A stretch of 64,000 nucleotides of DNA, from positions 2,208,001-2,272,000 of the forward strand of contig CBDANF010000003.1 in NCBI GenBank assembly GCA_965197475.1, written 5' to 3'. The notes beneath the pieces are model-generated. The model ran no database searches, was not told where the DNA came from, and saw nothing but the letters and a program-made list of their open reading frames with translations. The first letter of the stretch is position 1. Every line of letters begins with the position of its first letter. Below, in pieces: positions 1 to 64,000 of this stretch. A program made the position numbers and the translations under genes. Source of the stretch: Candidatus Poribacteria bacterium. GTDB taxonomy: Bacteria > Poribacteria > WGA-4E > WGA-3G.

Positions 1-270
1 GGCATGATAGAGTTCTACAGCGATTTCACGTTCTTCCTCTGTAACTCCAATAAGCATTTGCCCCTCTAAATTTCGGATAGAGAAATCTTCAACATCTGTG
101 CCTTCGCCAACTGTAATAGTGTATATCTCACCATCACTCGCTTGTATATGGTAATCTCTCGCTGCAACTGACATCGGTAAAACCAGCATGAATAACAGTA
201 GACTCAGCACCCCAATAACGTTTTTAACATTTACTTTCCAACCGTGTAATAAATGACAATGAAATCGCAT
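1..270 (-). CDS. Secreted hypothetical protein, N-terminal part (runs off the window start)
   Basis: Manual translation MRFHCHLLHGWKVNVKNVIGVLSLLLFMLVLPMSVAARDY...; signal-peptide-like segment; AGGAG upstream of the ATG at 270. Confidence 0.6.
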   Translation of the reverse strand, partial: MRFHCHLLHGWKVNVKNVIGVLSLLLFMLVLPMSVAARDYHIQASDGEIYTITVGEGTDVEDFSIRNLEGQMLIGVTEEEREIAVELYHA

Positions 271-503
271 AATAAATCTCCTTTTAACATATTTGCTTAA
301 AAGACACTCTATTTGTCAATTTTTTTAGATATATAAAGCATGAAAAGATTATATCATTGTAAATCATATTAAGTCAAATCTAAAATTAATTTTTATTTAA
401 ATATATATTGACTTTAAATGAATAAATTAATGACATCTGTCTAAATTGAATCTGTAGATTCTCTTAGAAAATGAGATGGGATGGGGACTTTTGGAAGGTA
501 TTA

Positions 504-577
504 TACCAAATTAACTTGATTCAACTTGTCCGCGCGCTGTCCGCCAGAAAAATAAGATTGATCCTGTTAATTTGGTA
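504..577. mobile_element. MITE, TACCAAATTAAC terminal inverted repeat (TIR) family, copy 1
   Basis: TTA|TACCAAATTAAC...GTTAATTTGGTA|TTA; same ends at 7407-7494 and 62836-62923. Confidence 0.8.
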
Positions 578-1105
578 TTATTTCATCAACCGCTCAACAA
601 TTTTGTCAACAATCCCCTCAGCACGTTCCCGAATCTGATCCGGTGTTAGACTCTGGATCGGATGCGCAACGGTGAGCGGTTCTAATTCATTATATCCAAG
701 CACACGTGCCTGAACTTTTCCCGCCGCGAAAAAGACCTCTGTACATACTGCCACACTCGGCACGCCGCGTTCCTCTAAAACACTCCCATCGTGCATACTG
801 CACGATATACAGGAACCTCAGTCAGCAAGTCCTTCAATGACGAAATCAACTTGTTCAGCAAGGTCATCAAGCAGCGCAATCGGTGCTGGACGCGCGAACG
901 TCGGTTTTTTGACACGGACAACTTCAGCAATATCAAAACGTTCGCGCATTAATTCTTCAACCCGATCAAGGAAAATATCACTGCCGTTTTTAGTGATATC
1001 CAATAATCCCATTACTTTTCCATCAAAATTCTCAAGCCGTGGTGCAAGAAATTTCACGGCTGCATCCGCTTGAGCGGTGGGATCAAGTAAAGTAACGTTT
1101 ATCAT
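578..1105 (-). CDS. UGSC-family selenoprotein (thioredoxin-like), 175 aa, Sec at TGA 818-820
   Basis: ORFs 818..1105 and 578..796 are in frame and read ...EGLAD-TGA-GSCISCSMHDG...; UGSC motif. Confidence 0.9.
788..806 (-). promoter_or_regulatory. Putative bacterial SECIS hairpin
   Basis: Perfect 8-bp stem ATCGTGCA-GTA-TGCACGAT beginning 11 nt 3' of the in-frame TGA. Confidence 0.7.
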
Positions 1106-1117
1106 AATCGAATATCC

Positions 1118-1450
1118 TTATGTGGTTGGAGGGGACGTTTCCATCTGGACCTGTTGTGACTTTGCCATAGCATCCTCCGCTTCTTGGATCATCCCTTTTC
1201 GTTGATAGCAAATAGATAAACTTGTGTAAGCAAGCGGATCATTCGGATTGATTTCAATCGCTTTCTGAACAGCTTCAATAGCTTCATCGTATTGACCAAG
1301 CCGTTCGTAAGCATGCCCTAATCCGAGATACCCCTCAATATAGTCTGGATAAACCTCAATAAGTTCCTTAAAAGCTTTAACTGCCGCCTCTAAATCATTT
1401 TCTGCGAAATGCGTAAGTGCTACATCGTAAAGTTCTTCTTGTGTTGCCAT
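1118..1450 (-). CDS. Tetratricopeptide repeat protein
   Basis: TPR consensus (YLGLGHAYERLGQYDEAIEAVQKAIEINPNDPLAY). Confidence 0.9.
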   Translation of the reverse strand: MATQEELYDVALTHFAENDLEAAVKAFKELIEVYPDYIEGYLGLGHAYERLGQYDEAIEAVQKAIEINPNDPLAYTSLSICYQRKGMIQEAEDAMAKSQQVQMETSPPTT

Positions 1451-1559
1451 TTTTTCTTCCTTACAAAATTTGAATACATTTTAACAGAAACCGAAGCGAA
1501 AGTCAATTGGAATTTATTCTTTGGGCAGGGCTATTTAGTTTTAAGAATATTCATTCTAT

Positions 1560-1860
1560 GAGTTTAACTTCGAGTTTAGGTTTTGTCGCCGACACTGCGT
1601 TGTGTGAGTGTGATCCCAAACTCGTGAGAGATGGCAGAAAACAAGCGTTTTATTATCGCATCCTGTTTGTCGGTAGAACACATTGTTTGGCCATCGATTG
1701 CGACCACAGTGAAACAATCTATCAAATCGGGATGACTTTCAAGGACTGTGTTTACCCATTTTGTCAGTGCCTCTTCTAATGCCACAACATCCGAATTTCT
1801 CAAAAGATTATGGATCGTTGCGGGACAAGGTGTTGTCTTGTGTGAAACCGAGTGCTTTTG
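1560..1860 (-). pseudogene. ISAs1-family transposase remnant
   Basis: TPCPATIHNLL...VVAIDGQTMCS...LFSAISHEFGITLTQRSVGDKT-stop resembles the ISAs1 IDGKTLRGS...DKTNEI segment; truncated on both sides. Confidence 0.7.
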
Positions 1861-1949
1861 CGAGTTCCGGTTGAGTCGGCCCTCGTTATCTTCCACCTCC
1901 CAATCTTTCCAACATACAGGCTTTAAAGACGACTTTAACGCAAAAATAC

Positions 1950-2717
1950 TCAACGAAACCACTTGACCATGATAGGGAAAATCAGGAGAGATAATACACA
2001 AAACAAGCAAATGTTCCATGCCCACAGATGCGTTGCCCCTGATCGAAAAATTGATAATAGTGCACAGACCGGACTTATCGCACCTAACATCGGGATGTCC
2101 GAAAATGGTGTTATCGGAATCAGTGGTAGAAATGTAATGGCAATTACGCATCCCAAACAGATGCCTTTTGCGCGAATTGCGGTGTGCCACAACGTAAACC
2201 CAATGCCGATCAGTGCGAAAAAGACACAACTCACCAATATCACCATTCCACATTTCACTAACTGCCAAATCGCTAACCCCCCTATGTAGCTTGAAAGCAC
2301 GAATAACGGAATTGTCAACCATATACCCCATAATGCCCAAATCACAACTGCAATCAACTTCCCACCTAAGATTTTCCAATTAGCCAACGGTGTTAAAGCT
2401 AACAGCGCACCGTTTCCATTTTCTTCGTGTAGACCATCATGTGAAAAAGCCTGAGAACGTTCCATATTCATTGCCTCAACACCATGTTTCGACACAAAAA
2501 ATTGTGTAATGAAAAGGCAGATGATCAAAAGCGTATATGTCTGTTTTCCTACATCAATTGAATTTCCGTTTCGTTGCGTGTCTATTCCTTGTGCGTAGAA
2601 CTCTACTGTACCAACAAAAATCAGCAGCGCAAAGACGCATATAAAAATGAACTGGATAATCCGGTATTTGCGTGAATTGGAATATGAACGAAGATCTTTA
2701 AGGATGATAGCTAACAT
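1950..2717 (-). CDS. Multi-TM membrane protein, ABC-2 permease-like
   Basis: About 6 TM segments; ALLALTPLANWKILGGKL matches an ABC permease-type pattern. Confidence 0.6.
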   Translation of the reverse strand: MLAIILKDLRSYSNSRKYRIIQFIFICVFALLIFVGTVEFYAQGIDTQRNGNSIDVGKQTYTLLIICLFITQFFVSKHGVEAMNMERSQAFSHDGLHEENGNGALLALTPLANWKILGGKLIAVVIWALWGIWLTIPLFVLSSYIGGLAIWQLVKCGMVILVSCVFFALIGIGFTLWHTAIRAKGICLGCVIAITFLPLIPITPFSDIPMLGAISPVCALLSIFRSGATHLWAWNICLFCVLSLLIFPIMVKWFR

Positions 2718-2881
2718 AATTGTATTTGAGAGTAAAGATATCTAACAATTCTTGAAATTATATAATTCAAAGCAAAAGTATTTTCATTGACGGATTTTCA
2801 CAAAGATGCTATTTTTTGTACATCGGTAAAACCTATAACGCAACCTTGATAAAAGTCGCAGTGTAAAACAAGGAGAAATCC

Positions 2882-4072
2882 ATGTCAAAACTCAATATCG
2901 CTTTGGTCGGTGCTGGACGACGGGGTGCTGGTGCACATCTGCCTGTCATTGCAAAACTGAAAGATGTTTACAATCTTGTCGCAATTTGCGATATAGACGC
3001 AGAAACAGCAACGCGCTACGCAAAACAATACGGCGCGAATCCGTACACAAACGTGCGTGATCTTATCGCGCATGAAGAACTTGATGTCGTAGACATCACC
3101 GTGCCGGGTGTAGCACATCACGCGATCGCATGTTTTATGGCGGATGCAGGTATTCATATCCTCTGTGAAACCCCTATTGCGGTAACTCTCCTAACATCTG
3201 ACATGATGATTGAAAGTGCAAAAGCAAATAACGTTAAACTTGAAGTCGCAGAAAATTATTATCGGGCACCACGGGAAAGGTTTCTATCAAAGGTAATTGA
3301 CGCAGGCATTATCGGTGATGTCGCTCGGATTTACCGAATTTTCTATGAAGGCGGCTACCACGGTATGAGTATGCTCCGTCTACGCGCAGGCGGTGAACCG
3401 AAATCTGCACTCGGTATAACGCAATCAAGTCCTGTAATTCCCATTATTGATCGTATGAAACGCAATCATACTAATGAAAATTGGAGCCTCGGCTTTATTG
3501 AATTTGACAACAATGCAACCGCAATTATGATATACTCCAATGTCATCCATGCTCGTTCCTTAGGACGGGGACAAACAGGCATTTCACAAATTGATGGCAG
3601 TAAAGGCACCATCGTAGGAGACGAAATCTACGTGACACCCGAAGCAGACCTGCAATCCGGTGCAAAAGGCATCGCTTACCGTCCCAAACGCACCACGATT
3701 GAGGTGGATGGTGTAGATGTTATAGAGAAGATTGAACTGGAACTCCCAGAACAAACGGTGACTTGGGAAAACCCACTCAAGCACTACCCACTTTCCGAAG
3801 GACAAATTGCGGTAGCAGATGAACTCCTCAGCATCGCTACAGCAGTACTTAATGATACTGAACCGGAATACGGTGCAGCTCTTGCAAGACAGGATCAGGA
3901 AATGAATATCGCCATGAACGAATCTGGAAAACGTAGCAGAGAAACGCTCCTTTTCCCGTTGACCGAACTCACTGAAACTGAACGCAGCACTCACGAAAAC
4001 TATCAAAAACAGAATGGACATCCGATCGAAGATGTTCAAGCTGGAATTGATATCTTCTTCCCCCGTCGTTGA
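2882..4072 (+). CDS. Gfo/Idh/MocA family oxidoreductase
   Basis: Rossmann IALVGAGRRG; HILCETP (EKP variant). Confidence 0.9.
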   Translation: MSKLNIALVGAGRRGAGAHLPVIAKLKDVYNLVAICDIDAETATRYAKQYGANPYTNVRDLIAHEELDVVDITVPGVAHHAIACFMADAGIHILCETPIAVTLLTSDMMIESAKANNVKLEVAENYYRAPRERFLSKVIDAGIIGDVARIYRIFYEGGYHGMSMLRLRAGGEPKSALGITQSSPVIPIIDRMKRNHTNENWSLGFIEFDNNATAIMIYSNVIHARSLGRGQTGISQIDGSKGTIVGDEIYVTPEADLQSGAKGIAYRPKRTTIEVDGVDVIEKIELELPEQTVTWENPLKHYPLSEGQIAVADELLSIATAVLNDTEPEYGAALARQDQEMNIAMNESGKRSRETLLFPLTELTETERSTHENYQKQNGHPIEDVQAGIDIFFPRR

Positions 4073-4177
4073 CATAATAGCATTTCCAGAAAATTGAGTC
4101 AACTTTTTGGCTTTACCACGGATGTAAATATTTTGTCACATAGGTTCAATGGACGAAGCGTGTGGCGCGTTTTCAAC

Positions 4178-4203
4178 TGTAGGGCGGGTCCCTGTGCCCC
4201 GCC
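4178..4203 (+). repeat. GTAG-type REP-like palindrome
   Basis: GTAG-GGCGGG...CCCGCC, intergenic. Confidence 0.55.
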
Positions 4204-4422
4204 GAATCATGCAGAATACCACACGCGTATTCTGTCACGCGCATGAGGCGTTGATTCCCTACTTTAGTCAAACTCATGTTACGTATTTGTCCGTATTGTC
4301 AATTTTTGTAATCATACCAATGACCCAAAATTATCAAATTTTGTTGTTCAATATATATATTATATGATATACTTATAAATTATATCGGCCTGCCACATTT
4401 CATCAAAGGAGGAACAAAGGAG

Positions 4423-4635
4423 ATGGGAATAGGCGGAATGGAGATATTTTTTATCTTGGTAGCTGCCTTGATAATTTTTGGCCCACAAAAGTTGCCGGAA
4501 ATGGGACGATCTTTAGGAAAAGCTATTCGAGAATTTAAGAGTGCCGGTAGCGAGATACAAGATGAAATTACAAAGGCAACAAACGACATAGATATTGATC
4601 CAGATAAAACAATCAAACCCCCGAAATCAGTCTAA
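4423..4635 (+). CDS. tatA: Twin-arginine translocase TatA/E
   Basis: LIIFGPQKLPEMGRSLGKAIREFK. Confidence 0.95.
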   Translation: MGIGGMEIFFILVAALIIFGPQKLPEMGRSLGKAIREFKSAGSEIQDEITKATNDIDIDPDKTIKPPKSV

Positions 4636-4655
4636 GTCCGTAAACAAGAATCATT

Positions 4656-5483
4656 ATGGAATCTAACGATGTTGAAATGAGTATCTGGGAGCATCTTGAG
4701 GAACTCCGACGACGTATTATAATTTCTCTCGTTGCTTTAGGTGTTTTTACGGTCCTAGGGTTGTCCTTTACTAAGCCAATTAGATATGTTCTTGAGCTCC
4801 CAATGAAGAGTCCTATAACCAATCTGATTGCCAACGCAATTGAAACAACGGCTGGCGTAGAAGGGTCAACACTCGGTTTTTTGGCACTCGCTTTGCGCGC
4901 TGGAGGATCAAATGTGAGAGCTGAACTCATCCTAACGGGTGCTTTTCAAGGTATCATGGCATACCTAACAATTGGAATTACTACTGGCGTATTGCTTTCA
5001 CTACCGATAATTCTTTATCAAATCTGGATGTTTGTGTTTCCAGCGTTGAATAGATCGGAACAGCGATTTGCGTTACCACTTTTCTTCACAATCATCTTCT
5101 TCTTTTTGCTGGGAGCTGTTTTCGCTTATTTTATCGTTGTTCCAGTTGTGTTGCAATTCGCAGCGGGTCTTTTTCCAGAATTTCAAAATCTTTGGGATTT
5201 GAAAGGATATATTAGTTTTGTAACAGGATTAATTTTAGGATTCGGTATCGCTTTTGAGTTACCGATAGTAATGGCGTTTCTTGCACGTATCGGGGTTATT
5301 GACTGGCGTGGTTTTCGTGGGAAACAACGATATGCCTTGTTAGGTATTTGTGTGATGTCAGCTTTGTTAACCCCTGCAGATCCGGGTTCAATGCTCCTGA
5401 TGGCATTCCCACTCTTCATTTTGTATCAATTGGGTATTTTTTTCGCATACCTCGTTGAAAAGGAGGCTGAATATAATGGCTAA
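4656..5483 (+). CDS. tatC: Twin-arginine translocase TatC
   Basis: MSIWEHLEELRRR, YQIWMFVFPAL, FELP, LTPADP. Confidence 0.95.
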   Translation: MESNDVEMSIWEHLEELRRRIIISLVALGVFTVLGLSFTKPIRYVLELPMKSPITNLIANAIETTAGVEGSTLGFLALALRAGGSNVRAELILTGAFQGIMAYLTIGITTGVLLSLPIILYQIWMFVFPALNRSEQRFALPLFFTIIFFFLLGAVFAYFIVVPVVLQFAAGLFPEFQNLWDLKGYISFVTGLILGFGIAFELPIVMAFLARIGVIDWRGFRGKQRYALLGICVMSALLTPADPGSMLLMAFPLFILYQLGIFFAYLVEKEAEYNG

Positions 5484-6219
5484 CGAATCTTTGCGGCAAC
5501 AACTCGCTTTGCTCTACCAGCTCCAGGAGCAGGACAGGGAGATGTTGTCTTTCCACCAACAATTACAAACTATTCCTCGTCATATTGAACAATTGGATGC
5601 AAGTGTTACAAAATTTAAAGTGGAAATTACCGCAAAATCTGATGAGCTTGCCGAAGTTGAAAAATCACAACGCTCCAAAAACGCTGAATTAGAAATGAAT
5701 GAGGTTCAACGCGAAAAATATAAGAAGGAACAACGCGAAGTTACCTCAAATGAAGCCTATATCGCACTTGAAAATCAGATTGAATATCTTGATCAGAAGG
5801 ATGCAGAGTCAGAAGAAGAAATCTTAGAACTGATGGAAAAGGGCGATCAGTTGAAGGTAGAATTGACAGAACTTGAAGCCGATGTCGCTCGCGAAGATGA
5901 AAAAACTACTCAGAGAAAAAACGAGTTCCGGGAGGAACAGAAACTTTTAGAAGCACGGATAAATGATAAATTAGAAAAGCGGAACACATTTATCCCGAAA
6001 ATTGACAAGAAACTTACCACACAGTACCATCGCTGGATGGAACGGCATAAAACCGATTTTGTCGCGTTGGGAAAAAATGGAACTTGTGGAAGTTGCTGTC
6101 TCACAATCCAGCCGCAAAACCTCAAGGAAGCGCAAAAATATGAAAAATTGGTTTATTGCTCCAGTTGTAAACGAGTACTTTATGTTGAACCCGCGACTTC
6201 GAATATACCCTTTCCATAG
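5476..6219 (+). CDS. Coiled-coil C4 zinc-ribbon protein (DUF164/CT398-like)
   Basis: Long coiled coil plus CGSC...CSSCKRVLY; likely start MANES at 5476. Confidence 0.85.
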   Translation: MANESLRQQLALLYQLQEQDREMLSFHQQLQTIPRHIEQLDASVTKFKVEITAKSDELAEVEKSQRSKNAELEMNEVQREKYKKEQREVTSNEAYIALENQIEYLDQKDAESEEEILELMEKGDQLKVELTELEADVAREDEKTTQRKNEFREEQKLLEARINDKLEKRNTFIPKIDKKLTTQYHRWMERHKTDFVALGKNGTCGSCCLTIQPQNLKEAQKYEKLVYCSSCKRVLYVEPATSNIPFP

Positions 6220-6271
6220 CGAAACTTTATAAACGGTTTTCACGTTTGTAAAATAGTGTGGAGTCGTCTCT

Positions 6272-6598
6272 GTGCCATTTATTGATATTAATATTCAACC
6301 TGAAAAACAAGTTTTTGATGGGGTTACAATTCGCACAATCCATGGCGAAAAACTCATGATGTCCTATGTCCATCTGCAACCGCACAGCACGGTCACAGAG
6401 CATAGCCACCTACATGAACAGATGGGCATCGTTTTAGAAGGCACTTTTGAATTGACTATTGACAGGGAATCACGAACGCTCAAAAAAGGTGATACTTACC
6501 TTATCCCCTCTCACATAAAACATAGTGCTAAGGCATTTGACACAACGGCAATAGTCCTTGATATTTTTAGCCCGCCCCGGGAAGATTATATATCTTGA
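6272..6598 (+). CDS. Cupin domain protein
   Basis: HSHLHEQ...H motif, DIFSPPREDY. Confidence 0.9.
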   Translation: MPFIDINIQPEKQVFDGVTIRTIHGEKLMMSYVHLQPHSTVTEHSHLHEQMGIVLEGTFELTIDRESRTLKKGDTYLIPSHIKHSAKAFDTTAIVLDIFSPPREDYIS

Positions 6599-7365
6599 CA
6601 ACAAAGTTATTCTATACAATTAATGAATTAACCGAAACCCGTTTAGTCAAGGCGGGAATTAGTCTACGTTCTGGTGGCGTTAGCAAAGCACCTTACGCCT
6701 CTCTTAATTTAGCGCGTCATGTAGGAGACACCCCAACTGCGGTTTTTCAAAACCAACAAATCTTCTCTGCCCAAACCGGTATTAAAGCACTTAAATATTG
6801 TCAGCAAATTCACAGTGACACTGTTATCAATGCAGATGCTATAACAAGTTCATTTTGGAACGTTGAAAATCAAAACAATTCCCATAAAACTGGAGATGGC
6901 CTGATTTCAGCGCAGCAAGGAAATACTTTAGGTATCTTCTCTGCGGATTGTGTCCCGATATTCATCTTGGATATGGCAACACCAGCTATCGGTATAGCAC
7001 ATGCTGGTTGGCGCGGCACCTTAGCACAAATTGCTACCAAAACCGTAGCACAAATGAATGCCAATTTCGGCACTCTCACAGAAAATTGTCTTATCCATTT
7101 AGGACCCTCTATCCAGAAGTGTTGTTATAATGTAAGTCCAGATTTGATCGTTCAGTTTGTCAACCATTTTGGTAGTACCGTACATAATGGACTTCGTCTG
7201 AGTCTACAGACAGCTAACTTTCGCCAATTGGTGGATGCTGGTGTAGCACCTGATTCAATTTCAATATCGCGTTTTTGTACTGCCTGTAGCACAGATAAAT
7301 TTTATTCATATCGTGCTGAGGGAGAGCAAACAGGGAGAATGCTGTCATTTATACAACTCATATAA
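6595..7365 (+). CDS. pgeF: YfiH/PgeF purine nucleoside phosphorylase (laccase-domain) protein
   Basis: SLNLARHVGD, QIHS, ADCVP, HAGWRG, FYSYR, TGRM. Confidence 0.92.
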   Translation: MTTKLFYTINELTETRLVKAGISLRSGGVSKAPYASLNLARHVGDTPTAVFQNQQIFSAQTGIKALKYCQQIHSDTVINADAITSSFWNVENQNNSHKTGDGLISAQQGNTLGIFSADCVPIFILDMATPAIGIAHAGWRGTLAQIATKTVAQMNANFGTLTENCLIHLGPSIQKCCYNVSPDLIVQFVNHFGSTVHNGLRLSLQTANFRQLVDAGVAPDSISISRFCTACSTDKFYSYRAEGEQTGRMLSFIQLI

Positions 7366-7406
7366 ACAAAGTAATAAAACATCTCATCAGGTTCAAGAGT
7401 GAGTTA

Positions 7407-7494
7407 TACCAAATTAACGGATTAGTCTTATTTTTCTTGGCAGACAGCGCGCTTACAAAGCACGCCTACCGAGTGGGATCAAGTTAATTTGGTA
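7407..7494. mobile_element. MITE, TACCAAATTAAC TIR family, copy 2
   Basis: 12-bp TIRs with TTA duplication; internal REP-like GCGCGCTTACAAAGCACGCCTAC. Confidence 0.8.
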
Positions 7495-7685
7495 TTAGAC
7501 AATATTTTTCACGGAGGCAGCACAAAACCTAAAAATTTTTCTCCTAATACTGAACCCATCAAGCAATCTAAGTAATAAGACTTACGGCTATTGGCATTGA
7601 AACAAATTTGCATTGCCGATAAAAAAATGGTATCATTAAGTGACCGACGTTAGTCTTCGGTCTGAGACCAAAGTGAGAATTGGAA

Positions 7686-7988
7686 ATGCGTTCTTTTTTT
7701 GCATCGCTATCAATCTTAATGAGCATTATAGGTCTCATCTTTATCATGCGGGGTTGTATCCATCCCAGTACATATCAAAAGGAGTTGTCTAAGGAAACAA
7801 CGACCGCAGTTAGAGTCACGCAAGTTTATACTGAGGCTACCCATATTGTTATCGTGGGTATTGGGATTGTGAGTTTAGGAATATTGACAGCTTTTATCGG
7901 TATCCTGATCTGCACAGAAGAAGTGAAAAATCTGTATTTACGCTGCATTGATAAAGTTAAACAGAATTTAAAAGATTCACACGGTTGA
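7686..7988 (+). CDS. Small 2-TM hypothetical protein
   Basis: Two hydrophobic segments. Confidence 0.5.
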   Translation: MRSFFASLSILMSIIGLIFIMRGCIHPSTYQKELSKETTTAVRVTQVYTEATHIVIVGIGIVSLGILTAFIGILICTEEVKNLYLRCIDKVKQNLKDSHG

Positions 7989-8094
7989 ATAACACCGCAA
8001 CTTGTAAGCGCGCTATTAGCGAGTCTCAAAATTCCAGATTTACTGTAAAAAAATCACATATTTGAGTAACGTCTCAGTGTAAGGAGAATAGCAA

Positions 8095-8823
8095 TTGAAC
8101 CAGATTGCTGAAAACCTTGCAAGTGTCAAGGAACGTATTGTGGCAGCTGCGGAAAGGAGCGGTCGCGAGGCACCCACAATTAAGCTTGTTGCTGTTACAA
8201 AAGGACGTTCAGTAAAAGAGATTCAGGCAGTTCTTGGTGTTGGACTTACCACTATCGGTGAAAACCGGGTGCAGGAAGCGCAGCAGAAATACGATCAAGT
8301 TCGATCTTTTTTCGGAACAGTACCAAACACAGCTGCAACCGATCAAACATGTGAATGGCATCTTGTCGGACACCTTCAAAGAAATAAAGTAAAGTCCGCT
8401 TTGGAAATGTTTACATTGATACATTCCGTTGATAGTTTGAGACTTTTAGCGGAGATCGCGCGCCGGGCAGAAGAACAGACAAAACAGACAGATATTTTAA
8501 TTCAAATAAATACAACTGGCGAGGCAAGCAAATTCGGTTTAAATGTGGAGGATGTGCACGACTTTATGGAAAAATCATTGGCGTATTCGGGCGCACGCAT
8601 TGTTGGCTTAATGACGATGGGTATGTTAAGTCCTTCTGCTGATGCAAACCGTCCAGCTTTTGCTTTGTTGAGAAATATTGCAGAAAAGGTAACGACTGAG
8701 AAATTCCCTGGGGTAACGATGCAATATCTCTCCATGGGAATGACAAACGATTTTGAAGTTGCAATTGAAGAAGGCGCGAACCTTGTTAGAATAGGTAGAG
8801 CAATTTTCGGAAATGTCAGTTAA
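8095..8823 (+). CDS. yggS: PLP homeostasis protein YggS
   Basis: LVAVTK, GENRVQE, WHLVGHLQRNK, LSMGMTND, VRIGRAIFG. Confidence 0.95.
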   Translation: MNQIAENLASVKERIVAAAERSGREAPTIKLVAVTKGRSVKEIQAVLGVGLTTIGENRVQEAQQKYDQVRSFFGTVPNTAATDQTCEWHLVGHLQRNKVKSALEMFTLIHSVDSLRLLAEIARRAEEQTKQTDILIQINTTGEASKFGLNVEDVHDFMEKSLAYSGARIVGLMTMGMLSPSADANRPAFALLRNIAEKVTTEKFPGVTMQYLSMGMTNDFEVAIEEGANLVRIGRAIFGNVS

Positions 8824-8903
8824 CACAAACCTATATTTATGGTGAAATACAAAAATATAGATATCAATTGGTAGGTGCTGATTGAGATACTGTTAGGAGT
8901 AAA

Positions 8904-9740
8904 ATGGTGGTAGAAAACCCAAAATTAGGTGTGATTGGCATAGGGAAAATGGGCGGTATCATCGCAAGGAGTATTGTTGACCGTCTGCTTCCAGCTGATC
9001 AGATTTGGATTACCGATCTGGACAAGGACCTTGTTACCCAACTCTGTGATGAAAAAAGTGTGAACGCTGCCTCAGACATTGAGGAACTCATCCAAAAGAC
9101 AGATATTATTCTCTGTGCCGTTCCACCTGTAGCTGTGCCGCACATCCTTCCACAAGTAGCGCAACACCTATCATCACCACAATGGCTCATTAGTATCGCA
9201 GCTGGAGTTACAACTAAAACGCTTGAATCATATTTTGAAAACCCGCCGCCGGTTGTTCGTGTGATGCCGAATATTGCGGCTTCCGCTGAAGCAGCGATCT
9301 CTGTGTTAACACCAGGCAGTGCTGCGGATGAGAAACATCTCTCCATAGCGCAAAAGATATTCAATACTTGTGGAACTACATTAGTCATGGAGGAACGCCA
9401 TCTGAATGCGGTTACAGGAGTCAGCGGCAGCGGTCCTGCTTATGTTGCGCTTTTTATAGAAGCATTAGCGGATGCGGGGGTACATGTCGGTTTACCTCGG
9501 CAGGAAGCACAAACACTCGCAACCCATACGGTTTTCGGTGCAGCAAAAATGTTGGCAGAGTCGCAGGAACACCCAGCTGTTCTCAAAAACCGAGTTACAA
9601 CACCAGGTGGAACAACAGCTGCCGGTCTCCATGTGCTGGAGCGGGGAAGTTTGCGCGCTACACTTGCTGAGGCTATACTTGCCGCTACAAAACGTGCAAA
9701 ACAACTTGACTCTGAAAATAGGAAAGGGAATATACACTAA
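8904..9740 (+). CDS. proC: Pyrroline-5-carboxylate reductase
   Basis: GIGKMG, RVMPN, SGSGPAY, VTTPGGTT. Confidence 0.95.
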   Translation: MVVENPKLGVIGIGKMGGIIARSIVDRLLPADQIWITDLDKDLVTQLCDEKSVNAASDIEELIQKTDIILCAVPPVAVPHILPQVAQHLSSPQWLISIAAGVTTKTLESYFENPPPVVRVMPNIAASAEAAISVLTPGSAADEKHLSIAQKIFNTCGTTLVMEERHLNAVTGVSGSGPAYVALFIEALADAGVHVGLPRQEAQTLATHTVFGAAKMLAESQEHPAVLKNRVTTPGGTTAAGLHVLERGSLRATLAEAILAATKRAKQLDSENRKGNIH

Positions 9741-10000
9741 TGCTTCTTGCCTATATTCTCAGTCGATTGCTTAATATTTATACGGTGATCGTCTTCGCGC
9801 ACGTGTTCCTTTCATGGATAGTGTTCGGCACGAAAAATTCAGTCATTCGTAGAATCTATATAGTTACAGGTCAATTGGTTGATCCGCTTCTGCAACCGAT
9901 TCGAAACCTGCTATATCCGATGACTCGAAATATTGGAATTGATCTTTCGCCAATAATTTTACTTGTGCTCTTACAAATTCTGAATTCATGGTTAATTTAG
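9740..10000 (+). CDS. yggT: YggT family membrane protein
   Basis: DPLLQPIR...GIDLSPII; yggS-proC-yggT synteny. Confidence 0.9.
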   Translation: MLLAYILSRLLNIYTVIVFAHVFLSWIVFGTKNSVIRRIYIVTGQLVDPLLQPIRNLLYPMTRNIGIDLSPIILLVLLQILNSWLI

Positions 10001-10035
10001 TCAGCGTACTCTTTCAGCCATGTCTATACTATATC

Positions 10036-11021
10036 GGCTCATGTAAAAAGTAAGTGCTATTTTTTCAAAGTTATGTTAGCGTGTTACCTATGGACTTTCC
10101 AATACAATCTCTCCTGGATGAAGAAAAAACTCAAGCGTGGGTGTTGGATCATTTCCACCTTCAAGGGCTGTGTTGCCCAAAATGCCAAGCGAGCGTGGCG
10201 GAGGCACGCAAGTTCCGTCCGACTGAAACAAGTGGTCTACAAGTGTATCGCTGCAAACACTGTGAGAGCATCTACAACCTCTATACCGGGACGGTCTTTG
10301 CTGGCACGCAGTTTCGTCCCTCACAGGTCGTTCTGCTTTTGCGCGGTGTCTGTCAAGGTGTTTCAAGTGCACAACTCGGGTGTGAACTGGGTCTAAGTCG
10401 TCAAACCGTTCTTTCTATAAGACGTAAACTCCAAACTTCGGCAGAGCAGATACAACCCGAAGCTGCTTTACCTGATGCTGAAGTCGAAACAGATGAGATG
10501 TTTCAAAACGCCGGTGAAAAAGGCGATAAGCACGTTGATGCTTCGGATCCGCCGCGTCGGCGTGGCAATAAACGCAGGGGACATGGGACTTATGACAATG
10601 ATCGTCCGCCTATTGTTGGGACGAAAGGTCGCGAAAGCGGTCTCCTGAGATTACGTGTTGTGCGGCACACCGATTCTGCGACGCTTTCAACACACGTTCA
10701 TCAGTGGACGTTGCCGACTTCAACGGTGTATACGGATGGTTGGCGTGGCTATAACCGTATTCAGCGCGCCCGTGAGATTGTTCTCCATAAGGATGGCGAG
10801 TGGGCAAGAGACGCAGACGGTGATGGTCTTTACGAGATCCATACAAGGACGATTGAAGGTGCCTGGACGACGCTGCGAAACTTCCTTCGTCCCTTTCGTG
10901 GCGTTCATAAAAAGTTCCTCGCCGGTTACGTCGCAATCTGTGAGTTCGTCATGAATCTAAAAGCTGTCAGTGTTGATTTTATAGCAAAACTCGTCAAAAG
11001 CACTTACTCTTGACATGAGCG
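10036..11021 (+). mobile_element. Complete IS1595-family insertion sequence
   Basis: TIRs GGCTCATGTAAAAAGTAAGTGCT / AGCACTTACTCTTGACATGAGCG; 8-bp target duplication ACTATATC at 10028-10035 and 11022-11029. Confidence 0.92.
10090..11013 (+). CDS. IS1595-family DDE transposase
   Basis: Zn ribbon CPKC...CKHC, HTH, VETDE, VYTDGW, TIEGAW. Confidence 0.92.
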   Translation: MDFPIQSLLDEEKTQAWVLDHFHLQGLCCPKCQASVAEARKFRPTETSGLQVYRCKHCESIYNLYTGTVFAGTQFRPSQVVLLLRGVCQGVSSAQLGCELGLSRQTVLSIRRKLQTSAEQIQPEAALPDAEVETDEMFQNAGEKGDKHVDASDPPRRRGNKRRGHGTYDNDRPPIVGTKGRESGLLRLRVVRHTDSATLSTHVHQWTLPTSTVYTDGWRGYNRIQRAREIVLHKDGEWARDADGDGLYEIHTRTIEGAWTTLRNFLRPFRGVHKKFLAGYVAICEFVMNLKAVSVDFIAKLVKSTYS

Positions 11022-11076
11022 ACTATATCTTGTTTCCTAATCTGATATTATCTTATAGGAAACGGCTACATGTTTT

Positions 11077-13659
11077 ATGAAAAAGGCAAATTCTCCTTCA
11101 CGGAACACAAAGACAAAACCTTCTAAAGGTCAATCTACAAAGAAAACACCTAAATCGGAAAACACCGAGAACGTTTTGCACAGTTCGCGAGAATCGGAAA
11201 TTCTCAAATTGTGGGAAACCCGAAAGGTGTACAAGGTTGATGAAAAAACAACAGAGTTGCCGACTTACGTGATCCGAGAAATGCCGACTCCTGTTCATGC
11301 ACTGAGTTTGGATACCCTCCGAAGAAAAATCTATCAAGATATTTTTCTGAAGTCTGAAATGATGCGGGGGCACACTGTTGCATATTCTCCACTTTGGGAA
11401 ACCTTTCCCTTTAGCACTGAAGCAAGCGTAATAAAGAAAAAAAGACCGACAGCTTCGCGAAACATTCTCAATTTCCGAAAACATTGTCGGCAATTATACA
11501 GAGAACATTTGGAAACACAACGGAAGAAATTACAGAAACTCGGAATTTTTGCAGATTGGACCTCTGCTGACAAAACATTAGAAGCACGCCACGAAACTAA
11601 GCTTTTTAGCTTCTTTGATAGACTACGGGACTCTAAATTTCTACGCTCTGAACTCAAACTCAGCCATTGGTGTCCGCATTGCGTATCACCACTGGAAGCT
11701 GGCAAAACTGCTACATCCGTATCTACTAGTGCTTTATATACCTATGTCAAGTTTCCATTCAACAACGGGTTTGAAGAATTTGGCAAAAATGTCTTTTTCG
11801 CTGTCCGTTTTCCACTTTCTCAATTGTGGGAGATCGCTGGCACCATCGCAATAGGCATTTATGAAAATGTTACCTTTTGGCTCACCGAATTTGAAAACCA
11901 ATATCTAATTTTTGCGGAGCCGCAGCTGAAGAAATTTGTTGATCCGAACACTAAAAAGAAAAAATATCCCGAACCTATCGCGAAATTAAAAACAACGAAG
12001 CTTAATAATTGCACTGTTTCTCACCCACTATTTTCGTTAACTGACCTGCCATTTTTTACAATATCAGATAAAGTTGTTGAAAACATTCCTGATACATCAG
12101 AAAGAAAGGAATTGATAGAAGGAATCATTCCGTTAAATCCCGCACATCATTCACTTAGTTATAATATCTTCAATGTGGTGCCTGAAATTAGGAACATCAT
12201 CAACTCTGATTTCTTTTCATCTACGTCAACAACACCTATGTTTGATGAAACCGGTAGGTTTACGGAAGATGCAGATACCCTATGCGGATTAAACTTGTTT
12301 AACGCTATTCAATTTATCACCGATGAATTGGAAGCACGCGGGTGCTTGATTAAGACGCGAAAACAAAAAATTCAACAACTTCACTGTCAACATTGCAACG
12401 GTTTATCAGTTTCTCGGCCTTATCGCCATTGGATGTTTTCCAGTACTTCTACTGATATTAGTGAGGAAGTTGATACTTCGCCAGAGTATTGGGGACATTA
12501 CCATGACGATATACGCGACCATATTCAGAATGAAGTGATGAATATCTCTGATATGCCGATTTCATCACAACGTCAGTGGGGAATACCGCTCCCAGTATTG
12601 CGATGCGATAACTGTAATCAGCTTATCTCGGATAAAAAAATCCTTCGAGCAGTTCGGAGTTCCATACGCCGTGGTTCTGAACACTGGTTCCGACTCAGTG
12701 TGGAAGAATTATTGCCTGCGGATCTGGTTTGTCCCAATTGTCATTCAAAGGATTTTCGAAAAGAGTCAACCTATATTGAAAGCTATTTTGCGAACTTACT
12801 TCATGCACTTGACACTTCCGATTTCAAGAAGTCAATAATTGAGACTTCTACCAATGTCGTTTTTCTGCCGCGAACCATTTTCTTCAAGTGGTTGGGCGAA
12901 TTGAGTGTGCTTTCTGCATCACTTCAACTCAGTCGACCATCTAAAGAGAGCCATCCTTTTAAACACTTGAAACTACACTGCATTGAAGAGGAAGTATGGG
13001 AAACTGAGGTACACGAACAATTTCTACAAAAATATCCAGCAGATATTCTAAGGTTAATCTCAATAGTTCCCGAATTACATCAAGTTCCACTTGAAGAAGA
13101 TGGAACACAGCAGCTTGAGTCGTTGATCGAAAACTACAATCAAAATTATACCCAGCTCAAAGAGATATTATTTCAAACAGTCGAATTGTTGACTGACCTT
13201 CGGAAGAATGGGAATTCTGATGCCCAAATAACTTTATCAAAAGAACCTGACGAGAATGTTTTTGACGCACTGTGGGAAACAGATGCACTTGCAGTTTCGT
13301 TAACCAAACTGCTTTTGATTGACGTTGAAGCGGCTTATCAGGAAAGGGATTTTTACGGGATGTGGCAGCTACTGTTTGATTTTTGTCAAACAGAGCTTCT
13401 ATTTTATATTCACTTATGTCGAACTGAAGTCTCATATAAGAGGTCAGAATCCACGCAAATTGCACTATCAACAATATTCAAAGTGGTTGTTCAACGTCTT
13501 GCCCCGATTTTTCCTTACTTAGCAGAAGAGATTTATGCTGACGGATTTTCTCCTTCGGTAAGTATTTTTGAAGAAAAGTGGTGTAATTTATCACCAATCA
13601 TTAGCGATAATAACACGAGAGCGCAGTGGGAATCGTTGAAAAATGTCCATCAATCCTAA
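11077..13659 (+). CDS. Isoleucyl-tRNA synthetase-like protein, catalytically degenerate
   Basis: Colinear with IleRS (LGIFADW, HWCPHCVSPL, YVKFP, FDETGRFT, ISSQRQWGIPLP, KYPADILRL, RLAPIFPYLAEEIY) but lacks HIGH, GWDCHGLP, TTTPWT and KMSKS; directly upstream of lspA. Confidence 0.85.
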   Translation: MKKANSPSRNTKTKPSKGQSTKKTPKSENTENVLHSSRESEILKLWETRKVYKVDEKTTELPTYVIREMPTPVHALSLDTLRRKIYQDIFLKSEMMRGHTVAYSPLWETFPFSTEASVIKKKRPTASRNILNFRKHCRQLYREHLETQRKKLQKLGIFADWTSADKTLEARHETKLFSFFDRLRDSKFLRSELKLSHWCPHCVSPLEAGKTATSVSTSALYTYVKFPFNNGFEEFGKNVFFAVRFPLSQLWEIAGTIAIGIYENVTFWLTEFENQYLIFAEPQLKKFVDPNTKKKKYPEPIAKLKTTKLNNCTVSHPLFSLTDLPFFTISDKVVENIPDTSERKELIEGIIPLNPAHHSLSYNIFNVVPEIRNIINSDFFSSTSTTPMFDETGRFTEDADTLCGLNLFNAIQFITDELEARGCLIKTRKQKIQQLHCQHCNGLSVSRPYRHWMFSSTSTDISEEVDTSPEYWGHYHDDIRDHIQNEVMNISDMPISSQRQWGIPLPVLRCDNCNQLISDKKILRAVRSSIRRGSEHWFRLSVEELLPADLVCPNCHSKDFRKESTYIESYFANLLHALDTSDFKKSIIETSTNVVFLPRTIFFKWLGELSVLSASLQLSRPSKESHPFKHLKLHCIEEEVWETEVHEQFLQKYPADILRLISIVPELHQVPLEEDGTQQLESLIENYNQNYTQLKEILFQTVELLTDLRKNGNSDAQITLSKEPDENVFDALWETDALAVSLTKLLLIDVEAAYQERDFYGMWQLLFDFCQTELLFYIHLCRTEVSYKRSESTQIALSTIFKVVVQRLAPIFPYLAEEIYADGFSPSVSIFEEKWCNLSPIISDNNTRAQWESLKNVHQS

Positions 13660-13686
13660 ACCTAAAATCAATGGGAAACTCAGGAA

Positions 13687-14181
13687 GTGAATTCTCCGAT
13701 TCAATACTTTAAAAAGATTTTGCCATTAGTAATAGTGGCTATTCCAACATTGTTACTTGATATTTTCACCAAATTGCTTGTCCGCATGCACATTTCTATA
13801 GGGCATGGGCATGCGATAATCCCAGGTTTCTTTAATTTGCGACACCATAGAAACACAGGTGCAGCTTTCGGAATTTTTTCAGATCAACGTACATTACTCA
13901 TCATAGTAACAATCGCAGCGTTAATCTTTATTTTTGTCTATTCTTTCAGATTCCAGAATAGCAGATGGATGCAAACCGCACTCGGTTTTCTACTTGGTGG
14001 GGCAGTCGGAAACTTTATTGACCGCATCTATTTGGGCGAAGTGGTTGATTTTCTTCAGTTTGGTATAGAAAGCAAAAAACTATTTTGGCCCACTTTTAAC
14101 GTTGCTGATATCTCAGTGTGTATAGGCGCAGGGATGCTCATTGTTTACCTTTTTCGTCTTCAGAATCGAAGCGTAAATTGA
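13687..14181 (+). CDS. lspA: Lipoprotein signal peptidase II
   Basis: NTGAAFG, GGAVGNFIDR, VVDF, FNVAD. Confidence 0.96.
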   Translation: MNSPIQYFKKILPLVIVAIPTLLLDIFTKLLVRMHISIGHGHAIIPGFFNLRHHRNTGAAFGIFSDQRTLLIIVTIAALIFIFVYSFRFQNSRWMQTALGFLLGGAVGNFIDRIYLGEVVDFLQFGIESKKLFWPTFNVADISVCIGAGMLIVYLFRLQNRSVN

Positions 14182-14393
14182 GTTGACAACGATGGAAATT
14201 ATGCAAACAGAACAATATCTATCTCGTGTCCGCATTTGTAAACAGTTGACGCAAAACTATAGTGGATATAGACATGTTGTGACCCACATGCGCGGGGATT
14301 CCACTTCGGTAGACGAGGTTTCCTAACCTTGCCTGTTCAGACTGTCTCAGACTGCCTCGTTAATTCTAAAATCTACCATAAAAGGATTGAAAA

Positions 14394-14951
14394 ATGTTGA
14401 AATTTAGAAGTGGAATGTTTGTGCTTTCTTTTGCAGTTTTCTTTGCAATCGTGCCATATTCACAAGCTCAAAACCAAACAACCCAAGAGGAAGAATACAG
14501 CGAAAGCGCGTTACGTAGGTTTGAAATAGTAACGTTAAGTGCGCTCCCATTTACAGCAGTCCATAGTTATTTAGGGGTTCGCGGCATAAAAATGATTCAG
14601 ACAAGTAAAATCGCGCCTATATTGACACCGCAGAATTATCGTGTAATGGGTATTACTGCCGTTTCGTTATCCCTATTCATCGGTTTTTGGGATTGGTTAC
14701 ATACCCGCAATGTAGACAGGTCAGCACCGAGTGTGCCAGGGCGAAAACCCCCATCACCTCCGACTGAGGATGGCATCCCTCCTGATGGAAGTATTGCGCG
14801 TGCTCCAAGTTTTGGACCACATGCGAATATGTATGGCATCTCAACATATCTTGGACAGCCTCACCGATGGTCGCAAAACACTGCGCTGAATATGTGGGCA
14901 ACCCAACCATCTGTTGGTTTAGTCATCCCACTGTTTGAAATACGATTTTAA
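14394..14951 (+). CDS. Hypothetical exported/membrane protein
   Basis: Signal peptide (...SQA), TM segment, Pro-rich tail. Confidence 0.6.
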   Translation: MLKFRSGMFVLSFAVFFAIVPYSQAQNQTTQEEEYSESALRRFEIVTLSALPFTAVHSYLGVRGIKMIQTSKIAPILTPQNYRVMGITAVSLSLFIGFWDWLHTRNVDRSAPSVPGRKPPSPPTEDGIPPDGSIARAPSFGPHANMYGISTYLGQPHRWSQNTALNMWATQPSVGLVIPLFEIRF

Positions 14952-15002
14952 TCGCATTTTTCTTGATCGCTCAATGATTAATGGACATAGGTAGTATACA
15001 AA

Positions 15003-15965
15003 ATGCGTATTCTCTTTATGGGTACCAGTGAATTTGCGATTCCAGCACTGAAAGAACTTATTGCTCACGGTTTTGAAATCATAGCAGTCGTTACGCAACC
15101 TGACCGCCCCAGTGGTAGAGGAAAAAAGTTAAGTCCTCCGCCAGTAAAGAAGGTCGCAATAGAATATGACCTCAATGTTTTTCAACCTGATAAGGTGAGA
15201 AAACCAGAATTTGTCAAGACGCTTAAACATCTTCGTCCGGATGTTATTATAGTTGCAGCTTTCGGTCAACTTTTGCCGCAATCGGTGTTGGATATTCCAC
15301 CATGCGGTGTAATAAACCTGCATCCGTCTCTGTTGCCAAAATATAGAGGTGCAGCCCCAATCCAATGGGCATTAATTAATGGTGAGAAAGAGACGGGTAT
15401 AACACTTATGCTGTTGGATGCTGGTGAGGATACGGGTGATATAATCTGCATGGAGCGAATACCTATTGAACTTGAAGATACAGCAGAAACACTACACCAG
15501 CAATTAGCAGATATCGGCGCGCGGCTTTTAGTAGAAGTATTGATGAACTTGCCACAAGGGCAACATCCAACAGCGATGCCACAAAATCACGATGAGGCGA
15601 CACATGCCCCGCGTTTAACAAAAACCATCGGACATGTCAATTGGAGCGAATCTGCAACGACAATTCACAATCTTATTAGAGGTACAGCAGGATGGCCAGG
15701 CGCATACACCTATTTTCGAGACGGTATGTTCCTTAAAATTATTCAATCTCTACCGCATGAAAATGAATCCGAAATCAAACAAGGTATACCGAATGAACTA
15801 CCCGGCACTATTAAAATCACTTCTGAAAAGCGACTTTTTGTGGTAACAGGTAAAGACGAACTTCAGTTGTTGCAAGTTCAACCCGCTACAAAGAAAATTA
15901 TGGCAGCTACGGATTTTGTGAATGGATACAAGTTAAAAACTGGTGAAAGTTTTTCCACCGTGTGA
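15003..15965 (+). CDS. fmt: Methionyl-tRNA formyltransferase
   Basis: MRILFMGT, QPDRPSGRG, NLHPSLLPKYRGAAPI. Confidence 0.96.
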   Translation: MRILFMGTSEFAIPALKELIAHGFEIIAVVTQPDRPSGRGKKLSPPPVKKVAIEYDLNVFQPDKVRKPEFVKTLKHLRPDVIIVAAFGQLLPQSVLDIPPCGVINLHPSLLPKYRGAAPIQWALINGEKETGITLMLLDAGEDTGDIICMERIPIELEDTAETLHQQLADIGARLLVEVLMNLPQGQHPTAMPQNHDEATHAPRLTKTIGHVNWSESATTIHNLIRGTAGWPGAYTYFRDGMFLKIIQSLPHENESEIKQGIPNELPGTIKITSEKRLFVVTGKDELQLLQVQPATKKIMAATDFVNGYKLKTGESFSTV

Positions 15966-16004
15966 TGTAATCGCAAACGTTTTGTATATGGATTCAAAGA
16001 TTAA

Positions 16005-16970
16005 ATGAACACGCTTAATAAGACTTTATGGGAAATGGTCAAGATTGCTGCCTATTGCTTGATTGTAATGGGAATAGTCGGGTCGTTGACACTTTTCATT
16101 GTTATTCCGCAATGGATAAAGTCAACTGAAATTTTGGTTCCAAACCTTGTAGGTAAACACTATTACCAAGCACTGCAGACACTTAAAAATGCAGGACTTA
16201 AACCAAATAATACGCTTCTATTTGAGAGTAGTAGCAAACCGAAAGGGGATGTCATCAAGCAAACCCCCCTTGCCAATATTAGTATTAAACCCCAGCAAAC
16301 TGTTCAACTTACAGTCAGTATTGGTGCTGATCTAATGGCTGTTCCATCAGTTATTGGAAAATCGGAAGATGCAGCACACGAAACGCTCAAAACTGCTGGT
16401 TTTCGTCCAAATTCGGTTGCTTATGTCCATTCAACAAATTATTTACCGGACACCGTCATCGCTCAAAATCCTGCAGAAAGTATTCCAAAAAAACGCGCCA
16501 GCGATGTGAACCTATTGATAAGTCTTGGAAGAAAACCGGAAAACATTCAGCTGCCAGACCTGCAGAACTATCTCGTCAGCGAAGTATTACCCGCACTTAA
16601 AGCGATTGGTTTGGATGTTGAAATTAAAAATAGTCCACATCCAAAAATTGAGCAAGGGAGGATTATTACACACAATAAACTTGTTCAAAGCGGCGACCTA
16701 ATTACACTTGAAGTCAGCGGTAAACGTGGTAACACCGAAAATATTGGCAGGTTATTAACATATAAACACACCGTTAGTGAAGAAGGGAATCGAGCAAAAG
16801 AAGTCCGAATCATTATTATTGATGAATATCGTGAACGCGAAGTCCTTAAAGGATCTTATGCGCCTGGAACCGTAATTGACTTGGAAAAAAGAAGAGTCAG
16901 GGTTTTCGGTCCAACACTGGTAATTGTGTTTGAAGATGGTAAAAAAATGTATGAGCGTCAATATCAATAA
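16005..16970 (+). CDS. Membrane-anchored PASTA-domain protein (3 PASTA repeats, no kinase domain)
   Basis: N-terminal TM; VPNLVGK, VPSVIGK and LPDLQN repeats. Confidence 0.85.
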   Translation: MNTLNKTLWEMVKIAAYCLIVMGIVGSLTLFIVIPQWIKSTEILVPNLVGKHYYQALQTLKNAGLKPNNTLLFESSSKPKGDVIKQTPLANISIKPQQTVQLTVSIGADLMAVPSVIGKSEDAAHETLKTAGFRPNSVAYVHSTNYLPDTVIAQNPAESIPKKRASDVNLLISLGRKPENIQLPDLQNYLVSEVLPALKAIGLDVEIKNSPHPKIEQGRIITHNKLVQSGDLITLEVSGKRGNTENIGRLLTYKHTVSEEGNRAKEVRIIIIDEYREREVLKGSYAPGTVIDLEKRRVRVFGPTLVIVFEDGKKMYERQYQ

Positions 16971-17026
16971 AAATCGTATTGCAAAACTCTTAGGTAATTA
17001 GAAATAATTGTTCCATCGAAAATCCG

Positions 17027-17698
17027 ATGAAAAATCAAAATAATAAAGTACCCAAAATTGCGCCGTCACTATTAGCAGCTGATTTCAGTCGTTTTGGTGA
17101 AGAGGTCAACCGTGTTGTCACCGCTGGTGCCGACCTGCTTCATTTTGATGTGATGGATGGCGAATTTGTGCCAAACTTCGGTATAAGTCCACTATTAATT
17201 GCTGCGGTTCGAGAAAAAACGGAGGTGCTTTTTGATGTCCATATCATGGTAACACATCCGCTCCGATATATTGATGCCTTAGCTGATGCCGGGTCAGATA
17301 TCATAACCTTCCATATTGAAAGTGACGATGAACCCAATGCGGTAATTTCAGCAATTAAAGCACATAACATAAAAGCCGGTTTAGCATTTTCACCAAAAAC
17401 ACCAACTGAGGCAGTTACACCTTACCTGTCGGATATTGATCTCGTCTTACCGATGAGCGTTGAACCGGGATTCGGGGGACAAGCCTTTATACCGGGTACT
17501 CTTGAGAAAATAGCAAAATTGGATCGTAAGATTCAAGAGATTGATAATTCGCCTGAAATTTCTGTTGATGGGGGTGTAACAGTAGAGATAGGACCACGTG
17601 CTGCTCGTCAAGGTGCTACAATCCTTGTCGCAGGCACAGCAATTTTTCGGAGCCAACACCCAAAAGCAATCATTGAAAAATTACGTACTGTAGAGTAG
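17027..17698 (+). CDS. rpe: Ribulose-phosphate 3-epimerase
   Basis: IAPSLLAADF, HFDVMDG, MSVEPGFGGQ, VDGG. Confidence 0.96.
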   Translation: MKNQNNKVPKIAPSLLAADFSRFGEEVNRVVTAGADLLHFDVMDGEFVPNFGISPLLIAAVREKTEVLFDVHIMVTHPLRYIDALADAGSDIITFHIESDDEPNAVISAIKAHNIKAGLAFSPKTPTEAVTPYLSDIDLVLPMSVEPGFGGQAFIPGTLEKIAKLDRKIQEIDNSPEISVDGGVTVEIGPRAARQGATILVAGTAIFRSQHPKAIIEKLRTVE

Positions 17699-17733
17699 CT
17701 CTAAGTTCCTACTTGATTTTGTTAGGAAGAAAG

Positions 17734-18453
17734 ATGCATACGTTCTATGTTCCCTCAACTCAGATCAATGAAGATATCGCTGCGATTACGGACGTAGAAC
17801 AACACCATCTCCGAAATGTGCTCCGTGTGAATCTCGGTGATAAAATCCGAATTATTGATGGAAAGGGAGGTGTCTTTATAGCAGAAATAAAGAGTATTAA
17901 CACCGAATCAACGGCTGCAAAAATACTTAATCGTGAGTTTCACGAGAGAAAATCACCGTCCATAATCCTTTTTCAAACGTTACCCAAAAACGATAAGATG
18001 GAGTTGATTTTGCAGAAGACAACTGAACTTGGTATTACACAGATTGTTCCTATATCCACAGAACGGTCACTACAAAAACCGAGTGAAAGTCGTTATCAAC
18101 GTTGGCACCGAGTCGTTATTTCTGCAACAAAGCAGTGCAAACGAGCGTGGTTACCAGAACTATGTGAAATTCAAAAATTTCAAGACTGCCTAAACACGTT
18201 CCAATCATTTGCACTCACCCTAATCTTCTGGGAAAATGAGAAGCAACAACATATCAAAAAAGTCTTGAGAGAGACACCAAAGATAGAATCTATAGCACTT
18301 TTAGTCGGTCCAGAAGGGGGCTTTACCGAAAAGGAAGTCAATGATGCAATTGAAAACGGATGTACCCCTGTGACGATCGGATCAAATATCCTGAGAACAG
18401 AAACAGCCGCAATCGCAGGAATTACCATCGCCGCTTATGAATACCAACTTTAA
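17734..18453 (+). CDS. rsmE: 16S rRNA m3U1498 methyltransferase
   Basis: HHLRNVLR, QKTTELG, VGPEGGF, ILRTETA. Confidence 0.95.
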   Translation: MHTFYVPSTQINEDIAAITDVEQHHLRNVLRVNLGDKIRIIDGKGGVFIAEIKSINTESTAAKILNREFHERKSPSIILFQTLPKNDKMELILQKTTELGITQIVPISTERSLQKPSESRYQRWHRVVISATKQCKRAWLPELCEIQKFQDCLNTFQSFALTLIFWENEKQQHIKKVLRETPKIESIALLVGPEGGFTEKEVNDAIENGCTPVTIGSNILRTETAAIAGITIAAYEYQL

Positions 18454-18469
18454 TTCGACACAAAAAGCA

Positions 18470-19780
18470 ATGAAGACAGCCAAACTCATTACGATGGGGT
18501 GTAAGGTTAATCAATACGATACGCAATCAATGCGGGAAGCACTTGTCCGTAACGGGTATGCGATTGTTGATGAAACACAGCCCGCTGACCTCTATCTCAT
18601 TAACACTTGCACAGTAACAAACGCCGCTGATCAGAAAGCAAGACAAGCAATTCGGAGATCTATTCGACAGAACCCGAATGCTGATGTCTTGGTTACGGGG
18701 TGTTACGCTGAAAATGACCGAAAGGCAATTGAGGAAATCCCCGGCGTGAAGTTTGTCTTCGGAAACCGGGAGAAAGCAGACTTTCAAACCTATCTTGATA
18801 AGTTACATACTGAGACACCACTACAGATTCAACCTATTCAGCACGATGCGATTCGGGAACATGCGCGTTTTAGCAGCGGTGTAAGCAATGCCGGAAAACG
18901 CACACGCGCCCTTATTAAAGTCCAAGATGGTTGTAGTGCTTTCTGCACCTATTGCATCATTCCTTATGTACGGGGACGAATGACCAGTCGTCCTTTGACA
19001 GAGATCGTGGATGAAGCGCATCGAATTGCCGACAGTGGTATCAAGGAAATTGTGATTACCGGTGTGCATCTTGGTGCTTACGGACAAGACACGGGCAGAG
19101 ACAAGGATATTGCGGATATATTAGAACGGATACACGGAATTGATGGCATTGAACGTATCCGCTTCAGCTCAATAGAGCCGATGTATTTTCCCGATATTCT
19201 ATCAGAACGGATGTCAGCACTACCGAAGTGTATGCCTCACTTCCACCTCCCAATTCAATCTGGGTCGGATGAGGTGTTACGCAGAATGCGCCGCCGTTAT
19301 ACAACCACAAAATTCGCTCACCTCGTTGAAAACCTACGTGCCCGTTTTTCCGATGATGTTGGTATCACCACAGATATTATGGTTGGATTTCCTGGTGAAA
19401 CGGAAATTGAATTTAAGAATTCGCTTCAGTTCGTTGAAGATATTGGATTCAGTCAACTACATGTGTTTCGATATTCTCCGCGCAAAGGCACACCTGCAGC
19501 CGCTTACACAGACCAAGTTCCTCCACATATTTCAGCTGTGCGGAGCCGAGAGATGATTGAATTAGGTGAACAACTTAGTGCAGCATTTCGAAAGCGAATG
19601 CTTGGCAAACATAAAAACGTTTTAGTCGAAGAAAGTCGGGAGGGTCAGAAAAACCTTCGCGCAGGATTCACGGATAACTATCTCCGTGTGCTTGTAGATG
19701 CTCCAGAAACTGTAATTAATCAAATTTTGCGAGTTAAGTTAACAACTTTAGATAGCGAATTTGTCTATGGGGTATGTTAG
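18470..19780 (+). CDS. mtaB: tRNA t6A37 methylthiotransferase (radical SAM)
   Basis: GCKVNQYD, INTCTVT, KVQDGCSAFCTYCII, TRAM domain; follows rsmE. Confidence 0.93.
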   Translation: MKTAKLITMGCKVNQYDTQSMREALVRNGYAIVDETQPADLYLINTCTVTNAADQKARQAIRRSIRQNPNADVLVTGCYAENDRKAIEEIPGVKFVFGNREKADFQTYLDKLHTETPLQIQPIQHDAIREHARFSSGVSNAGKRTRALIKVQDGCSAFCTYCIIPYVRGRMTSRPLTEIVDEAHRIADSGIKEIVITGVHLGAYGQDTGRDKDIADILERIHGIDGIERIRFSSIEPMYFPDILSERMSALPKCMPHFHLPIQSGSDEVLRRMRRRYTTTKFAHLVENLRARFSDDVGITTDIMVGFPGETEIEFKNSLQFVEDIGFSQLHVFRYSPRKGTPAAAYTDQVPPHISAVRSREMIELGEQLSAAFRKRMLGKHKNVLVEESREGQKNLRAGFTDNYLRVLVDAPETVINQILRVKLTTLDSEFVYGVC

Positions 19781-19932
19781 GAATGACTATTTATCGTGAA
19801 GCCCAGAAATTAGATGCCGAATGTCATACATGCATTCGGCGTTGATTCGCTTAGCTTAAGTCAAATCACGTGAGTTATAGAGTCGGTTCCACTATGCTTT
19901 GTGGGTGGAAATCTTATATAAGGTAGGATGCC

Positions 19933-21615
19933 CTATAGGTTCACAATTTCTGGGTCATTGTCTTTGGTCATGATGATGCGTTGTATCCAATCGGCATTAT
20001 CTTGATCAGGGAAGTCAGCACGGTAGTGTGCACCACGGCTTTCCGTTCGAACGAGTGCCGCTTGCGTTATTATCCACGCAACATTGAGCATATTTAGTGT
20101 TTCACATAATGCTACCTCAGTCGTTTGTAGATATGTTGGTGAATAGGGACAGAGATTGATTTCTGTCCCTATTTCTTCCAAATCAGTGAGGGTTAGTTCT
20201 AACCCTTCGCTGTCGCGTTCAATTGCAACATTTTCCCAGAGTGTTTCGCGAATAGCATCCTGTGTAGCGAGTATAGAATATTCATCTTCATTTTTTGAGT
20301 ATTCACATTTTGGAATCTGGATATTTGGTGGGGATTGCGATGTCTGTGAAGTAGCATAAGTTGCAGCGTTAATTCCAGCACGTACACCGAAGACGAGGCA
20401 TTCTAACAGTGAATTGCTTGCTAAACGATTTGCACCGTGCACGCCAGTGCATGCAACTTCACCGCAAGCATACAAGCCATTTAGGTTTGTTTCTGTATCA
20501 ATGTTTGTGCGGATACCGCCCATCATAAAATGCGCGCCGGGGCGGACAGGAATTAGGTCAATATTAATATCCAGCCCGTAGTGTTTAGTCGTATCATAAA
20601 TTGTGGGGAATCGTTCCTGAATAAAGTCGGCAGATTTATGGGTAATATCAAGATAGACACATGAGAATCCTGTGAGGTACATTTCGTTTTGAATAGCTTG
20701 ACTGACGACATCACGGGGTGCAAGTTCTCCTTTCTCGTGATATTTATCCATAAATTGTTCACCGAGAATGTTGACAAGTTTTCCACCTTCGCCTCGGACT
20801 GCCTCAGATATTAGGAAATTAGGAGCACCGTCAAGATAGAGTGTCGTGGGGTGAAACTGAACGAATTCCATATCTATCATATCGCATCCTGCGCGCCAGG
20901 CTGCTGCGAAACCGTCACCGGTTGCTACCTCAGGATTGGACGTACAGGGATATAGACGACCAAGTCCTCCCGTTGCGAGAATTGTCGCTTTGGCATAGAG
21001 ACATACCAGTTCACCGTCCACGATTGTGGAAACACCGTAACAACTGACGCTCTCACTTCCCAATCGTAATTCGGTATCTGTAAGCAGATCAATTGCAAAC
21101 GCGTTTGAGAGGACACGGATCCGTTCTGTGCTTAAGACCCGTTGAACGAGAACATCCGTTGTTTCTCGTCCAGTAGCATCACCTTTGTGAACGATCCGCC
21201 GCCGACTATGTGCTGATTCTTGTGTAAAACGGGGTAGCGTCCCTTCCCAGTCAAAATCTGCACCCCAATCTAACAACTCAGTCACACGGGGGATACCCTC
21301 AGCAACCATAGTTTCAACGGCGTTGACATCGCATAAGCCGCACCCAGCAGCGCATGTATCTTCAACGTGCAGGTCTATCGTGTCATCAATGTTCATGGCG
21401 ACTGCGATGCCACCTTGAGCGTAAAGCGTATTACTCTCTTTGAGGGTTGTTTTCGTGATTAGGGTCACATCAACATTCTCGCTTGCGGCGAGTGCCGCGC
21501 GCAACCCAGCTGCGCCGCTACCAATTATTAGGACATCTGTATCCCAGCTTGAATGCACTTCTGAATTCAACACAGAAAAATCTGTTTTGGTCTTCATATT
21601 ATCTTGGCAAGCCAC
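19933..21615 (-). CDS. nadB: L-aspartate oxidase
   Basis: GSGAAGL, YAQGGIA, QFHPT, LAPRDVV, HGANRLASNSLLE. Confidence 0.94.
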   Translation of the reverse strand: MACQDNMKTKTDFSVLNSEVHSSWDTDVLIIGSGAAGLRAALAASENVDVTLITKTTLKESNTLYAQGGIAVAMNIDDTIDLHVEDTCAAGCGLCDVNAVETMVAEGIPRVTELLDWGADFDWEGTLPRFTQESAHSRRRIVHKGDATGRETTDVLVQRVLSTERIRVLSNAFAIDLLTDTELRLGSESVSCYGVSTIVDGELVCLYAKATILATGGLGRLYPCTSNPEVATGDGFAAAWRAGCDMIDMEFVQFHPTTLYLDGAPNFLISEAVRGEGGKLVNILGEQFMDKYHEKGELAPRDVVSQAIQNEMYLTGFSCVYLDITHKSADFIQERFPTIYDTTKHYGLDINIDLIPVRPGAHFMMGGIRTNIDTETNLNGLYACGEVACTGVHGANRLASNSLLECLVFGVRAGINAATYATSQTSQSPPNIQIPKCEYSKNEDEYSILATQDAIRETLWENVAIERDSEGLELTLTDLEEIGTEINLCPYSPTYLQTTEVALCETLNMLNVAWIITQAALVRTESRGAHYRADFPDQDNADWIQRIIMTKDNDPEIVNL

Positions 21616-21621
21616 ACCATT

Positions 21622-22053
21622 CTATTCAGTTGAAGGCGTAGGTGCGTAACTTTCATTGACCGGCATTACCTTGCCGGTGCCAGTAGCGATGAGGGTACTG
21701 TCACTGAGCTTTACCTCTGCTTTTGCCTCCACTAAACGTCGTGACACCTTCATACGTTCTGCGAAAACAAAAAGTTTCACTCCTGTTGGTGCGGGCTTCC
21801 GGAATCTGACTTCAAGTTGCGCTGTAACAGCGGGACCGTCAAAAATTCCTATACCGATGTGGGTTATTGCCTCATCCAACAGAGTACTTATTATACCACC
21901 GTGTAGAATGTTTGCCCACCCTTGCATGTGTTCTGGTGGTGTGCATTCTATGTGAACCGCTGCGCCTGCATCTCTGATTTCCGGATTGACTTGCAAGCCG
22001 TAGGGATTTTTCTTGCCACAAACAAAACATCGGTTGTTATTTTCTATTGCCAT
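21622..22053 (-). CDS. PaaI-family thioesterase
   Basis: CFVCG...NPYGL, LHGGIISTLLDE. Confidence 0.9.
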   Translation of the reverse strand: MAIENNNRCFVCGKKNPYGLQVNPEIRDAGAAVHIECTPPEHMQGWANILHGGIISTLLDEAITHIGIGIFDGPAVTAQLEVRFRKPAPTGVKLFVFAERMKVSRRLVEAKAEVKLSDSTLIATGTGKVMPVNESYAPTPSTE

Positions 22054-22093
22054 TTTTATCCTAAAAGTCGTTTTGTGTCAAAATACATATTGG

Positions 22094-24730
22094 TTATGAG
22101 GATGTAAGCATTGTAAGGCTACGTGCTAACTTTTCCTGTTCAATCGACAGTCGTTCAAGCAGTTCACGCTTTTGTGCGACAACTTTTTCAGGTGCACGTT
22201 CAATAAAATTAGGATTTTCTAATGTTTTCTGTGCTGCTTCAATGTCCTTGACTATCTGCCGATGCCGTTTCGTTAGTCGTGCTTTTTCTGCTTCAAGATC
22301 GATTACTCCTGCTAATGGAATATAGATAGCGAGTTCTCCTATAACAGCCTCTGCTGAGGCAGGTGGTTTCGGCAAAGATTCAGCAATGATGATATTTTCT
22401 ACTCGCGTAAATGCAGGTAAGTATTGTTTGAGATAGGTTTTGAGCCGATTCCGTACTTCAGCATCTGGTGATTGAATGTGAACGTCCACAAATGCTCCGA
22501 TCGGAACATTTAACTCGCCGCGGATGCTTCTAATATTCTCAACAACTTCCATGACGGTTGCCATAGTGGCTTCTGCAGTTGGATTTTCTTTTGTCGGTTT
22601 TGGCCAAGGTGCTACTGTAACTGAAACTCCTACATCGTGTGGAAGTTGTTGCCAAATCTCCTCTGTTAAAAACGGCATGAGTGGGTGTAGGAGCCGCATC
22701 ATCTGTTCTAAAACATCGGTTGCAACCCACAACGCTTTTGGATCGTCAGTGGTGAGACGTTGTTTAGCGAATTCCAGATACCAATCACAGAATTCATGCC
22801 AGAGAAACGCATAGAGAGTTTGTGCTACTTCGTGGAAGCGAAAGTTCTCAAGTGCATCGGTAGCAATTTTTATGGTATGGCTCAAGCGGCTCTGTATCCA
22901 CTGAACTTCTAATGGATTTTCCCTTTCTGTTACCTCTTGTCTTGAAGGAATAGGATATTTCTCTAAATTCATGAGAATGAATCGGGCTGCGTTCCACACT
23001 TTGTTAGCAAATCGTTTACCTGCCTCAATCTGAGATTCAGGCAACGGCACATAAGGGTTCGGCGTACTGGCGTTTACAAGCGAGAATCGGAAGGCATCTG
23101 TGCCATAAGTAGCAATCGTCTCCAATGGATCAATGCTATTCCCTTTCGACTTGCTCATCTTCTGTCCCTTCTCATCCGCAACAAGACCGTGTAGGTAGAC
23201 AGTACGGAATGGAACTTCATCCATACATCCCAATCCTAACATTATCATTCTTGCTACCCAGAAAAAGAGAATGTCCCACCCTGTTACAAGCACAGATGTA
23301 GGATAAAAGGTATTCAACTCATCGGTTTCTTCGGGCCAACCCATTGTTGAGAAGGGCCACAAACCTGAACTGAACCAAGTATCTAAAACATCTTCTTCTT
23401 GATGGAAATCAGTTGCACCACACTTGCACTGTTCCGGCGTATCCATTGCGGCAGTTGCTTTTTCGCAAGCATTACAGTACCATATTGGCAGTCGATGTCC
23501 CCACCATCTTTGGCGTGAAATCGGCCACGGTTCAATATTTTCCATCCAGTGAAAAAACCGCGAGGTTTCGCGTTCGGGAATAAATGATACTTCCCCTTTT
23601 TTAGTGGCTTCTATAGCACGTTGTGCAAGCGGACGAACATTCATAAACCATTGCAGCGATATTGCAGGTTCAACTATTGTTCCACATCTATCATGATGTC
23701 CAACAGCATGTCTATGCGGCACAATTTTAACTAAATATCCTGCCTTATCCAAGTCTTCAACTACCTTTTTCCGGCAATCCCAACGCGATAAACCTACGTA
23801 GTTCTTGCCTGCATCCTTATTCATGTGTCTGTCAGCGGTGAAAATCGTACGTTGTTCAAGGTTGTGCCGCAAGCCGATTTCATAGTCGTTGGTATCGTGG
23901 GCAGGCGTAACTTTCAACGCACCTGTCCCAAATTCTGTATCCACATATTCATCAGCTATAATCGGAATCTCTCTGTCACAAAGCGGGAGGAGAACTTTTT
24001 TCCCTATTAGGTGCTGATAACGTTCATCGTCAGGATGGACTGCAACTGCAGTATCACCCAACATCGTTTCAGGACGTGTGGTTGCGATTTCAAGCACAAC
24101 ATCGCTATCTATAACAGGATAGTGGATATGGTAAAAATTACCATCAATTTCAATCGGTTCCACTTCAAGGTTACTCACTGCGGTATTGCATTGTGGACAC
24201 CAATTCACCATATAGGTATCTTGATAGATAAGTCCCTGATTGTAGAGTTTAACAAAGGCGGTACGAACTGCTTCTGACAACCCGTCATCAAGTGTAAACC
24301 GTTCACGTTTCCAATCACAAGAACATCCGAGTTGTTGAAGCTGTGAGACGATATATCCTGCGGATTCATCTTTCCACTGCCACATCCGTTCAATGAATTT
24401 TTCACGACCCAGAGCGTTTCTACTTGTGCCCTCTTCGGCAAGTTTCCGCTCCATGATAAGCTCAGTTACAATGCCCGCGTGGTCGGTTCCAGGCATCCAG
24501 AGAACGTTGTAGCCTTGCATGCGTCGCCATCGGATAAGACAATCTTGTAGTGTGTTATCAAGCGCGTGTCCAATGTGCAAGCTGCCAGTAATGTTCGGGG
24601 GTGGAATCACAATCGCATAGGGAGGTTTGTCGGAGGTGGCTTCGGCATGAAAGAAACCGTTGTTTTGCCAAAATTGGTACCATTTACCCTCAATTTCCTG
24701 AGGGTCGTAAATCTTTGGAAGACTTGTCAT
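22094..24730 (-). CDS. valS: Valyl-tRNA synthetase
   Basis: PPPNITGSLHIGH, TTRPET, KMSKS, C-terminal coiled coil. Confidence 0.97.
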   Translation of the reverse strand: MTSLPKIYDPQEIEGKWYQFWQNNGFFHAEATSDKPPYAIVIPPPNITGSLHIGHALDNTLQDCLIRWRRMQGYNVLWMPGTDHAGIVTELIMERKLAEEGTSRNALGREKFIERMWQWKDESAGYIVSQLQQLGCSCDWKRERFTLDDGLSEAVRTAFVKLYNQGLIYQDTYMVNWCPQCNTAVSNLEVEPIEIDGNFYHIHYPVIDSDVVLEIATTRPETMLGDTAVAVHPDDERYQHLIGKKVLLPLCDREIPIIADEYVDTEFGTGALKVTPAHDTNDYEIGLRHNLEQRTIFTADRHMNKDAGKNYVGLSRWDCRKKVVEDLDKAGYLVKIVPHRHAVGHHDRCGTIVEPAISLQWFMNVRPLAQRAIEATKKGEVSFIPERETSRFFHWMENIEPWPISRQRWWGHRLPIWYCNACEKATAAMDTPEQCKCGATDFHQEEDVLDTWFSSGLWPFSTMGWPEETDELNTFYPTSVLVTGWDILFFWVARMIMLGLGCMDEVPFRTVYLHGLVADEKGQKMSKSKGNSIDPLETIATYGTDAFRFSLVNASTPNPYVPLPESQIEAGKRFANKVWNAARFILMNLEKYPIPSRQEVTERENPLEVQWIQSRLSHTIKIATDALENFRFHEVAQTLYAFLWHEFCDWYLEFAKQRLTTDDPKALWVATDVLEQMMRLLHPLMPFLTEEIWQQLPHDVGVSVTVAPWPKPTKENPTAEATMATVMEVVENIRSIRGELNVPIGAFVDVHIQSPDAEVRNRLKTYLKQYLPAFTRVENIIIAESLPKPPASAEAVIGELAIYIPLAGVIDLEAEKARLTKRHRQIVKDIEAAQKTLENPNFIERAPEKVVAQKRELLERLSIEQEKLARSLTMLTSS

Positions 24731-24828
24731 ATTCTTACCTGAAAGGAAATCTATTATACAAAATTGATCAGATTTTGAAGTTAATGGCGCGCTTACAAAG
24801 CGTGCCTACACGCAGGTATCCGATGATA

Positions 24829-25386
24829 CTAAGTAAAGGACGGTTCTATCCAACCATAAGCACCATCATCGGATTGAAAAAGTAAGTTTACCTGTCGCGT
24901 TTCAGAGTTTAAAAACATCAAAAGCGTTTCTCCAGATGTATGAAGTTCAGTCGCAGCTTCACTAACTGAAAGGGGTTTTGCGGCAAACTTCTCGGAGGCA
25001 GGGACAATTATTGGAGCGTCCGCTGAATCCATATCTGCTGGGATTTCTGATGCCTCTGGATTCAATTGTGCTACCACCTCGCGATGTGGGATATCATGCC
25101 GTTTATCCTTTACACGTTCTTTGTATTTACGAATCTGACTGATAACTTTGTCCACAGCACCGTCTAAAGCTGGTATGATTTCGTGGGTATTATTTTTTGC
25201 ATAAAACGAAACCCGGGGTGCTGTAACTTTAACCTCTGCTTCAAAACGATGTTTTTCAGCTTTAAGAATAACATTAAACTCTTGAAACTCTGCGAAACGA
25301 GATTCAATCTTGTCTGCACGTTTTAGGATATAATTATGAAGATCATCTGTTATTTTCAACTGATGTCCTGAATACGTAATTTTCAT
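24829..25386 (-). CDS. hpf: Ribosome hibernation promoting factor (long form)
   Basis: S30EA domain plus C-terminal domain; downstream of rpoN. Confidence 0.88.
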   Translation of the reverse strand: MKITYSGHQLKITDDLHNYILKRADKIESRFAEFQEFNVILKAEKHRFEAEVKVTAPRVSFYAKNNTHEIIPALDGAVDKVISQIRKYKERVKDKRHDIPHREVVAQLNPEASEIPADMDSADAPIIVPASEKFAAKPLSVSEAATELHTSGETLLMFLNSETRQVNLLFQSDDGAYGWIEPSFT

Positions 25387-25491
25387 GATATTTTCCTCCC
25401 ACATAAATATCTAAAATTTGATAAATTCCTATCGTATTATATCAAAACCGCAAAAGGATAAAATAATTCCGTTGGTAAAAGGAATACGAAA

Positions 25492-27303
25492 CTACTTGTA
25501 GTGATATTCAAGATTTTTCCTTTGACGGGAAGGTAGAATGCTAAGTTCTTCTCGATATTTTTGGACAGTCCGTCTTGCAACCACAATACCGCGCTTTTTC
25601 AACGCTGCGCTTACCGCTTGATCGCTTAGAGGTTTTGTTGGGTCTTCTTTGCGTATCACCTCTTTAAGTGCTGCTTTGACCTGCTTGGCAGACACTGAAT
25701 TGCCATGGGTTGTTGCCAATTGATTACTAAAAAAGAACTTCAAAGGATAAGTTCCCAGAGGTGTCTGTACATATTTGTTGCTCGTAACGCGACTTACTGT
25801 TGATTCGTGGACACCTGCCATATTAGCCACAGTTTTCAAAGTCAAAGGCTTGATACTCTCCGGCCCTTGCGTTAAGAATTCGGACTGAACATTGAATATA
25901 GCCTCCGTGACTCGCTCAATGGTACGACCACGCTGAGCAATACTGCTGAGGACATCTGCAGCATCATTATATTTTTTTTCTATCCATTTTTTTGTCTCAG
26001 AATCTAAAACCTTACCATCATCCCGCATGAGGTTAATGTAATGCGGATTCATGCGTAGACGTGGTATATAATTGTCCATCGGAAAAATTTGGATATCCCT
26101 GTCAATGTCCATTATTTGTACATCAGGTGTAATCCCTTGTATTGTCTCTGTAGATTTAACCCAGTTGACTGATAAGTCAGAAAAATATCGTCCTGGATAG
26201 GGAGATAAAGTGCCAATCCATGAGGCTGCTTGTAGGATGTCGGTTCTTTCTACCTCAAGCACCTCTGAAATAGCAGCGATTCGGCTGTTTAATAAATCCT
26301 CCAGGTGATGCTCTACAATCTTTTTAGCAATCTGAAGCGGAATATCGTTATCATACGGAGTCGCTCCGTTTTGCTTAAGATGCTGCATTTCATGATGTCG
26401 AATTTGTATACTCAGTGTTTCTTTAAGGTCCCGATAAGCAATACCGGTCGGTTCAAATGTCTCTTGTATAATGTGTAGCACCGTTTCTACATCGGATACC
26501 GCACATCCGGTTTCTGATGCGATATCTTCTAAAGTAAGTAGGTAGAGGTTCAGTTCACTTTCTTCTTGTTTAACGGTATATGTTTTTTTGTTGGTTGTAT
26601 CAATGAGTTGCCAACTATTATTGGATTCGCATCCGATGTCGGAATTCCCAGGTGATATACCTATCGAATTAACCTGAAAATCTAATTTTTTAACTTCTTT
26701 CTTAGATGTCTTGCTTTTTGCTGATGATGCACTGAGATGTACCGATAATACACGTTGCAATTCTTCCGAAACACATCCATTCTGGAAGTCTGTCTCGAAT
26801 TCTTGAGGTACGGAAAACAGTTTTAACTGGAGTTCACCGTCGTCGTTTAAATTTCCAATAATCAATTCTCCGATAGCGCGTTCAGCATCTGTAAAAGGTG
26901 CAAGCTGAAGTTGCTGATAAAGATAATCCTGAAGGGAGTGTGCTTCAGCTATGTCTGGTTCGGGGGCATCTGGATCATCATATTGGTCATTTAAATTTAT
27001 GACAGGTGCTCGCATGTCGTCAAACACTGATTGCCAGTCAATATCAACAGAAGTGTCCTCGTGATTGATATTTTCTTCAGATTTGTTCCATTCAGGAGCT
27101 GGATCATAATCTTCCGTAGACAGTCCCGTTTCATACTCTTCCTCAATTTCCAAGAGCGGGTTTTGAGTTAGCTCTTGTTCAATAAATTGCTTTAACTCAA
27201 GCTGCGACATCATAAGCACCTTTATTGCTTGTTGCAGCTTCGGTGTCATGACAATTTTTTGTTGTTGTTGTTGAGTTTGAATAAGTTTCGCTTGTATTTT
27301 CAT
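25492..27303 (-). CDS. rpoN: RNA polymerase sigma-54 factor with internal insertion
   Basis: PKLQQAIKVL, NPLLE, HESTVSR, RpoN box ARRTVQKYRE. Confidence 0.95.
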   Translation of the reverse strand: MKIQAKLIQTQQQQQKIVMTPKLQQAIKVLMMSQLELKQFIEQELTQNPLLEIEEEYETGLSTEDYDPAPEWNKSEENINHEDTSVDIDWQSVFDDMRAPVINLNDQYDDPDAPEPDIAEAHSLQDYLYQQLQLAPFTDAERAIGELIIGNLNDDGELQLKLFSVPQEFETDFQNGCVSEELQRVLSVHLSASSAKSKTSKKEVKKLDFQVNSIGISPGNSDIGCESNNSWQLIDTTNKKTYTVKQEESELNLYLLTLEDIASETGCAVSDVETVLHIIQETFEPTGIAYRDLKETLSIQIRHHEMQHLKQNGATPYDNDIPLQIAKKIVEHHLEDLLNSRIAAISEVLEVERTDILQAASWIGTLSPYPGRYFSDLSVNWVKSTETIQGITPDVQIMDIDRDIQIFPMDNYIPRLRMNPHYINLMRDDGKVLDSETKKWIEKKYNDAADVLSSIAQRGRTIERVTEAIFNVQSEFLTQGPESIKPLTLKTVANMAGVHESTVSRVTSNKYVQTPLGTYPLKFFFSNQLATTHGNSVSAKQVKAALKEVIRKEDPTKPLSDQAVSAALKKRGIVVARRTVQKYREELSILPSRQRKNLEYHYK

Positions 27304-27406
27304 CACGCGGCACTCCGTTAAATCCCTATTAGAATTATAGAGTATTGTGCCTGCAAACACCTTTTAATAAAGTAGTTTTCAAGTGAAGAATGATGCCATG
27401 GTTTGA

Positions 27407-28183
27407 CTAAGCTCTGATTTCTTGTTTTGTATACTGAAAGTTATGCCCGAAATAGAGATCTCTGGCAACTTCGCTATTTAGGAGTTCATCAGGTGTACCA
27501 GTCAAAGTTATTTTCCCCTCTGCTATGAGATACGCCCGATCAACGATATTCAAGGTTTCAACAGCATTGTGATCCGTAATTAGAATGCCAAGGTTCCGGT
27601 TTCGTAAATGAAGAATGAGCTGTTTAATGTCAGCAACAGCAATCGGGTCAATCCCTGAAAGAGGTTCATCAAGTAGGATAAAGTCGGGTTGTGCAGCCAG
27701 CGCGCGAGCGATTTCTGCGCGACGACACTCACCTCCCGAAAGCGTATACGCCTTGCGATTTAAAAGGTTTGAGATTCCGAGTTCATCAGTGAATTCTTCT
27801 ATGCGCGCTTCTCGCTCATTTTTCGGCATACCTCTCGCTTCTAAGATTGCTTCTACATTCTGTTTGACGGTCAATTTACGAAAAATTGAAGTTTCCTGTG
27901 AAAGATACCCTATTCCGAGTCGCGCCCGTTTATACATCGGTAAGAAGGTTATATCCCTGTCTCCATAAGTAATCCGACCCGCATTTGGACGAATTAGCCC
28001 GACTACCATGTAGAATGTTGTTGATTTTCCTGCACCGTTCGGTCCTAACAAACCTACTATTTCACCTTGTTGTACCGATAAACTTACTTCGTTGACGACG
28101 ATTGGACCTCGCCGTGTATATTTTTTTACGAGATTGTGTGCTTGTAGTTCTGTTGCCACGTTGTTGGTACCTGTGTGCTCCAT
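27407..28183 (-). CDS. lptB: LPS export ABC transporter ATP-binding protein
   Basis: GPNGAGKS, RARLGIGYL, LSGGE, ILITDHN; lptB-rpoN synteny. Confidence 0.95.
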   Translation of the reverse strand: MEHTGTNNVATELQAHNLVKKYTRRGPIVVNEVSLSVQQGEIVGLLGPNGAGKSTTFYMVVGLIRPNAGRITYGDRDITFLPMYKRARLGIGYLSQETSIFRKLTVKQNVEAILEARGMPKNEREARIEEFTDELGISNLLNRKAYTLSGGECRRAEIARALAAQPDFILLDEPLSGIDPIAVADIKQLILHLRNRNLGILITDHNAVETLNIVDRAYLIAEGKITLTGTPDELLNSEVARDLYFGHNFQYTKQEIRA

Positions 28184-28261
28184 CTACTTCAAAGTTGGTG
28201 TATTGTTGTCAAGAAAGCATATTGTAAGTAACGTCAACTACCGATAACCGACTGCTAACAA

Positions 28262-29254
28262 TTACTGTTTTTCCTCTGGTGCTTCTGCTTTATCAGTCTC
28301 TTCTGATTCGGTTGGTTCAGTCTCTTCTGATTCAGTCGGTTCAGTCTCTTTATCTTTTTCAGATTTGGAGTCTTTCTCTTCTTTTTCCGTTTCAGAAGGT
28401 GTGGTTTTTTCTTCAGTGTCTGGTTTGTCAGAATCACCTTCAGGTTTTTCCTCAGACTCTTTTTCCGTCTCTGGAGAGACGGCCTTCTTTTCAGTTTTAC
28501 TTGGAGTTTCAGAAGTATCCTTGCTATCAGAATCGGTTTCTTCTGATTCCTCTGGTGTACTCGTTGGTGTTGCTTGTGTAACGGTTACCTTAAATTTAAC
28601 GCCACCAACGCCTGTCTGTTTACCTGTTGTTCTATTGAAGGTGAAAAGTTTCGTTTCAAGTCTATCTTTGTTTTGTAATACTACGACATTACCTTTTAAC
28701 GTAATGATGTTCGTTAGATTGTTCATCGTAGCGTGGTCGGATGTTGCGAAGATATCTTCATCACGTATCTCAACATTGCCTACGGCAATAATTTCTACGG
28801 TCTCACCAGTTTCTGGATCACTCTTGAGCGTAATTCTATCAGCATTGAGAAACCCGATCTCAATACCTTCCTCGTTATGCCTTACCGTTTTCGCATTTCC
28901 AATAAGAATCGTAATACCTGCTTTCGGATCCCGTTCCATTTCATCTGAAGTCCCTGTAATAACCTCTTTTGTCACCTTTACTTTCACAGGTTTCTCATCA
29001 ATATCAGAAGTTGATGTGTCAGAATTCGTAGATTGATTGTCTTGAACAAGTTTATCTGAAACTGCCGGGGTCTCTTCCGCTTGCTTTACAACTTCACTAT
29101 CCTTTTCTTCTGACTCAGGTGCTTCGGCTGCCCACGCAGGGAAGGTTGTCAAACAGATTACTATCCCTAATAATACGAACCAGTTTCTAACGAATTGAGA
29201 TAGTTTCAGAGACGCGCCAGTATTGTTTTTGGAGATGATTTTCTTTCTATTCAT
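28262..29254 (-). CDS. lptA: LptA/OstA family protein with long acidic tail
   Basis: Signal peptide; AVGNVEI and LKGNVVV OstA repeats; lies between lptC and lptB. Confidence 0.75.
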   Translation of the reverse strand: MNRKKIISKNNTGASLKLSQFVRNWFVLLGIVICLTTFPAWAAEAPESEEKDSEVVKQAEETPAVSDKLVQDNQSTNSDTSTSDIDEKPVKVKVTKEVITGTSDEMERDPKAGITILIGNAKTVRHNEEGIEIGFLNADRITLKSDPETGETVEIIAVGNVEIRDEDIFATSDHATMNNLTNIITLKGNVVVLQNKDRLETKLFTFNRTTGKQTGVGGVKFKVTVTQATPTSTPEESEETDSDSKDTSETPSKTEKKAVSPETEKESEEKPEGDSDKPDTEEKTTPSETEKEEKDSKSEKDKETEPTESEETEPTESEETDKAEAPEEKQ

Positions 29255-29850
29255 TTACTTCCTCATCTTTAAGATAAAGTTTAAATCGATTGTTTGACAT
29301 CTTTACAGTTTCAAGGTCTGGATGGGCTACCATTTCGGTTCCATACCATGTAGAGTCGCCACGGACTATCTTTACTTCAGTCGGTGAGTAAAGTGTTCCA
29401 TCTTTATTTCGCCAATGGAGTTCTTTTGTATAGAGCGTTCCATTTTCGTTGACACCGACCACCTCACCGTAGAGATACACGTTATCTTTTTCACGCCCAG
29501 CGCGATAAAGAGTTCCTGTTTTACCTGTCAATGTAAGTGAAACTTTTCCCTCTTCATAAATTTCCACCTTCGGATTCTGGATGATCACCTTGTTCTCTCG
29601 TCTCCCTGATGATGCACTGACCAGTTTTGATGATTCACCGACTAGCGTCCATTTCAAAACCCCCTCTTCTCTGTGCTGTGTGGAAAAGGTATTAAACTGC
29701 TGAATCGGTTGAGGTTCAATAGGTTGATTTTTTTCTTCCTCACGCTCACATCCTACAACAGCCAGACATAGACTCAGAAAAAGAACAAGACATCTATTGT
29801 TCCAAAATGTTAGTAGTCGAAATCGGTTTACAGGTTTCAGAACGGGTTTT
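29247..29850 (-). CDS. lptC: LPS export protein LptC (start codon uncertain)
   Basis: Lipobox-like LAVVGC, LYTKELHW; synteny with lptA and lptB. Confidence 0.75.
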
Positions 29851-30708
29851 CCACCGCTCGTGCATCCAAATCCACTGTTCTGGATATTTTCGTATGTAAG
29901 ATTCAATGATTTTCGTGAATTTCTGTGTATTGATAACAAGTTCTTTCTCTTTTACATCACACCGTTTTAACGTTAACGGTGGCTCAATTATCGCTCGATG
30001 TGTGCCATCGGGTTGACGTATAATAAAAGATGGTAGTATAGCCGCACCTGTTTTCAGCGCAAAAGCAATAGGACTGTAGGGTGTATAAGCAGGTCTGCCG
30101 AAAAAGTCTACAAAAACACCTTTCACGGTGGTATCCACGTCAGCAACTATACCGAGCAGTTGGTTACTTTTAAGGCACCAAAGTGCTTGTCGGACACCTG
30201 TATCCCTGTCTATGGTGGAATATCCTGCTTTTTCTCTGTAACTGCCCACTATCGCATTTAAGCGGGGTGAACGTAACTCTCGAACAATAGGGGTCAACGG
30301 TGCAACAGTAGCAGTGATACTTGCTGCAAGAAGTTCCCAATTCCCAAAATGTCCGGTTAAAATGATTGCCCCTTTCCCTTGTGCTAAAGCGTTCTCCACA
30401 TGTTGAATGCCTTCAAATTTGACATATTGTTGAATCTGCTTTGGATTCATGCGTGGAAACTTCATGAATTCTATGACAGTCTTTCCTAAATTTTCAAAAC
30501 ATTTTTTCGCTATCACTTTAACGCGGTGGTCGTCAGAAATATCCAGACTTTGTTTCAGGTGTTCACATGCCAGTTTTCTATGCTGCGATGCAAACCAATA
30601 GACGAGGTGTCCCAACCATCCGCCGAGAGCCAATGCTACCGAACGCGGAAGTCGAGATATACAGAATCCGGTCAGTTTGGCAGTAAATCCATAACACCAA
30701 TCTTTCAT
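29794..30708 (-). CDS. lpxL: Lipid A late acyltransferase (LpxL/HtrB family)
   Basis: GHFGNWE, FVDFFGRPA, YPEQWIWMHERWK. Confidence 0.88.
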   Translation of the reverse strand: MKDWCYGFTAKLTGFCISRLPRSVALALGGWLGHLVYWFASQHRKLACEHLKQSLDISDDHRVKVIAKKCFENLGKTVIEFMKFPRMNPKQIQQYVKFEGIQHVENALAQGKGAIILTGHFGNWELLAASITATVAPLTPIVRELRSPRLNAIVGSYREKAGYSTIDRDTGVRQALWCLKSNQLLGIVADVDTTVKGVFVDFFGRPAYTPYSPIAFALKTGAAILPSFIIRQPDGTHRAIIEPPLTLKRCDVKEKELVINTQKFTKIIESYIRKYPEQWIWMHERWKTRSETCKPISTTNILEQ

Positions 30709-30877
30709 TAGAAATATAGTATACCAAATTTCCTGCAAAATTACAAAGAAAAATGTACAGCAAGGATAAATTCAATCGCATATAGATTGGATATAACAGT
30801 TTGTTGCATGACCTACAGATTTTCTTTGTAAATTTTGAGCCACAACATTTCCGATTTCCATCATCCATCAACATGAC

Positions 30878-30906
30878 TTGATTTTCACAATAATTTCAGA
30901 TATACT
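30878..30906 (+). promoter_or_regulatory. Putative sigma-70 promoter of the MATE gene
   Basis: TTGATT-17 nt-TATACT. Confidence 0.5.
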
Positions 30907-30927
30907 CTAAAATAGAACGGAACCCTT

Positions 30928-32244
30928 ATGCAAAAACCCGCAAACATTAACCAACAGATCGTCCGGCTTTCAATCCCAAATATCATCAGCAACTTCTCTA
31001 TCCCGCTTCTGGGGGCAGTGGATATGGCGTTGATGGGTCGTCTGGAAACCGAACACTATCTCGGTGCAGTTGGTATCGGTGGGGTTATCTTCAGTTTTAT
31101 TTACTGGGGATTCGGATTTGTCAGAATGACTACGACGGGGTTGACTGCACAAGCCTTCGGAGAAAACGATACTGCAGAATGTGGTCTGTTGCTACAGCGG
31201 AGTTTATCCATCGGCATCATCGGCAGTCTTTTGCTGTTAATCCTGCAGGGGGTTCTTGCAGATATAAGTTTTATCCTCATAGGCACGAGTCCTGAAGTAG
31301 AAGAACTGGCGCGAACGTATTTTCACATTCGCATCTATGCTGCCCCTGCGACACTCTGCCTACACGCATTCCACGGTGTCTTTCTCGGTTTACAGAATGC
31401 CAATTATCCGATGGTGTTGACAATTATCGTCAACCTCGTAAACATTGTGCTAAATCTGATATTTGTGAACCTGCTCGGAATGAAGGTAGAGGGTGTCGCT
31501 TTGGCGACGGTCATTGCACAGTATGTAGGTCTCATTCTGGCGAGTGCGCTTTTCTTGGCGCGCTATCGTAATCTCCTTACAACGTGGGACTTCCGAAAAG
31601 TCCCTGCGTTTTCTAAACTGAAGCGATTTCTCAGTATCAGCAGCGACATCTTTATTCGGACACTCTGTCTTGTGTTTAGTTTTGCCTACTTTACTGCACA
31701 ATCAGCGGCTTTGAGTGATGCCTTCTTGGCAATTAACACTATTTTGCTCCAGTACATTAATCTAATGTCATACGCAATTGATGGGTTCGCATTTGCGGCG
31801 GAGAGCATGGTTGGCAAATATAAAGGCGCGCAGGATATGCAGAATCTAAAACGGACAACGCGCCAGATTTTTCTATGTGCCTTTCTGTTCGGCGGCGTGG
31901 TGATGTTGATTTTTTTTGTATTTGGAAAACAGTTGCTCTATCTCTTCACGGATCAAGTCAAGCTGATCGAACAAGCAAAACCTTATCTTGTTTGGATAAT
32001 TGTCGCGCCTATTGTCAACGTTGCTGCGTATATTTGGGATGGGATATACCTCGGCGCGACCGCCTCAAAACCGTTGCGGAATTCTATGATTATCTCAATG
32101 CTGCTCTTTTTGGGTGCTGTGTATCTGTTGATGCCTTTTGGGAATCATGGGCTTTGGGGTGCATTGACGCTGCTTTTGGTTGTGCGCGGTGTGGCGTTGA
32201 CGGTGTTGGCACCGAAACATCTGTTTAGTGTGGCGAAAGATTGA
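30928..32244 (+). CDS. MATE family efflux transporter (DinF-like)
   Basis: PLLGAVD, GFVRMTTTGLTAQAFG, YAIDGFAFAAE. Confidence 0.92.
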   Translation: MQKPANINQQIVRLSIPNIISNFSIPLLGAVDMALMGRLETEHYLGAVGIGGVIFSFIYWGFGFVRMTTTGLTAQAFGENDTAECGLLLQRSLSIGIIGSLLLLILQGVLADISFILIGTSPEVEELARTYFHIRIYAAPATLCLHAFHGVFLGLQNANYPMVLTIIVNLVNIVLNLIFVNLLGMKVEGVALATVIAQYVGLILASALFLARYRNLLTTWDFRKVPAFSKLKRFLSISSDIFIRTLCLVFSFAYFTAQSAALSDAFLAINTILLQYINLMSYAIDGFAFAAESMVGKYKGAQDMQNLKRTTRQIFLCAFLFGGVVMLIFFVFGKQLLYLFTDQVKLIEQAKPYLVWIIVAPIVNVAAYIWDGIYLGATASKPLRNSMIISMLLFLGAVYLLMPFGNHGLWGALTLLLVVRGVALTVLAPKHLFSVAKD

Positions 32245-32355
32245 TAATTTCTACTTACCTCAATCCACAATTCATTATATTTTCTTGACAACTTTACTAT
32301 TTTATGAAACAATCATAAGAAGACATATAGAACTTTTTGGAAAAGACGAGGCAGG

Positions 32356-32844
32356 ATGAGTACAGCAACAGTTGCGATAATTGTTAGTGTAATATCAACA
32401 GGTATAGCACTTTTCTCGCTCGGATGGAACATCTATCGTGATATTGTTTTAAAGCCAAGACTAAAAATTACGTTTGGAGTAAGAGAACTTGTAACACCAG
32501 GTTCCAATGAAAAACCTGAGTTTGTTTATATTTCAGCAACGAACTTTGGTCCGGGTTCCACCACAGCTACGATGGTTCATACTCGAAAGACATCATTCTA
32601 GAGACGACTTCTGAAAAAGACAAAAGAGGGTATAGTTATGCACTCTGGCGAACTTCCGAAGAAACTTGAGGTCGGAGAAGATGTTTACCTCCTTTTTCCA
32701 TACGATAGAAACTGTTTGCTGAAAACAGAATGGAGTCATGTTGGAATCCATGACTGTTTTAGAAAAACACATTGGGCAAAGTCGCAGGATTTAAAGGATG
32801 CCCGCAAAAGGTGGCTAAGCGATTTTGGACCCAAGACAACTTAA
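32356..32844 (+). pseudogene. Membrane-anchored hypothetical protein interrupted by one in-frame TAG (32599-32601)
   Basis: ORFs 32356..32601 and 32638..32844 are in frame: RKTSF-TAG-RRLLKKTKEGIVMH. Confidence 0.65.
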
Positions 32845-32883
32845 CTAAGAGATTTGTTACAAGCATAGAAAATAAAGGAATCT

Positions 32884-34986
32884 ATGACACAACCCGACAT
32901 CATCCAAACCATCCTAAAAGATAGCAATTACCACCTTGACCTATTCAACGAATCCGAAATTCAGGATTTACGCCAAAATGTGGAAGGCAATGAAAATAAC
33001 CCGTTCGTTCACTGTGCTGTCCGAGGGAAAGCGGTTCAGCTAAAACCGGAGGAGGTTGTTCGTCAACTTTATGCCGAACGACTTCTGAAACAGTATCAAT
33101 ATCCGCGAGACCGTGTCAGGTTTGAACACCCCGTCAACTTCGGTAGAGAAAAGAAACGCTCCGACATCGTTATCCTTGACAAGGACAGAACAGATACTCC
33201 TTATATTATCGTTGAGGTAAAAAAACCGAAACTTCAAGATGGTAAGGATCAACTCCGATCCTACTGCAACGCCACGGGTGCGCCCATTGCTGTATGGACA
33301 AACGGACAGCAGATTTCACACTACCACCGAAAAGACCCGAATTACTTTGAAGAAATTACCGATATTCCCAACGCGGATCAAACCCTCGCCGATATCCTCA
33401 ACGAACGTTTTACACTCAAAGACCTCATACTCAAAGACAAACTCGCAGCGGAACGGAAATCCCTAAAGAATATCATTCTGGAATTAGAGGATGAGGTGCT
33501 TGCCAACGCAGGCGTAGATGTTTTTGAAGAGGTTTTCAAACTCATCTTTACCAAACTCTATGACGAATTTAAAAGTCAAAGCGACAAAGAATATATCAAC
33601 CGTATTCTAAGACAGCAAGCCAACACCGCTATTCAGGAATCAACTGGCTCATACACTGCCAACGGTTCAGACTATGAAACTCTCAAGAGAATAGTTCGGG
33701 GAATTCCAGATGAACATATAGAACGCCCTATGGAATTCAGAAACACGGGGCAAACCGATGCCGAACTGAAAACCAAAATTCAGCACCTTTTTGACGATGC
33801 CAAAAACCAGTGGAAAGGCGTTTTTCCTGAATACTCGGCTTTTGAACTTTCTGATAGCCATCTTGCAGTTTGTGTGTCCAGTTTGCAGGATATTAAGTTG
33901 TTCAACTCCAATCTTCAGGTTGTTGATGAAGCGTTTGAATATCTTGTGAGCAAATCCGCAAAAGGTGAGAAAGGACAATACTTCACACCGCGGCACGTGA
34001 TTGACATGTGCGTCAAAATGCTCAATCCCAAACGCGGTGAGTATATGATTGATACAGCTTCTGGCAGTTGCGGTTTTCCGGTGCATACCATTTTCAAAAT
34101 TACTGGCACCCTTTTCACGAATGCAGAAATCCCACCCAAAGACAAAGAACACGTCCTCAAAGTGTTTGGGATTGACTTTGACGAAAAGACCGTTCGGGTT
34201 GCACGAACCCTCAACCTCATCGCGGGAGATGGTGAGGCAAACGTCTTGCACCTCAACACACTTGACTATGAGCGGTGGAGCGACAGAACCGAAAAAGATC
34301 GCGTATGGATAATGACCTACGGCAGAGGATTTGACCGACTCAAAGCACTCAGAGCAGAACCAACGGAGAACAAACTTTTTAACTTTGATATTCTGATGGC
34401 AAATCCGCCTTTTGCTGGGGATATCAAGGAGAGCCGCATCATACACAAATACAACCTCTGTTTTAAGGGAAACAATAAGGCACAAACTAAGGTCGGGCGC
34501 GACATTCTGTTTATTGAGCGCAATTTAGACTTCCTCAAACCCGGCGGACGTATGGCGATTGTGCTGCCACAAGGCAGATTCAATAATACATCCGACAAAT
34601 ACGTCCGTGATTTTATCGCAGAACATGCCCGAATCTTGGCTGTAGTCGGACTGGATACCAACACCTTCAAACCGCATACTGGCACCAAAACAAGCGTGCT
34701 GTTTCTGCAGAAATGGAACGATGATCCAGACCAAGGACCGCTTTGTCCTAAAGTTGAAGACTACCCAACCTTTTTTGCTGTCTCCGAAAAAGGTGGTAAG
34801 GATAACTCTGGCGATTATGTGTATCTACAAAACGAAAATGGGCAGTCCAAATTAGACGATAACGGACACCTGATTGTAGAACACGACTTACACAATCACA
34901 ACGAAGAATTGTCCGATGGGATCGCTGAAACTTTTATTGCGTGGGCAAAAAGTGAAAAATTGCCGTTTTGGGAAGATGCCGAATGA
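32884..34986 (+). CDS. Fused restriction (HsdR-N-like) and N6-adenine methyltransferase
   Basis: SDIVI...IIVEVK nuclease motif; GQYFTPR, DTASGSCGF, NPPF. Confidence 0.9.
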   Translation: MTQPDIIQTILKDSNYHLDLFNESEIQDLRQNVEGNENNPFVHCAVRGKAVQLKPEEVVRQLYAERLLKQYQYPRDRVRFEHPVNFGREKKRSDIVILDKDRTDTPYIIVEVKKPKLQDGKDQLRSYCNATGAPIAVWTNGQQISHYHRKDPNYFEEITDIPNADQTLADILNERFTLKDLILKDKLAAERKSLKNIILELEDEVLANAGVDVFEEVFKLIFTKLYDEFKSQSDKEYINRILRQQANTAIQESTGSYTANGSDYETLKRIVRGIPDEHIERPMEFRNTGQTDAELKTKIQHLFDDAKNQWKGVFPEYSAFELSDSHLAVCVSSLQDIKLFNSNLQVVDEAFEYLVSKSAKGEKGQYFTPRHVIDMCVKMLNPKRGEYMIDTASGSCGFPVHTIFKITGTLFTNAEIPPKDKEHVLKVFGIDFDEKTVRVARTLNLIAGDGEANVLHLNTLDYERWSDRTEKDRVWIMTYGRGFDRLKALRAEPTENKLFNFDILMANPPFAGDIKESRIIHKYNLCFKGNNKAQTKVGRDILFIERNLDFLKPGGRMAIVLPQGRFNNTSDKYVRDFIAEHARILAVVGLDTNTFKPHTGTKTSVLFLQKWNDDPDQGPLCPKVEDYPTFFAVSEKGGKDNSGDYVYLQNENGQSKLDDNGHLIVEHDLHNHNEELSDGIAETFIAWAKSEKLPFWEDAE

Positions 34987-36429
34987 AAGGAGATAGATGC
35001 TGCCCAGGATGGACACGCCAACGTACAGTATTCAATCGTTAATTACCAATCCGTTACAGACAGTTCGCATTCTATAAGGCTTGATGCAGAGTTTTTCCAT
35101 CCCGACTACCTGAAGATCCAGCACCAACTTAAAGAAATCGGTTCACATAAACTAATTGATTTACAAGTCAAGATAAGGCATCCCAAAGAGATAAAGCGAA
35201 ATTATGTGGATGATGGCATTCTATTTTTAAGAGCACAAAACGTTCGTCCGCTGTCCATTGATCTGACATCAAATCCTGTCTATATTTCAGAAGAAGACGC
35301 AGAACGTTTACAAGAAAACACGATACATAACAAAGACATTTTGATAACAAGGACAGGAGCAAATGCAGGTCAGTGTGCTATTTATCTTGAAAATAGAGAT
35401 GCTATCTCATCATCTCACACGTTCATTGTCAAAAGTGGAAATCTAAACCCTTTTTTTCTCGCTATTTTTTTCAATACTACGTATGGCACAACATTAATAG
35501 AGAGAGGTAGATACGGTAGTACCCAGCCTGAAATTGCTCCACCTTTTTTATATCAAATTCCGATACCTGTTTGGGATGTCCTACTATCCGTAATCGAAAA
35601 AACCTATCTCCAATCTAAAGAACTAACAGAACTATCAAAAGCACGTTATACCGAAGCACAAGACCTCCTCCTCTCCGAGCTCGGTCTCGCCGACTGGCAA
35701 CCGAAGCAGCAGCTAACATTTGTCAAAAACTTTTCCGACACTGAGTCTGCTGGACGATTTGATGCGGACTATTTTCAACCGAAATATGATGATATTGTCA
35801 ACGCCATCAAAAGTTGTACAGGCGGTTGGGATACGTTGGAAAATCTGGTCACACTGAAAAAATGCGTTGAGGTTGGGAGCAAAGCGTATATTGAGGATGG
35901 AATCCCTTTTGTTCGGGTGAGTAATCTCAGTCCTTTTGAAATCACACAAGAGAAATATATTTCTGAAGAATTATACGCGGAGATTGCGGAACATCAACCG
36001 AAACGGAGAGAGATTTTACTCAGTAAGGATGCAACCCCAGGTATTGCGCATTATTTACGCGAAGCACCCGAAAAGATGATCCCTGCTGGAGGCATACTCC
36101 GCTTGAAAAACAAATCTGATAAAATCAATAATGAATACTTGACTCTGGTGCTTAATTCTATCCTGACACAGGAACAGGTTAATCGGGATGTGGGCGGTTC
36201 AGTAATTCTCCATTGGCGACCAGACCAAGTTGCGGGAACAGTCATTCCTATTCTACACCAAGACAAGCAAGCCGAAATTGAGCAGAAAGTAATTGAATCC
36301 TTCAACGGACGCAAACGTGCCAAAGACCTTTTAGAATCTGCCAAACGCGCAGTTGAAATTGCTATTGAGCAGGGTGAACAGGCTGCTATTGATTGGTTGG
36401 AGGCTGTTTCAGAAGTGGTTAATAATTAG
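34983..36429 (+). CDS. R-M specificity (S) subunit with two TRDs; start unresolved
   Basis: RLDAEFFHPDY (upstream of the called ORF, same frame) and RFDADYFQPKY repeats; DILITRTG and EILLSKDA. Confidence 0.85.
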
Positions 36430-36520
36430 AGTTATGAGTTATGATAGACTTGTAATTTTTGCCTCGTTATGATAGACTTTGTTTAATACTTGTGGCAACG
36501 CCAATACTTAGGAGCATGTC

Positions 36521-36847
36521 ATGACAGACATTGAAAGTAGCATACTTAAAAATTTAGAGGATCATCGGATTCAAAAAGAAGAGACTCAAAGAGAATTAAA
36601 TAGGGTTGAGTCTCGTTTTGATAATCGGATTAGTGAGGTTAAAATGGATTTTGGGAAAGACATAACACACGTCAGAGGCGAGGTTGCACAAGTCAAAGCG
36701 GACCTTGAGAAAGATATCAGAGAAGTCCAAATAGATCTTAGAGATGACATCAAAGGCATAAGATCACATATCACAGCATTAACGGTTCTCGGTGTTACAA
36801 GTCTTCTTACACTGATAGGTCTTTTTATTACCGTATTTCTAAAATAA
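36521..36847 (+). CDS. Coiled-coil protein with C-terminal TM (DUF1640/CCDC90-like)
   Basis: Heptad repeats followed by a terminal hydrophobic helix. Confidence 0.65.
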   Translation: MTDIESSILKNLEDHRIQKEETQRELNRVESRFDNRISEVKMDFGKDITHVRGEVAQVKADLEKDIREVQIDLRDDIKGIRSHITALTVLGVTSLLTLIGLFITVFLK

Positions 36848-36866
36848 TACTCAACAGAGGAGATGA

Positions 36867-37169
36867 ATGATGTCAGAAAGAGCACCTGGTTTTGAAGAAT
36901 ACACGCCATCTCGGTTAGAATGGTTAGCAACGATGTTAAATTCATTTTTACCATATACGAACGTGCCACTCACCAGAACACTTAATATGGTATTTGTTCC
37001 AGGGGGCGATGGGAAAACGCTTATATTAAGGGTTCGTTATTCTAAAGAAACAGATTCAAAAACAGTGCAACAATACATAGAGAACGGGAAGTTAAGCGTT
37101 AAAGAATTTGCCGCAATATACAAATGGGATTCTTGGATTCAGATTGAAGTGCAACATGATGCAGAGTAA
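36867..37169 (+). CDS. Hypothetical protein
   Basis: GAGGAG RBS; 100-aa ORF. Confidence 0.6.
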   Translation: MMSERAPGFEEYTPSRLEWLATMLNSFLPYTNVPLTRTLNMVFVPGGDGKTLILRVRYSKETDSKTVQQYIENGKLSVKEFAAIYKWDSWIQIEVQHDAE

Positions 37170-37213
37170 ATGGTTACCTATGTGGCAGAGGGAAAAAGAT
37201 CAGGAGAAGCCCA

Positions 37214-37432
37214 ATGAGTTTAGAGATGTACTATTTTGACAAGAATCGAGAATTTGTCACGCAAACAGCATCCAGCATGGAAGAGGCAATCAAAGAAGCA
37301 GGCTTCGATTTTGTTAATTGCACAGATGAGTTTTTAAAGGAAATAACAGAGGGGGCGGGAAACTCGTATGCCAGAGTCCTTTTTGAGTATTTGAAAATTA
37401 GGAGAGACATCCAACAAAAAAATAAGCCCTGA
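37214..37432 (+). CDS. Hypothetical protein
   Basis: AGGAG RBS; 72-aa ORF. Confidence 0.55.
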   Translation: MSLEMYYFDKNREFVTQTASSMEEAIKEAGFDFVNCTDEFLKEITEGAGNSYARVLFEYLKIRRDIQQKNKP

Positions 37433-37494
37433 GACCTATTTCCTAAACCGTTAAAAATTTCGCTTTAAAAATAACACGACAGTGAGGTAGTACC

Positions 37495-39135
37495 ATGCAT
37501 AACAAACCCCCAACTATTGGCGAATACCTACTCAAAAAACTCGAAAACTACGACATTGAACACATCTTCGGCATCCCAGGCGATTATGTGTTGCGATTCT
37601 ACAATCTGATTGAAAAGAGTCCCATTCAACACATCGGCATGACACGCGAAGATGCAGCTGGTTATGCAGCAGATGCCTATGCACGTACGAAAGGTATGGG
37701 TGCCGCCTGTATCACATACTGCGTTGGCGGGTTATCAATGGTGAACGCTATCGCCGGTGCTTATGCCGAAAAATCACCTGTTGTTGTGATTAGCGGGGCA
37801 CCGGGTATCAAAGAACGTGGAAAAGATGCCCTCCTCCACCATAAAGTCAGGGATTTCCATACGCAGCAACGCATCTATGACGAAATCACCGTAGCAACTA
37901 CCCTACTTGAAGAACCTTTTACCGCTTTCAACGAGATTGATCGAGTACTTGATGCTGTATATCACTACAAACGTCCGGGGTACATAGAACTTCCGCGTGA
38001 TATGGTAGATGTGCGCGGCACCCTCTATCGTCGTCCTTCAACTGATGGACACCTTAGCGATCCCGAAACGTTGAATGCTGCTGTTGAAGACGCGCTTAAC
38101 TTTATTAATCAAAGTAAAAACCCAGTAATCCTCGCGGGTGTAGAACTTCACAGATTCGGCTATCAAGACAAATTACTCAAACTCGTTGAAGATAAACGTA
38201 TCCCTGTTGTTGCTACGCTTCTCGGCAAATCCGTGATACCGGAATCACATCCGTTATATTTAGGAATTTATGAAGGTGCGATGGGGAGAAAGGAAATTAG
38301 TGAGTTCGTTGAAGATTCCGATTGTGTTATTATTCTCGGTGCGTTTATGACCGATGTGAACCTTGGGATTTACACCGCAAACCTTGACCGTGCGCGCTCA
38401 ATCTACGCTACATCGGAAAAAATAATGGTTCGCTACCATACCTACGAAACAGTAATGTTTGACGATTTTATTGATGGGATCAATTCACCACAACTCCGAA
38501 GACGAAAAAAACCTAATTTAGGATGGGCTTCACCAGATGCAGCACCGTTTGAAGTCAAACCTAATGCCCCTTTAACAGTTGAACGTCTGTTCCAACACCT
38601 CAACGAATTCATTAGTGCGGAACTCACGGTGATCGCTGATGTCGGAGATAGTCTCTTCGGTGCAGCTGAATTGCGGATACATCAACACACAAATTTTATC
38701 AGTCCCGCCTACTATACCTCAATGGGTTTTGCGGTGCCAGCATCTGTTGGTGCGCAACTTGGCACACCGAACACCCGTCCCCTCGTAATCGTGGGGGACG
38801 GTGCCTTCCAAATGACAGGCACAGAACTGTCAACCACCGTTCGTTATGGACTCAACCCGATTGTTCTTCTCTTAAACAACCACGGATATGGAACGGAGCG
38901 GCATCTGCTTGAAGGAAAATTTAACGATATCGGATGTTGGAACTATAGCTGCCTGCCTTCACTCTTTGGGGCTGGACGTGGGTTCCATGTCCGAACCGAA
39001 GCCGAATTTGAGGAGGCGATGAAAACCGCTTTAGCTGAGACGCAACACTTTACGCTTATTGAGGCAGAACTGGAAAAATTAGACAGGTCCCCAGCACTTG
39101 CTCGGTTAGCAGAACGGATGTCTGAAACGGTCTGA
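37495..39135 (+). CDS. TPP-dependent alpha-keto acid (indolepyruvate/phenylpyruvate-type) decarboxylase
   Basis: FGIPGDY, LLHH, GDGAFQMT...LNNHGY. Confidence 0.92.
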   Translation: MHNKPPTIGEYLLKKLENYDIEHIFGIPGDYVLRFYNLIEKSPIQHIGMTREDAAGYAADAYARTKGMGAACITYCVGGLSMVNAIAGAYAEKSPVVVISGAPGIKERGKDALLHHKVRDFHTQQRIYDEITVATTLLEEPFTAFNEIDRVLDAVYHYKRPGYIELPRDMVDVRGTLYRRPSTDGHLSDPETLNAAVEDALNFINQSKNPVILAGVELHRFGYQDKLLKLVEDKRIPVVATLLGKSVIPESHPLYLGIYEGAMGRKEISEFVEDSDCVIILGAFMTDVNLGIYTANLDRARSIYATSEKIMVRYHTYETVMFDDFIDGINSPQLRRRKKPNLGWASPDAAPFEVKPNAPLTVERLFQHLNEFISAELTVIADVGDSLFGAAELRIHQHTNFISPAYYTSMGFAVPASVGAQLGTPNTRPLVIVGDGAFQMTGTELSTTVRYGLNPIVLLLNNHGYGTERHLLEGKFNDIGCWNYSCLPSLFGAGRGFHVRTEAEFEEAMKTALAETQHFTLIEAELEKLDRSPALARLAERMSETV

Positions 39136-39240
39136 ATTCTCTCTAAGACAGTATTCTAATCAGAACTACGCAAATATGTGTAAGCGCGCTGTTAGTAGTG
39201 TTAAAGAATTTGAGGTTTGACTATAAACCCAATTCCCCTT

Positions 39241-40056
39241 CTATAAGGCAGCTATTTTCTCGCTCAAAAATTTTACACAGAAAGGCACTTGTTCTTCAGA
39301 AAGTCCGTGCAGTACTACCGCACCATTATAGCCACTATCCTTTAGCAAACCGAGATATTGATCGTAATCCAGTAACCCTGTACCAGCAGCGAGGTGTCCT
39401 GCTTGACCATCACGATCCAGATCTTTCGCGTGTGCAAGGGCGATATCAGCACCAAGAAGTGTGAACGCTTCTTCAAGAATTTCACCCATCTTCGGCAATT
39501 CCCCCTTATGAAAGATGTTCGCTCCGTCCATGACTACCTTAAGATACGGTGATTGCATCTGATCAAGCAGACGACGCGCTTTTTGCGCCGAGTCAATCAC
39601 GTTTGACACTTCGGGTTCTAACGCCAATGTCACCTTGTATTCCTCAGCGATCTCCAACGCCTTTTCCATAGATTCCACGAGGTCTCTCCATGCAGATGTT
39701 GAGTTATTATCAGGGTGAGCGCGCCACATGCTATTCGGATCACGAGAACCTGTGCAGAGCGTGATTACAGATGTACCAAGAGTCTCACACTGTTTCGCAA
39801 CGAAGCGTAACATACATAAACCTGCTTGACGTTTCTGAACATCAGGGTCAATCATGTTGTAGGTGCCCGAAAGTGCTGATATTTTTATCTGTCTGGCATC
39901 CATTTCATTGCGAACTTCCGCAAGGGATGAGGCATCTGCGGGAACATGGTATTGTAAGTTGTAGATACCGTGTTCTGCCACAACATCAAGGGTTTCTCCC
40001 AAAGTTTCCCGCCGAATTGTGCCCTCCATTAGACCAATATGCATTAGCCGCTCCAA
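39241..40056 (-). CDS. Sugar phosphate isomerase/epimerase (xylose isomerase-like TIM barrel)
   Basis: LALEPE, MDGAN, AHAKD. Confidence 0.88.
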   Translation of the reverse strand: MERLMHIGLMEGTIRRETLGETLDVVAEHGIYNLQYHVPADASSLAEVRNEMDARQIKISALSGTYNMIDPDVQKRQAGLCMLRFVAKQCETLGTSVITLCTGSRDPNSMWRAHPDNNSTSAWRDLVESMEKALEIAEEYKVTLALEPEVSNVIDSAQKARRLLDQMQSPYLKVVMDGANIFHKGELPKMGEILEEAFTLLGADIALAHAKDLDRDGQAGHLAAGTGLLDYDQYLGLLKDSGYNGAVVLHGLSEEQVPFCVKFLSEKIAAL

Positions 40057-40170
40057 TTTATGAAGAATAATACAAAAATCATAAGGGAAAATATCGTATA
40101 TTATGAAAATATGTAGACATTTTAGTGAACGACAGGTACAAACTCCCTGCCCCCTGGTAGACGAGGTTTC

Positions 40171-42024
40171 CTAACCTCTAATCCCCATGACTTCAAGTTG
40201 GGCAATCTGCTCCAACCATGATTCTCGGATTTCAGAGGAGTAGTCCCCAGGAAGTAGAGATTTACGGGTGCAATTCAGAAACGCTTGCAAGGTTTGATAC
40301 TTCCGTATTGGACCAATATTGGGTAGAATTCTATCGGATATAACGTCAATGATCTCATCTACAGACAAGGCACCTTTACGGTTCTTTGCAGCTTCAAGGT
40401 CGGCGCGGAGAGACGCAAAACTCGCAGCAGAATACCCTTCAGTTTGCGCAAGAAGGAGCTCAAACACTTCATCCGAAATCTCGCCTTTGAAAACGTTGCT
40501 GAGCGTCCAACGGAGAAATGTTTTGCGGTCCTCGCCAGTGGGATCAAGAACAGGAATTACGATGTCACCAACCCTGCCTTCTCTTCGAAGGTCCGGCGAC
40601 AGATTATAGATACGCGCGGTCATCAGCAGCCATGTGATATTACCGCGTAATTGTGGGTCAGACATCATCGCTTGTATCTTTCCAGTGAGTCTACGTTCAG
40701 TGGCGTGTGCATCCCTACCGACATCGCCGAATTGAGTATCTGCTTCATCGACAAAAATTAGCACATTCACGAGTGCCATCAGCAATCGTCTAAGACGTTC
40801 AAAGACGACATCCGTTTGTCCGAACCACATGCTGCGAATATTCTTGAGTACTAACACGGGGATATCAAGTTCACCTGCAAGCCCTTCAAAAATAAAAGTT
40901 TTTCCGCTTCCTATCGGTCCGCAGACGCTCAGTCCAGAGATAGAATCTTTCCCTGTAGATGTGATGCGGGGAATTATCTGCGTTCTTAAAAACTCAATCA
41001 GTTTCTGATTGCCGACAATATCTTTCAGGGTGTGTGCAGGCTTTTTAAATTCGACAACATCCTCACCTAATTGTGCTTGGATAAACTCAGAAACTTTTTC
41101 TATTACAATGTCTGGGCGCAGTTTTTCACCAGAATAACAGACTGAAATAAGCAGTTGGCGTAAAGCCTGGACAGATAATCCTGCTGTTAATATAGCGAGT
41201 TGCGATTGGCTTCCCCAGAGATTGAGTTCTTTACCTGCTGGTTTTTGGGTTCTGTTGAACCATGAAATAAAATGTCTTCGTGCTTCCACCTGCGGAGATT
41301 GGATTTCTACGTCAACAACTTGCGGCAAACGCATGATACGGGAGTTGACTAAACTCTTAGATTCAGCAATAAAGACAACAGTATCTGTGCCCTTCATGAA
41401 ATCAGAGTCAGAAATCCAATCTTGAACGATGCTGATCCTATGCCTATCAGCTAAACTTAAACTTCGGATTTCCCCTTCAGGGAGCAACATATCTGTTGCT
41501 TCTATAAAAATAAGCAGCTTATCTTTTAAAAACTGTTCTCCGCGTACATTGGCAGATCGCGAAATCAAACAGAATTGTCGTAGCAGTTCAAGTGCTAAGG
41601 TTGGGCTTCCGATAGCATCGTTGAGATATTGGTCAAACAAGCCATCAGAGGTATCAGCGGATTTATCTGCTTTAGGATTCGGGTTTTCCACCCTATTTGG
41701 GAGCGCGAAGAGGTTTGTAGCTTTTTTCTGTAAAGATTCAGTAGCCCCTCGCCATGAGTTAAAAGCTTCTTTTACCTTATCTCGGTCGCGTGTGTATAGA
41801 AATCGGAGTGGTCCGTTGAGCTCATACACTATCAGGATAAAACCTGGAATATCCCAACCCTGTGTAAGGAAGGGAACCAACGGAATATAATCTTCCTCTT
41901 TTGATTCTTCAATAAAAAAGAGGTCATGGATATTTCCGTGAAGGGTAATGCTTCGCGATGTGCCAGAATTAATAAGCATGCCAGCTTCTGTACGGAATTT
42001 GTAAGTAGGGTCTTTAATAGCTAT
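40171..42024 (-). CDS. Classical AAA+ ATPase (degenerate N-terminal AAA module plus active C-terminal module)
   Basis: Walker A GPIGSGKT, pore loop SMWFG, Walker B IFVDEAD, SRH PDLRREGR; frame open to an ATA at 42024 with GGAGG 8 nt upstream; first ATG at 41979. Confidence 0.9.
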   Translation of the reverse strand: MAIKDPTYKFRTEAGMLINSGTSRSITLHGNIHDLFFIEESKEEDYIPLVPFLTQGWDIPGFILIVYELNGPLRFLYTRDRDKVKEAFNSWRGATESLQKKATNLFALPNRVENPNPKADKSADTSDGLFDQYLNDAIGSPTLALELLRQFCLISRSANVRGEQFLKDKLLIFIEATDMLLPEGEIRSLSLADRHRISIVQDWISDSDFMKGTDTVVFIAESKSLVNSRIMRLPQVVDVEIQSPQVEARRHFISWFNRTQKPAGKELNLWGSQSQLAILTAGLSVQALRQLLISVCYSGEKLRPDIVIEKVSEFIQAQLGEDVVEFKKPAHTLKDIVGNQKLIEFLRTQIIPRITSTGKDSISGLSVCGPIGSGKTFIFEGLAGELDIPVLVLKNIRSMWFGQTDVVFERLRRLLMALVNVLIFVDEADTQFGDVGRDAHATERRLTGKIQAMMSDPQLRGNITWLLMTARIYNLSPDLRREGRVGDIVIPVLDPTGEDRKTFLRWTLSNVFKGEISDEVFELLLAQTEGYSAASFASLRADLEAAKNRKGALSVDEIIDVISDRILPNIGPIRKYQTLQAFLNCTRKSLLPGDYSSEIRESWLEQIAQLEVMGIRG

Positions 42025-42063
42025 CGTTTTTCCCTCCGTCTTGGGTAGTTGCAGGCTTACTTA

Positions 42064-42539
42064 TACCATTTCTAAGTGATTATTGCATTAATTCGTCCGT
42101 TGGGTAGAGTTTGCGAAACCCATTATGTGTCAACTTAAGGAAATTAACCCTTATTTGTATGTATTTCAGCCCCTGCGGGGCGAAAGGTGTCCAGAAAACT
42201 CGTATAAAAAACTTCTTTAGCCCCTGCGGGGCGAAAGGTATATAAAAAACTCGTGATAACAATTTGATCTTGATGTGTGCACCAAAACAAGATACACCTT
42301 ATGCAGCATGCCATACGCGCATGCTGCCCGCTGGGGCTAAAGATTAGTAATCACACGCTACTATACACCTATCGTCCCGCTGGGACTAAAGACTCATACA
42401 TATATGTCCAATATATATTCTTAAGTTGACACATAAGGATAGAGCGACGCGAAACCCAACAACAGTGTGACAGAGTTGGGTTTCGCAAACTCTACCTAAC
42501 GGACAGGCTACTATGACAATTTGTCAATTAGATATGGTA
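42064..42539. mobile_element. Nested MITE/REP composite
   Basis: Outer TIR TACCATTTCTAA/TTAGATATGGTA with TTA duplication; inner inverted pairs 42095-42122/42477-42504 and 42123-42139/42420-42436; core AGCCCCTGCGGGGCGAAAGGT x2. Confidence 0.8.
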
Positions 42540-42558
42540 TTACATTGAATTAATTCCA

Positions 42559-44361
42559 TTAACTCGCTTCAACCAACTTTTTCCATCGTGGCAGAAAACC
42601 CTCAGTTAAAAATCGGTCAAGGGACCAGATATTCTGTTGCGGTTCCTCTTCAAAAAAAGTTCCCATCGCCAATACGAGAGCATCTTTAAAACTATATTTT
42701 GTCTCAATTTGTGAGAGCATTTCATAAGTTTGGAGGAATGCAGTATGAATTCGTAGAAAGTTTAGCGCGGCAAAACTGAATGCGTTGAGTTTTAAAAAAC
42801 TATCTCCCGTTTTCTCCCAATACCATTCCGGTTGATAAAAACGGTCAAGCCGTTCCTTACAAAGCTGAACCGCTTTTTCAAGAACATCATCCAGTTCTTG
42901 GTGTTTTACCTCTCTATCTGGAATTTCAAGTTTTTCGCAAATCTCAGTATGTATCCGGTGTTTTGCTTCTTCGGAATCTACCCAAGTTTGGAACGCTTCA
43001 GATGCCCGTTCGAAACAGTTGCGGAGATCCGCAAGTGTCAAGTCAAGTTTGCTCGGAAAAGCCTTGAGCAACGAGGAACTTGGCAAAAGATGTGCTTGCT
43101 CTGGATGTAATTTTAAGAATTTATATTCTACGACATCTGCCAACATCTCTGCAAGGATAGGCGTAAAGGCAATGATAGAACGTTCATAAAGTTCGGCATC
43201 AATGAATTCTGTAAGTTTTTCAGTATCAAGATGAATCTCACCTGTACCTGTTTTGATGAATGCTTCAGCGAATGTCGTCTGTTCTCCCAAGACCGAAGCG
43301 GTTTCAGTTAGAGATAATGGTCGCTTAAAAAGTGATAATTCGGTATAAAGATCCTCAAAATCGAGTAAACTCTCCTGCCATTGATGTCCCCAAGTATCGT
43401 GGATCAGATATTTATCAAGTTCCTCTAACGGGAGAACACCAACCATTCGTGTGAGCGTTGTCGTAACCAATTCTACAGACAGTCCTGCGTCTTTTGCAAT
43501 TTGTTCTCGGAACGATAAGTCTAAATCTTCTGCATCAAAGATGCCAAACACAGGGAAGTGCGCAAACGGTTCTACCTGCCAAATTTTTCTGAGAAATTGG
43601 GCATACCCTACTTTCTTACCAGATTGTTTTTTAGCAACTCTATTTGTTATGTCGGATTTTTGTTCGTTCTGTGTTTCAATGTGAATTTCTTTCACCTCTG
43701 AAGGGAGACAGAAATAGAGTGCAGAGCAGGTTTTTATCAATTTTACTTCACCCACTTCAAAAGGCGCGCCCGGATATAAGTACTGAAATAGGCGGAGGAT
43801 GTCAGCGTCCAGTTTCGGGTTATCGGACACTAAATTAAAACGGGTCTGTAAACATCGCATAATTTGATGACGATGTTGGAGTGGGGCAGTCCGAATAGTG
43901 AGTTTTTTGTCCAGTTTATTTAACGCTTCAGAATTTATATGGAATATATTTTGGAGGTGCGCCTTCAGATACTCACGTTCTGATACCTCTGGTGGAGAAT
44001 CCGGTGTAAAACGTGTGAAAATTTTAGAACCAGCAGTGTCAAGGTTTTCAATATTGTGGTGATTGACAATTTCAGGGTATTGGTCAAGGGATAGCCAAAT
44101 CGCTTCAACAAAAATATTGTCCAAGACACTGGATGAGATATCTATTGTGCCATTTTGTATAGATGAACGGGAGACCTTGTCTGTTTCTACAACTAAAACG
44201 TTATGTAGATCGTAAAACTTTTCAAGCGTTTCAGTTGGAACTGTGCCACTCTTTTTTGTATCATTTATCTGCTTTACGTGTGTTTCAAAATCTTTCAAAC
44301 CTTCCAAAAGCACTTCGTAACTTTTTGGCGTATTATCCTGATGCCACGTGTTGATGTTCAC
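42559..44361 (-). CDS. Hypothetical 600-aa helical protein with HDTWGH...EMLAD motifs (possible M49/gluzincin-like fold)
   Basis: GAGGAGG RBS; motif resemblance only. Confidence 0.6.
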   Translation of the reverse strand: MNINTWHQDNTPKSYEVLLEGLKDFETHVKQINDTKKSGTVPTETLEKFYDLHNVLVVETDKVSRSSIQNGTIDISSSVLDNIFVEAIWLSLDQYPEIVNHHNIENLDTAGSKIFTRFTPDSPPEVSEREYLKAHLQNIFHINSEALNKLDKKLTIRTAPLQHRHQIMRCLQTRFNLVSDNPKLDADILRLFQYLYPGAPFEVGEVKLIKTCSALYFCLPSEVKEIHIETQNEQKSDITNRVAKKQSGKKVGYAQFLRKIWQVEPFAHFPVFGIFDAEDLDLSFREQIAKDAGLSVELVTTTLTRMVGVLPLEELDKYLIHDTWGHQWQESLLDFEDLYTELSLFKRPLSLTETASVLGEQTTFAEAFIKTGTGEIHLDTEKLTEFIDAELYERSIIAFTPILAEMLADVVEYKFLKLHPEQAHLLPSSSLLKAFPSKLDLTLADLRNCFERASEAFQTWVDSEEAKHRIHTEICEKLEIPDREVKHQELDDVLEKAVQLCKERLDRFYQPEWYWEKTGDSFLKLNAFSFAALNFLRIHTAFLQTYEMLSQIETKYSFKDALVLAMGTFFEEEPQQNIWSLDRFLTEGFLPRWKKLVEAS

Positions 44362-44576
44362 ATTTTCCTCCTCTTTTCTCGTTTATCCTTGCGTAGGACG
44401 CGGGCATCTATGTCTCGCTATTATATAATAGATTTTACAATTAACGACACACCTTCGATCAGCGCGCTCACAAAACGCACTTATCTGAAGGTGTGTACGT
44501 ATTTTAATGTTTCATCAAATAAGATCAATAATTAGCAAAGAGCCTGCGAACCGACATTGAATTGCAGTAAGCGAAT

Positions 44577-45413
44577 TTATAGCGGTAGTTCGGAATCACT
44601 TTTAGTTTCTTCCTCGGAGTCATCGGTTTTCGTCGGGGTATCAGTCTGTTGTGCGCCGAAGATAAGAGAATCAAATTCATCCGTAGCAGCAGTAGAACGT
44701 GCAGCGGCAAGAAATTCTTCCTCTTCAGCGCGTGAATCGGTACCTGCAAGTTCCTGAGCGACCTTTGATCGTCCCTTCGCTTTCTCTCGAATTTCTCGCA
44801 TCCTTGTCAATTCCGCTGAAGTACCATCCGTACTGATCCCAGATAGCATATCCGCGACATCTTCTTGCTCGCGTGCAGTAATAAGATCGGCAACTGCTTC
44901 AGATTGCTCAGTCTTAATCTTATCCAGATCACGATGAAGCCCTATCATCTGAAGTTTATGGGATTCAATGTCACCTTGCGAGCGTTCGATATCTTGTTCA
45001 AGTTCATCAATACGAGCGTTTTTCTCCTCCAAAGTGGAGTGAAAGTCATTGTATGAGGAAACACATCGGACGTATTCTGGATCCTGTTTGATCTCCTCGT
45101 CTGGTGTCCCAGCTTTTTGCAGTTCAGCGGCTGTACGTTGCGCCTTAGCAATTGCCCCTGCTTTCATCTGTTCAAGCTTGTCTATGTCGTTAGTCAATCC
45201 CTTAAGTGAATTCTTCTTCTGTTCAACAAGTGCAATGAGTTGCCCAATCGCATTTTTATAACGTTGGATATTCCCCTGCTTGTCGCGGATAATGTCTTCA
45301 TAATTTCCGCGAATAGCATTAGGGTCTTCCATCAGTTTATCAGCCTGCTCATGTGCACGGCCGGTTAGGTTGTACCAAATTGCTTTGAAAAAACGGGTAA
45401 TGCCGTTTGCCAT
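44577..45413 (-). CDS. PspA/IM30 (ESCRT-III superfamily)-like protein 1
   Basis: N-terminal amphipathic helix GITRFFKAIWYNLTG, 'DKLMEDP', long coiled-coil hairpin, C-terminal helix EEEEFLAAAR...DEFDSLIFG. Confidence 0.75.
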   Translation of the reverse strand: MANGITRFFKAIWYNLTGRAHEQADKLMEDPNAIRGNYEDIIRDKQGNIQRYKNAIGQLIALVEQKKNSLKGLTNDIDKLEQMKAGAIAKAQRTAAELQKAGTPDEEIKQDPEYVRCVSSYNDFHSTLEEKNARIDELEQDIERSQGDIESHKLQMIGLHRDLDKIKTEQSEAVADLITAREQEDVADMLSGISTDGTSAELTRMREIREKAKGRSKVAQELAGTDSRAEEEEFLAAARSTAATDEFDSLIFGAQQTDTPTKTDDSEEETKSDSELPL

Positions 45414-45494
45414 TGGAATTCCTCCTATGTGAGAAATTAAGTTTAATTCATATCATCCATCAAAATTTCATGAAAATTACGATATTGTAACAAG

Positions 45495-46253
45495 TTACGG
45501 TTTTCCGACCTTTGATCGTTCCATTGCTTTCTCCCGAATTTCTCGAATCCGCGCCAATTCCGCTGAAGTGTCATCCATACTAATACCTGATAGCATATTG
45601 TCAATATCCTTTTGCTCGCGTGCAGAAATCAGGTCGGCGACTGTTTCAGATTGCTCGGTCTTAATCCTATCCAGATCACGATGAAGCCTTGTTATCTGAA
45701 GTTTGTGAGATTCAATGTCGTTCTGCGCGCGTTCGATATCCTGCTCAAGTTTGGCGACACGGGCGTTTTTCTCCTCAAGGGTAGACTGAAAATCGTTATA
45801 AGAGGTAACACAGCGGACATAGTCTGGATGCTGTTTGATCTCCTCATCTGATATGCCGGCTTTTTGCAGTTCGTTGGCGGTGTCTTTTTTCTTATCAATT
45901 GCGCCTGCTTTCATCTGTTCAAGTTTGTCAATGCCATCTGTGACACCCTTAAGTGAACCCTTTTTCTGTTCAACAAGTGCAATAAGTTCCCCAATCACAT
46001 TTTTATAACGTTGGATATTCCCCTGTTTGTCGCGAATGATGTCTTCATAAGCACCGCGAACCGCTTCAGGATTTTCCATGAGTCTATCGTCCCACTCGTG
46101 GTGTTGGTTATTTCCCTGCTCTTCGCTGGAAATATCTTCATAAGCCTCGCGCACCACTTCAGGGTTTTCCATGAGTCTATCTGCCAGTTCAAGTGCCTGT
46201 CCGACTTGTGTATACCAGATAGCCTTGTATAAACGGGTAATGCCATTTACCAT
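45495..46253 (-). CDS. PspA/IM30-like protein 2 (tandem paralogue, internal duplication, C-terminally truncated)
   Basis: Highly similar to 44577..45413; DRLMENPE...YEDI...QGN occurs twice; ends at RSKVGKP. Confidence 0.75.
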   Translation of the reverse strand: MVNGITRLYKAIWYTQVGQALELADRLMENPEVVREAYEDISSEEQGNNQHHEWDDRLMENPEAVRGAYEDIIRDKQGNIQRYKNVIGELIALVEQKKGSLKGVTDGIDKLEQMKAGAIDKKKDTANELQKAGISDEEIKQHPDYVRCVTSYNDFQSTLEEKNARVAKLEQDIERAQNDIESHKLQITRLHRDLDRIKTEQSETVADLISAREQKDIDNMLSGISMDDTSAELARIREIREKAMERSKVGKP

Positions 46254-46408
46254 TGGAATTCCTCCTATGGGTGAGATTAAGTGATATTTATTTCATCCAT
46301 TTTGTATCATTCTAAAAATTTGTTTGAATTTTTCAGTTGCAAAAGTTTTAGACATCTTCACACGCTTTATATCGCAGAAATAGTCCAATAATTGCTAAAA
46401 GCAACTAA

Positions 46409-47281
46409 TTATTGGAGTTCCCTTTCTTCCGTGGACGTTGCCTTCGGATCTGCAGTCATAGTATGAACGTCTTCAACTGAGTGACTTGCTTGACGAATCT
46501 CGTGATCAGTGTTCGGGGTAAATTCCCGTATCTGTTCATCAACTTTCTTTGCAAAAGCGAGGCTTTCGTCAAGTTCTGTGCGAAGGCGTGAGAGCTCCGT
46601 CTCATTGCTTTCAGGACTGATTGTAAGCACACGGGCATAGAGATGTGAAAGCTGGATAATTGTTTGCTGAACGTCCGCTATCTGTTGTTCTCTATGTTGC
46701 TGTAGAACTCGTTTGACAGTTGCTAATTGTGAATCTTTTGATTTCTCGTGCATTTTCAACGTGTCTTTCAAACACTGCACTGCTTGTGTAAAGAGTTCAG
46801 AGACTTTACCGGTGATTTCAGCACTTACCGTAATAGGAAGGGTTGCCATCCAACCCGCGTCTCGTGCTTCCTCCTGAAAAGATTGGTGCAATGCCCGAAG
46901 TTCTTCCAGCATCTGTTCTGTTCTTTTGTCGCCATCCTTTTTCAATTGTTGGTGTAGTGCGTTCAGTTCTTCTTCCTGTTTTTGATGTGCTTCGTGAAGT
47001 ATCTCTTCATGAACGCGTTTAGTAATATCGTCTGTGCCGGTTGTCCACTTTGTAATTAGCGCACCAATAGGAAGACCAATGCCGATGACCGCACTTGCGA
47101 ATAGGTAGAGAATCTTCGGTTCTAAATTAAACACCCAGGACGCGAAAACGCCAAGTGCCCCCGCTGCAAATGGGTAAATGACGTAAGGATTGTTAATAAG
47201 ATGGAATAAGAATTTCTCCCGAAACAATTTCTTATCAATCAACGTTTTCACCAAATTGCATGTGCCATCATAAGCAGGCAA
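46409..47281 (-). CDS. 2-TM membrane protein with cytoplasmic coiled coil
   Basis: Two N-terminal TM helices, then a helical region; start uncertain. Confidence 0.7.
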   Translation of the reverse strand: MPAYDGTCNLVKTLIDKKLFREKFLFHLINNPYVIYPFAAGALGVFASWVFNLEPKILYLFASAVIGIGLPIGALITKWTTGTDDITKRVHEEILHEAHQKQEEELNALHQQLKKDGDKRTEQMLEELRALHQSFQEEARDAGWMATLPITVSAEITGKVSELFTQAVQCLKDTLKMHEKSKDSQLATVKRVLQQHREQQIADVQQTIIQLSHLYARVLTISPESNETELSRLRTELDESLAFAKKVDEQIREFTPNTDHEIRQASHSVEDVHTMTADPKATSTEERELQ

Positions 47282-47527
47282 ACTGCCGTAGAGATAAGTC
47301 TGCTTGATGTTGAAGCAGTTTCACATCACTTTTCTAACAACTACTATCTATAGAATCCCTCACCTAATTTTAACATATCAATCAGCAGTTTGTAAAGAGA
47401 ATTAACAACAAATCTAATCCGCTTGTTTGATGTTATGCAAAGTATAGCAGAAGCACGTGAAAAAAGCAACTGAATACCTAAGTCCATTAAGGACATTTAG
47501 GTTTCAATCGTTAGACCAAAAATTCAG

Positions 47528-47556
47528 TTGATTTTGGCAAAGGGATGTGGTATCTT
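47528..47556 (+). promoter_or_regulatory. Putative sigma-70 promoter (extended -10)
   Basis: TTGATT-17 nt-TATCTT with TG at the extended -10 position. Confidence 0.45.
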
Positions 47557-47605
47557 GATTAGAACATAAATACAGATATAAACTATCAAAAGGAGATAAT
47601 ACATA

Positions 47606-48577
47606 ATGTCTGAAGAACTTTCCCGCCTTGAAAAAGTTGAACTACGCGAAGTTTGGGATACTGAAGCACAGCATTTCACTCCGTGGTTGGCAAAGGAGAA
47701 AAACCTTACCCTCCTTAGTGAAACACTGGGAATGGAACTTGAACTCGAGGCACAAGAGAAAGACGTGGGTACCTTTCGTGCCGATATCTTATGTAAGGAT
47801 ACGGTTGATGATACTTGGGTATTAATTGAAAACCAATTGGGGCGGACAGATCATCGCCACCTCGGTCAAATTCTGACTTATGCTGCCGGTCTGGATGTCC
47901 ACACGATTATCTGGATAGCGCGAGAGTTTCGTAATGAGCATCGTGCTGCTTTGGACAAGTTAAATGAAATAACAGACGAACGTTTTCGGTACTTTGGGCT
48001 TGAAATTCAGGTTTGGCAAATTGAAAATTCTGCACGAGCACCACAATTCCGTATTGTCTCTAGCCCTAATAATTGGAGTAGAAATATGCAAAGTGCTGTA
48101 ACCAAAAATCCTTCTGAAAGACAACAGTACAAATATTGGACAAAATTCCAAGACTATATGATCCAAAATGGCAGTCAAATCAAACTACCTGAACCAAAGG
48201 CTAGTCGAAACTTTGAGATTAGGATTGAAACCGCTGGTACTCCAATAAGGGTATGGGTCAATAGGAATGAGTGTATTGGGGTTACGCTTAACATAGGACA
48301 CAAAAACGCAAAAACCTTTTTCCACTTATTGAAGGAACAACGTGATGAAATTGAGGATCAATTAGGTGAACCACTCGAATGGGAAGAAAAACCTAACCAG
48401 AATGATTCCAGGATAACCCTTAGAAAAGTTGACACAGATCCTGCAAACGAAACAGACTGGCATAATCAGCACGAATGGTTGGCATCAAAAGTGGAATTGT
48501 TTTATCAGATCTTCAAACCTCGTATTGATGAACTCAAAAATGCTGACTACCAACCTGAAGACGAGGAAGACGAATAA
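47606..48577 (+). CDS. DUF4268-domain protein with N-terminal PD-(D/E)xK-like domain
   Basis: EAQHFTPWL, ADILC...IENQL, DHRHLGQILTYAAG; C-terminal EIEDQLGEPLEW. Confidence 0.85.
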   Translation: MSEELSRLEKVELREVWDTEAQHFTPWLAKEKNLTLLSETLGMELELEAQEKDVGTFRADILCKDTVDDTWVLIENQLGRTDHRHLGQILTYAAGLDVHTIIWIAREFRNEHRAALDKLNEITDERFRYFGLEIQVWQIENSARAPQFRIVSSPNNWSRNMQSAVTKNPSERQQYKYWTKFQDYMIQNGSQIKLPEPKASRNFEIRIETAGTPIRVWVNRNECIGVTLNIGHKNAKTFFHLLKEQRDEIEDQLGEPLEWEEKPNQNDSRITLRKVDTDPANETDWHNQHEWLASKVELFYQIFKPRIDELKNADYQPEDEEDE

Positions 48578-48582
48578 ACTCA

Positions 48583-49500
48583 ATGGACAATTCTGACTAT
48601 TTTCATATCCTCGCTTTAGATGGCGGTGGCACACGCGGCATCTATACTGCCCAACTCCTTACTCAAGTTGAACATGTTTTTGATGTGCGTATCAAAAACT
48701 GTTTTGATCTTATTGTTGGGACAAGCACTGGTGCTATTATTGCTGGTGCTGCTGTCTGCGATATTCCGATGGATGAAATCGTGGAACTCTTTGAAACGGA
48801 GGCACCGGATATATTTCGGAAAAGGTGGTATCGCAATCCGTTGTTTTTCAGCAAGTATTCAAACGAAAAACTCGCGCAGATTATCGCTAAACATATACCT
48901 GCCAAGTCCTTATCAGAAATATCAACCCCTTTGATGATAACAAGTTCTGAGATTACAAAGAGTGAGATGCACATTTTTAGATCCAATTACATAAAAAAAC
49001 TTGAGGAATCTGATTATTCAGACGGGGACGTTTGTTTGCGTGATGCGATCGTTGCCTCTTGTGCTGTACCTACTTTTTTCGCACCTAAACAGGTAAAAAG
49101 TCATCTGTTAGCAGATGGCGGTTTATGGGCAAACAATCCTTCCATTGCTGCCTATGCGGAAGCACTCACAAATTTCGGAAAAGAACCAACACAGGTTAAG
49201 ATTATATCAATCGGTACAGGACATTCCGCATCCATGTATCGTAATAAGCGAGGTTGGGGGTTTCTATCAGGATGGGGTGGCGTAAAGATAGTCTCTTACG
49301 TGATGACGTTGCAATCTCACACATCTGCAAACCTGGCGAGACTTCTACTAAAAGAAAACTATTTACGAATTGATCCGGCAATAGATTTTTGGGATTTGGA
49401 TACTATTAGACAGTTAGCAAATCTGCAGTCAATGGCATCGCGAGATTTTGCTGAACATGCTTCAGAAATTGAGGCGTTTATTCGTCCACAAATAAATTAA
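48583..49500 (+). CDS. Patatin-like phospholipase (CapV-like)
   Basis: LDGGGTRG, GTSTG, DGGLWANNP, SIGTG. Confidence 0.9.
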   Translation: MDNSDYFHILALDGGGTRGIYTAQLLTQVEHVFDVRIKNCFDLIVGTSTGAIIAGAAVCDIPMDEIVELFETEAPDIFRKRWYRNPLFFSKYSNEKLAQIIAKHIPAKSLSEISTPLMITSSEITKSEMHIFRSNYIKKLEESDYSDGDVCLRDAIVASCAVPTFFAPKQVKSHLLADGGLWANNPSIAAYAEALTNFGKEPTQVKIISIGTGHSASMYRNKRGWGFLSGWGGVKIVSYVMTLQSHTSANLARLLLKENYLRIDPAIDFWDLDTIRQLANLQSMASRDFAEHASEIEAFIRPQIN

Positions 49501-49535
49501 ACTATGGTGAAATAGAAAATACATAGCATCTACTG

Positions 49536-49590
49536 GTAGGCGCGCTTTGTAAGCGCGCCAATCAAAGGTATATCGTTAATTGTAAAATTT
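49536..49590. repeat. GTAG-REP-like dispersed repeat (related copies ~7447, ~24787, ~44432-44480)
   Basis: GTAG-GCGCGCT-TTGTA-AGCGCGC palindrome; flanking sequence shared with 44432-44480. Confidence 0.7.
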
Positions 49591-49614
49591 ACCAAAAAAG
49601 CAAATTCAGGGATA

Positions 49615-50706
49615 TTACAACTCAAGAAACTTTCTAACTGCTGCGGCAAACTGATCGGGACAATCGTCGAAGATAAAGTGCCCCGAAACCGAAGTTGTAT
49701 CGGCACAACCGATAGACACAAACCTTGCATTTGGAATAAACTCCTCGTATTCCCGACTACCATTCAAAGAAATATTGTCGTCATCCCCGTGTAAAATTAG
49801 GGTTAGTGCTGTGATGTTTGCAACAGCATCACGATAGTCCGGTGATTTGCCAGTACTGAAGTAAACAGCGAATGAACTCCATCCGCCAGGAGTAGGCGCA
49901 GTGGGAATAAGAGAGGCGTCGTATCCCATCCCAAATAAGAGATACGCACCTATTTGCGTCTGTAAATCCACAAGGTCGTCATCCGATTTTGAAAAAATAC
50001 CACCGAAATTGAAGTACTCCTTGACTAATGGGTCATATAAGTGGAGTTCATCTTCAGGAATTCTATCGCGGACTGCATCAAAGATATTGTTTTCCTTCTG
50101 TGGTGGCGTGAGCATCCCCGCGGGTGCAACGAGTATCAGTTTTTCAACCTGCTCTGGAAATTCTGCTGCATAAAGTGCAGCAATAAAACCGCCAAAGGAA
50201 TGTCCGATTAGAAGTAATTTATCTTCTTTGAGGATGCGGCGGATTCGCTCAATATCTGCAATCTGCGCGCCTATACCAAGCGTTTGCTCAAGTTCCGCTA
50301 CGTTTTTAGGATAGTTTTTTGACTCAAAACGTTCAATAGGTCTGGTTGAGTTACCCGCACCTCGTTGATGATAATAATAGAATGCGTACCTATCTTCCAA
50401 CGATTTTAATCCTTTCCATGCGTTTGCATAGGGAATCCCTGGACCGCCGTGAACAATTATGACAGGTCGCCCTTTTCCGTAAACCTCAAAATGTAGGGAT
50501 ATATCGGACTCAACCCGCCACACAGACGAATCGGTCTGCTCAGGTGGTTCCAACGGACCTCGTAAGTTTTCTGCCTTACTGACAGAACCGAACGTATAGA
50601 GAGGTTGACCCATCTGCCAAAACATATATACCGCAGCAATAGCCACTAATACAACGACGGTCCCAATTCCTATAAGCACAATTTTAAAAACTCTTTTCAT
50701 ATTCAT
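49615..50706 (-). CDS. Membrane-anchored alpha/beta hydrolase (proline iminopeptidase-like)
   Basis: HGGPG, QRGAG, GHSFGG. Confidence 0.88.
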   Translation of the reverse strand: MNMKRVFKIVLIGIGTVVVLVAIAAVYMFWQMGQPLYTFGSVSKAENLRGPLEPPEQTDSSVWRVESDISLHFEVYGKGRPVIIVHGGPGIPYANAWKGLKSLEDRYAFYYYHQRGAGNSTRPIERFESKNYPKNVAELEQTLGIGAQIADIERIRRILKEDKLLLIGHSFGGFIAALYAAEFPEQVEKLILVAPAGMLTPPQKENNIFDAVRDRIPEDELHLYDPLVKEYFNFGGIFSKSDDDLVDLQTQIGAYLLFGMGYDASLIPTAPTPGGWSSFAVYFSTGKSPDYRDAVANITALTLILHGDDDNISLNGSREYEEFIPNARFVSIGCADTTSVSGHFIFDDCPDQFAAAVRKFLEL

Positions 50707-50807
50707 TTCTCTTTATTCAAACTATAGGTATTTTAGAAAAATATACCCCTTATCCAAACCCACTTCAAAGAATTCAGATATAGGGTTATTATTGCAATAT
50801 AAGTTTC

Positions 50808-51176
50808 TCAGTAGCTAAATTCTATAAACTTACTCACCCATGCCCCTCCGAACCAACCGGTTAATGCAGCAATAATAGCAAGTCCAACATATAATAATAC
50901 GTTGAAATAGGGGTAGGTTCGTGGTAGTCCATTGGTAGTTTTGCGTCTTTCGCTGAAAGACACCAAAAATAGTATAGGTATCATATTAGCAACTAACACC
51001 ACGAAAAGGATGGACAATGGAATCCACGATTCCAGTAGACCCCAATCAAGGACCATAGACCAAATAAATGTTGAGAAACCGATAGCAAACAGTGAAAACC
51101 ACTTTATGGAAGACTGTGAAAAATATCTTCGAGTCTTGTTTGTACCGGTATAAAACAATTTGCTTTTACTTAGCAT
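50808..51176 (-). CDS. Hypothetical membrane protein
   Basis: Three TM segments; 7 nt downstream of dapA. Confidence 0.55.
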   Translation of the reverse strand: MLSKSKLFYTGTNKTRRYFSQSSIKWFSLFAIGFSTFIWSMVLDWGLLESWIPLSILFVVLVANMIPILFLVSFSERRKTTNGLPRTYPYFNVLLYVGLAIIAALTGWFGGAWVSKFIEFSY

Positions 51177-51183
51177 AGCGCAA

Positions 51184-52059
51184 TTAAGTCAATCCTGTTT
51201 CCGCAAGTGTGTTTCGGAGGGATTCAAGATTCGCTGGTGTCATCGGTGCAAGCGGAAGTCGGACTTTTCCGTTGAGTTTACCCATCAACATCAACGCTGT
51301 TTTTGCCGGAATAGGATTCGTTTCAATAAACAAGTTAACCGCTAACGGCAAGGTTTTATAGTGGAGTTTTCGAGCAAGTTCAAGATTTCCAGCATGGAAT
51401 GCATTACACATTTCTGCTACATCGGAGGGGGCAATGTTCGCGACAACCGAGATAACCCCTTTTCCACCCACTGCCATTATCGGCAGTGTGTTGACATCAT
51501 CACCAGAAAGGACAACAAAATCATCGTGACATAGGTTGACAACTTCACTTGCGCGCTTGAGTTCTCCTGTTGCTTCCTTGAGTGCGACAATGTTCGGATG
51601 TTCTGCAAGACGCGCAATCGTCGGTGAAAGGATGTCTGTCCCACACCGTCCGGGAACGTTGTAGACAATAATCGGGATGTCAACCGAGTCCGCTATCTTC
51701 ATATAGTGCGCGTATAGACCATCTTGTGTCGGTTTGTTGTAGTAGGGGGTGACAATAAGTGCGGCATCCGCACCGGCGGCTTTAGCGTGCTGTGTTGCGC
51801 GCAGCGTACGTGTTGTTGAGTTAGAGCCAGTACCAGCAATGACAGGGACCCGTCCATTTACTGTATCAACGGTGATTTCTATCACTCTGTCGTGTTCAAC
51901 CTCAGAAAGCGCAGGGGATTCGCCTGTTGTGCCACACGGGACGATGCCGTGTGTGCCGCCTTCAACCTGAAGCTGAATCAGTTCTTTCAGTTTTGCTTCA
52001 TCTAACGATTCATCGTCCTTAAAAGGTGTAACGAGTGCAACATAAGACCCCTCAAACAT
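51184..52059 (-). CDS. dapA: 4-hydroxy-tetrahydrodipicolinate synthase
   Basis: GTTGES, PYYNKP, YNVPGR, ALKEA, ETNPIP. Confidence 0.96.
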   Translation of the reverse strand: MFEGSYVALVTPFKDDESLDEAKLKELIQLQVEGGTHGIVPCGTTGESPALSEVEHDRVIEITVDTVNGRVPVIAGTGSNSTTRTLRATQHAKAAGADAALIVTPYYNKPTQDGLYAHYMKIADSVDIPIIVYNVPGRCGTDILSPTIARLAEHPNIVALKEATGELKRASEVVNLCHDDFVVLSGDDVNTLPIMAVGGKGVISVVANIAPSDVAEMCNAFHAGNLELARKLHYKTLPLAVNLFIETNPIPAKTALMLMGKLNGKVRLPLAPMTPANLESLRNTLAETGLT

Positions 52060-52107
52060 TTAAATCCTCCTTGATGACTACGGCACAACAGCTGTGCCCT
52101 GCTACTA

Positions 52108-52941
52108 TCAATAATCCCATGCTTCTGATGTGAGTTCGCCTGCAAAAATAACGCGAGCATCGCCTTCAAGATAGACATTTTTTGCCGCATCGTTTTCCAA
52201 ATCAAAATGAATCTTCAAAACAACACCACTTGCTGTTTTGACAGAAACAGGTGATTTAACTTTGCCTAAAGTTGCAGAAACAATAGCTGAAGCAATAGAC
52301 CCTGTGCCGCAAGCCAGCGTCTCATTTTCAACGCCCCGTTCATACGTACGAATTTCAATTAGTTCTTGTGAATGGATACGGATAAAATTCGCATTGGTGC
52401 CAGCAGGCTTAAAATCGTTATGATAACGTGTCTGCTGTCCGAGGTCAAAAACATCAGTTGCTTCCAAGTCGTCTACAAAGAAAACGACATGCGGCACACC
52501 GCTATTTGCAAAACCCACGTTATGGGCACCATCCTCAAGACGAAGTGGCACATTAATCCGAATGTCCGTTGGGTTGCTCATACCTACTTTAACGTTATCA
52601 CCTACGACTTCGGCTTCATAAATACCGGCATTTGTCAAAAATCGCATCTGTTCTGACACAATACCGTTCAGATACGCGTATTTGGAGATACACCTTGCGC
52701 CGTTTCCGCAGGTTTCAACCTCGCCACCATCGGCATTGAAGTATCGCATCCGAAAATCAACATCTTCTGTCGGTTCAACGAGCAATACACCATCAGCACC
52801 GACTGACATACGGCGTTGGCATACCTTTGTGACGAAATTCATGAATTTAGAATCTGTGCTATCAACGATTTGGTTCAGATTGTTGATGATAACGAAGTCG
52901 TTGCCCGCGCCACTGAGTTTCATAAAAGGTATTTTATTCAT
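52108..52941 (-). CDS. dapF: Diaminopimelate epimerase
   Basis: GAGNDF, NADG...CGNGARC, YERGVENETLACGTG. Confidence 0.96.
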   Translation of the reverse strand: MNKIPFMKLSGAGNDFVIINNLNQIVDSTDSKFMNFVTKVCQRRMSVGADGVLLVEPTEDVDFRMRYFNADGGEVETCGNGARCISKYAYLNGIVSEQMRFLTNAGIYEAEVVGDNVKVGMSNPTDIRINVPLRLEDGAHNVGFANSGVPHVVFFVDDLEATDVFDLGQQTRYHNDFKPAGTNANFIRIHSQELIEIRTYERGVENETLACGTGSIASAIVSATLGKVKSPVSVKTASGVVLKIHFDLENDAAKNVYLEGDARVIFAGELTSEAWDY

Positions 52942-53000
52942 ACCAGGTCCTTAATTTGTGTCAATTTATGTCTTTCTTATATGATAAAATTATTCTGCTA

Positions 53001-54041
53001 TTACGTCAAGGCATTTTCATAGTGAAAGTGGCTTATCATAAATTGGTTTGTGTGTTCTTGAGATCGGTACGCATGCCTACGAAGTTCTTCAATGATTCCT
53101 AAAACACCATCGTAACTATTGCATGTAACCAAACGGGTCCGGAAAGGTTTGACGTGAGGGATGCCTTTAAAATAATTTCCATAGTGCCGCCGCATCTCTA
53201 TTAATCCGAGTTTTAAGCCTTTCCATTTAATGGAGAAATCCAGATGTTTTCTAAAAACAGCGATTCGTTCATCAATTGACGGCAGAGGAAGCAATTCACT
53301 GGTAGCGAAATAGTGTTTAATTTCATTGAAAATCCATGGGTATCCGATCGCAGCACGACCAATCATAATGCCATCCACGCCGTATTGTTGCCGCATCTGG
53401 GCTGCTTTTTGTGGACTATCCACATCGCCGTTGCCAAAAACAGGGATGGTCATGCGCGGGTTATCTTTGATCTTGCCGATGAGCGTCCAGTCAGCGTCAC
53501 CTTTGTACATCTGACGGCGTGTTCTGCCGTGAATGGCAATAGCACAGATACCAACATCTTGTAGCCGTTCAGCAACCTCAACAATATACTTCGTGTTATC
53601 GTCCCATCCTAATCGCGTTTTGACGGTTACAGGCAACGTAGTAGTTTTTACCATTTCAGCAGTCATCTTAACCATTTTCGGAATGTCCTGCAAAATGCCT
53701 GCGCCTGCCCCTTTACAAGTGACCTTTTTGACTGGACATCCGTAATTAATGTCAATGATGTCAGGTTGGACACGTTCAGTGATTTCAACCGATTCCCGCA
53801 TCACCTCTATATCATGTCCAAAAATTTGGATACCAATTGGTTTTTCGGCTTCAAAGATGTCTAATTTGGCAACACTCTGCGCAGCATCACGGATAAGTGC
53901 CTCGGAAGATATAAATTCAGTATACATGATATCCGCACCGTTCTCTTTGCACACTGCACGAAAAGGCGGATCGCTGACATCTTCCATCGGGGCAAGCAGG
54001 AGGGGGAAATGTGGGATATTGAGGTTGCCAATTGTGAGCAT
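53001..54041 (-). CDS. dusB: tRNA-dihydrouridine synthase B
   Basis: LAPME, DINYGCP, KTRLGWD, HGRT; true start MLTIG at 54041. Confidence 0.93.
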   Translation of the reverse strand: MLTIGNLNIPHFPLLLAPMEDVSDPPFRAVCKENGADIMYTEFISSEALIRDAAQSVAKLDIFEAEKPIGIQIFGHDIEVMRESVEITERVQPDIIDINYGCPVKKVTCKGAGAGILQDIPKMVKMTAEMVKTTTLPVTVKTRLGWDDNTKYIVEVAERLQDVGICAIAIHGRTRRQMYKGDADWTLIGKIKDNPRMTIPVFGNGDVDSPQKAAQMRQQYGVDGIMIGRAAIGYPWIFNEIKHYFATSELLPLPSIDERIAVFRKHLDFSIKWKGLKLGLIEMRRHYGNYFKGIPHVKPFRTRLVTCNSYDGVLGIIEELRRHAYRSQEHTNQFMISHFHYENALT

Positions 54042-54063
54042 AGAATAATTTTCTTGGGTAAAT

Positions 54064-54340
54064 TTAGATATATTGCTGTCGGATTCGCCGCATGTATTCA
54101 TCATGCTTTCCAATCCAATACCAGACAAAAATTCCATCTTTTTCCGCGCTAATGCGCGATAATCCCTACTGATTCTTGCAGACCAAAGATCTTTTCCAAC
54201 CTTTTTGAAATCCAAGGAAGGATGTTTTGGGTCTTGCTTCAACAGTGCAAAACTCTTGTCTGCACGTTGTTGAATCTGTCGTGAAAGATTTTGATAACAT
54301 GCCCAAAAAGCTTGATTAGTTTTATAGATCGGTACACTTT
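54064..54340 (-). CDS. RelE/ParE-superfamily toxin, split by a 1-nt frameshift at ~54137-54142
   Basis: FWACYQNL...LLKQDPKHPSLDFKKVG..WSARISRDYRALA, then (other frame) DGIFVWYWIGKHDEY. Confidence 0.75.
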
Positions 54341-54624
54341 CCTGCACGTAAATCCTCAAGAGCCTTTTCGCCCAATTTATCAAGTTTTCCAGCTTTGATG
54401 TCTTCTTCTAACTGTTTATCCCATGCTTCCCAATCAGCTTCTAAAGTTTCATAAAGCGTTTGTTCAAGGGTTTTCAGGAGTGCTTCTTTCGTGGTATCCT
54501 CGCACTTCACTTTGGGATGTTCCTGTATCCATCCCATCCATCCATCTCCGTTCCTTTGGACGTGAGCGGTATAGGTTGTTTCATATTCCGAATCATAGAT
54601 TTTGACGGTCTGAATTTCTTCCAT
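54322..54624 (-). CDS. Cognate antitoxin (HicB-like N-terminus plus WDKQLEEDIKAGKLD C-terminus)
   Basis: Immediately upstream of and overlapping the toxin. Confidence 0.7.
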   Translation of the reverse strand: MEEIQTVKIYDSEYETTYTAHVQRNGDGWMGWIQEHPKVKCEDTTKEALLKTLEQTLYETLEADWEAWDKQLEEDIKAGKLDKLGEKALEDLRAGKCTDL

Positions 54625-54722
54625 GGGTGTTTCCTAATGTTAGAATTTAGGTTAAGGTTTATTATACCTTACAATAGTGCTGTTGTCAAGAAAATCCCAA
54701 ACTAAATAACTCTGTTTTATGC

Positions 54723-55120
54723 TTGAAGAAGCTTCCAAAATCTGATAATATTACATATAAGCGGGAAAGAGGATCCATTTCTAAATATTCTTTTATATGC
54801 GCGTCTGCGTTTGCGAAGTTGACCGTCGAAGATTTAGAGAAGATTTGCCAGATTGTGAATGATGCCGAGTTATGGATAGAGAAGCGCATCACGGATCAAG
54901 AGAAAACATTTCTGATCTAATTCAAGCGCAAGGGAAACGTCTCGACTTTCATGGCGCGTTGATTATCGCACTAATTGTAGCGATAATTGGTTTTGTTAGC
55001 GTGTCTTTAAGGCTCATCACTTATCAGCATAGCAAACTCCGCGTACAACAATATGAAGAAATCAAGGCGTTACGTGAGAAAATTGAGGCACTTGAAGAAA
55101 ATCGAATACTCAGAGTTTAG
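54723..55120 (+). pseudogene. Coiled-coil/TM hypothetical protein, frameshifted at ~54905
   Basis: LTVEDLEKI...RITDQEK joins NISDLIQAQGKRLDF across an A run. Confidence 0.5.
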
Positions 55121-55160
55121 TCACGATCCACCACAGAAAAACAAATAGGAGGCCAACTAT

Positions 55161-56977
55161 ATGAACAAACCGGAGGGGGAACTCCGATCTATACTTGCTA
55201 CAGATTGCGGCAGCACAACCACAAAAGCAATTCTTATTGAAAAACGGGGTGACGAGTATCAACTTGTAGTGCGCGGGGAGGCACCAACTACCGTTGAAGC
55301 TCCCGTTGAAGACGTTACTGCAGGCGTTATCAATGCTATTACGGAAGTTGAGGAACTTGCCGGACGCAAACTCCTTGACAACGGCGTTATCATCAAACCA
55401 CAAAACGGAGATGAGGGAGTTGACATCTATATTTCAACAAGTAGTGCTGGTGGTGGGTTACAGATGATGGTGGCGGGTGTAGTCCGCAGTATGACTGGCG
55501 AAAGTGCCGAACGTGCGGCACTTGGTGCTGGGGCTATTGTCATGGATGTCATCGCCTCAAACGACAAACGCTTACCACACGAAAAAATAGAACGAATTCG
55601 GCATCTTCGGCCCGATATGCTCCTTCTCTCTGGGGCATTGATGGCGGCACAACCTCACACGTAGTTGAATTGGCTGAGATAATCGCAGCATCGCGTCCGC
55701 AACCACGGCTTGGTATTGCTTATGAACTTCCGCTTATCTATGCAGGGAACAAAGATGCTCGCGAACTGATCCGCGAACGTTTAGATGATGTGATGTCTCT
55801 GGATATAGTAGACAACCTTCGTCCAGTATTAGAACGTGAAAACTTAATGCCCACCCGATACAAAATTCAGGAACAATTTCTTGAACACGTGATGGCACAT
55901 GCACCCGGTTACAAAAAACTTATTGAGTGGACAGATGCTCCAATTATGCCAACCCCAGGAGCAGTCGGTGAGATTATCCAGTCAGTTTCATCGCAGCAGG
56001 ATATTCAGGTTGTCGGCGTTGATATCGGTGGCGCGACGACAGATGTATTTTCCGTGTTCAAAAACCGTGATACGGAAGCGATCTTCAACCGAACTGTGAG
56101 TGCTAACCTCGGTATGAGTTATAGCGTTTCCAATGTGCTTGCTGAAGCAGGTATAGAAAACGTCTTACGATGGGTGCCTTTTGATATTGAGGTTGGCGAT
56201 CTTCGAAATCGAGTGAAAAACAAGATGATTCGTCCAACCACAATTCCGCAAACTTTGCAAGAATTAGTTTTGGAGCAAGCAATTGCTCGCGAAGCACTCC
56301 GCCTGGCTTTTGAACAACACAAGCAGTTGGCAGTGGAATTGCGGGGTGTGCAACAGCAGCGCACCATATCCGAAGCCTTTGATCAGGCAGAAAGTGGACA
56401 GACGCTTGTTAATATGTTTGCTTTAGATATGTTAGTCGGCAGTGGAGGTGTTCTATCACATGCACCGCGCCGTCAGCAATCAATGCTCATGATGATTGAC
56501 GCATTTCAACCTCAAGGACTAACCCATCTTGCAGTAGATAGTATTTTTATGATGCCTCAACTCGGTGTCCTTACACAAGTTAATGCTGAAGCTGCAACAC
56601 AAGTCTTTGAACGTGATTGCCTAATCCATCTCGGCACCTGTGTGGCACCTGTTGGTGTTGGAAAAGAAGGTGACACGTGTCTTTCCATAGAACTAAGTAG
56701 CTCAGACAAATTAGTTGTCACTGAAGATATTCCGTATGGAGAACTACGCCTCTATCCTCTGGCACTTGGAGAAAAAGGCTCGCTGAAACTCCAACCATCT
56801 CGACGATTTGACCTCGGTGCTGGACATGGAACACCTATTGAAACAGATGCTTTAGGCGGCGTAGTTGGATTGGTAATTGATACACGAGGCAGACCGCTTG
56901 AAATTCCAACAGATTCTGCCCAGCGCGTTGCGCAGCTCACAAAGTGGCAGAAAGCATTGGACATATACCCGTCTTAA
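55161..56977 (+). CDS. Glutamate/methylaspartate mutase accessory protein GlmL (MutL)-like ASKHA ATPase; 1-nt frameshift at ~55633
   Basis: TDCGSTTTK, SSAGGGL, DIGGATTDVFS, GSGGVLSHAPR; one extra G restores SGGIDGGTTSHVVELAE. Confidence 0.85.
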
Positions 56978-57211
56978 AAGTAGTAGGCACGCGCGTCAAA
57001 TGCCATAAGTGCATTTGGCGTTGATTTAGATTATCTTTTGCAAGAGGGATTTGTAACCCGATTTAAGTGGATAGAAGTAGCCCGGTCCAAATATAGCATC
57101 AAAATCTAAAACGAAATGCCTAATTTCTTTACAAAAATTATGAAAAATAGTATCATATTGAAGTTATTGACAGATTGTTATAACTAATTTTATTTTTAAA
57201 GGAGATAAAAA

Positions 57212-58033
57212 ATGAAACGATTTTACTTTTTTATATTAGCAATCACGCTAAGTTTAGGATTAGTTTTCAGTGCGACAAATCTCGCGTTTGCAGTGAAGTT
57301 AATCTCAAGGGAGGTCCCTTGAAAGAAGGCGAATTCTTCGCCAATCCCCCTGGAAAGAATGAGGAAGATCACTCCGGAGTTAACACCTGGATCAGCAAAT
57401 GGTACGGACCTGATGGTAACTACACAAATAACGGTGGTGCTGGAATCATACAAACAGATCTTATTGACGAAGGCATCAATGGAAAACTGACGCAGGAAAC
57501 CTTTTCCACGCTTGCTGGTTTGCAGAAGACAAAAACTATCAACGAAATTGATTGGGATGGACACGGTGGAACCCGGGAATGGAATGTCTTTGAACTGCCT
57601 ATAGCAGACGATAATAACATGAACAGAGGCGGGCCCCCCAGATAATATTGACATCCATGGTATTCTTGTGATTGATTCACCAAAAGCGATGACATCCGTA
57701 ATGTCGCCTGCACATGATAACAATGCGCAGATATGGATTAATGGAGAGAAATGGTACTATCACCCTGACTGGACAGGTGCTGCCAGAAAAGTACACTTCA
57801 ACGTTGAGATATCATTGGAAAAAGGGGCAAACGTACTCCTTTTTCGTGTGACTGAAGTTGGAGGAGGTGCTTACATGAACCTTCACTTTGACGATGCTAC
57901 ACACGATGCTGTTAAAATTTATCCCGATAAAGCTACTAACCAAGCAGAATTCTTCCAAGAAGTTGCGGGTATTCTACCTGTTGAACCCGCAGGAAAGTTA
58001 ACGACTATCTGGGCAGATATAAAGCGGAAATAG
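57212..58033 (+). CDS. Secreted protein with C-terminal VEPAGKLTTIWADIK motif; two apparent frameshifts
   Basis: AAGGAG RBS, signal peptide MKRFYFF...AFA; frames join near 57293 and 57635. Confidence 0.7.
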
Positions 58034-58074
58034 ATCGCAATTAATCCTACAACTTTATAGTAGTGTTGCTTTTA

Positions 58075-58982
58075 TAGTAAATCCCGTAATTACTTATACA
58101 CTTTTATAATATCATCAATAGAAGTCTGAGCATTGTATTGACGTATCCGCTTGATGTTGGCGAAATCCTTCTCAATCGGATTCAACTCCGGTGAATACGG
58201 TGGTAAAAACAACAAACTCGCACCGCAATCCCGGATCAATGCCGCCGTCTGTGAACCTTTGTGGAAAGACGCATTATCCATAATCACAACATGGCTATCG
58301 TCAAGCAATGGACACAACATTTCCGAAAGCCAACTGTTGAAGGCGACCGCATCGCAACTGCCCTTGAAAAGCACAGGTGCTGTGAAACATCCATCAAGCC
58401 GTGCCGCAATCAGCGTCGTGGTGGTATACCGATGGCTTGGCACTTTATCTTCAACACGGACACCTTTCGGGGCATAAGCATACCGACGGAAAGTGGTTTC
58501 AGTGAAACCACTTTCGTCAAGATAAACCGGTTTTTTGCCATGCTCCTGTGTCTCTTGTTGAAGTGCCGAAAGATACTCTTGGCGTTTTATCGGACACTGT
58601 TCTTTGTAGGTCGTTGTCTTTTTTTTCGCGTAATATTGAGTTTTGAGAAGGCATAAAAGATGCCGTTTGTTGAAACACCGAAGTGTTTGGCACGTTCGGC
58701 GAGTGTGGAATCTGGGAAATCGGCAACATGTTGCTGAAGTGCGTCATAATCAATATCTCGGGGACCTTTGGGTCCCGGTTTTTCACAGGCGAAGGGGTCT
58801 TCTGCTTCCAACCAGTTATAGATCGTTCTTCTTGAGACACAAAAAGTGCGTTCTGCGGCGGCTTTACTGCCACCATTATTGATGAAATCAAGCACGCGTT
58901 TGCGTCCATCTGTTGAATATGCCATAATCATAAAGGCTAACATAAATCACAGAAAATGTAAACTTATTTTCAGGATCTACTA
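58075..58982 (-). mobile_element. IS630-family insertion sequence (orfA/orfB joined by -1 frameshift)
   Basis: TA-flanked imperfect TIRs TAGTAAATCCCGTAATTAC / TAGTAGATCCTGAAAATAA; HTH orfA; A-run slippery site ~58618-58626; DESG, DNASFH and LPPYSPELNPIE motifs. Confidence 0.9.
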
Positions 58983-59258
58983 TAACAAATTAATAATGTT
59001 AATCATCTAATGTTCTAATATGATCTCTGATAGGTTTACGTAAATCGTTTTCCGCTGCAGAATCTTCTATTTCTTATACTGAACTTACATGATTTAAGTC
59101 TCAAAACATGTAATAGAGGTGAATATTTACACGAGACATTAAAATCCTTCCACAAAACCTGAACCTTATTATTGTTACGTGAAATCGCTGAGCATCCAAG
59201 AACACTCTGTTCTATTCATTACACGCAACCTGAATTCAAACCCGGATTTTGGTAAAGG

Positions 59259-59447
59259 TATTGTAACCCCTAACCCACTTTTAACGTTTTAATTAAACGC
59301 AGTAACGTATCTCTTTAATTTCTAATATTTAGACGTAGGTTGTGCTCTGTAGGCAATGACGCAGTTCCACAGCAGTTGGCGTAAACGATATTGTGACAAG
59401 CGGTGCGTTAATTAGCAGGGCATCCTACTTCGTCTTGGGTTACAATA
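59259..59447. mobile_element. Putative MITE containing a GTAG...CTAC REP pair
   Basis: TATTGTAACCC...GGGTTACAATA inverted ends. Confidence 0.5.
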
Positions 59448-59528
59448 ATATTTTTCAATTTACACGAACAATATAAGGAGAAAGCAAATTCGGAGCAGTT
59501 TTAGATTCCCCAAATTTGCTTTAGAAAT

Positions 59529-60374
59529 ATGGTCCTTGGTGCACATGTTTCCACTTCGGGTGGTATACATAACTCTATCAAGAATGGTGACAATCTCCAA
59601 TGCGACGCGATCCAAATTTTTCTCGCTAACCCAAACCGATGGGAATCAAAACCACCTACTGCTGAAGTACTTGAAAAATTTTGTGAAGCTTGGACAGATT
59701 CTCCTATTCAAGACGTTATTGTTCATGATATACATCTTAGCAATTTGGCATCACCCAAACAGGATGTGTTAGAAAAATCACAGAGACAGTTTAAACAAAT
59801 GATGGAACTTTCAGACAAAGCTGGGATTCAACACATCGTTACACACCTGGGGGCGCACCTTGGTGAGGGAGAAGAATTCGGCTTGAAGCAGTTAAGTGAC
59901 AGTTTTGATTTACTCTTTGAAACAGCTGAGGCACCAGATGTTACACTTCTGCTTGAAACCACTGCAGGGCAAGGCACAAACCTCGGTTACTGTTTTGAAC
60001 ACTTACGGGATATTATCAGTATGTCAAAATATCCAGATCGATTCGGTGTCTGCTTAGATACCTGTCACGTTTTCGCCGCTGGTTATGACATACGAACCGA
60101 AGAAAATTGTGATACTACATTTAATAAATTTGACGAAATCATCGGGTTAGAACGACTAAAGGCATTTCATATTAACGATGCTAAATCGGAGTATCAGAGT
60201 CGTGTAGATAGACATGAGCATATCGGCGAAGGAAATATCGGCGCAACGGCATTCGCGTATATCCTTAACGACGCACGTTTTGCTGAAACGCCGCTCATTA
60301 TTGAAACGCCGAATATGAACACAATGCACGGGAAAAACCTTACAACGCTTCGCGGTTTAGTGAAAAATAATTGA
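59529..60374 (+). CDS. nfo: Endonuclease IV
   Basis: LGAHVS, ETTAGQG, CLDTCH, HIND, DRHEHIG. Confidence 0.96.
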   Translation: MVLGAHVSTSGGIHNSIKNGDNLQCDAIQIFLANPNRWESKPPTAEVLEKFCEAWTDSPIQDVIVHDIHLSNLASPKQDVLEKSQRQFKQMMELSDKAGIQHIVTHLGAHLGEGEEFGLKQLSDSFDLLFETAEAPDVTLLLETTAGQGTNLGYCFEHLRDIISMSKYPDRFGVCLDTCHVFAAGYDIRTEENCDTTFNKFDEIIGLERLKAFHINDAKSEYQSRVDRHEHIGEGNIGATAFAYILNDARFAETPLIIETPNMNTMHGKNLTTLRGLVKNN

Positions 60375-60407
60375 TCATTTGTTCTATAGCCCCGTTTAAG
60401 GTAAAAA

Positions 60408-60602
60408 ATGCAGATCGGTGTGTGGGAGGTAGTATTTCTCATCCTCCTATTTTTGGGAATAATTTTAGTATCTCGGATAGTCACACATTTACAGACGAAA
60501 CGCGTCTGTCCTGATTGTGGTTTAGCAATGCACACATACTTATCAAATTGCCCTTCATGTGGCTGTGCCTTGCGGTTAAAGCGTAAAGGAAAGTCAGGAT
60601 AA
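60408..60602 (+). CDS. Small membrane-anchored zinc-ribbon protein
   Basis: TM plus CPDC...CPSC. Confidence 0.6.
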   Translation: MQIGVWEVVFLILLFLGIILVSRIVTHLQTKRVCPDCGLAMHTYLSNCPSCGCALRLKRKGKSG

Positions 60603-60786
60603 TCAAATTTACACTCTTTTATTGAAGGAATTGGAATTTTTGGAACGTTTTCCTGTTATTATTTTGGACACACTCAGTGGTAAATCTTACAATATAGGAA
60701 AATACATCTATTCCAAATATGATCTACCTATATGCGCGTTTGTCCTCTGAACAGACGCAAATTTCAGACGAAAAGGAGAAGCCATC

Positions 60787-61596
60787 ATGGCGAAAATCAA
60801 ATTAAGAATCCAAGGAACGTCCTGCTTGCACGGTGTCAAAACATCCGCGGATACGCTGATAGGGCTTAAAAGTGTTAAACAGTTGAAATTTCTCACCGCA
60901 TCTCTAATCTTACTTTTTAGCATAATCGGATGTTCCGATGTTCCTTATACCGGTCCAATACTTTCAGTTGACAGTGTAGACCGATACCTCAATTCAATAG
61001 GTGAAGATAAGATATGCCTACAAGACGGGTTTGATACGATTTGCCTAAAATTTACGCAAGTAGAAAGTGATGGTGAGAGTGATGGTGCAGCATTCATTCA
61101 CATTCATCCAACAAGCGTAGCCTACATATTCTATTTTGAAGGTTTTCCTATTTTGCAGGCAGAAAAGGCAATGGATACCACACAACTTGTACAAGGATTG
61201 GTAGATTCTGGAAGAGTTCAACTCCCTCCAAATAGTGATGCATCCAGCACTGGCAATATTGACACAGGCTGGACCATCCAAATATACTATCCAACGTCAT
61301 TCCCAGAAGCTAATCGTGGTGTAACACCTCAAACCAGTGGACTGGACATCAGGATTGCCGAAGGAATGAAGATAAGAATTTACACACGAGATGAACTTGA
61401 AATAAAGAACTTCGCACAAATCAACGGAGCTGATGGCATCCGTGGCGTTCAATTCTCTATTGATACAGAAGATCCTGAGATAACAATCCATGTAGATGGA
61501 TTAGTCCCTGGCTATACAGCAAAGTTTTACGTCAATGCGAATGACGTGGTCTCTGATGAAGACAGTAGTGCTTTCGAATTGGGGCTTTTACAGTAG
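60787..61596 (+). CDS. Predicted lipoprotein, paralogue 1
   Basis: Lipobox IIGC-SDVPYTG; IHIHP..YIFY; WTIQIYYP. Confidence 0.7.
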   Translation: MAKIKLRIQGTSCLHGVKTSADTLIGLKSVKQLKFLTASLILLFSIIGCSDVPYTGPILSVDSVDRYLNSIGEDKICLQDGFDTICLKFTQVESDGESDGAAFIHIHPTSVAYIFYFEGFPILQAEKAMDTTQLVQGLVDSGRVQLPPNSDASSTGNIDTGWTIQIYYPTSFPEANRGVTPQTSGLDIRIAEGMKIRIYTRDELEIKNFAQINGADGIRGVQFSIDTEDPEITIHVDGLVPGYTAKFYVNANDVVSDEDSSAFELGLLQ

Positions 61597-61616
61597 ATTC
61601 TACGAGGAGTAACATC

Positions 61617-62708
61617 ATGGGAAAAATAAAATTGGGTATCAGTGATATGTTTTGTCAATGTTATGGCAAAACAGTGAAGGATCCTCTGACAGGCCTGAAA
61701 GACGTTCAGGGCGCAAAAGAGAATCTGCGTCCCAACGATCAGGATGTTCATTTTGAGTCGTTGCCCATTTCCTACCTCACAGCAACAGTAATCAAGAAAG
61801 GTTTGGAAGCAGTCAAGAAAACTCGGTCTTTACCGTTAAAATTAATGTATACTATTCTAATTATACTTTTCTGCATAACCGGTTGTTCCGACATGCCTTA
61901 TACAGGTCCACTGCCAACTCTGACACATTCAATGCTAACACCTGACGATATAGATAAGTATATTGTCTCACCTGATGCTGAAACACTCTGCCTTCAGAAC
62001 AGATCCGATTCAGTTTGCCTAACGCTTATACCAGAAGGAAAAGATCTCACCTCGCCTATAATCCACATTTATCCATCAAGTATCAGTTACGTTTTCTACT
62101 ATGAAGGTAAACCTATCTTGCAAGCGGAAAGACGAACAGATAACACTGATATAATAGAAGATTTGTCAGAGAACGGTAATGACGATCCTACCGGTGGTAA
62201 CAATCCTGGAGACGATAATAATCCCGGTAATGACGATCCTACCGGTGGTAACAATCCTGGAGACGATAATAATCCCGGTGATGACGATCCTACCGATGGT
62301 AACAATCCTGGAGACGATAATAATCCCGGTGATGACGATCCTACCGGTGGCAACAATCCTGGCGGCAATAATAATCCCGGTGATATAATTTCACACTACG
62401 TTTTTAGCAATCCCCCGAATAACTTGAATGGAGACGAATGGATAGTGTGGATATACTACCCTGATGACTACAGCGGTCCGCGTGGACTCCCAGATTCCTC
62501 CGAGGGCTACGGGTTCACGATCGCCGTAGATGGAGGTGAAACAACACAGTTTGCACAAGTTAGCGGAGGTGAACAAGGCCCCGGGGTTCGGCTTATCATT
62601 CAAACGGACCGACCGGAAATATTAGTTACTGTAACGTGGAATCCGCCCTATACTGATCGTTCTGCAACATTTACCCTTAAAAGTAATGTTAACATAGCAG
62701 ATTATTAG
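61617..62708 (+). CDS. Predicted lipoprotein, paralogue 2, with 17-aa repeats
   Basis: ITGC-SDMPYTG; IHIYP..YVFYY; WIVWIYYP. Confidence 0.7.
   Translation: MGKIKLGISDMFCQCYGKTVKDPLTGLKDVQGAKENLRPNDQDVHFESLPISYLTATVIKKGLEAVKKTRSLPLKLMYTILIILFCITGCSDMPYTGPLPTLTHSMLTPDDIDKYIVSPDAETLCLQNRSDSVCLTLIPEGKDLTSPIIHIYPSSISYVFYYEGKPILQAERRTDNTDIIEDLSENGNDDPTGGNNPGDDNNPGNDDPTGGNNPGDDNNPGDDDPTDGNNPGDDNNPGDDDPTGGNNPGGNNNPGDIISHYVFSNPPNNLNGDEWIVWIYYPDDYSGPRGLPDSSEGYGFTIAVDGGETTQFAQVSGGEQGPGVRLIIQTDRPEILVTVTWNPPYTDRSATFTLKSNVNIADY
62178..62381 (+). repeat. 4 x 51-bp coding tandem repeat (NDDPTGGNNPGDDNNPG)
   Basis: Units start at 62178, 62229, 62280 and 62331. Confidence 0.9.
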
Positions 62709-62789
62709 GGTGTATCTCATAAATCTGGTTGTAATATCATTTCTATGTGATTATATTACGCGTTGTGCTAGTTAACATTTGATATGTTT

Positions 62790-62999
62790 AGGACTTACGC
62801 AGCGGGTTCATAAGTCCCTTGATAAAAGGGACTTATACCAAATTAACCCGATTTGTAGCGCGAGGTCTCCGTGCCTCACAATACTGACTTTATCAGAAAA
62901 ATACTAATCCCGTTAATTTGGTATTAGGGGGTTAAAATACCGAAATAACGACTTTTTAAGTCCAATATTTCCTTTTTCTGCTCAATTTGCGTAAGTCCT
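62790..62999. mobile_element. MITE with AGGACTTACGCA TIRs carrying a nested TACCAAATTAAC MITE (62836-62923)
   Basis: AGGACTTACGCA...TGCGTAAGTCCT; inner element flanked by TTA duplication. Confidence 0.75.
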
Positions 63000-63131
63000 G
63001 GTGTTTATATTTCACAGGTTCGTCTCGTTTAGTTTTGAATTTCGCAACTTTTTCAATTCACGACAACATCAAAGGAATAGGATCATATTGATACATCGCG
63101 CATTCCCATTTCCTGCCTCACAACGGCAATA

Positions 63132-64000
63132 ATGAAAAAAGGTTTTGAAATGGTCAAGAAAACTGCACCTTTATCGCTAAGACTAATAGGTAGTATCCTA
63201 ATAATGCTTTTTTGCATTACTGGTTGTTCCGATACGCCTTATACAGGTTCAATGCTACAACCCGGCGATGTAGATAAATATATTTTCTTACATGGTGACG
63301 GAAGAATTTGTCTTTCCAACGGAGTCGATTCAGCCTGCGTAACACTTGTGCCAAAACGAAAGGATAGTGCTGCACCCATTATCCACATTTATCCAAAGCG
63401 CATCGTTTACGTGTTCTATTATAAAGGGACAGTTGTCATGCGTGCGGAAAAAGAGATGGACACTTCTGAGATAAGAGATCAGTTATCAGGAGGCGGTGGT
63501 GGCAATAACGGTAATAATGGAGGTGGCAACAACGGTGGAAATAACGGCGGCAACAATGGAGGGAACAACGGCGACGATGGAAACGGCGGAAACGGCGGCA
63601 GCGATGGAAACGGAGACAGAAACGGCGGAAACGGCGGCAGCGATGGAAACGGAGACAGAAACGGCGAAACGGCGATGGAAACGGCGGCAGCGATGGAAAC
63701 GGCGATGGAAACGGCGGAAACGGCGGCAGCGATGGAAACGGAGACAGAAACGGCGGAAACGGCGGCAGCGATGGAAACGGAGACAGAAACGGCGGAAACG
63801 GCGGCAGCGATGGAAACGGAGACAGAAACGGCGGAAACGGCGGCAGCGATGGAAACGGAGACAGAAATGGGAACGGAGATGGGAATGGCAACAATCCGGG
63901 CACCATCAATGTTGGCAACACCGAGATATCATCACACTACTACTATCATACTCTCGACCCCATAACGGGAGATGGGTGGTTAGTGCAGATATACTACCCT
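63132..64000 (+). CDS. Predicted lipoprotein, paralogue 3 (partial; frameshifts in and after the repeat)
   Basis: ITGC-SDTPYTG; the window ends in GDGWLVQIYYP, matching the paralogues, in a frame other than the called ORF. Confidence 0.65.
63490..63895 (+). repeat. Gly/Asn-rich coding repeats (GGNN units, then ~39-bp GNGGSDGNGDRNG units)
   Basis: GGAAACGGCGGCAGCGATGGAAACGGAGACAGAAACGGC repeated. Confidence 0.85.

Follow-up and report, generated by a model that had tools for sequence, protein, structure and literature searches.

What is the role of a gene that occupies the place of ileS and has the domain order of an isoleucyl-tRNA synthetase (IleRS), but lacks the signature motifs of such an enzyme? 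The question arises from a 64,000-nt stretch of the genome of a Candidatus Poribacteria bacterium, which belongs to a phylum of sponge-associated bacteria. This stretch is called the window below, and all positions refer to it (Table 1). A sequence-only reading had described the 860-aa ORF as uninterrupted and colinear with IleRS and had taken it for a displaced, non-catalytic synthetase. The frame is indeed open throughout, the IleRS domain order is intact, and the best NCBIfam family found by hmmscan is ileS (TIGR00392, 180.7 bits, E 4.4e-53). As this score lies below the curated cut-off of 621.4 bits, the protein falls outside the isoleucine--tRNA ligase equivalog; in a TIGR00392 scan of the genome it scored as 147.8 + 35.3 bits. 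Pfam matches above the gathering cut-offs (tRNA-synt_1, 92.8 bits, residues 42-634, cut-off 22.7; Anticodon_1, 42.6 bits, residues 740-857, cut-off 25.1) and an IleRS/ValRS-type fold place it in the class Ia synthetase superfamily. A 2.6-kb open frame with such family matches is far beyond chance. We conclude that the gene encodes a pseudo-synthetase that descends from IleRS1, is ancient and evolves under purifying selection. To the central proposition, a dead IleRS1 relic kept by selection while the real IleRS is encoded elsewhere, we assign a probability of roughly 0.8.

Table 1. Features of the relic gene and its surroundings (positions in the window; residue numbers refer to the 860-aa protein).
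Feature	Position	Strand	Remarks
yggS	8095-8823	+	conserved upstream flank
proC	8904-9740	+	conserved upstream flank
yggT	9740-10000	+	conserved upstream flank
IS1595-family insertion sequence	10030..11027	+	transposase ORF 10054-11013; 32-nt terminal inverted repeats
IleRS1-derived pseudo-synthetase gene	11077..13659	+	ATG start, 860 aa plus stop, zero internal stops
N-terminal extension, residues 1-35	11077..11181	+	Lys/Ser/Thr-rich, predicted disordered; dN/dS 0.52
Rossmann fold, first half, residues 36-197	11182..11667	+	HIGH region LSLD; GWDxHGLP replaced by LWETFPFS; dN/dS 0.17
CP1, former editing domain	11668..12396	+	clamped by Zn site 1 (C199, C202, C437, C440); dN/dS 0.17
Rossmann fold, second half	12397..12996	+	Zn site 2 (C510, C513, C552, C555); dN/dS 0.13
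Degenerate KMSKS loop and helical anticodon-binding domain, residues 641-860	12997..13656	+	dN/dS 0.29
lspA (signal peptidase II)	13687..14181	+	27 nt 3' of the relic; conserved partner of ileS
ValS	22094..24730	-	HIGH and KMSKS present

The relic occupies the ancestral position of ileS next to lspA. The gene order yggS-proC-yggT-X-lspA-orf185-fmt, in which fmt lies downstream of the relic past lspA, was found in 16/16 loci compared, in agreement with the conserved neighbourhood known for this region. From other bacteria 80 loci were taken, 74 of which had room to show the downstream gene; an lspA-like gene directly followed the IleRS1-like gene in 52 of these. The IS1595-family element, located 49 nt 5' of the relic start codon, was seen at the same site in none of 16 other loci. 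An Rfam scan of the whole 64-kb window at gathering thresholds gave no match and thus no T-box or known leader. ValS of the same window retains both signature motifs, as had been noted.

Alignments bear out the reported loss of the catalytic and editing motifs. The region equivalent to PPYANG..HxGH reads EMPTPVHALSLDT in the relic. LSLD at the HIGH position is neither HxGH nor the type 2 form GxHH, one of which a functional IleRS carries, and the signature is missing from all aligned sequences of the relic clade. Both pocket motifs have been replaced, GWDxHG (LWETFPFS at GWDCHGLP) as well as EGxDQxRGW (FLPRTIFFKW at EGxDQxRGWF), and the KMSKS loop is shortened to EEVWET. Of the editing motifs, TTTPWT of CP1 has become FPLSQLWE and the block GTGxVHxAPxHGxxD reads IPLNPAHHSLS. 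The C-terminal Zn-binding domain of IleRS1 is likewise missing; the protein stops about 100 residues early, and its alignment with PDB chain 8c9f (921 residues) ends at residue 767 of that chain. Retained are ISSQRQWG and four CxxC pairs, whose eight cysteines are invariant among 25 orthologues of the genus. A comparison of 78 ordinary IleRS1-like sequences with 17 relic-clade representatives showed that 35 of the 87 columns at least 90% conserved in ordinary IleRS1 were lost from the relic clade and 24 were kept. The best-conserved block of the relic comprises residues 521-560 (R527, R531, R532, G533, W537, F538). Judged by its sequence, the relic would be unable to activate isoleucine, to charge tRNA or to edit, because the residues for these reactions are gone.

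It is extremely improbable that the gene still encodes a working IleRS whose motifs have become unrecognisable. The predicted full-length IleRS fold might be cited in favour of this idea, as might the tolerance of IleRS2 towards a swapped HIGH motif, its GXHH form being catalytically competent (Brkic et al. 2023, PMC10485003). However, the GXHH swap alone abolished the activity of IleRS1 (PMC10485003), and in the relic the HIGH motif, the positions of the amino-acid-binding Asp and Gln and KMSKS are all replaced or deleted. According to Brkic et al. 2023, a natural IleRS1 with a non-canonical signature motif had yet to be found (PMC10485003). Moreover, every genome examined has a conserved and intact IleRS2. 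The displacement postulated by the sequence-only reading is matched in the own genome by a type 2 enzyme (G000:C3:3693810-3696320; 972.3 bits, cut-off 621.4) carrying GVHH, GWDTHGLP, TTTPWT and KMSKS; GVHH and KMSKS also occur in 12/12 further IleRS2 genes of the genus. Since the genome possesses this second, intact IleRS, the relic is not its working synthetase. A motif-less copy accompanied by IleRS2 was also found in families f8, f9 and f10, which belong to other classes. In the most plausible scenario, the Poribacteria lineage started out with a bacterial-type IleRS (IleRS1), and the relic is this native gene, which has stayed at its old site before lspA and lost its job to a type-2 IleRS (GVHH/KMSKS) encoded elsewhere.

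Phylogeny and distribution are consistent with an old event. In a quick LG+G4 tree that contains many rows of deviant composition, the 21 relic rows form a single clade (SH-aLRT 100), which groups with IleRS1 across a split from IleRS2 that also has SH-aLRT 100. The best PDB match in a phmmer search is an IleRS1, with 108 bits for IleRS1 and 59 bits for IleRS2. Tree and ileS-lspA locus assign the gene to the IleRS1 lineage by descent, though the C-terminal Zn-binding domain of this type is missing. The gene is intact in 24/24 genomes of the genus. At E ≤ 1e-20, a match was obtained in 154/176 Poribacteria genomes and, within the own family, in 111/111. None of the listed matches among the 154 genomes contains an internal stop, and the catalytic motifs are missing from all orthologues examined. 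We encountered neither of the outcomes that would speak against a retained pseudo-synthetase, a sole and active IleRS or stops and neutral decay in relatives. Clean deletions occurred in two lineages, family f2 (0/11 genomes) and genus g3 (0/4), and the relic is therefore dispensable in those backgrounds.

The earlier argument that an open frame at this divergence reflects selection is corroborated by dN/dS values of about 0.1-0.25 in three genera. The pooled value in the own genus is 0.197 (bootstrap 0.181-0.215; 9 pairs), and values of 0.17-0.24 (21 pairs) and 0.09-0.21 (28 pairs) were obtained in genera g6 and g13, respectively. For the same genome pairs, restricted to those with dS above 0.3, the neighbouring genes gave 0.11-0.17 (yggS), 0.11-0.24 (fmt), 0.07-0.11 (proC) and 0.07-0.15 (lspA). 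The constraint on the relic thus resembles that on its neighbours and is looser than that on IleRS2 (dN/dS 0.05-0.13); in a comparison of both genes over 6 genome pairs, the ratio of its nonsynonymous rate to that of IleRS2 was 1.0-3.8. Across 25 species with identity down to 52%, 170/860 residues are invariant. The N-terminal tail is only weakly constrained. Motif loss, dN/dS of 0.09-0.24 in three genera and the presence of a working-type IleRS2 together point to a pseudo-synthetase. Purifying selection has kept the whole multi-domain, zinc-stabilised IleRS body intact from a time before the sampled Poribacteria families separated.

RNA data touch on the question whether the frame might be open merely as a by-product. 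Logan contigs of four runs from three studies were inspected, and the multi-copy IS element accounted for most of the signal. Sponge metatranscriptome contigs covered the relic with only two short low-depth pieces (depth 2.5-2.9) and left most of the gene uncovered; the depth of proC in the same contigs was similar (2.6-4.5), and DNA carry-over is possible, so that these data prove neither transcription nor silence of the gene. Such weak RNA support, together with the dispensability in f2 and g3 and the close, co-oriented start of lspA, would suit a slowly decaying pseudogene or a spacer serving lspA transcription or translational coupling. Nevertheless, neither the need for an open frame nor transcription explains purifying selection at the amino-acid level in three genera. 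The invariant residues and the lack of internal stops in the listed matches likewise argue against a by-product, and lspA is expressed without the relic in lineages lacking the gene. We regard this explanation as very improbable.

The relic would most likely act as a non-catalytic binding protein, and it may do so through the preserved body of catalytic core and connective peptide. Structure prediction returned an IleRS1 fold (AlphaFold2, pLDDT 89, pTM 0.89). The top Foldseek matches of the model are IleRS1 structures (8c9e, E 4.8e-35, TM 0.65), and IleRS and ValRS structures are matched at probability 1.00; as 78 of the 116 alignment rows used by AlphaFold are ordinary IleRS1, this fold match arises partly by construction. 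Only four residues (R171, G231, E233, R527) combine conservation across the relic clade with rarity in ordinary IleRS1, and a search of the clade's conservation pattern for a new catalytic signature revealed no interpretable site among them. The small number of clade-specific residues and the basic, disordered N-terminal tail speak for binding rather than for a new enzyme.

Accommodation of new chemistry in the old pocket, by a re-purposed enzyme or ligand sensor that takes, for example, an aminoacyl-tRNA as substrate, appears improbable. Cyclodipeptide synthases use aminoacyl-tRNA in this way and do so without ATP motifs. It is also true that the two Rossmann halves are the most constrained parts of the relic (dN/dS 0.13-0.17) and that an IleRS homologue, SbzA, performs other chemistry (PMC12945691, PMC9437257). 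SbzA, however, retains HYGH and the lysine of the KMSKS loop (PMC12945691), neither of which is present in the relic. Furthermore, the four clade-specific residues form no obvious catalytic set, and the gene resides in a housekeeping context with no biosynthetic cluster.

If the relic is a binding protein, its ligand might be tRNA(Ile) or another RNA, a tentative assignment that we would not yet call probable, with the basic tail assisting in family f1. The Lys-rich N-terminal extension described earlier is real: the first 35 residues comprise 9 K+R and 2 D+E (pI 10.5), residues 1-34 have a pLDDT below 50, and the net charge of the tail has a median of +6 across the genus. It is common to genera g1 and g13, missing from genus g6 and confined to family f1. 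The anticodon-binding bundle, also listed among the retained parts, is present according to its Anticodon_1 match, but among the folded parts it is under the weakest constraint, and it is more acidic than its counterpart in working enzymes (16 K+R and 35 D+E in the relic; median net charge -8 in relics vs -3 in ordinary IleRS1), with a weak trend in the pI comparison. The comparatively high dN/dS and the acidity of this domain and the missing C-terminal Zn domain speak against binding of a tRNA anticodon. A core that binds RNA might have become more positively charged, but the charge analysis showed core domains no more basic than those of working enzymes; this result and the restriction of the tail to one family count against RNA binding. 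tRNA binding by the relic is weakly indicated.

The binding partner could instead be a protein. As a regulatory or scaffold subunit, the relic would associate with a factor of translation or of the envelope, for instance the type-2 IleRS, comparable to dead enzyme paralogues that regulate their active relatives. This reading is in agreement with constraint on the core domains (dN/dS 0.13-0.17) and not on the RNA-reading end (0.29), and with the scarcity of clade-specific residues, which argues against a new active site. In addition, the relic-less genera g5 and g3 possess a different IleRS type, 35-41% identical to the usual one, as would be expected if the usual IleRS2 were the partner that the relic requires. 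Genus g2, however, also lacks the relic and retains the usual IleRS2 (69% identical), so that the correlation holds in two of three genera from related lineages. The ancestral ileS neighbourhood gives no clue to a partner either. On balance, we consider a protein partner unlikely, albeit a serious candidate.

The relic resembles bacterial IleRS1 (Priestia megaterium 8C9E, Staphylococcus aureus 1FFY/1QU2) in domain order, fold, core Zn sites and place before lspA. It differs by the lack of HIGH, GWDxHG, the editing motifs, EGxDQxRGW, KMSKS and the C-terminal Zn-binding domain and by the added basic N-terminal tail. HisZ, a class II regulator with a single-domain core and HisG as its partner, is likewise synthetase-derived, non-aminoacylating and retained by selection. 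In contrast, the relic is a full 860-aa class Ia body. HisZ is counted among the non-catalytic synthetase paralogues (PMC9437257). LeuRS-I of Sulfolobaceae is a duplicated class Ia synthetase that is unable to aminoacylate and is reported to be important for optimal growth, to make leucyl-adenylate still and to bind tRNA(Leu) (PMC9437257). Like the relic, it is a class Ia copy beside a working enzyme; its CP1 editing domain is disrupted, and its C-terminal domain is divergent and acidic (PMC9437257). Unlike LeuRS-I, the relic has lost the adenylation motifs too, and whereas LeuRS-I arose by duplication, the relic arose by displacement of a native gene by a type-2 enzyme. Priestia megaterium (Bacilli) also has both genes, ileS1 and ileS2, in one genome (10.1101/2022.02.09.479832; 10.64898/2026.02.03.703510). 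Its two enzymes are both active, with IleRS1 serving as the fast housekeeping enzyme, whereas in the Poribacteria genome only IleRS2 is intact and IleRS1 is presumably catalytically dead. SbzA of Streptomyces, an IleRS-like, aminoacyl-tRNA-dependent transferase that moves Ile from Ile-tRNA, has a role outside translation (PMC12945691, PMC9437257). It was rejected as a model for the relic, as it keeps its signature motifs (PMC12945691). Its HYGH, KMSKS-loop lysine, IleRS2-structure model and biosynthetic cluster (PMC12945691) have no counterpart in the relic, which does not qualify as an SbzA-like transferase in view of its missing motifs and housekeeping context.

Synthetase-derived proteins without aminoacylation are thus already known, but one derived from IleRS1 is apparently undescribed. 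The literature searched contained no description of such a protein, although Poribacteria sequences might already figure in the trees and alignments that supplement Brkic et al. 2023. The locus represents a natural experiment in which a type-2 IleRS bearing the mupirocin hyper-resistance motif took over from the native enzyme. The old gene stayed, lost its catalytic residues and was conserved across the phylum, which raises the question of what use a full-size synthetase body has without tRNA charging.

A second KMSKS-less IleRS1 clade, consisting of 12 representative proteins of which two are named Armatimonadota, and an example from Bacillota suggest that the same route has been taken elsewhere. 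The Armatimonadota look-up mostly gave ordinary IleRS1 loci and did not find a genome carrying a member of this clade. The closest genome to the Armatimonadota lead, G176, was rejected as a relic case; it has an IleRS1 with HLGH/KQSKS plus IleRS2. Displacement of IleRS1 by IleRS2 may repeatedly leave behind a ghost with a new non-catalytic role, the Poribacteria ghost being as old as the phylum and binding tRNA(Ile) or other RNA or modulating IleRS2; in this full form the generalization is rather doubtful. If true, pseudo-IleRS1 proteins would constitute a family of translation-linked regulators that recurs and has gone unrecognised, its members being labelled 'isoleucine--tRNA ligase' in databases. 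The relic proteins themselves carry the source labels 'isoleucyl-tRNA synthetase' or 'class I tRNA ligase family protein', and metabolic reconstructions or marker-gene phylogenies of sponge symbionts that rely on such labels can go wrong.

The gene directly preceding lspA encodes a protein that descends from a bacterial type-1 isoleucyl-tRNA synthetase (IleRS1) and is called the relic here. It is read from an ATG start, and the sequence-only reading of an uninterrupted 860-aa frame colinear with IleRS was borne out by Pfam matches to tRNA-synt_1 (residues 42-634, 92.8 bits) and Anticodon_1 (residues 740-857, 42.6 bits). The best NCBIfam model, ileS TIGR00392, remains below threshold: the relic scores 180.7 bits, and the curated cut-off lies at 621.4. 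Among solved structures, the nearest sequence matches are the type-1 enzymes of Priestia megaterium (8c9e/8c9f, ~108 bits) and Staphylococcus aureus (1ffy, 97 bits), followed by type-2 IleRS (IleRS2) at 56-59 bits. Residue-level alignments confirmed every motif reading made earlier. The relic has EMPTPVHALSLDT at the PPYANG..HxGH position, LWETFPFS at GWDCHGLP, FPLSQLWE at TTTPWT, FLPRTIFFKW at EGxDQxRGWF and a shortened KMSKS loop, EEVWET; SSQRQWG and four CxxC pairs are still present. The protein ends ahead of the C-terminal Zn-binding domain, and its first 35 residues form the Lys-rich extension noted before, which is predicted to be disordered. HIGH and KMSKS of ValS in the same window were likewise verified. 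On these alignments, the relic lacks all the residues that define synthetase catalysis or editing, and it is probably non-aminoacylating.

Features of the relic region and of ValS (window coordinates)
Feature	Position	Strand	Remarks
IS1595-family insertion sequence	10030-11027		transposase ORF 10054-11013; Pfam DDE_Tnp_IS1595
Relic gene	11077..13659	+	ORF, Pfam and NCBIfam matches
185-aa ORF	14394-14951	+	no Pfam match; 3′ of lspA
PASTA-domain protein	16005-16970	+	321 aa; 3′ of fmt
ValS	22094..24730	minus	HIGH and KMSKS

The 17 relic-clade representatives were compared at 87 alignment columns for which 78 ordinary IleRS1-like sequences show ≥90% conservation. Of these columns, 24 are kept, mostly those with Trp, Pro, Gly or Cys besides a few with Arg, and 35 are lost, namely the catalytic and editing motifs. 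Only R171, G231, E233 and R527 are conserved in the clade and rare in ordinary IleRS1; a new enzymatic role of the relic is improbable. In 25 orthologues of the genus, 170 of the 860 residues are invariant, including all eight Cys of the CxxC pairs, and residues 521-560 form the best-conserved block. Structure prediction with AlphaFold2 (116-row alignment) gave a model with pLDDT 89 and pTM 0.89, in which values below 50 are confined to residues 1-34. Foldseek placed IleRS1 structures on top (8c9e, E 4.8e-35, TM 0.65), other IleRS next and ValRS at rank 20. As the input alignment consisted mostly of ordinary IleRS1, the model mainly indicates that the sequence is compatible with the full IleRS architecture. 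The relic presumably has a function that relies on its folded, zinc-stabilised body.

The other IleRS that the sequence-only reading had supposed elsewhere in the genome was found. Scanning the 5.7-Mb genome that contains the window for this family yielded one IleRS above cut-off, G000:C3:3693810-3696320 (L001; 972.3 bits, frame of 1057 aa), with the motifs PPFANAPPGVHH, GWDTHGLP, TTTPWT and KMSKS. It is a type-2 enzyme with GVHH in place of HxGH; GVHH and KMSKS are likewise present in all 12 additional IleRS2 genes examined from the genus. According to excerpts of Brkic et al. 2023 (PMC10485003), GXHH is a natural variant of type-2 IleRS that is active and mupirocin hyper-resistant, the same swap abolishes activity in IleRS1, and an IleRS1 whose signature motif is non-canonical had not been found in nature. 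A working-type IleRS2 is present alongside the relic. In Bacilli with two IleRS, both stay active, as stated in parts of two reports (10.1101/2022.02.09.479832; 10.64898/2026.02.03.703510).

The relic occupies the ancestral ileS locus, as had been proposed, because lspA directly follows ileS in 52 of 74 IleRS1-like loci of other bacteria with enough downstream sequence (80 sampled). The order yggS-proC-yggT-X-lspA-orf185-fmt, with the relic as X, is common to the 16 loci compared. Relic orthologues are intact in 24/24 genomes of the genus; their frames span 854-890 aa without a stop, and identity is 52-73%. In the phylum, 154 of 176 Poribacteria genomes have a match at E ≤ 1e-20 (own family 111/111, f3 25/29, f4 6/7, f2 0/11), and none of the matches listed contains an internal stop. 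Genomes of other classes (families f8, f9 and f10) carry a sub-threshold IleRS-like gene of 223-445 bits without HIGH and KMSKS; three of them (G041, G054, G056) have an IleRS2 above cut-off, each >900 bits, and in G057 the second IleRS-like gene is seen only as a 437.6-bit piece at a contig end. Five genomes, belonging to f2 and genus g3, simply lack the relic, and proC(-yggT) adjoins lspA there. Exhaustively searching 1.84 billion representatives without a profile retrieved 1813 matches at E ≤ 1e-3, 47 of them at E ≤ 1e-30. The top matches are all motif-less. A quick maximum-likelihood tree was built from 66 sequences under LG+G4, with composition deviant in many rows. It unites the Poribacteria relics in a single clade (21 rows, SH-aLRT 100), which falls with IleRS1 where IleRS1 and IleRS2 split (support 100); the Poribacteria IleRS2 are likewise united in one clade (support 100). 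Together with the phylum-wide distribution, these clades place both IleRS2 arrival and IleRS1 inactivation earlier than the branching of the families sampled. A second IleRS1-like clade (SH-aLRT 99) comprises 12 representatives, all without KMSKS and mostly without HIGH (P0029, P0034, P0037, P0049, P0051, P0052, P0058, P0059, P0066, P0073, P0093, P0096), two of them with Armatimonadota as source name. This clade and P0025, a further motif-less case named as Bacillota, may be independent pseudo-IleRS1 families.

The relic protein is clearly under purifying selection, given its dN/dS (Nei-Gojobori estimates, own scripts) in three genera, by part and relative to neighbours and IleRS2. The expected dN/dS<1 was found throughout: pooled 0.197 in the own genus (bootstrap limits 0.181-0.215, 9 pairs), 0.17-0.24 in g6 (21 pairs) and 0.09-0.21 in g13 (28 pairs). 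Genus pairs with dS 0.17-1.0 ranged from 0.14 to 0.27 and the four closest (dS < 0.14) from 0.34 to 0.47; 51 of 300 pairs were saturated. Neighbouring genes gave 0.11-0.17 (yggS), 0.11-0.24 (fmt), 0.07-0.11 (proC) and 0.07-0.15 (lspA) for the same genome pairs at dS > 0.3. In six shared genome pairs, IleRS2 showed 0.05-0.13 versus 0.15-0.45 for the relic, whose dN was 1.0-3.8 times that of IleRS2. Selection is looser than on the working enzyme and strongest on the former catalytic body: the second Rossmann half with Zn site 2 has 0.13, the first half and the CP1 domain with Zn site 1 each 0.17, the anticodon-binding domain 0.29 and the N-terminal tail 0.52. The relic has been kept by purifying selection across the phylum, yet was deleted in two lineages. 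Synonymous divergence is uneven between loci of one genome pair, for instance 0.54 at IleRS2 (L167/L168) and 0.17 at the relic (L013/L014); other pairs behave likewise, a possible sign of recombination among the species of this genus.

We favour a mechanism in which the relic would act by non-catalytic binding. Its ligand is possibly, if tentatively, tRNA or another RNA, in keeping with the basic N-terminal tail in the own family and the retained class Ia architecture. However, the anticodon-binding domain is relaxed and more acidic than in ordinary IleRS1 (median net charge −8 vs −3), the C-terminal Zn-binding domain is absent, and the core domains have gained no basic charge relative to working enzymes. 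Somewhat less probable is a protein partner, perhaps IleRS2 itself. Two of three relic-less genera, g5 and g3, possess a different, longer IleRS of 1119-1191 aa (L180-L183; G037, G034, G026, G029) with 35-41% identity to the usual Poribacteria IleRS2 and the motifs GVHH, GFDCQGLW, PGQFRNWF and xMHKS, but genus g2 breaks the pattern by having lost the relic and kept the usual IleRS2 (69% identity). The relic would join the known group of synthetase-derived non-catalytic proteins. Its closest analogue by behaviour is LeuRS-I of Sulfolobaceae, in which CP1 is reported to be disrupted and the C-terminal domain acidic (PMC9437257); LeuRS-I carries out no aminoacylation, and optimal growth depends on it. 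LeuRS-I still makes adenylate, and SbzA is described (PMC12945691) as retaining the signature motifs. In the literature searched, exclusive of supplementary files, we came across no account of an IleRS1 without the motifs, nor of the Poribacteria relic gene; public sources label such proteins either 'isoleucyl-tRNA synthetase' or 'class I tRNA ligase family protein'.

Sponge metatranscriptome contigs, taken from four runs in three studies, were compared with window positions 9000-15000. Two short error-free contigs touch the relic (10998-11191 and 11254-11446, depth 2.5-2.9), and depth is comparable at proC (2.6-4.5) and 3′ of lspA (2.6-3.9), compatible with low transcription of the relic. The IS1595-family element reaches a depth of ~60-2900, with many different flanks. 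This copy lies 49 nt upstream of the relic start codon, has 32-nt terminal inverted repeats (81% complementary) and is absent from this site in 16 other loci compared; the own genome holds 32 full-length copies at 99-100% identity and four at ~71%. The 185-aa ORF follows lspA in 16/16 compared loci (42-74% identity) and in five relic-less loci. The PASTA-domain protein gene lies between fmt and the ribulose-phosphate 3-epimerase gene, an order kept in related loci.
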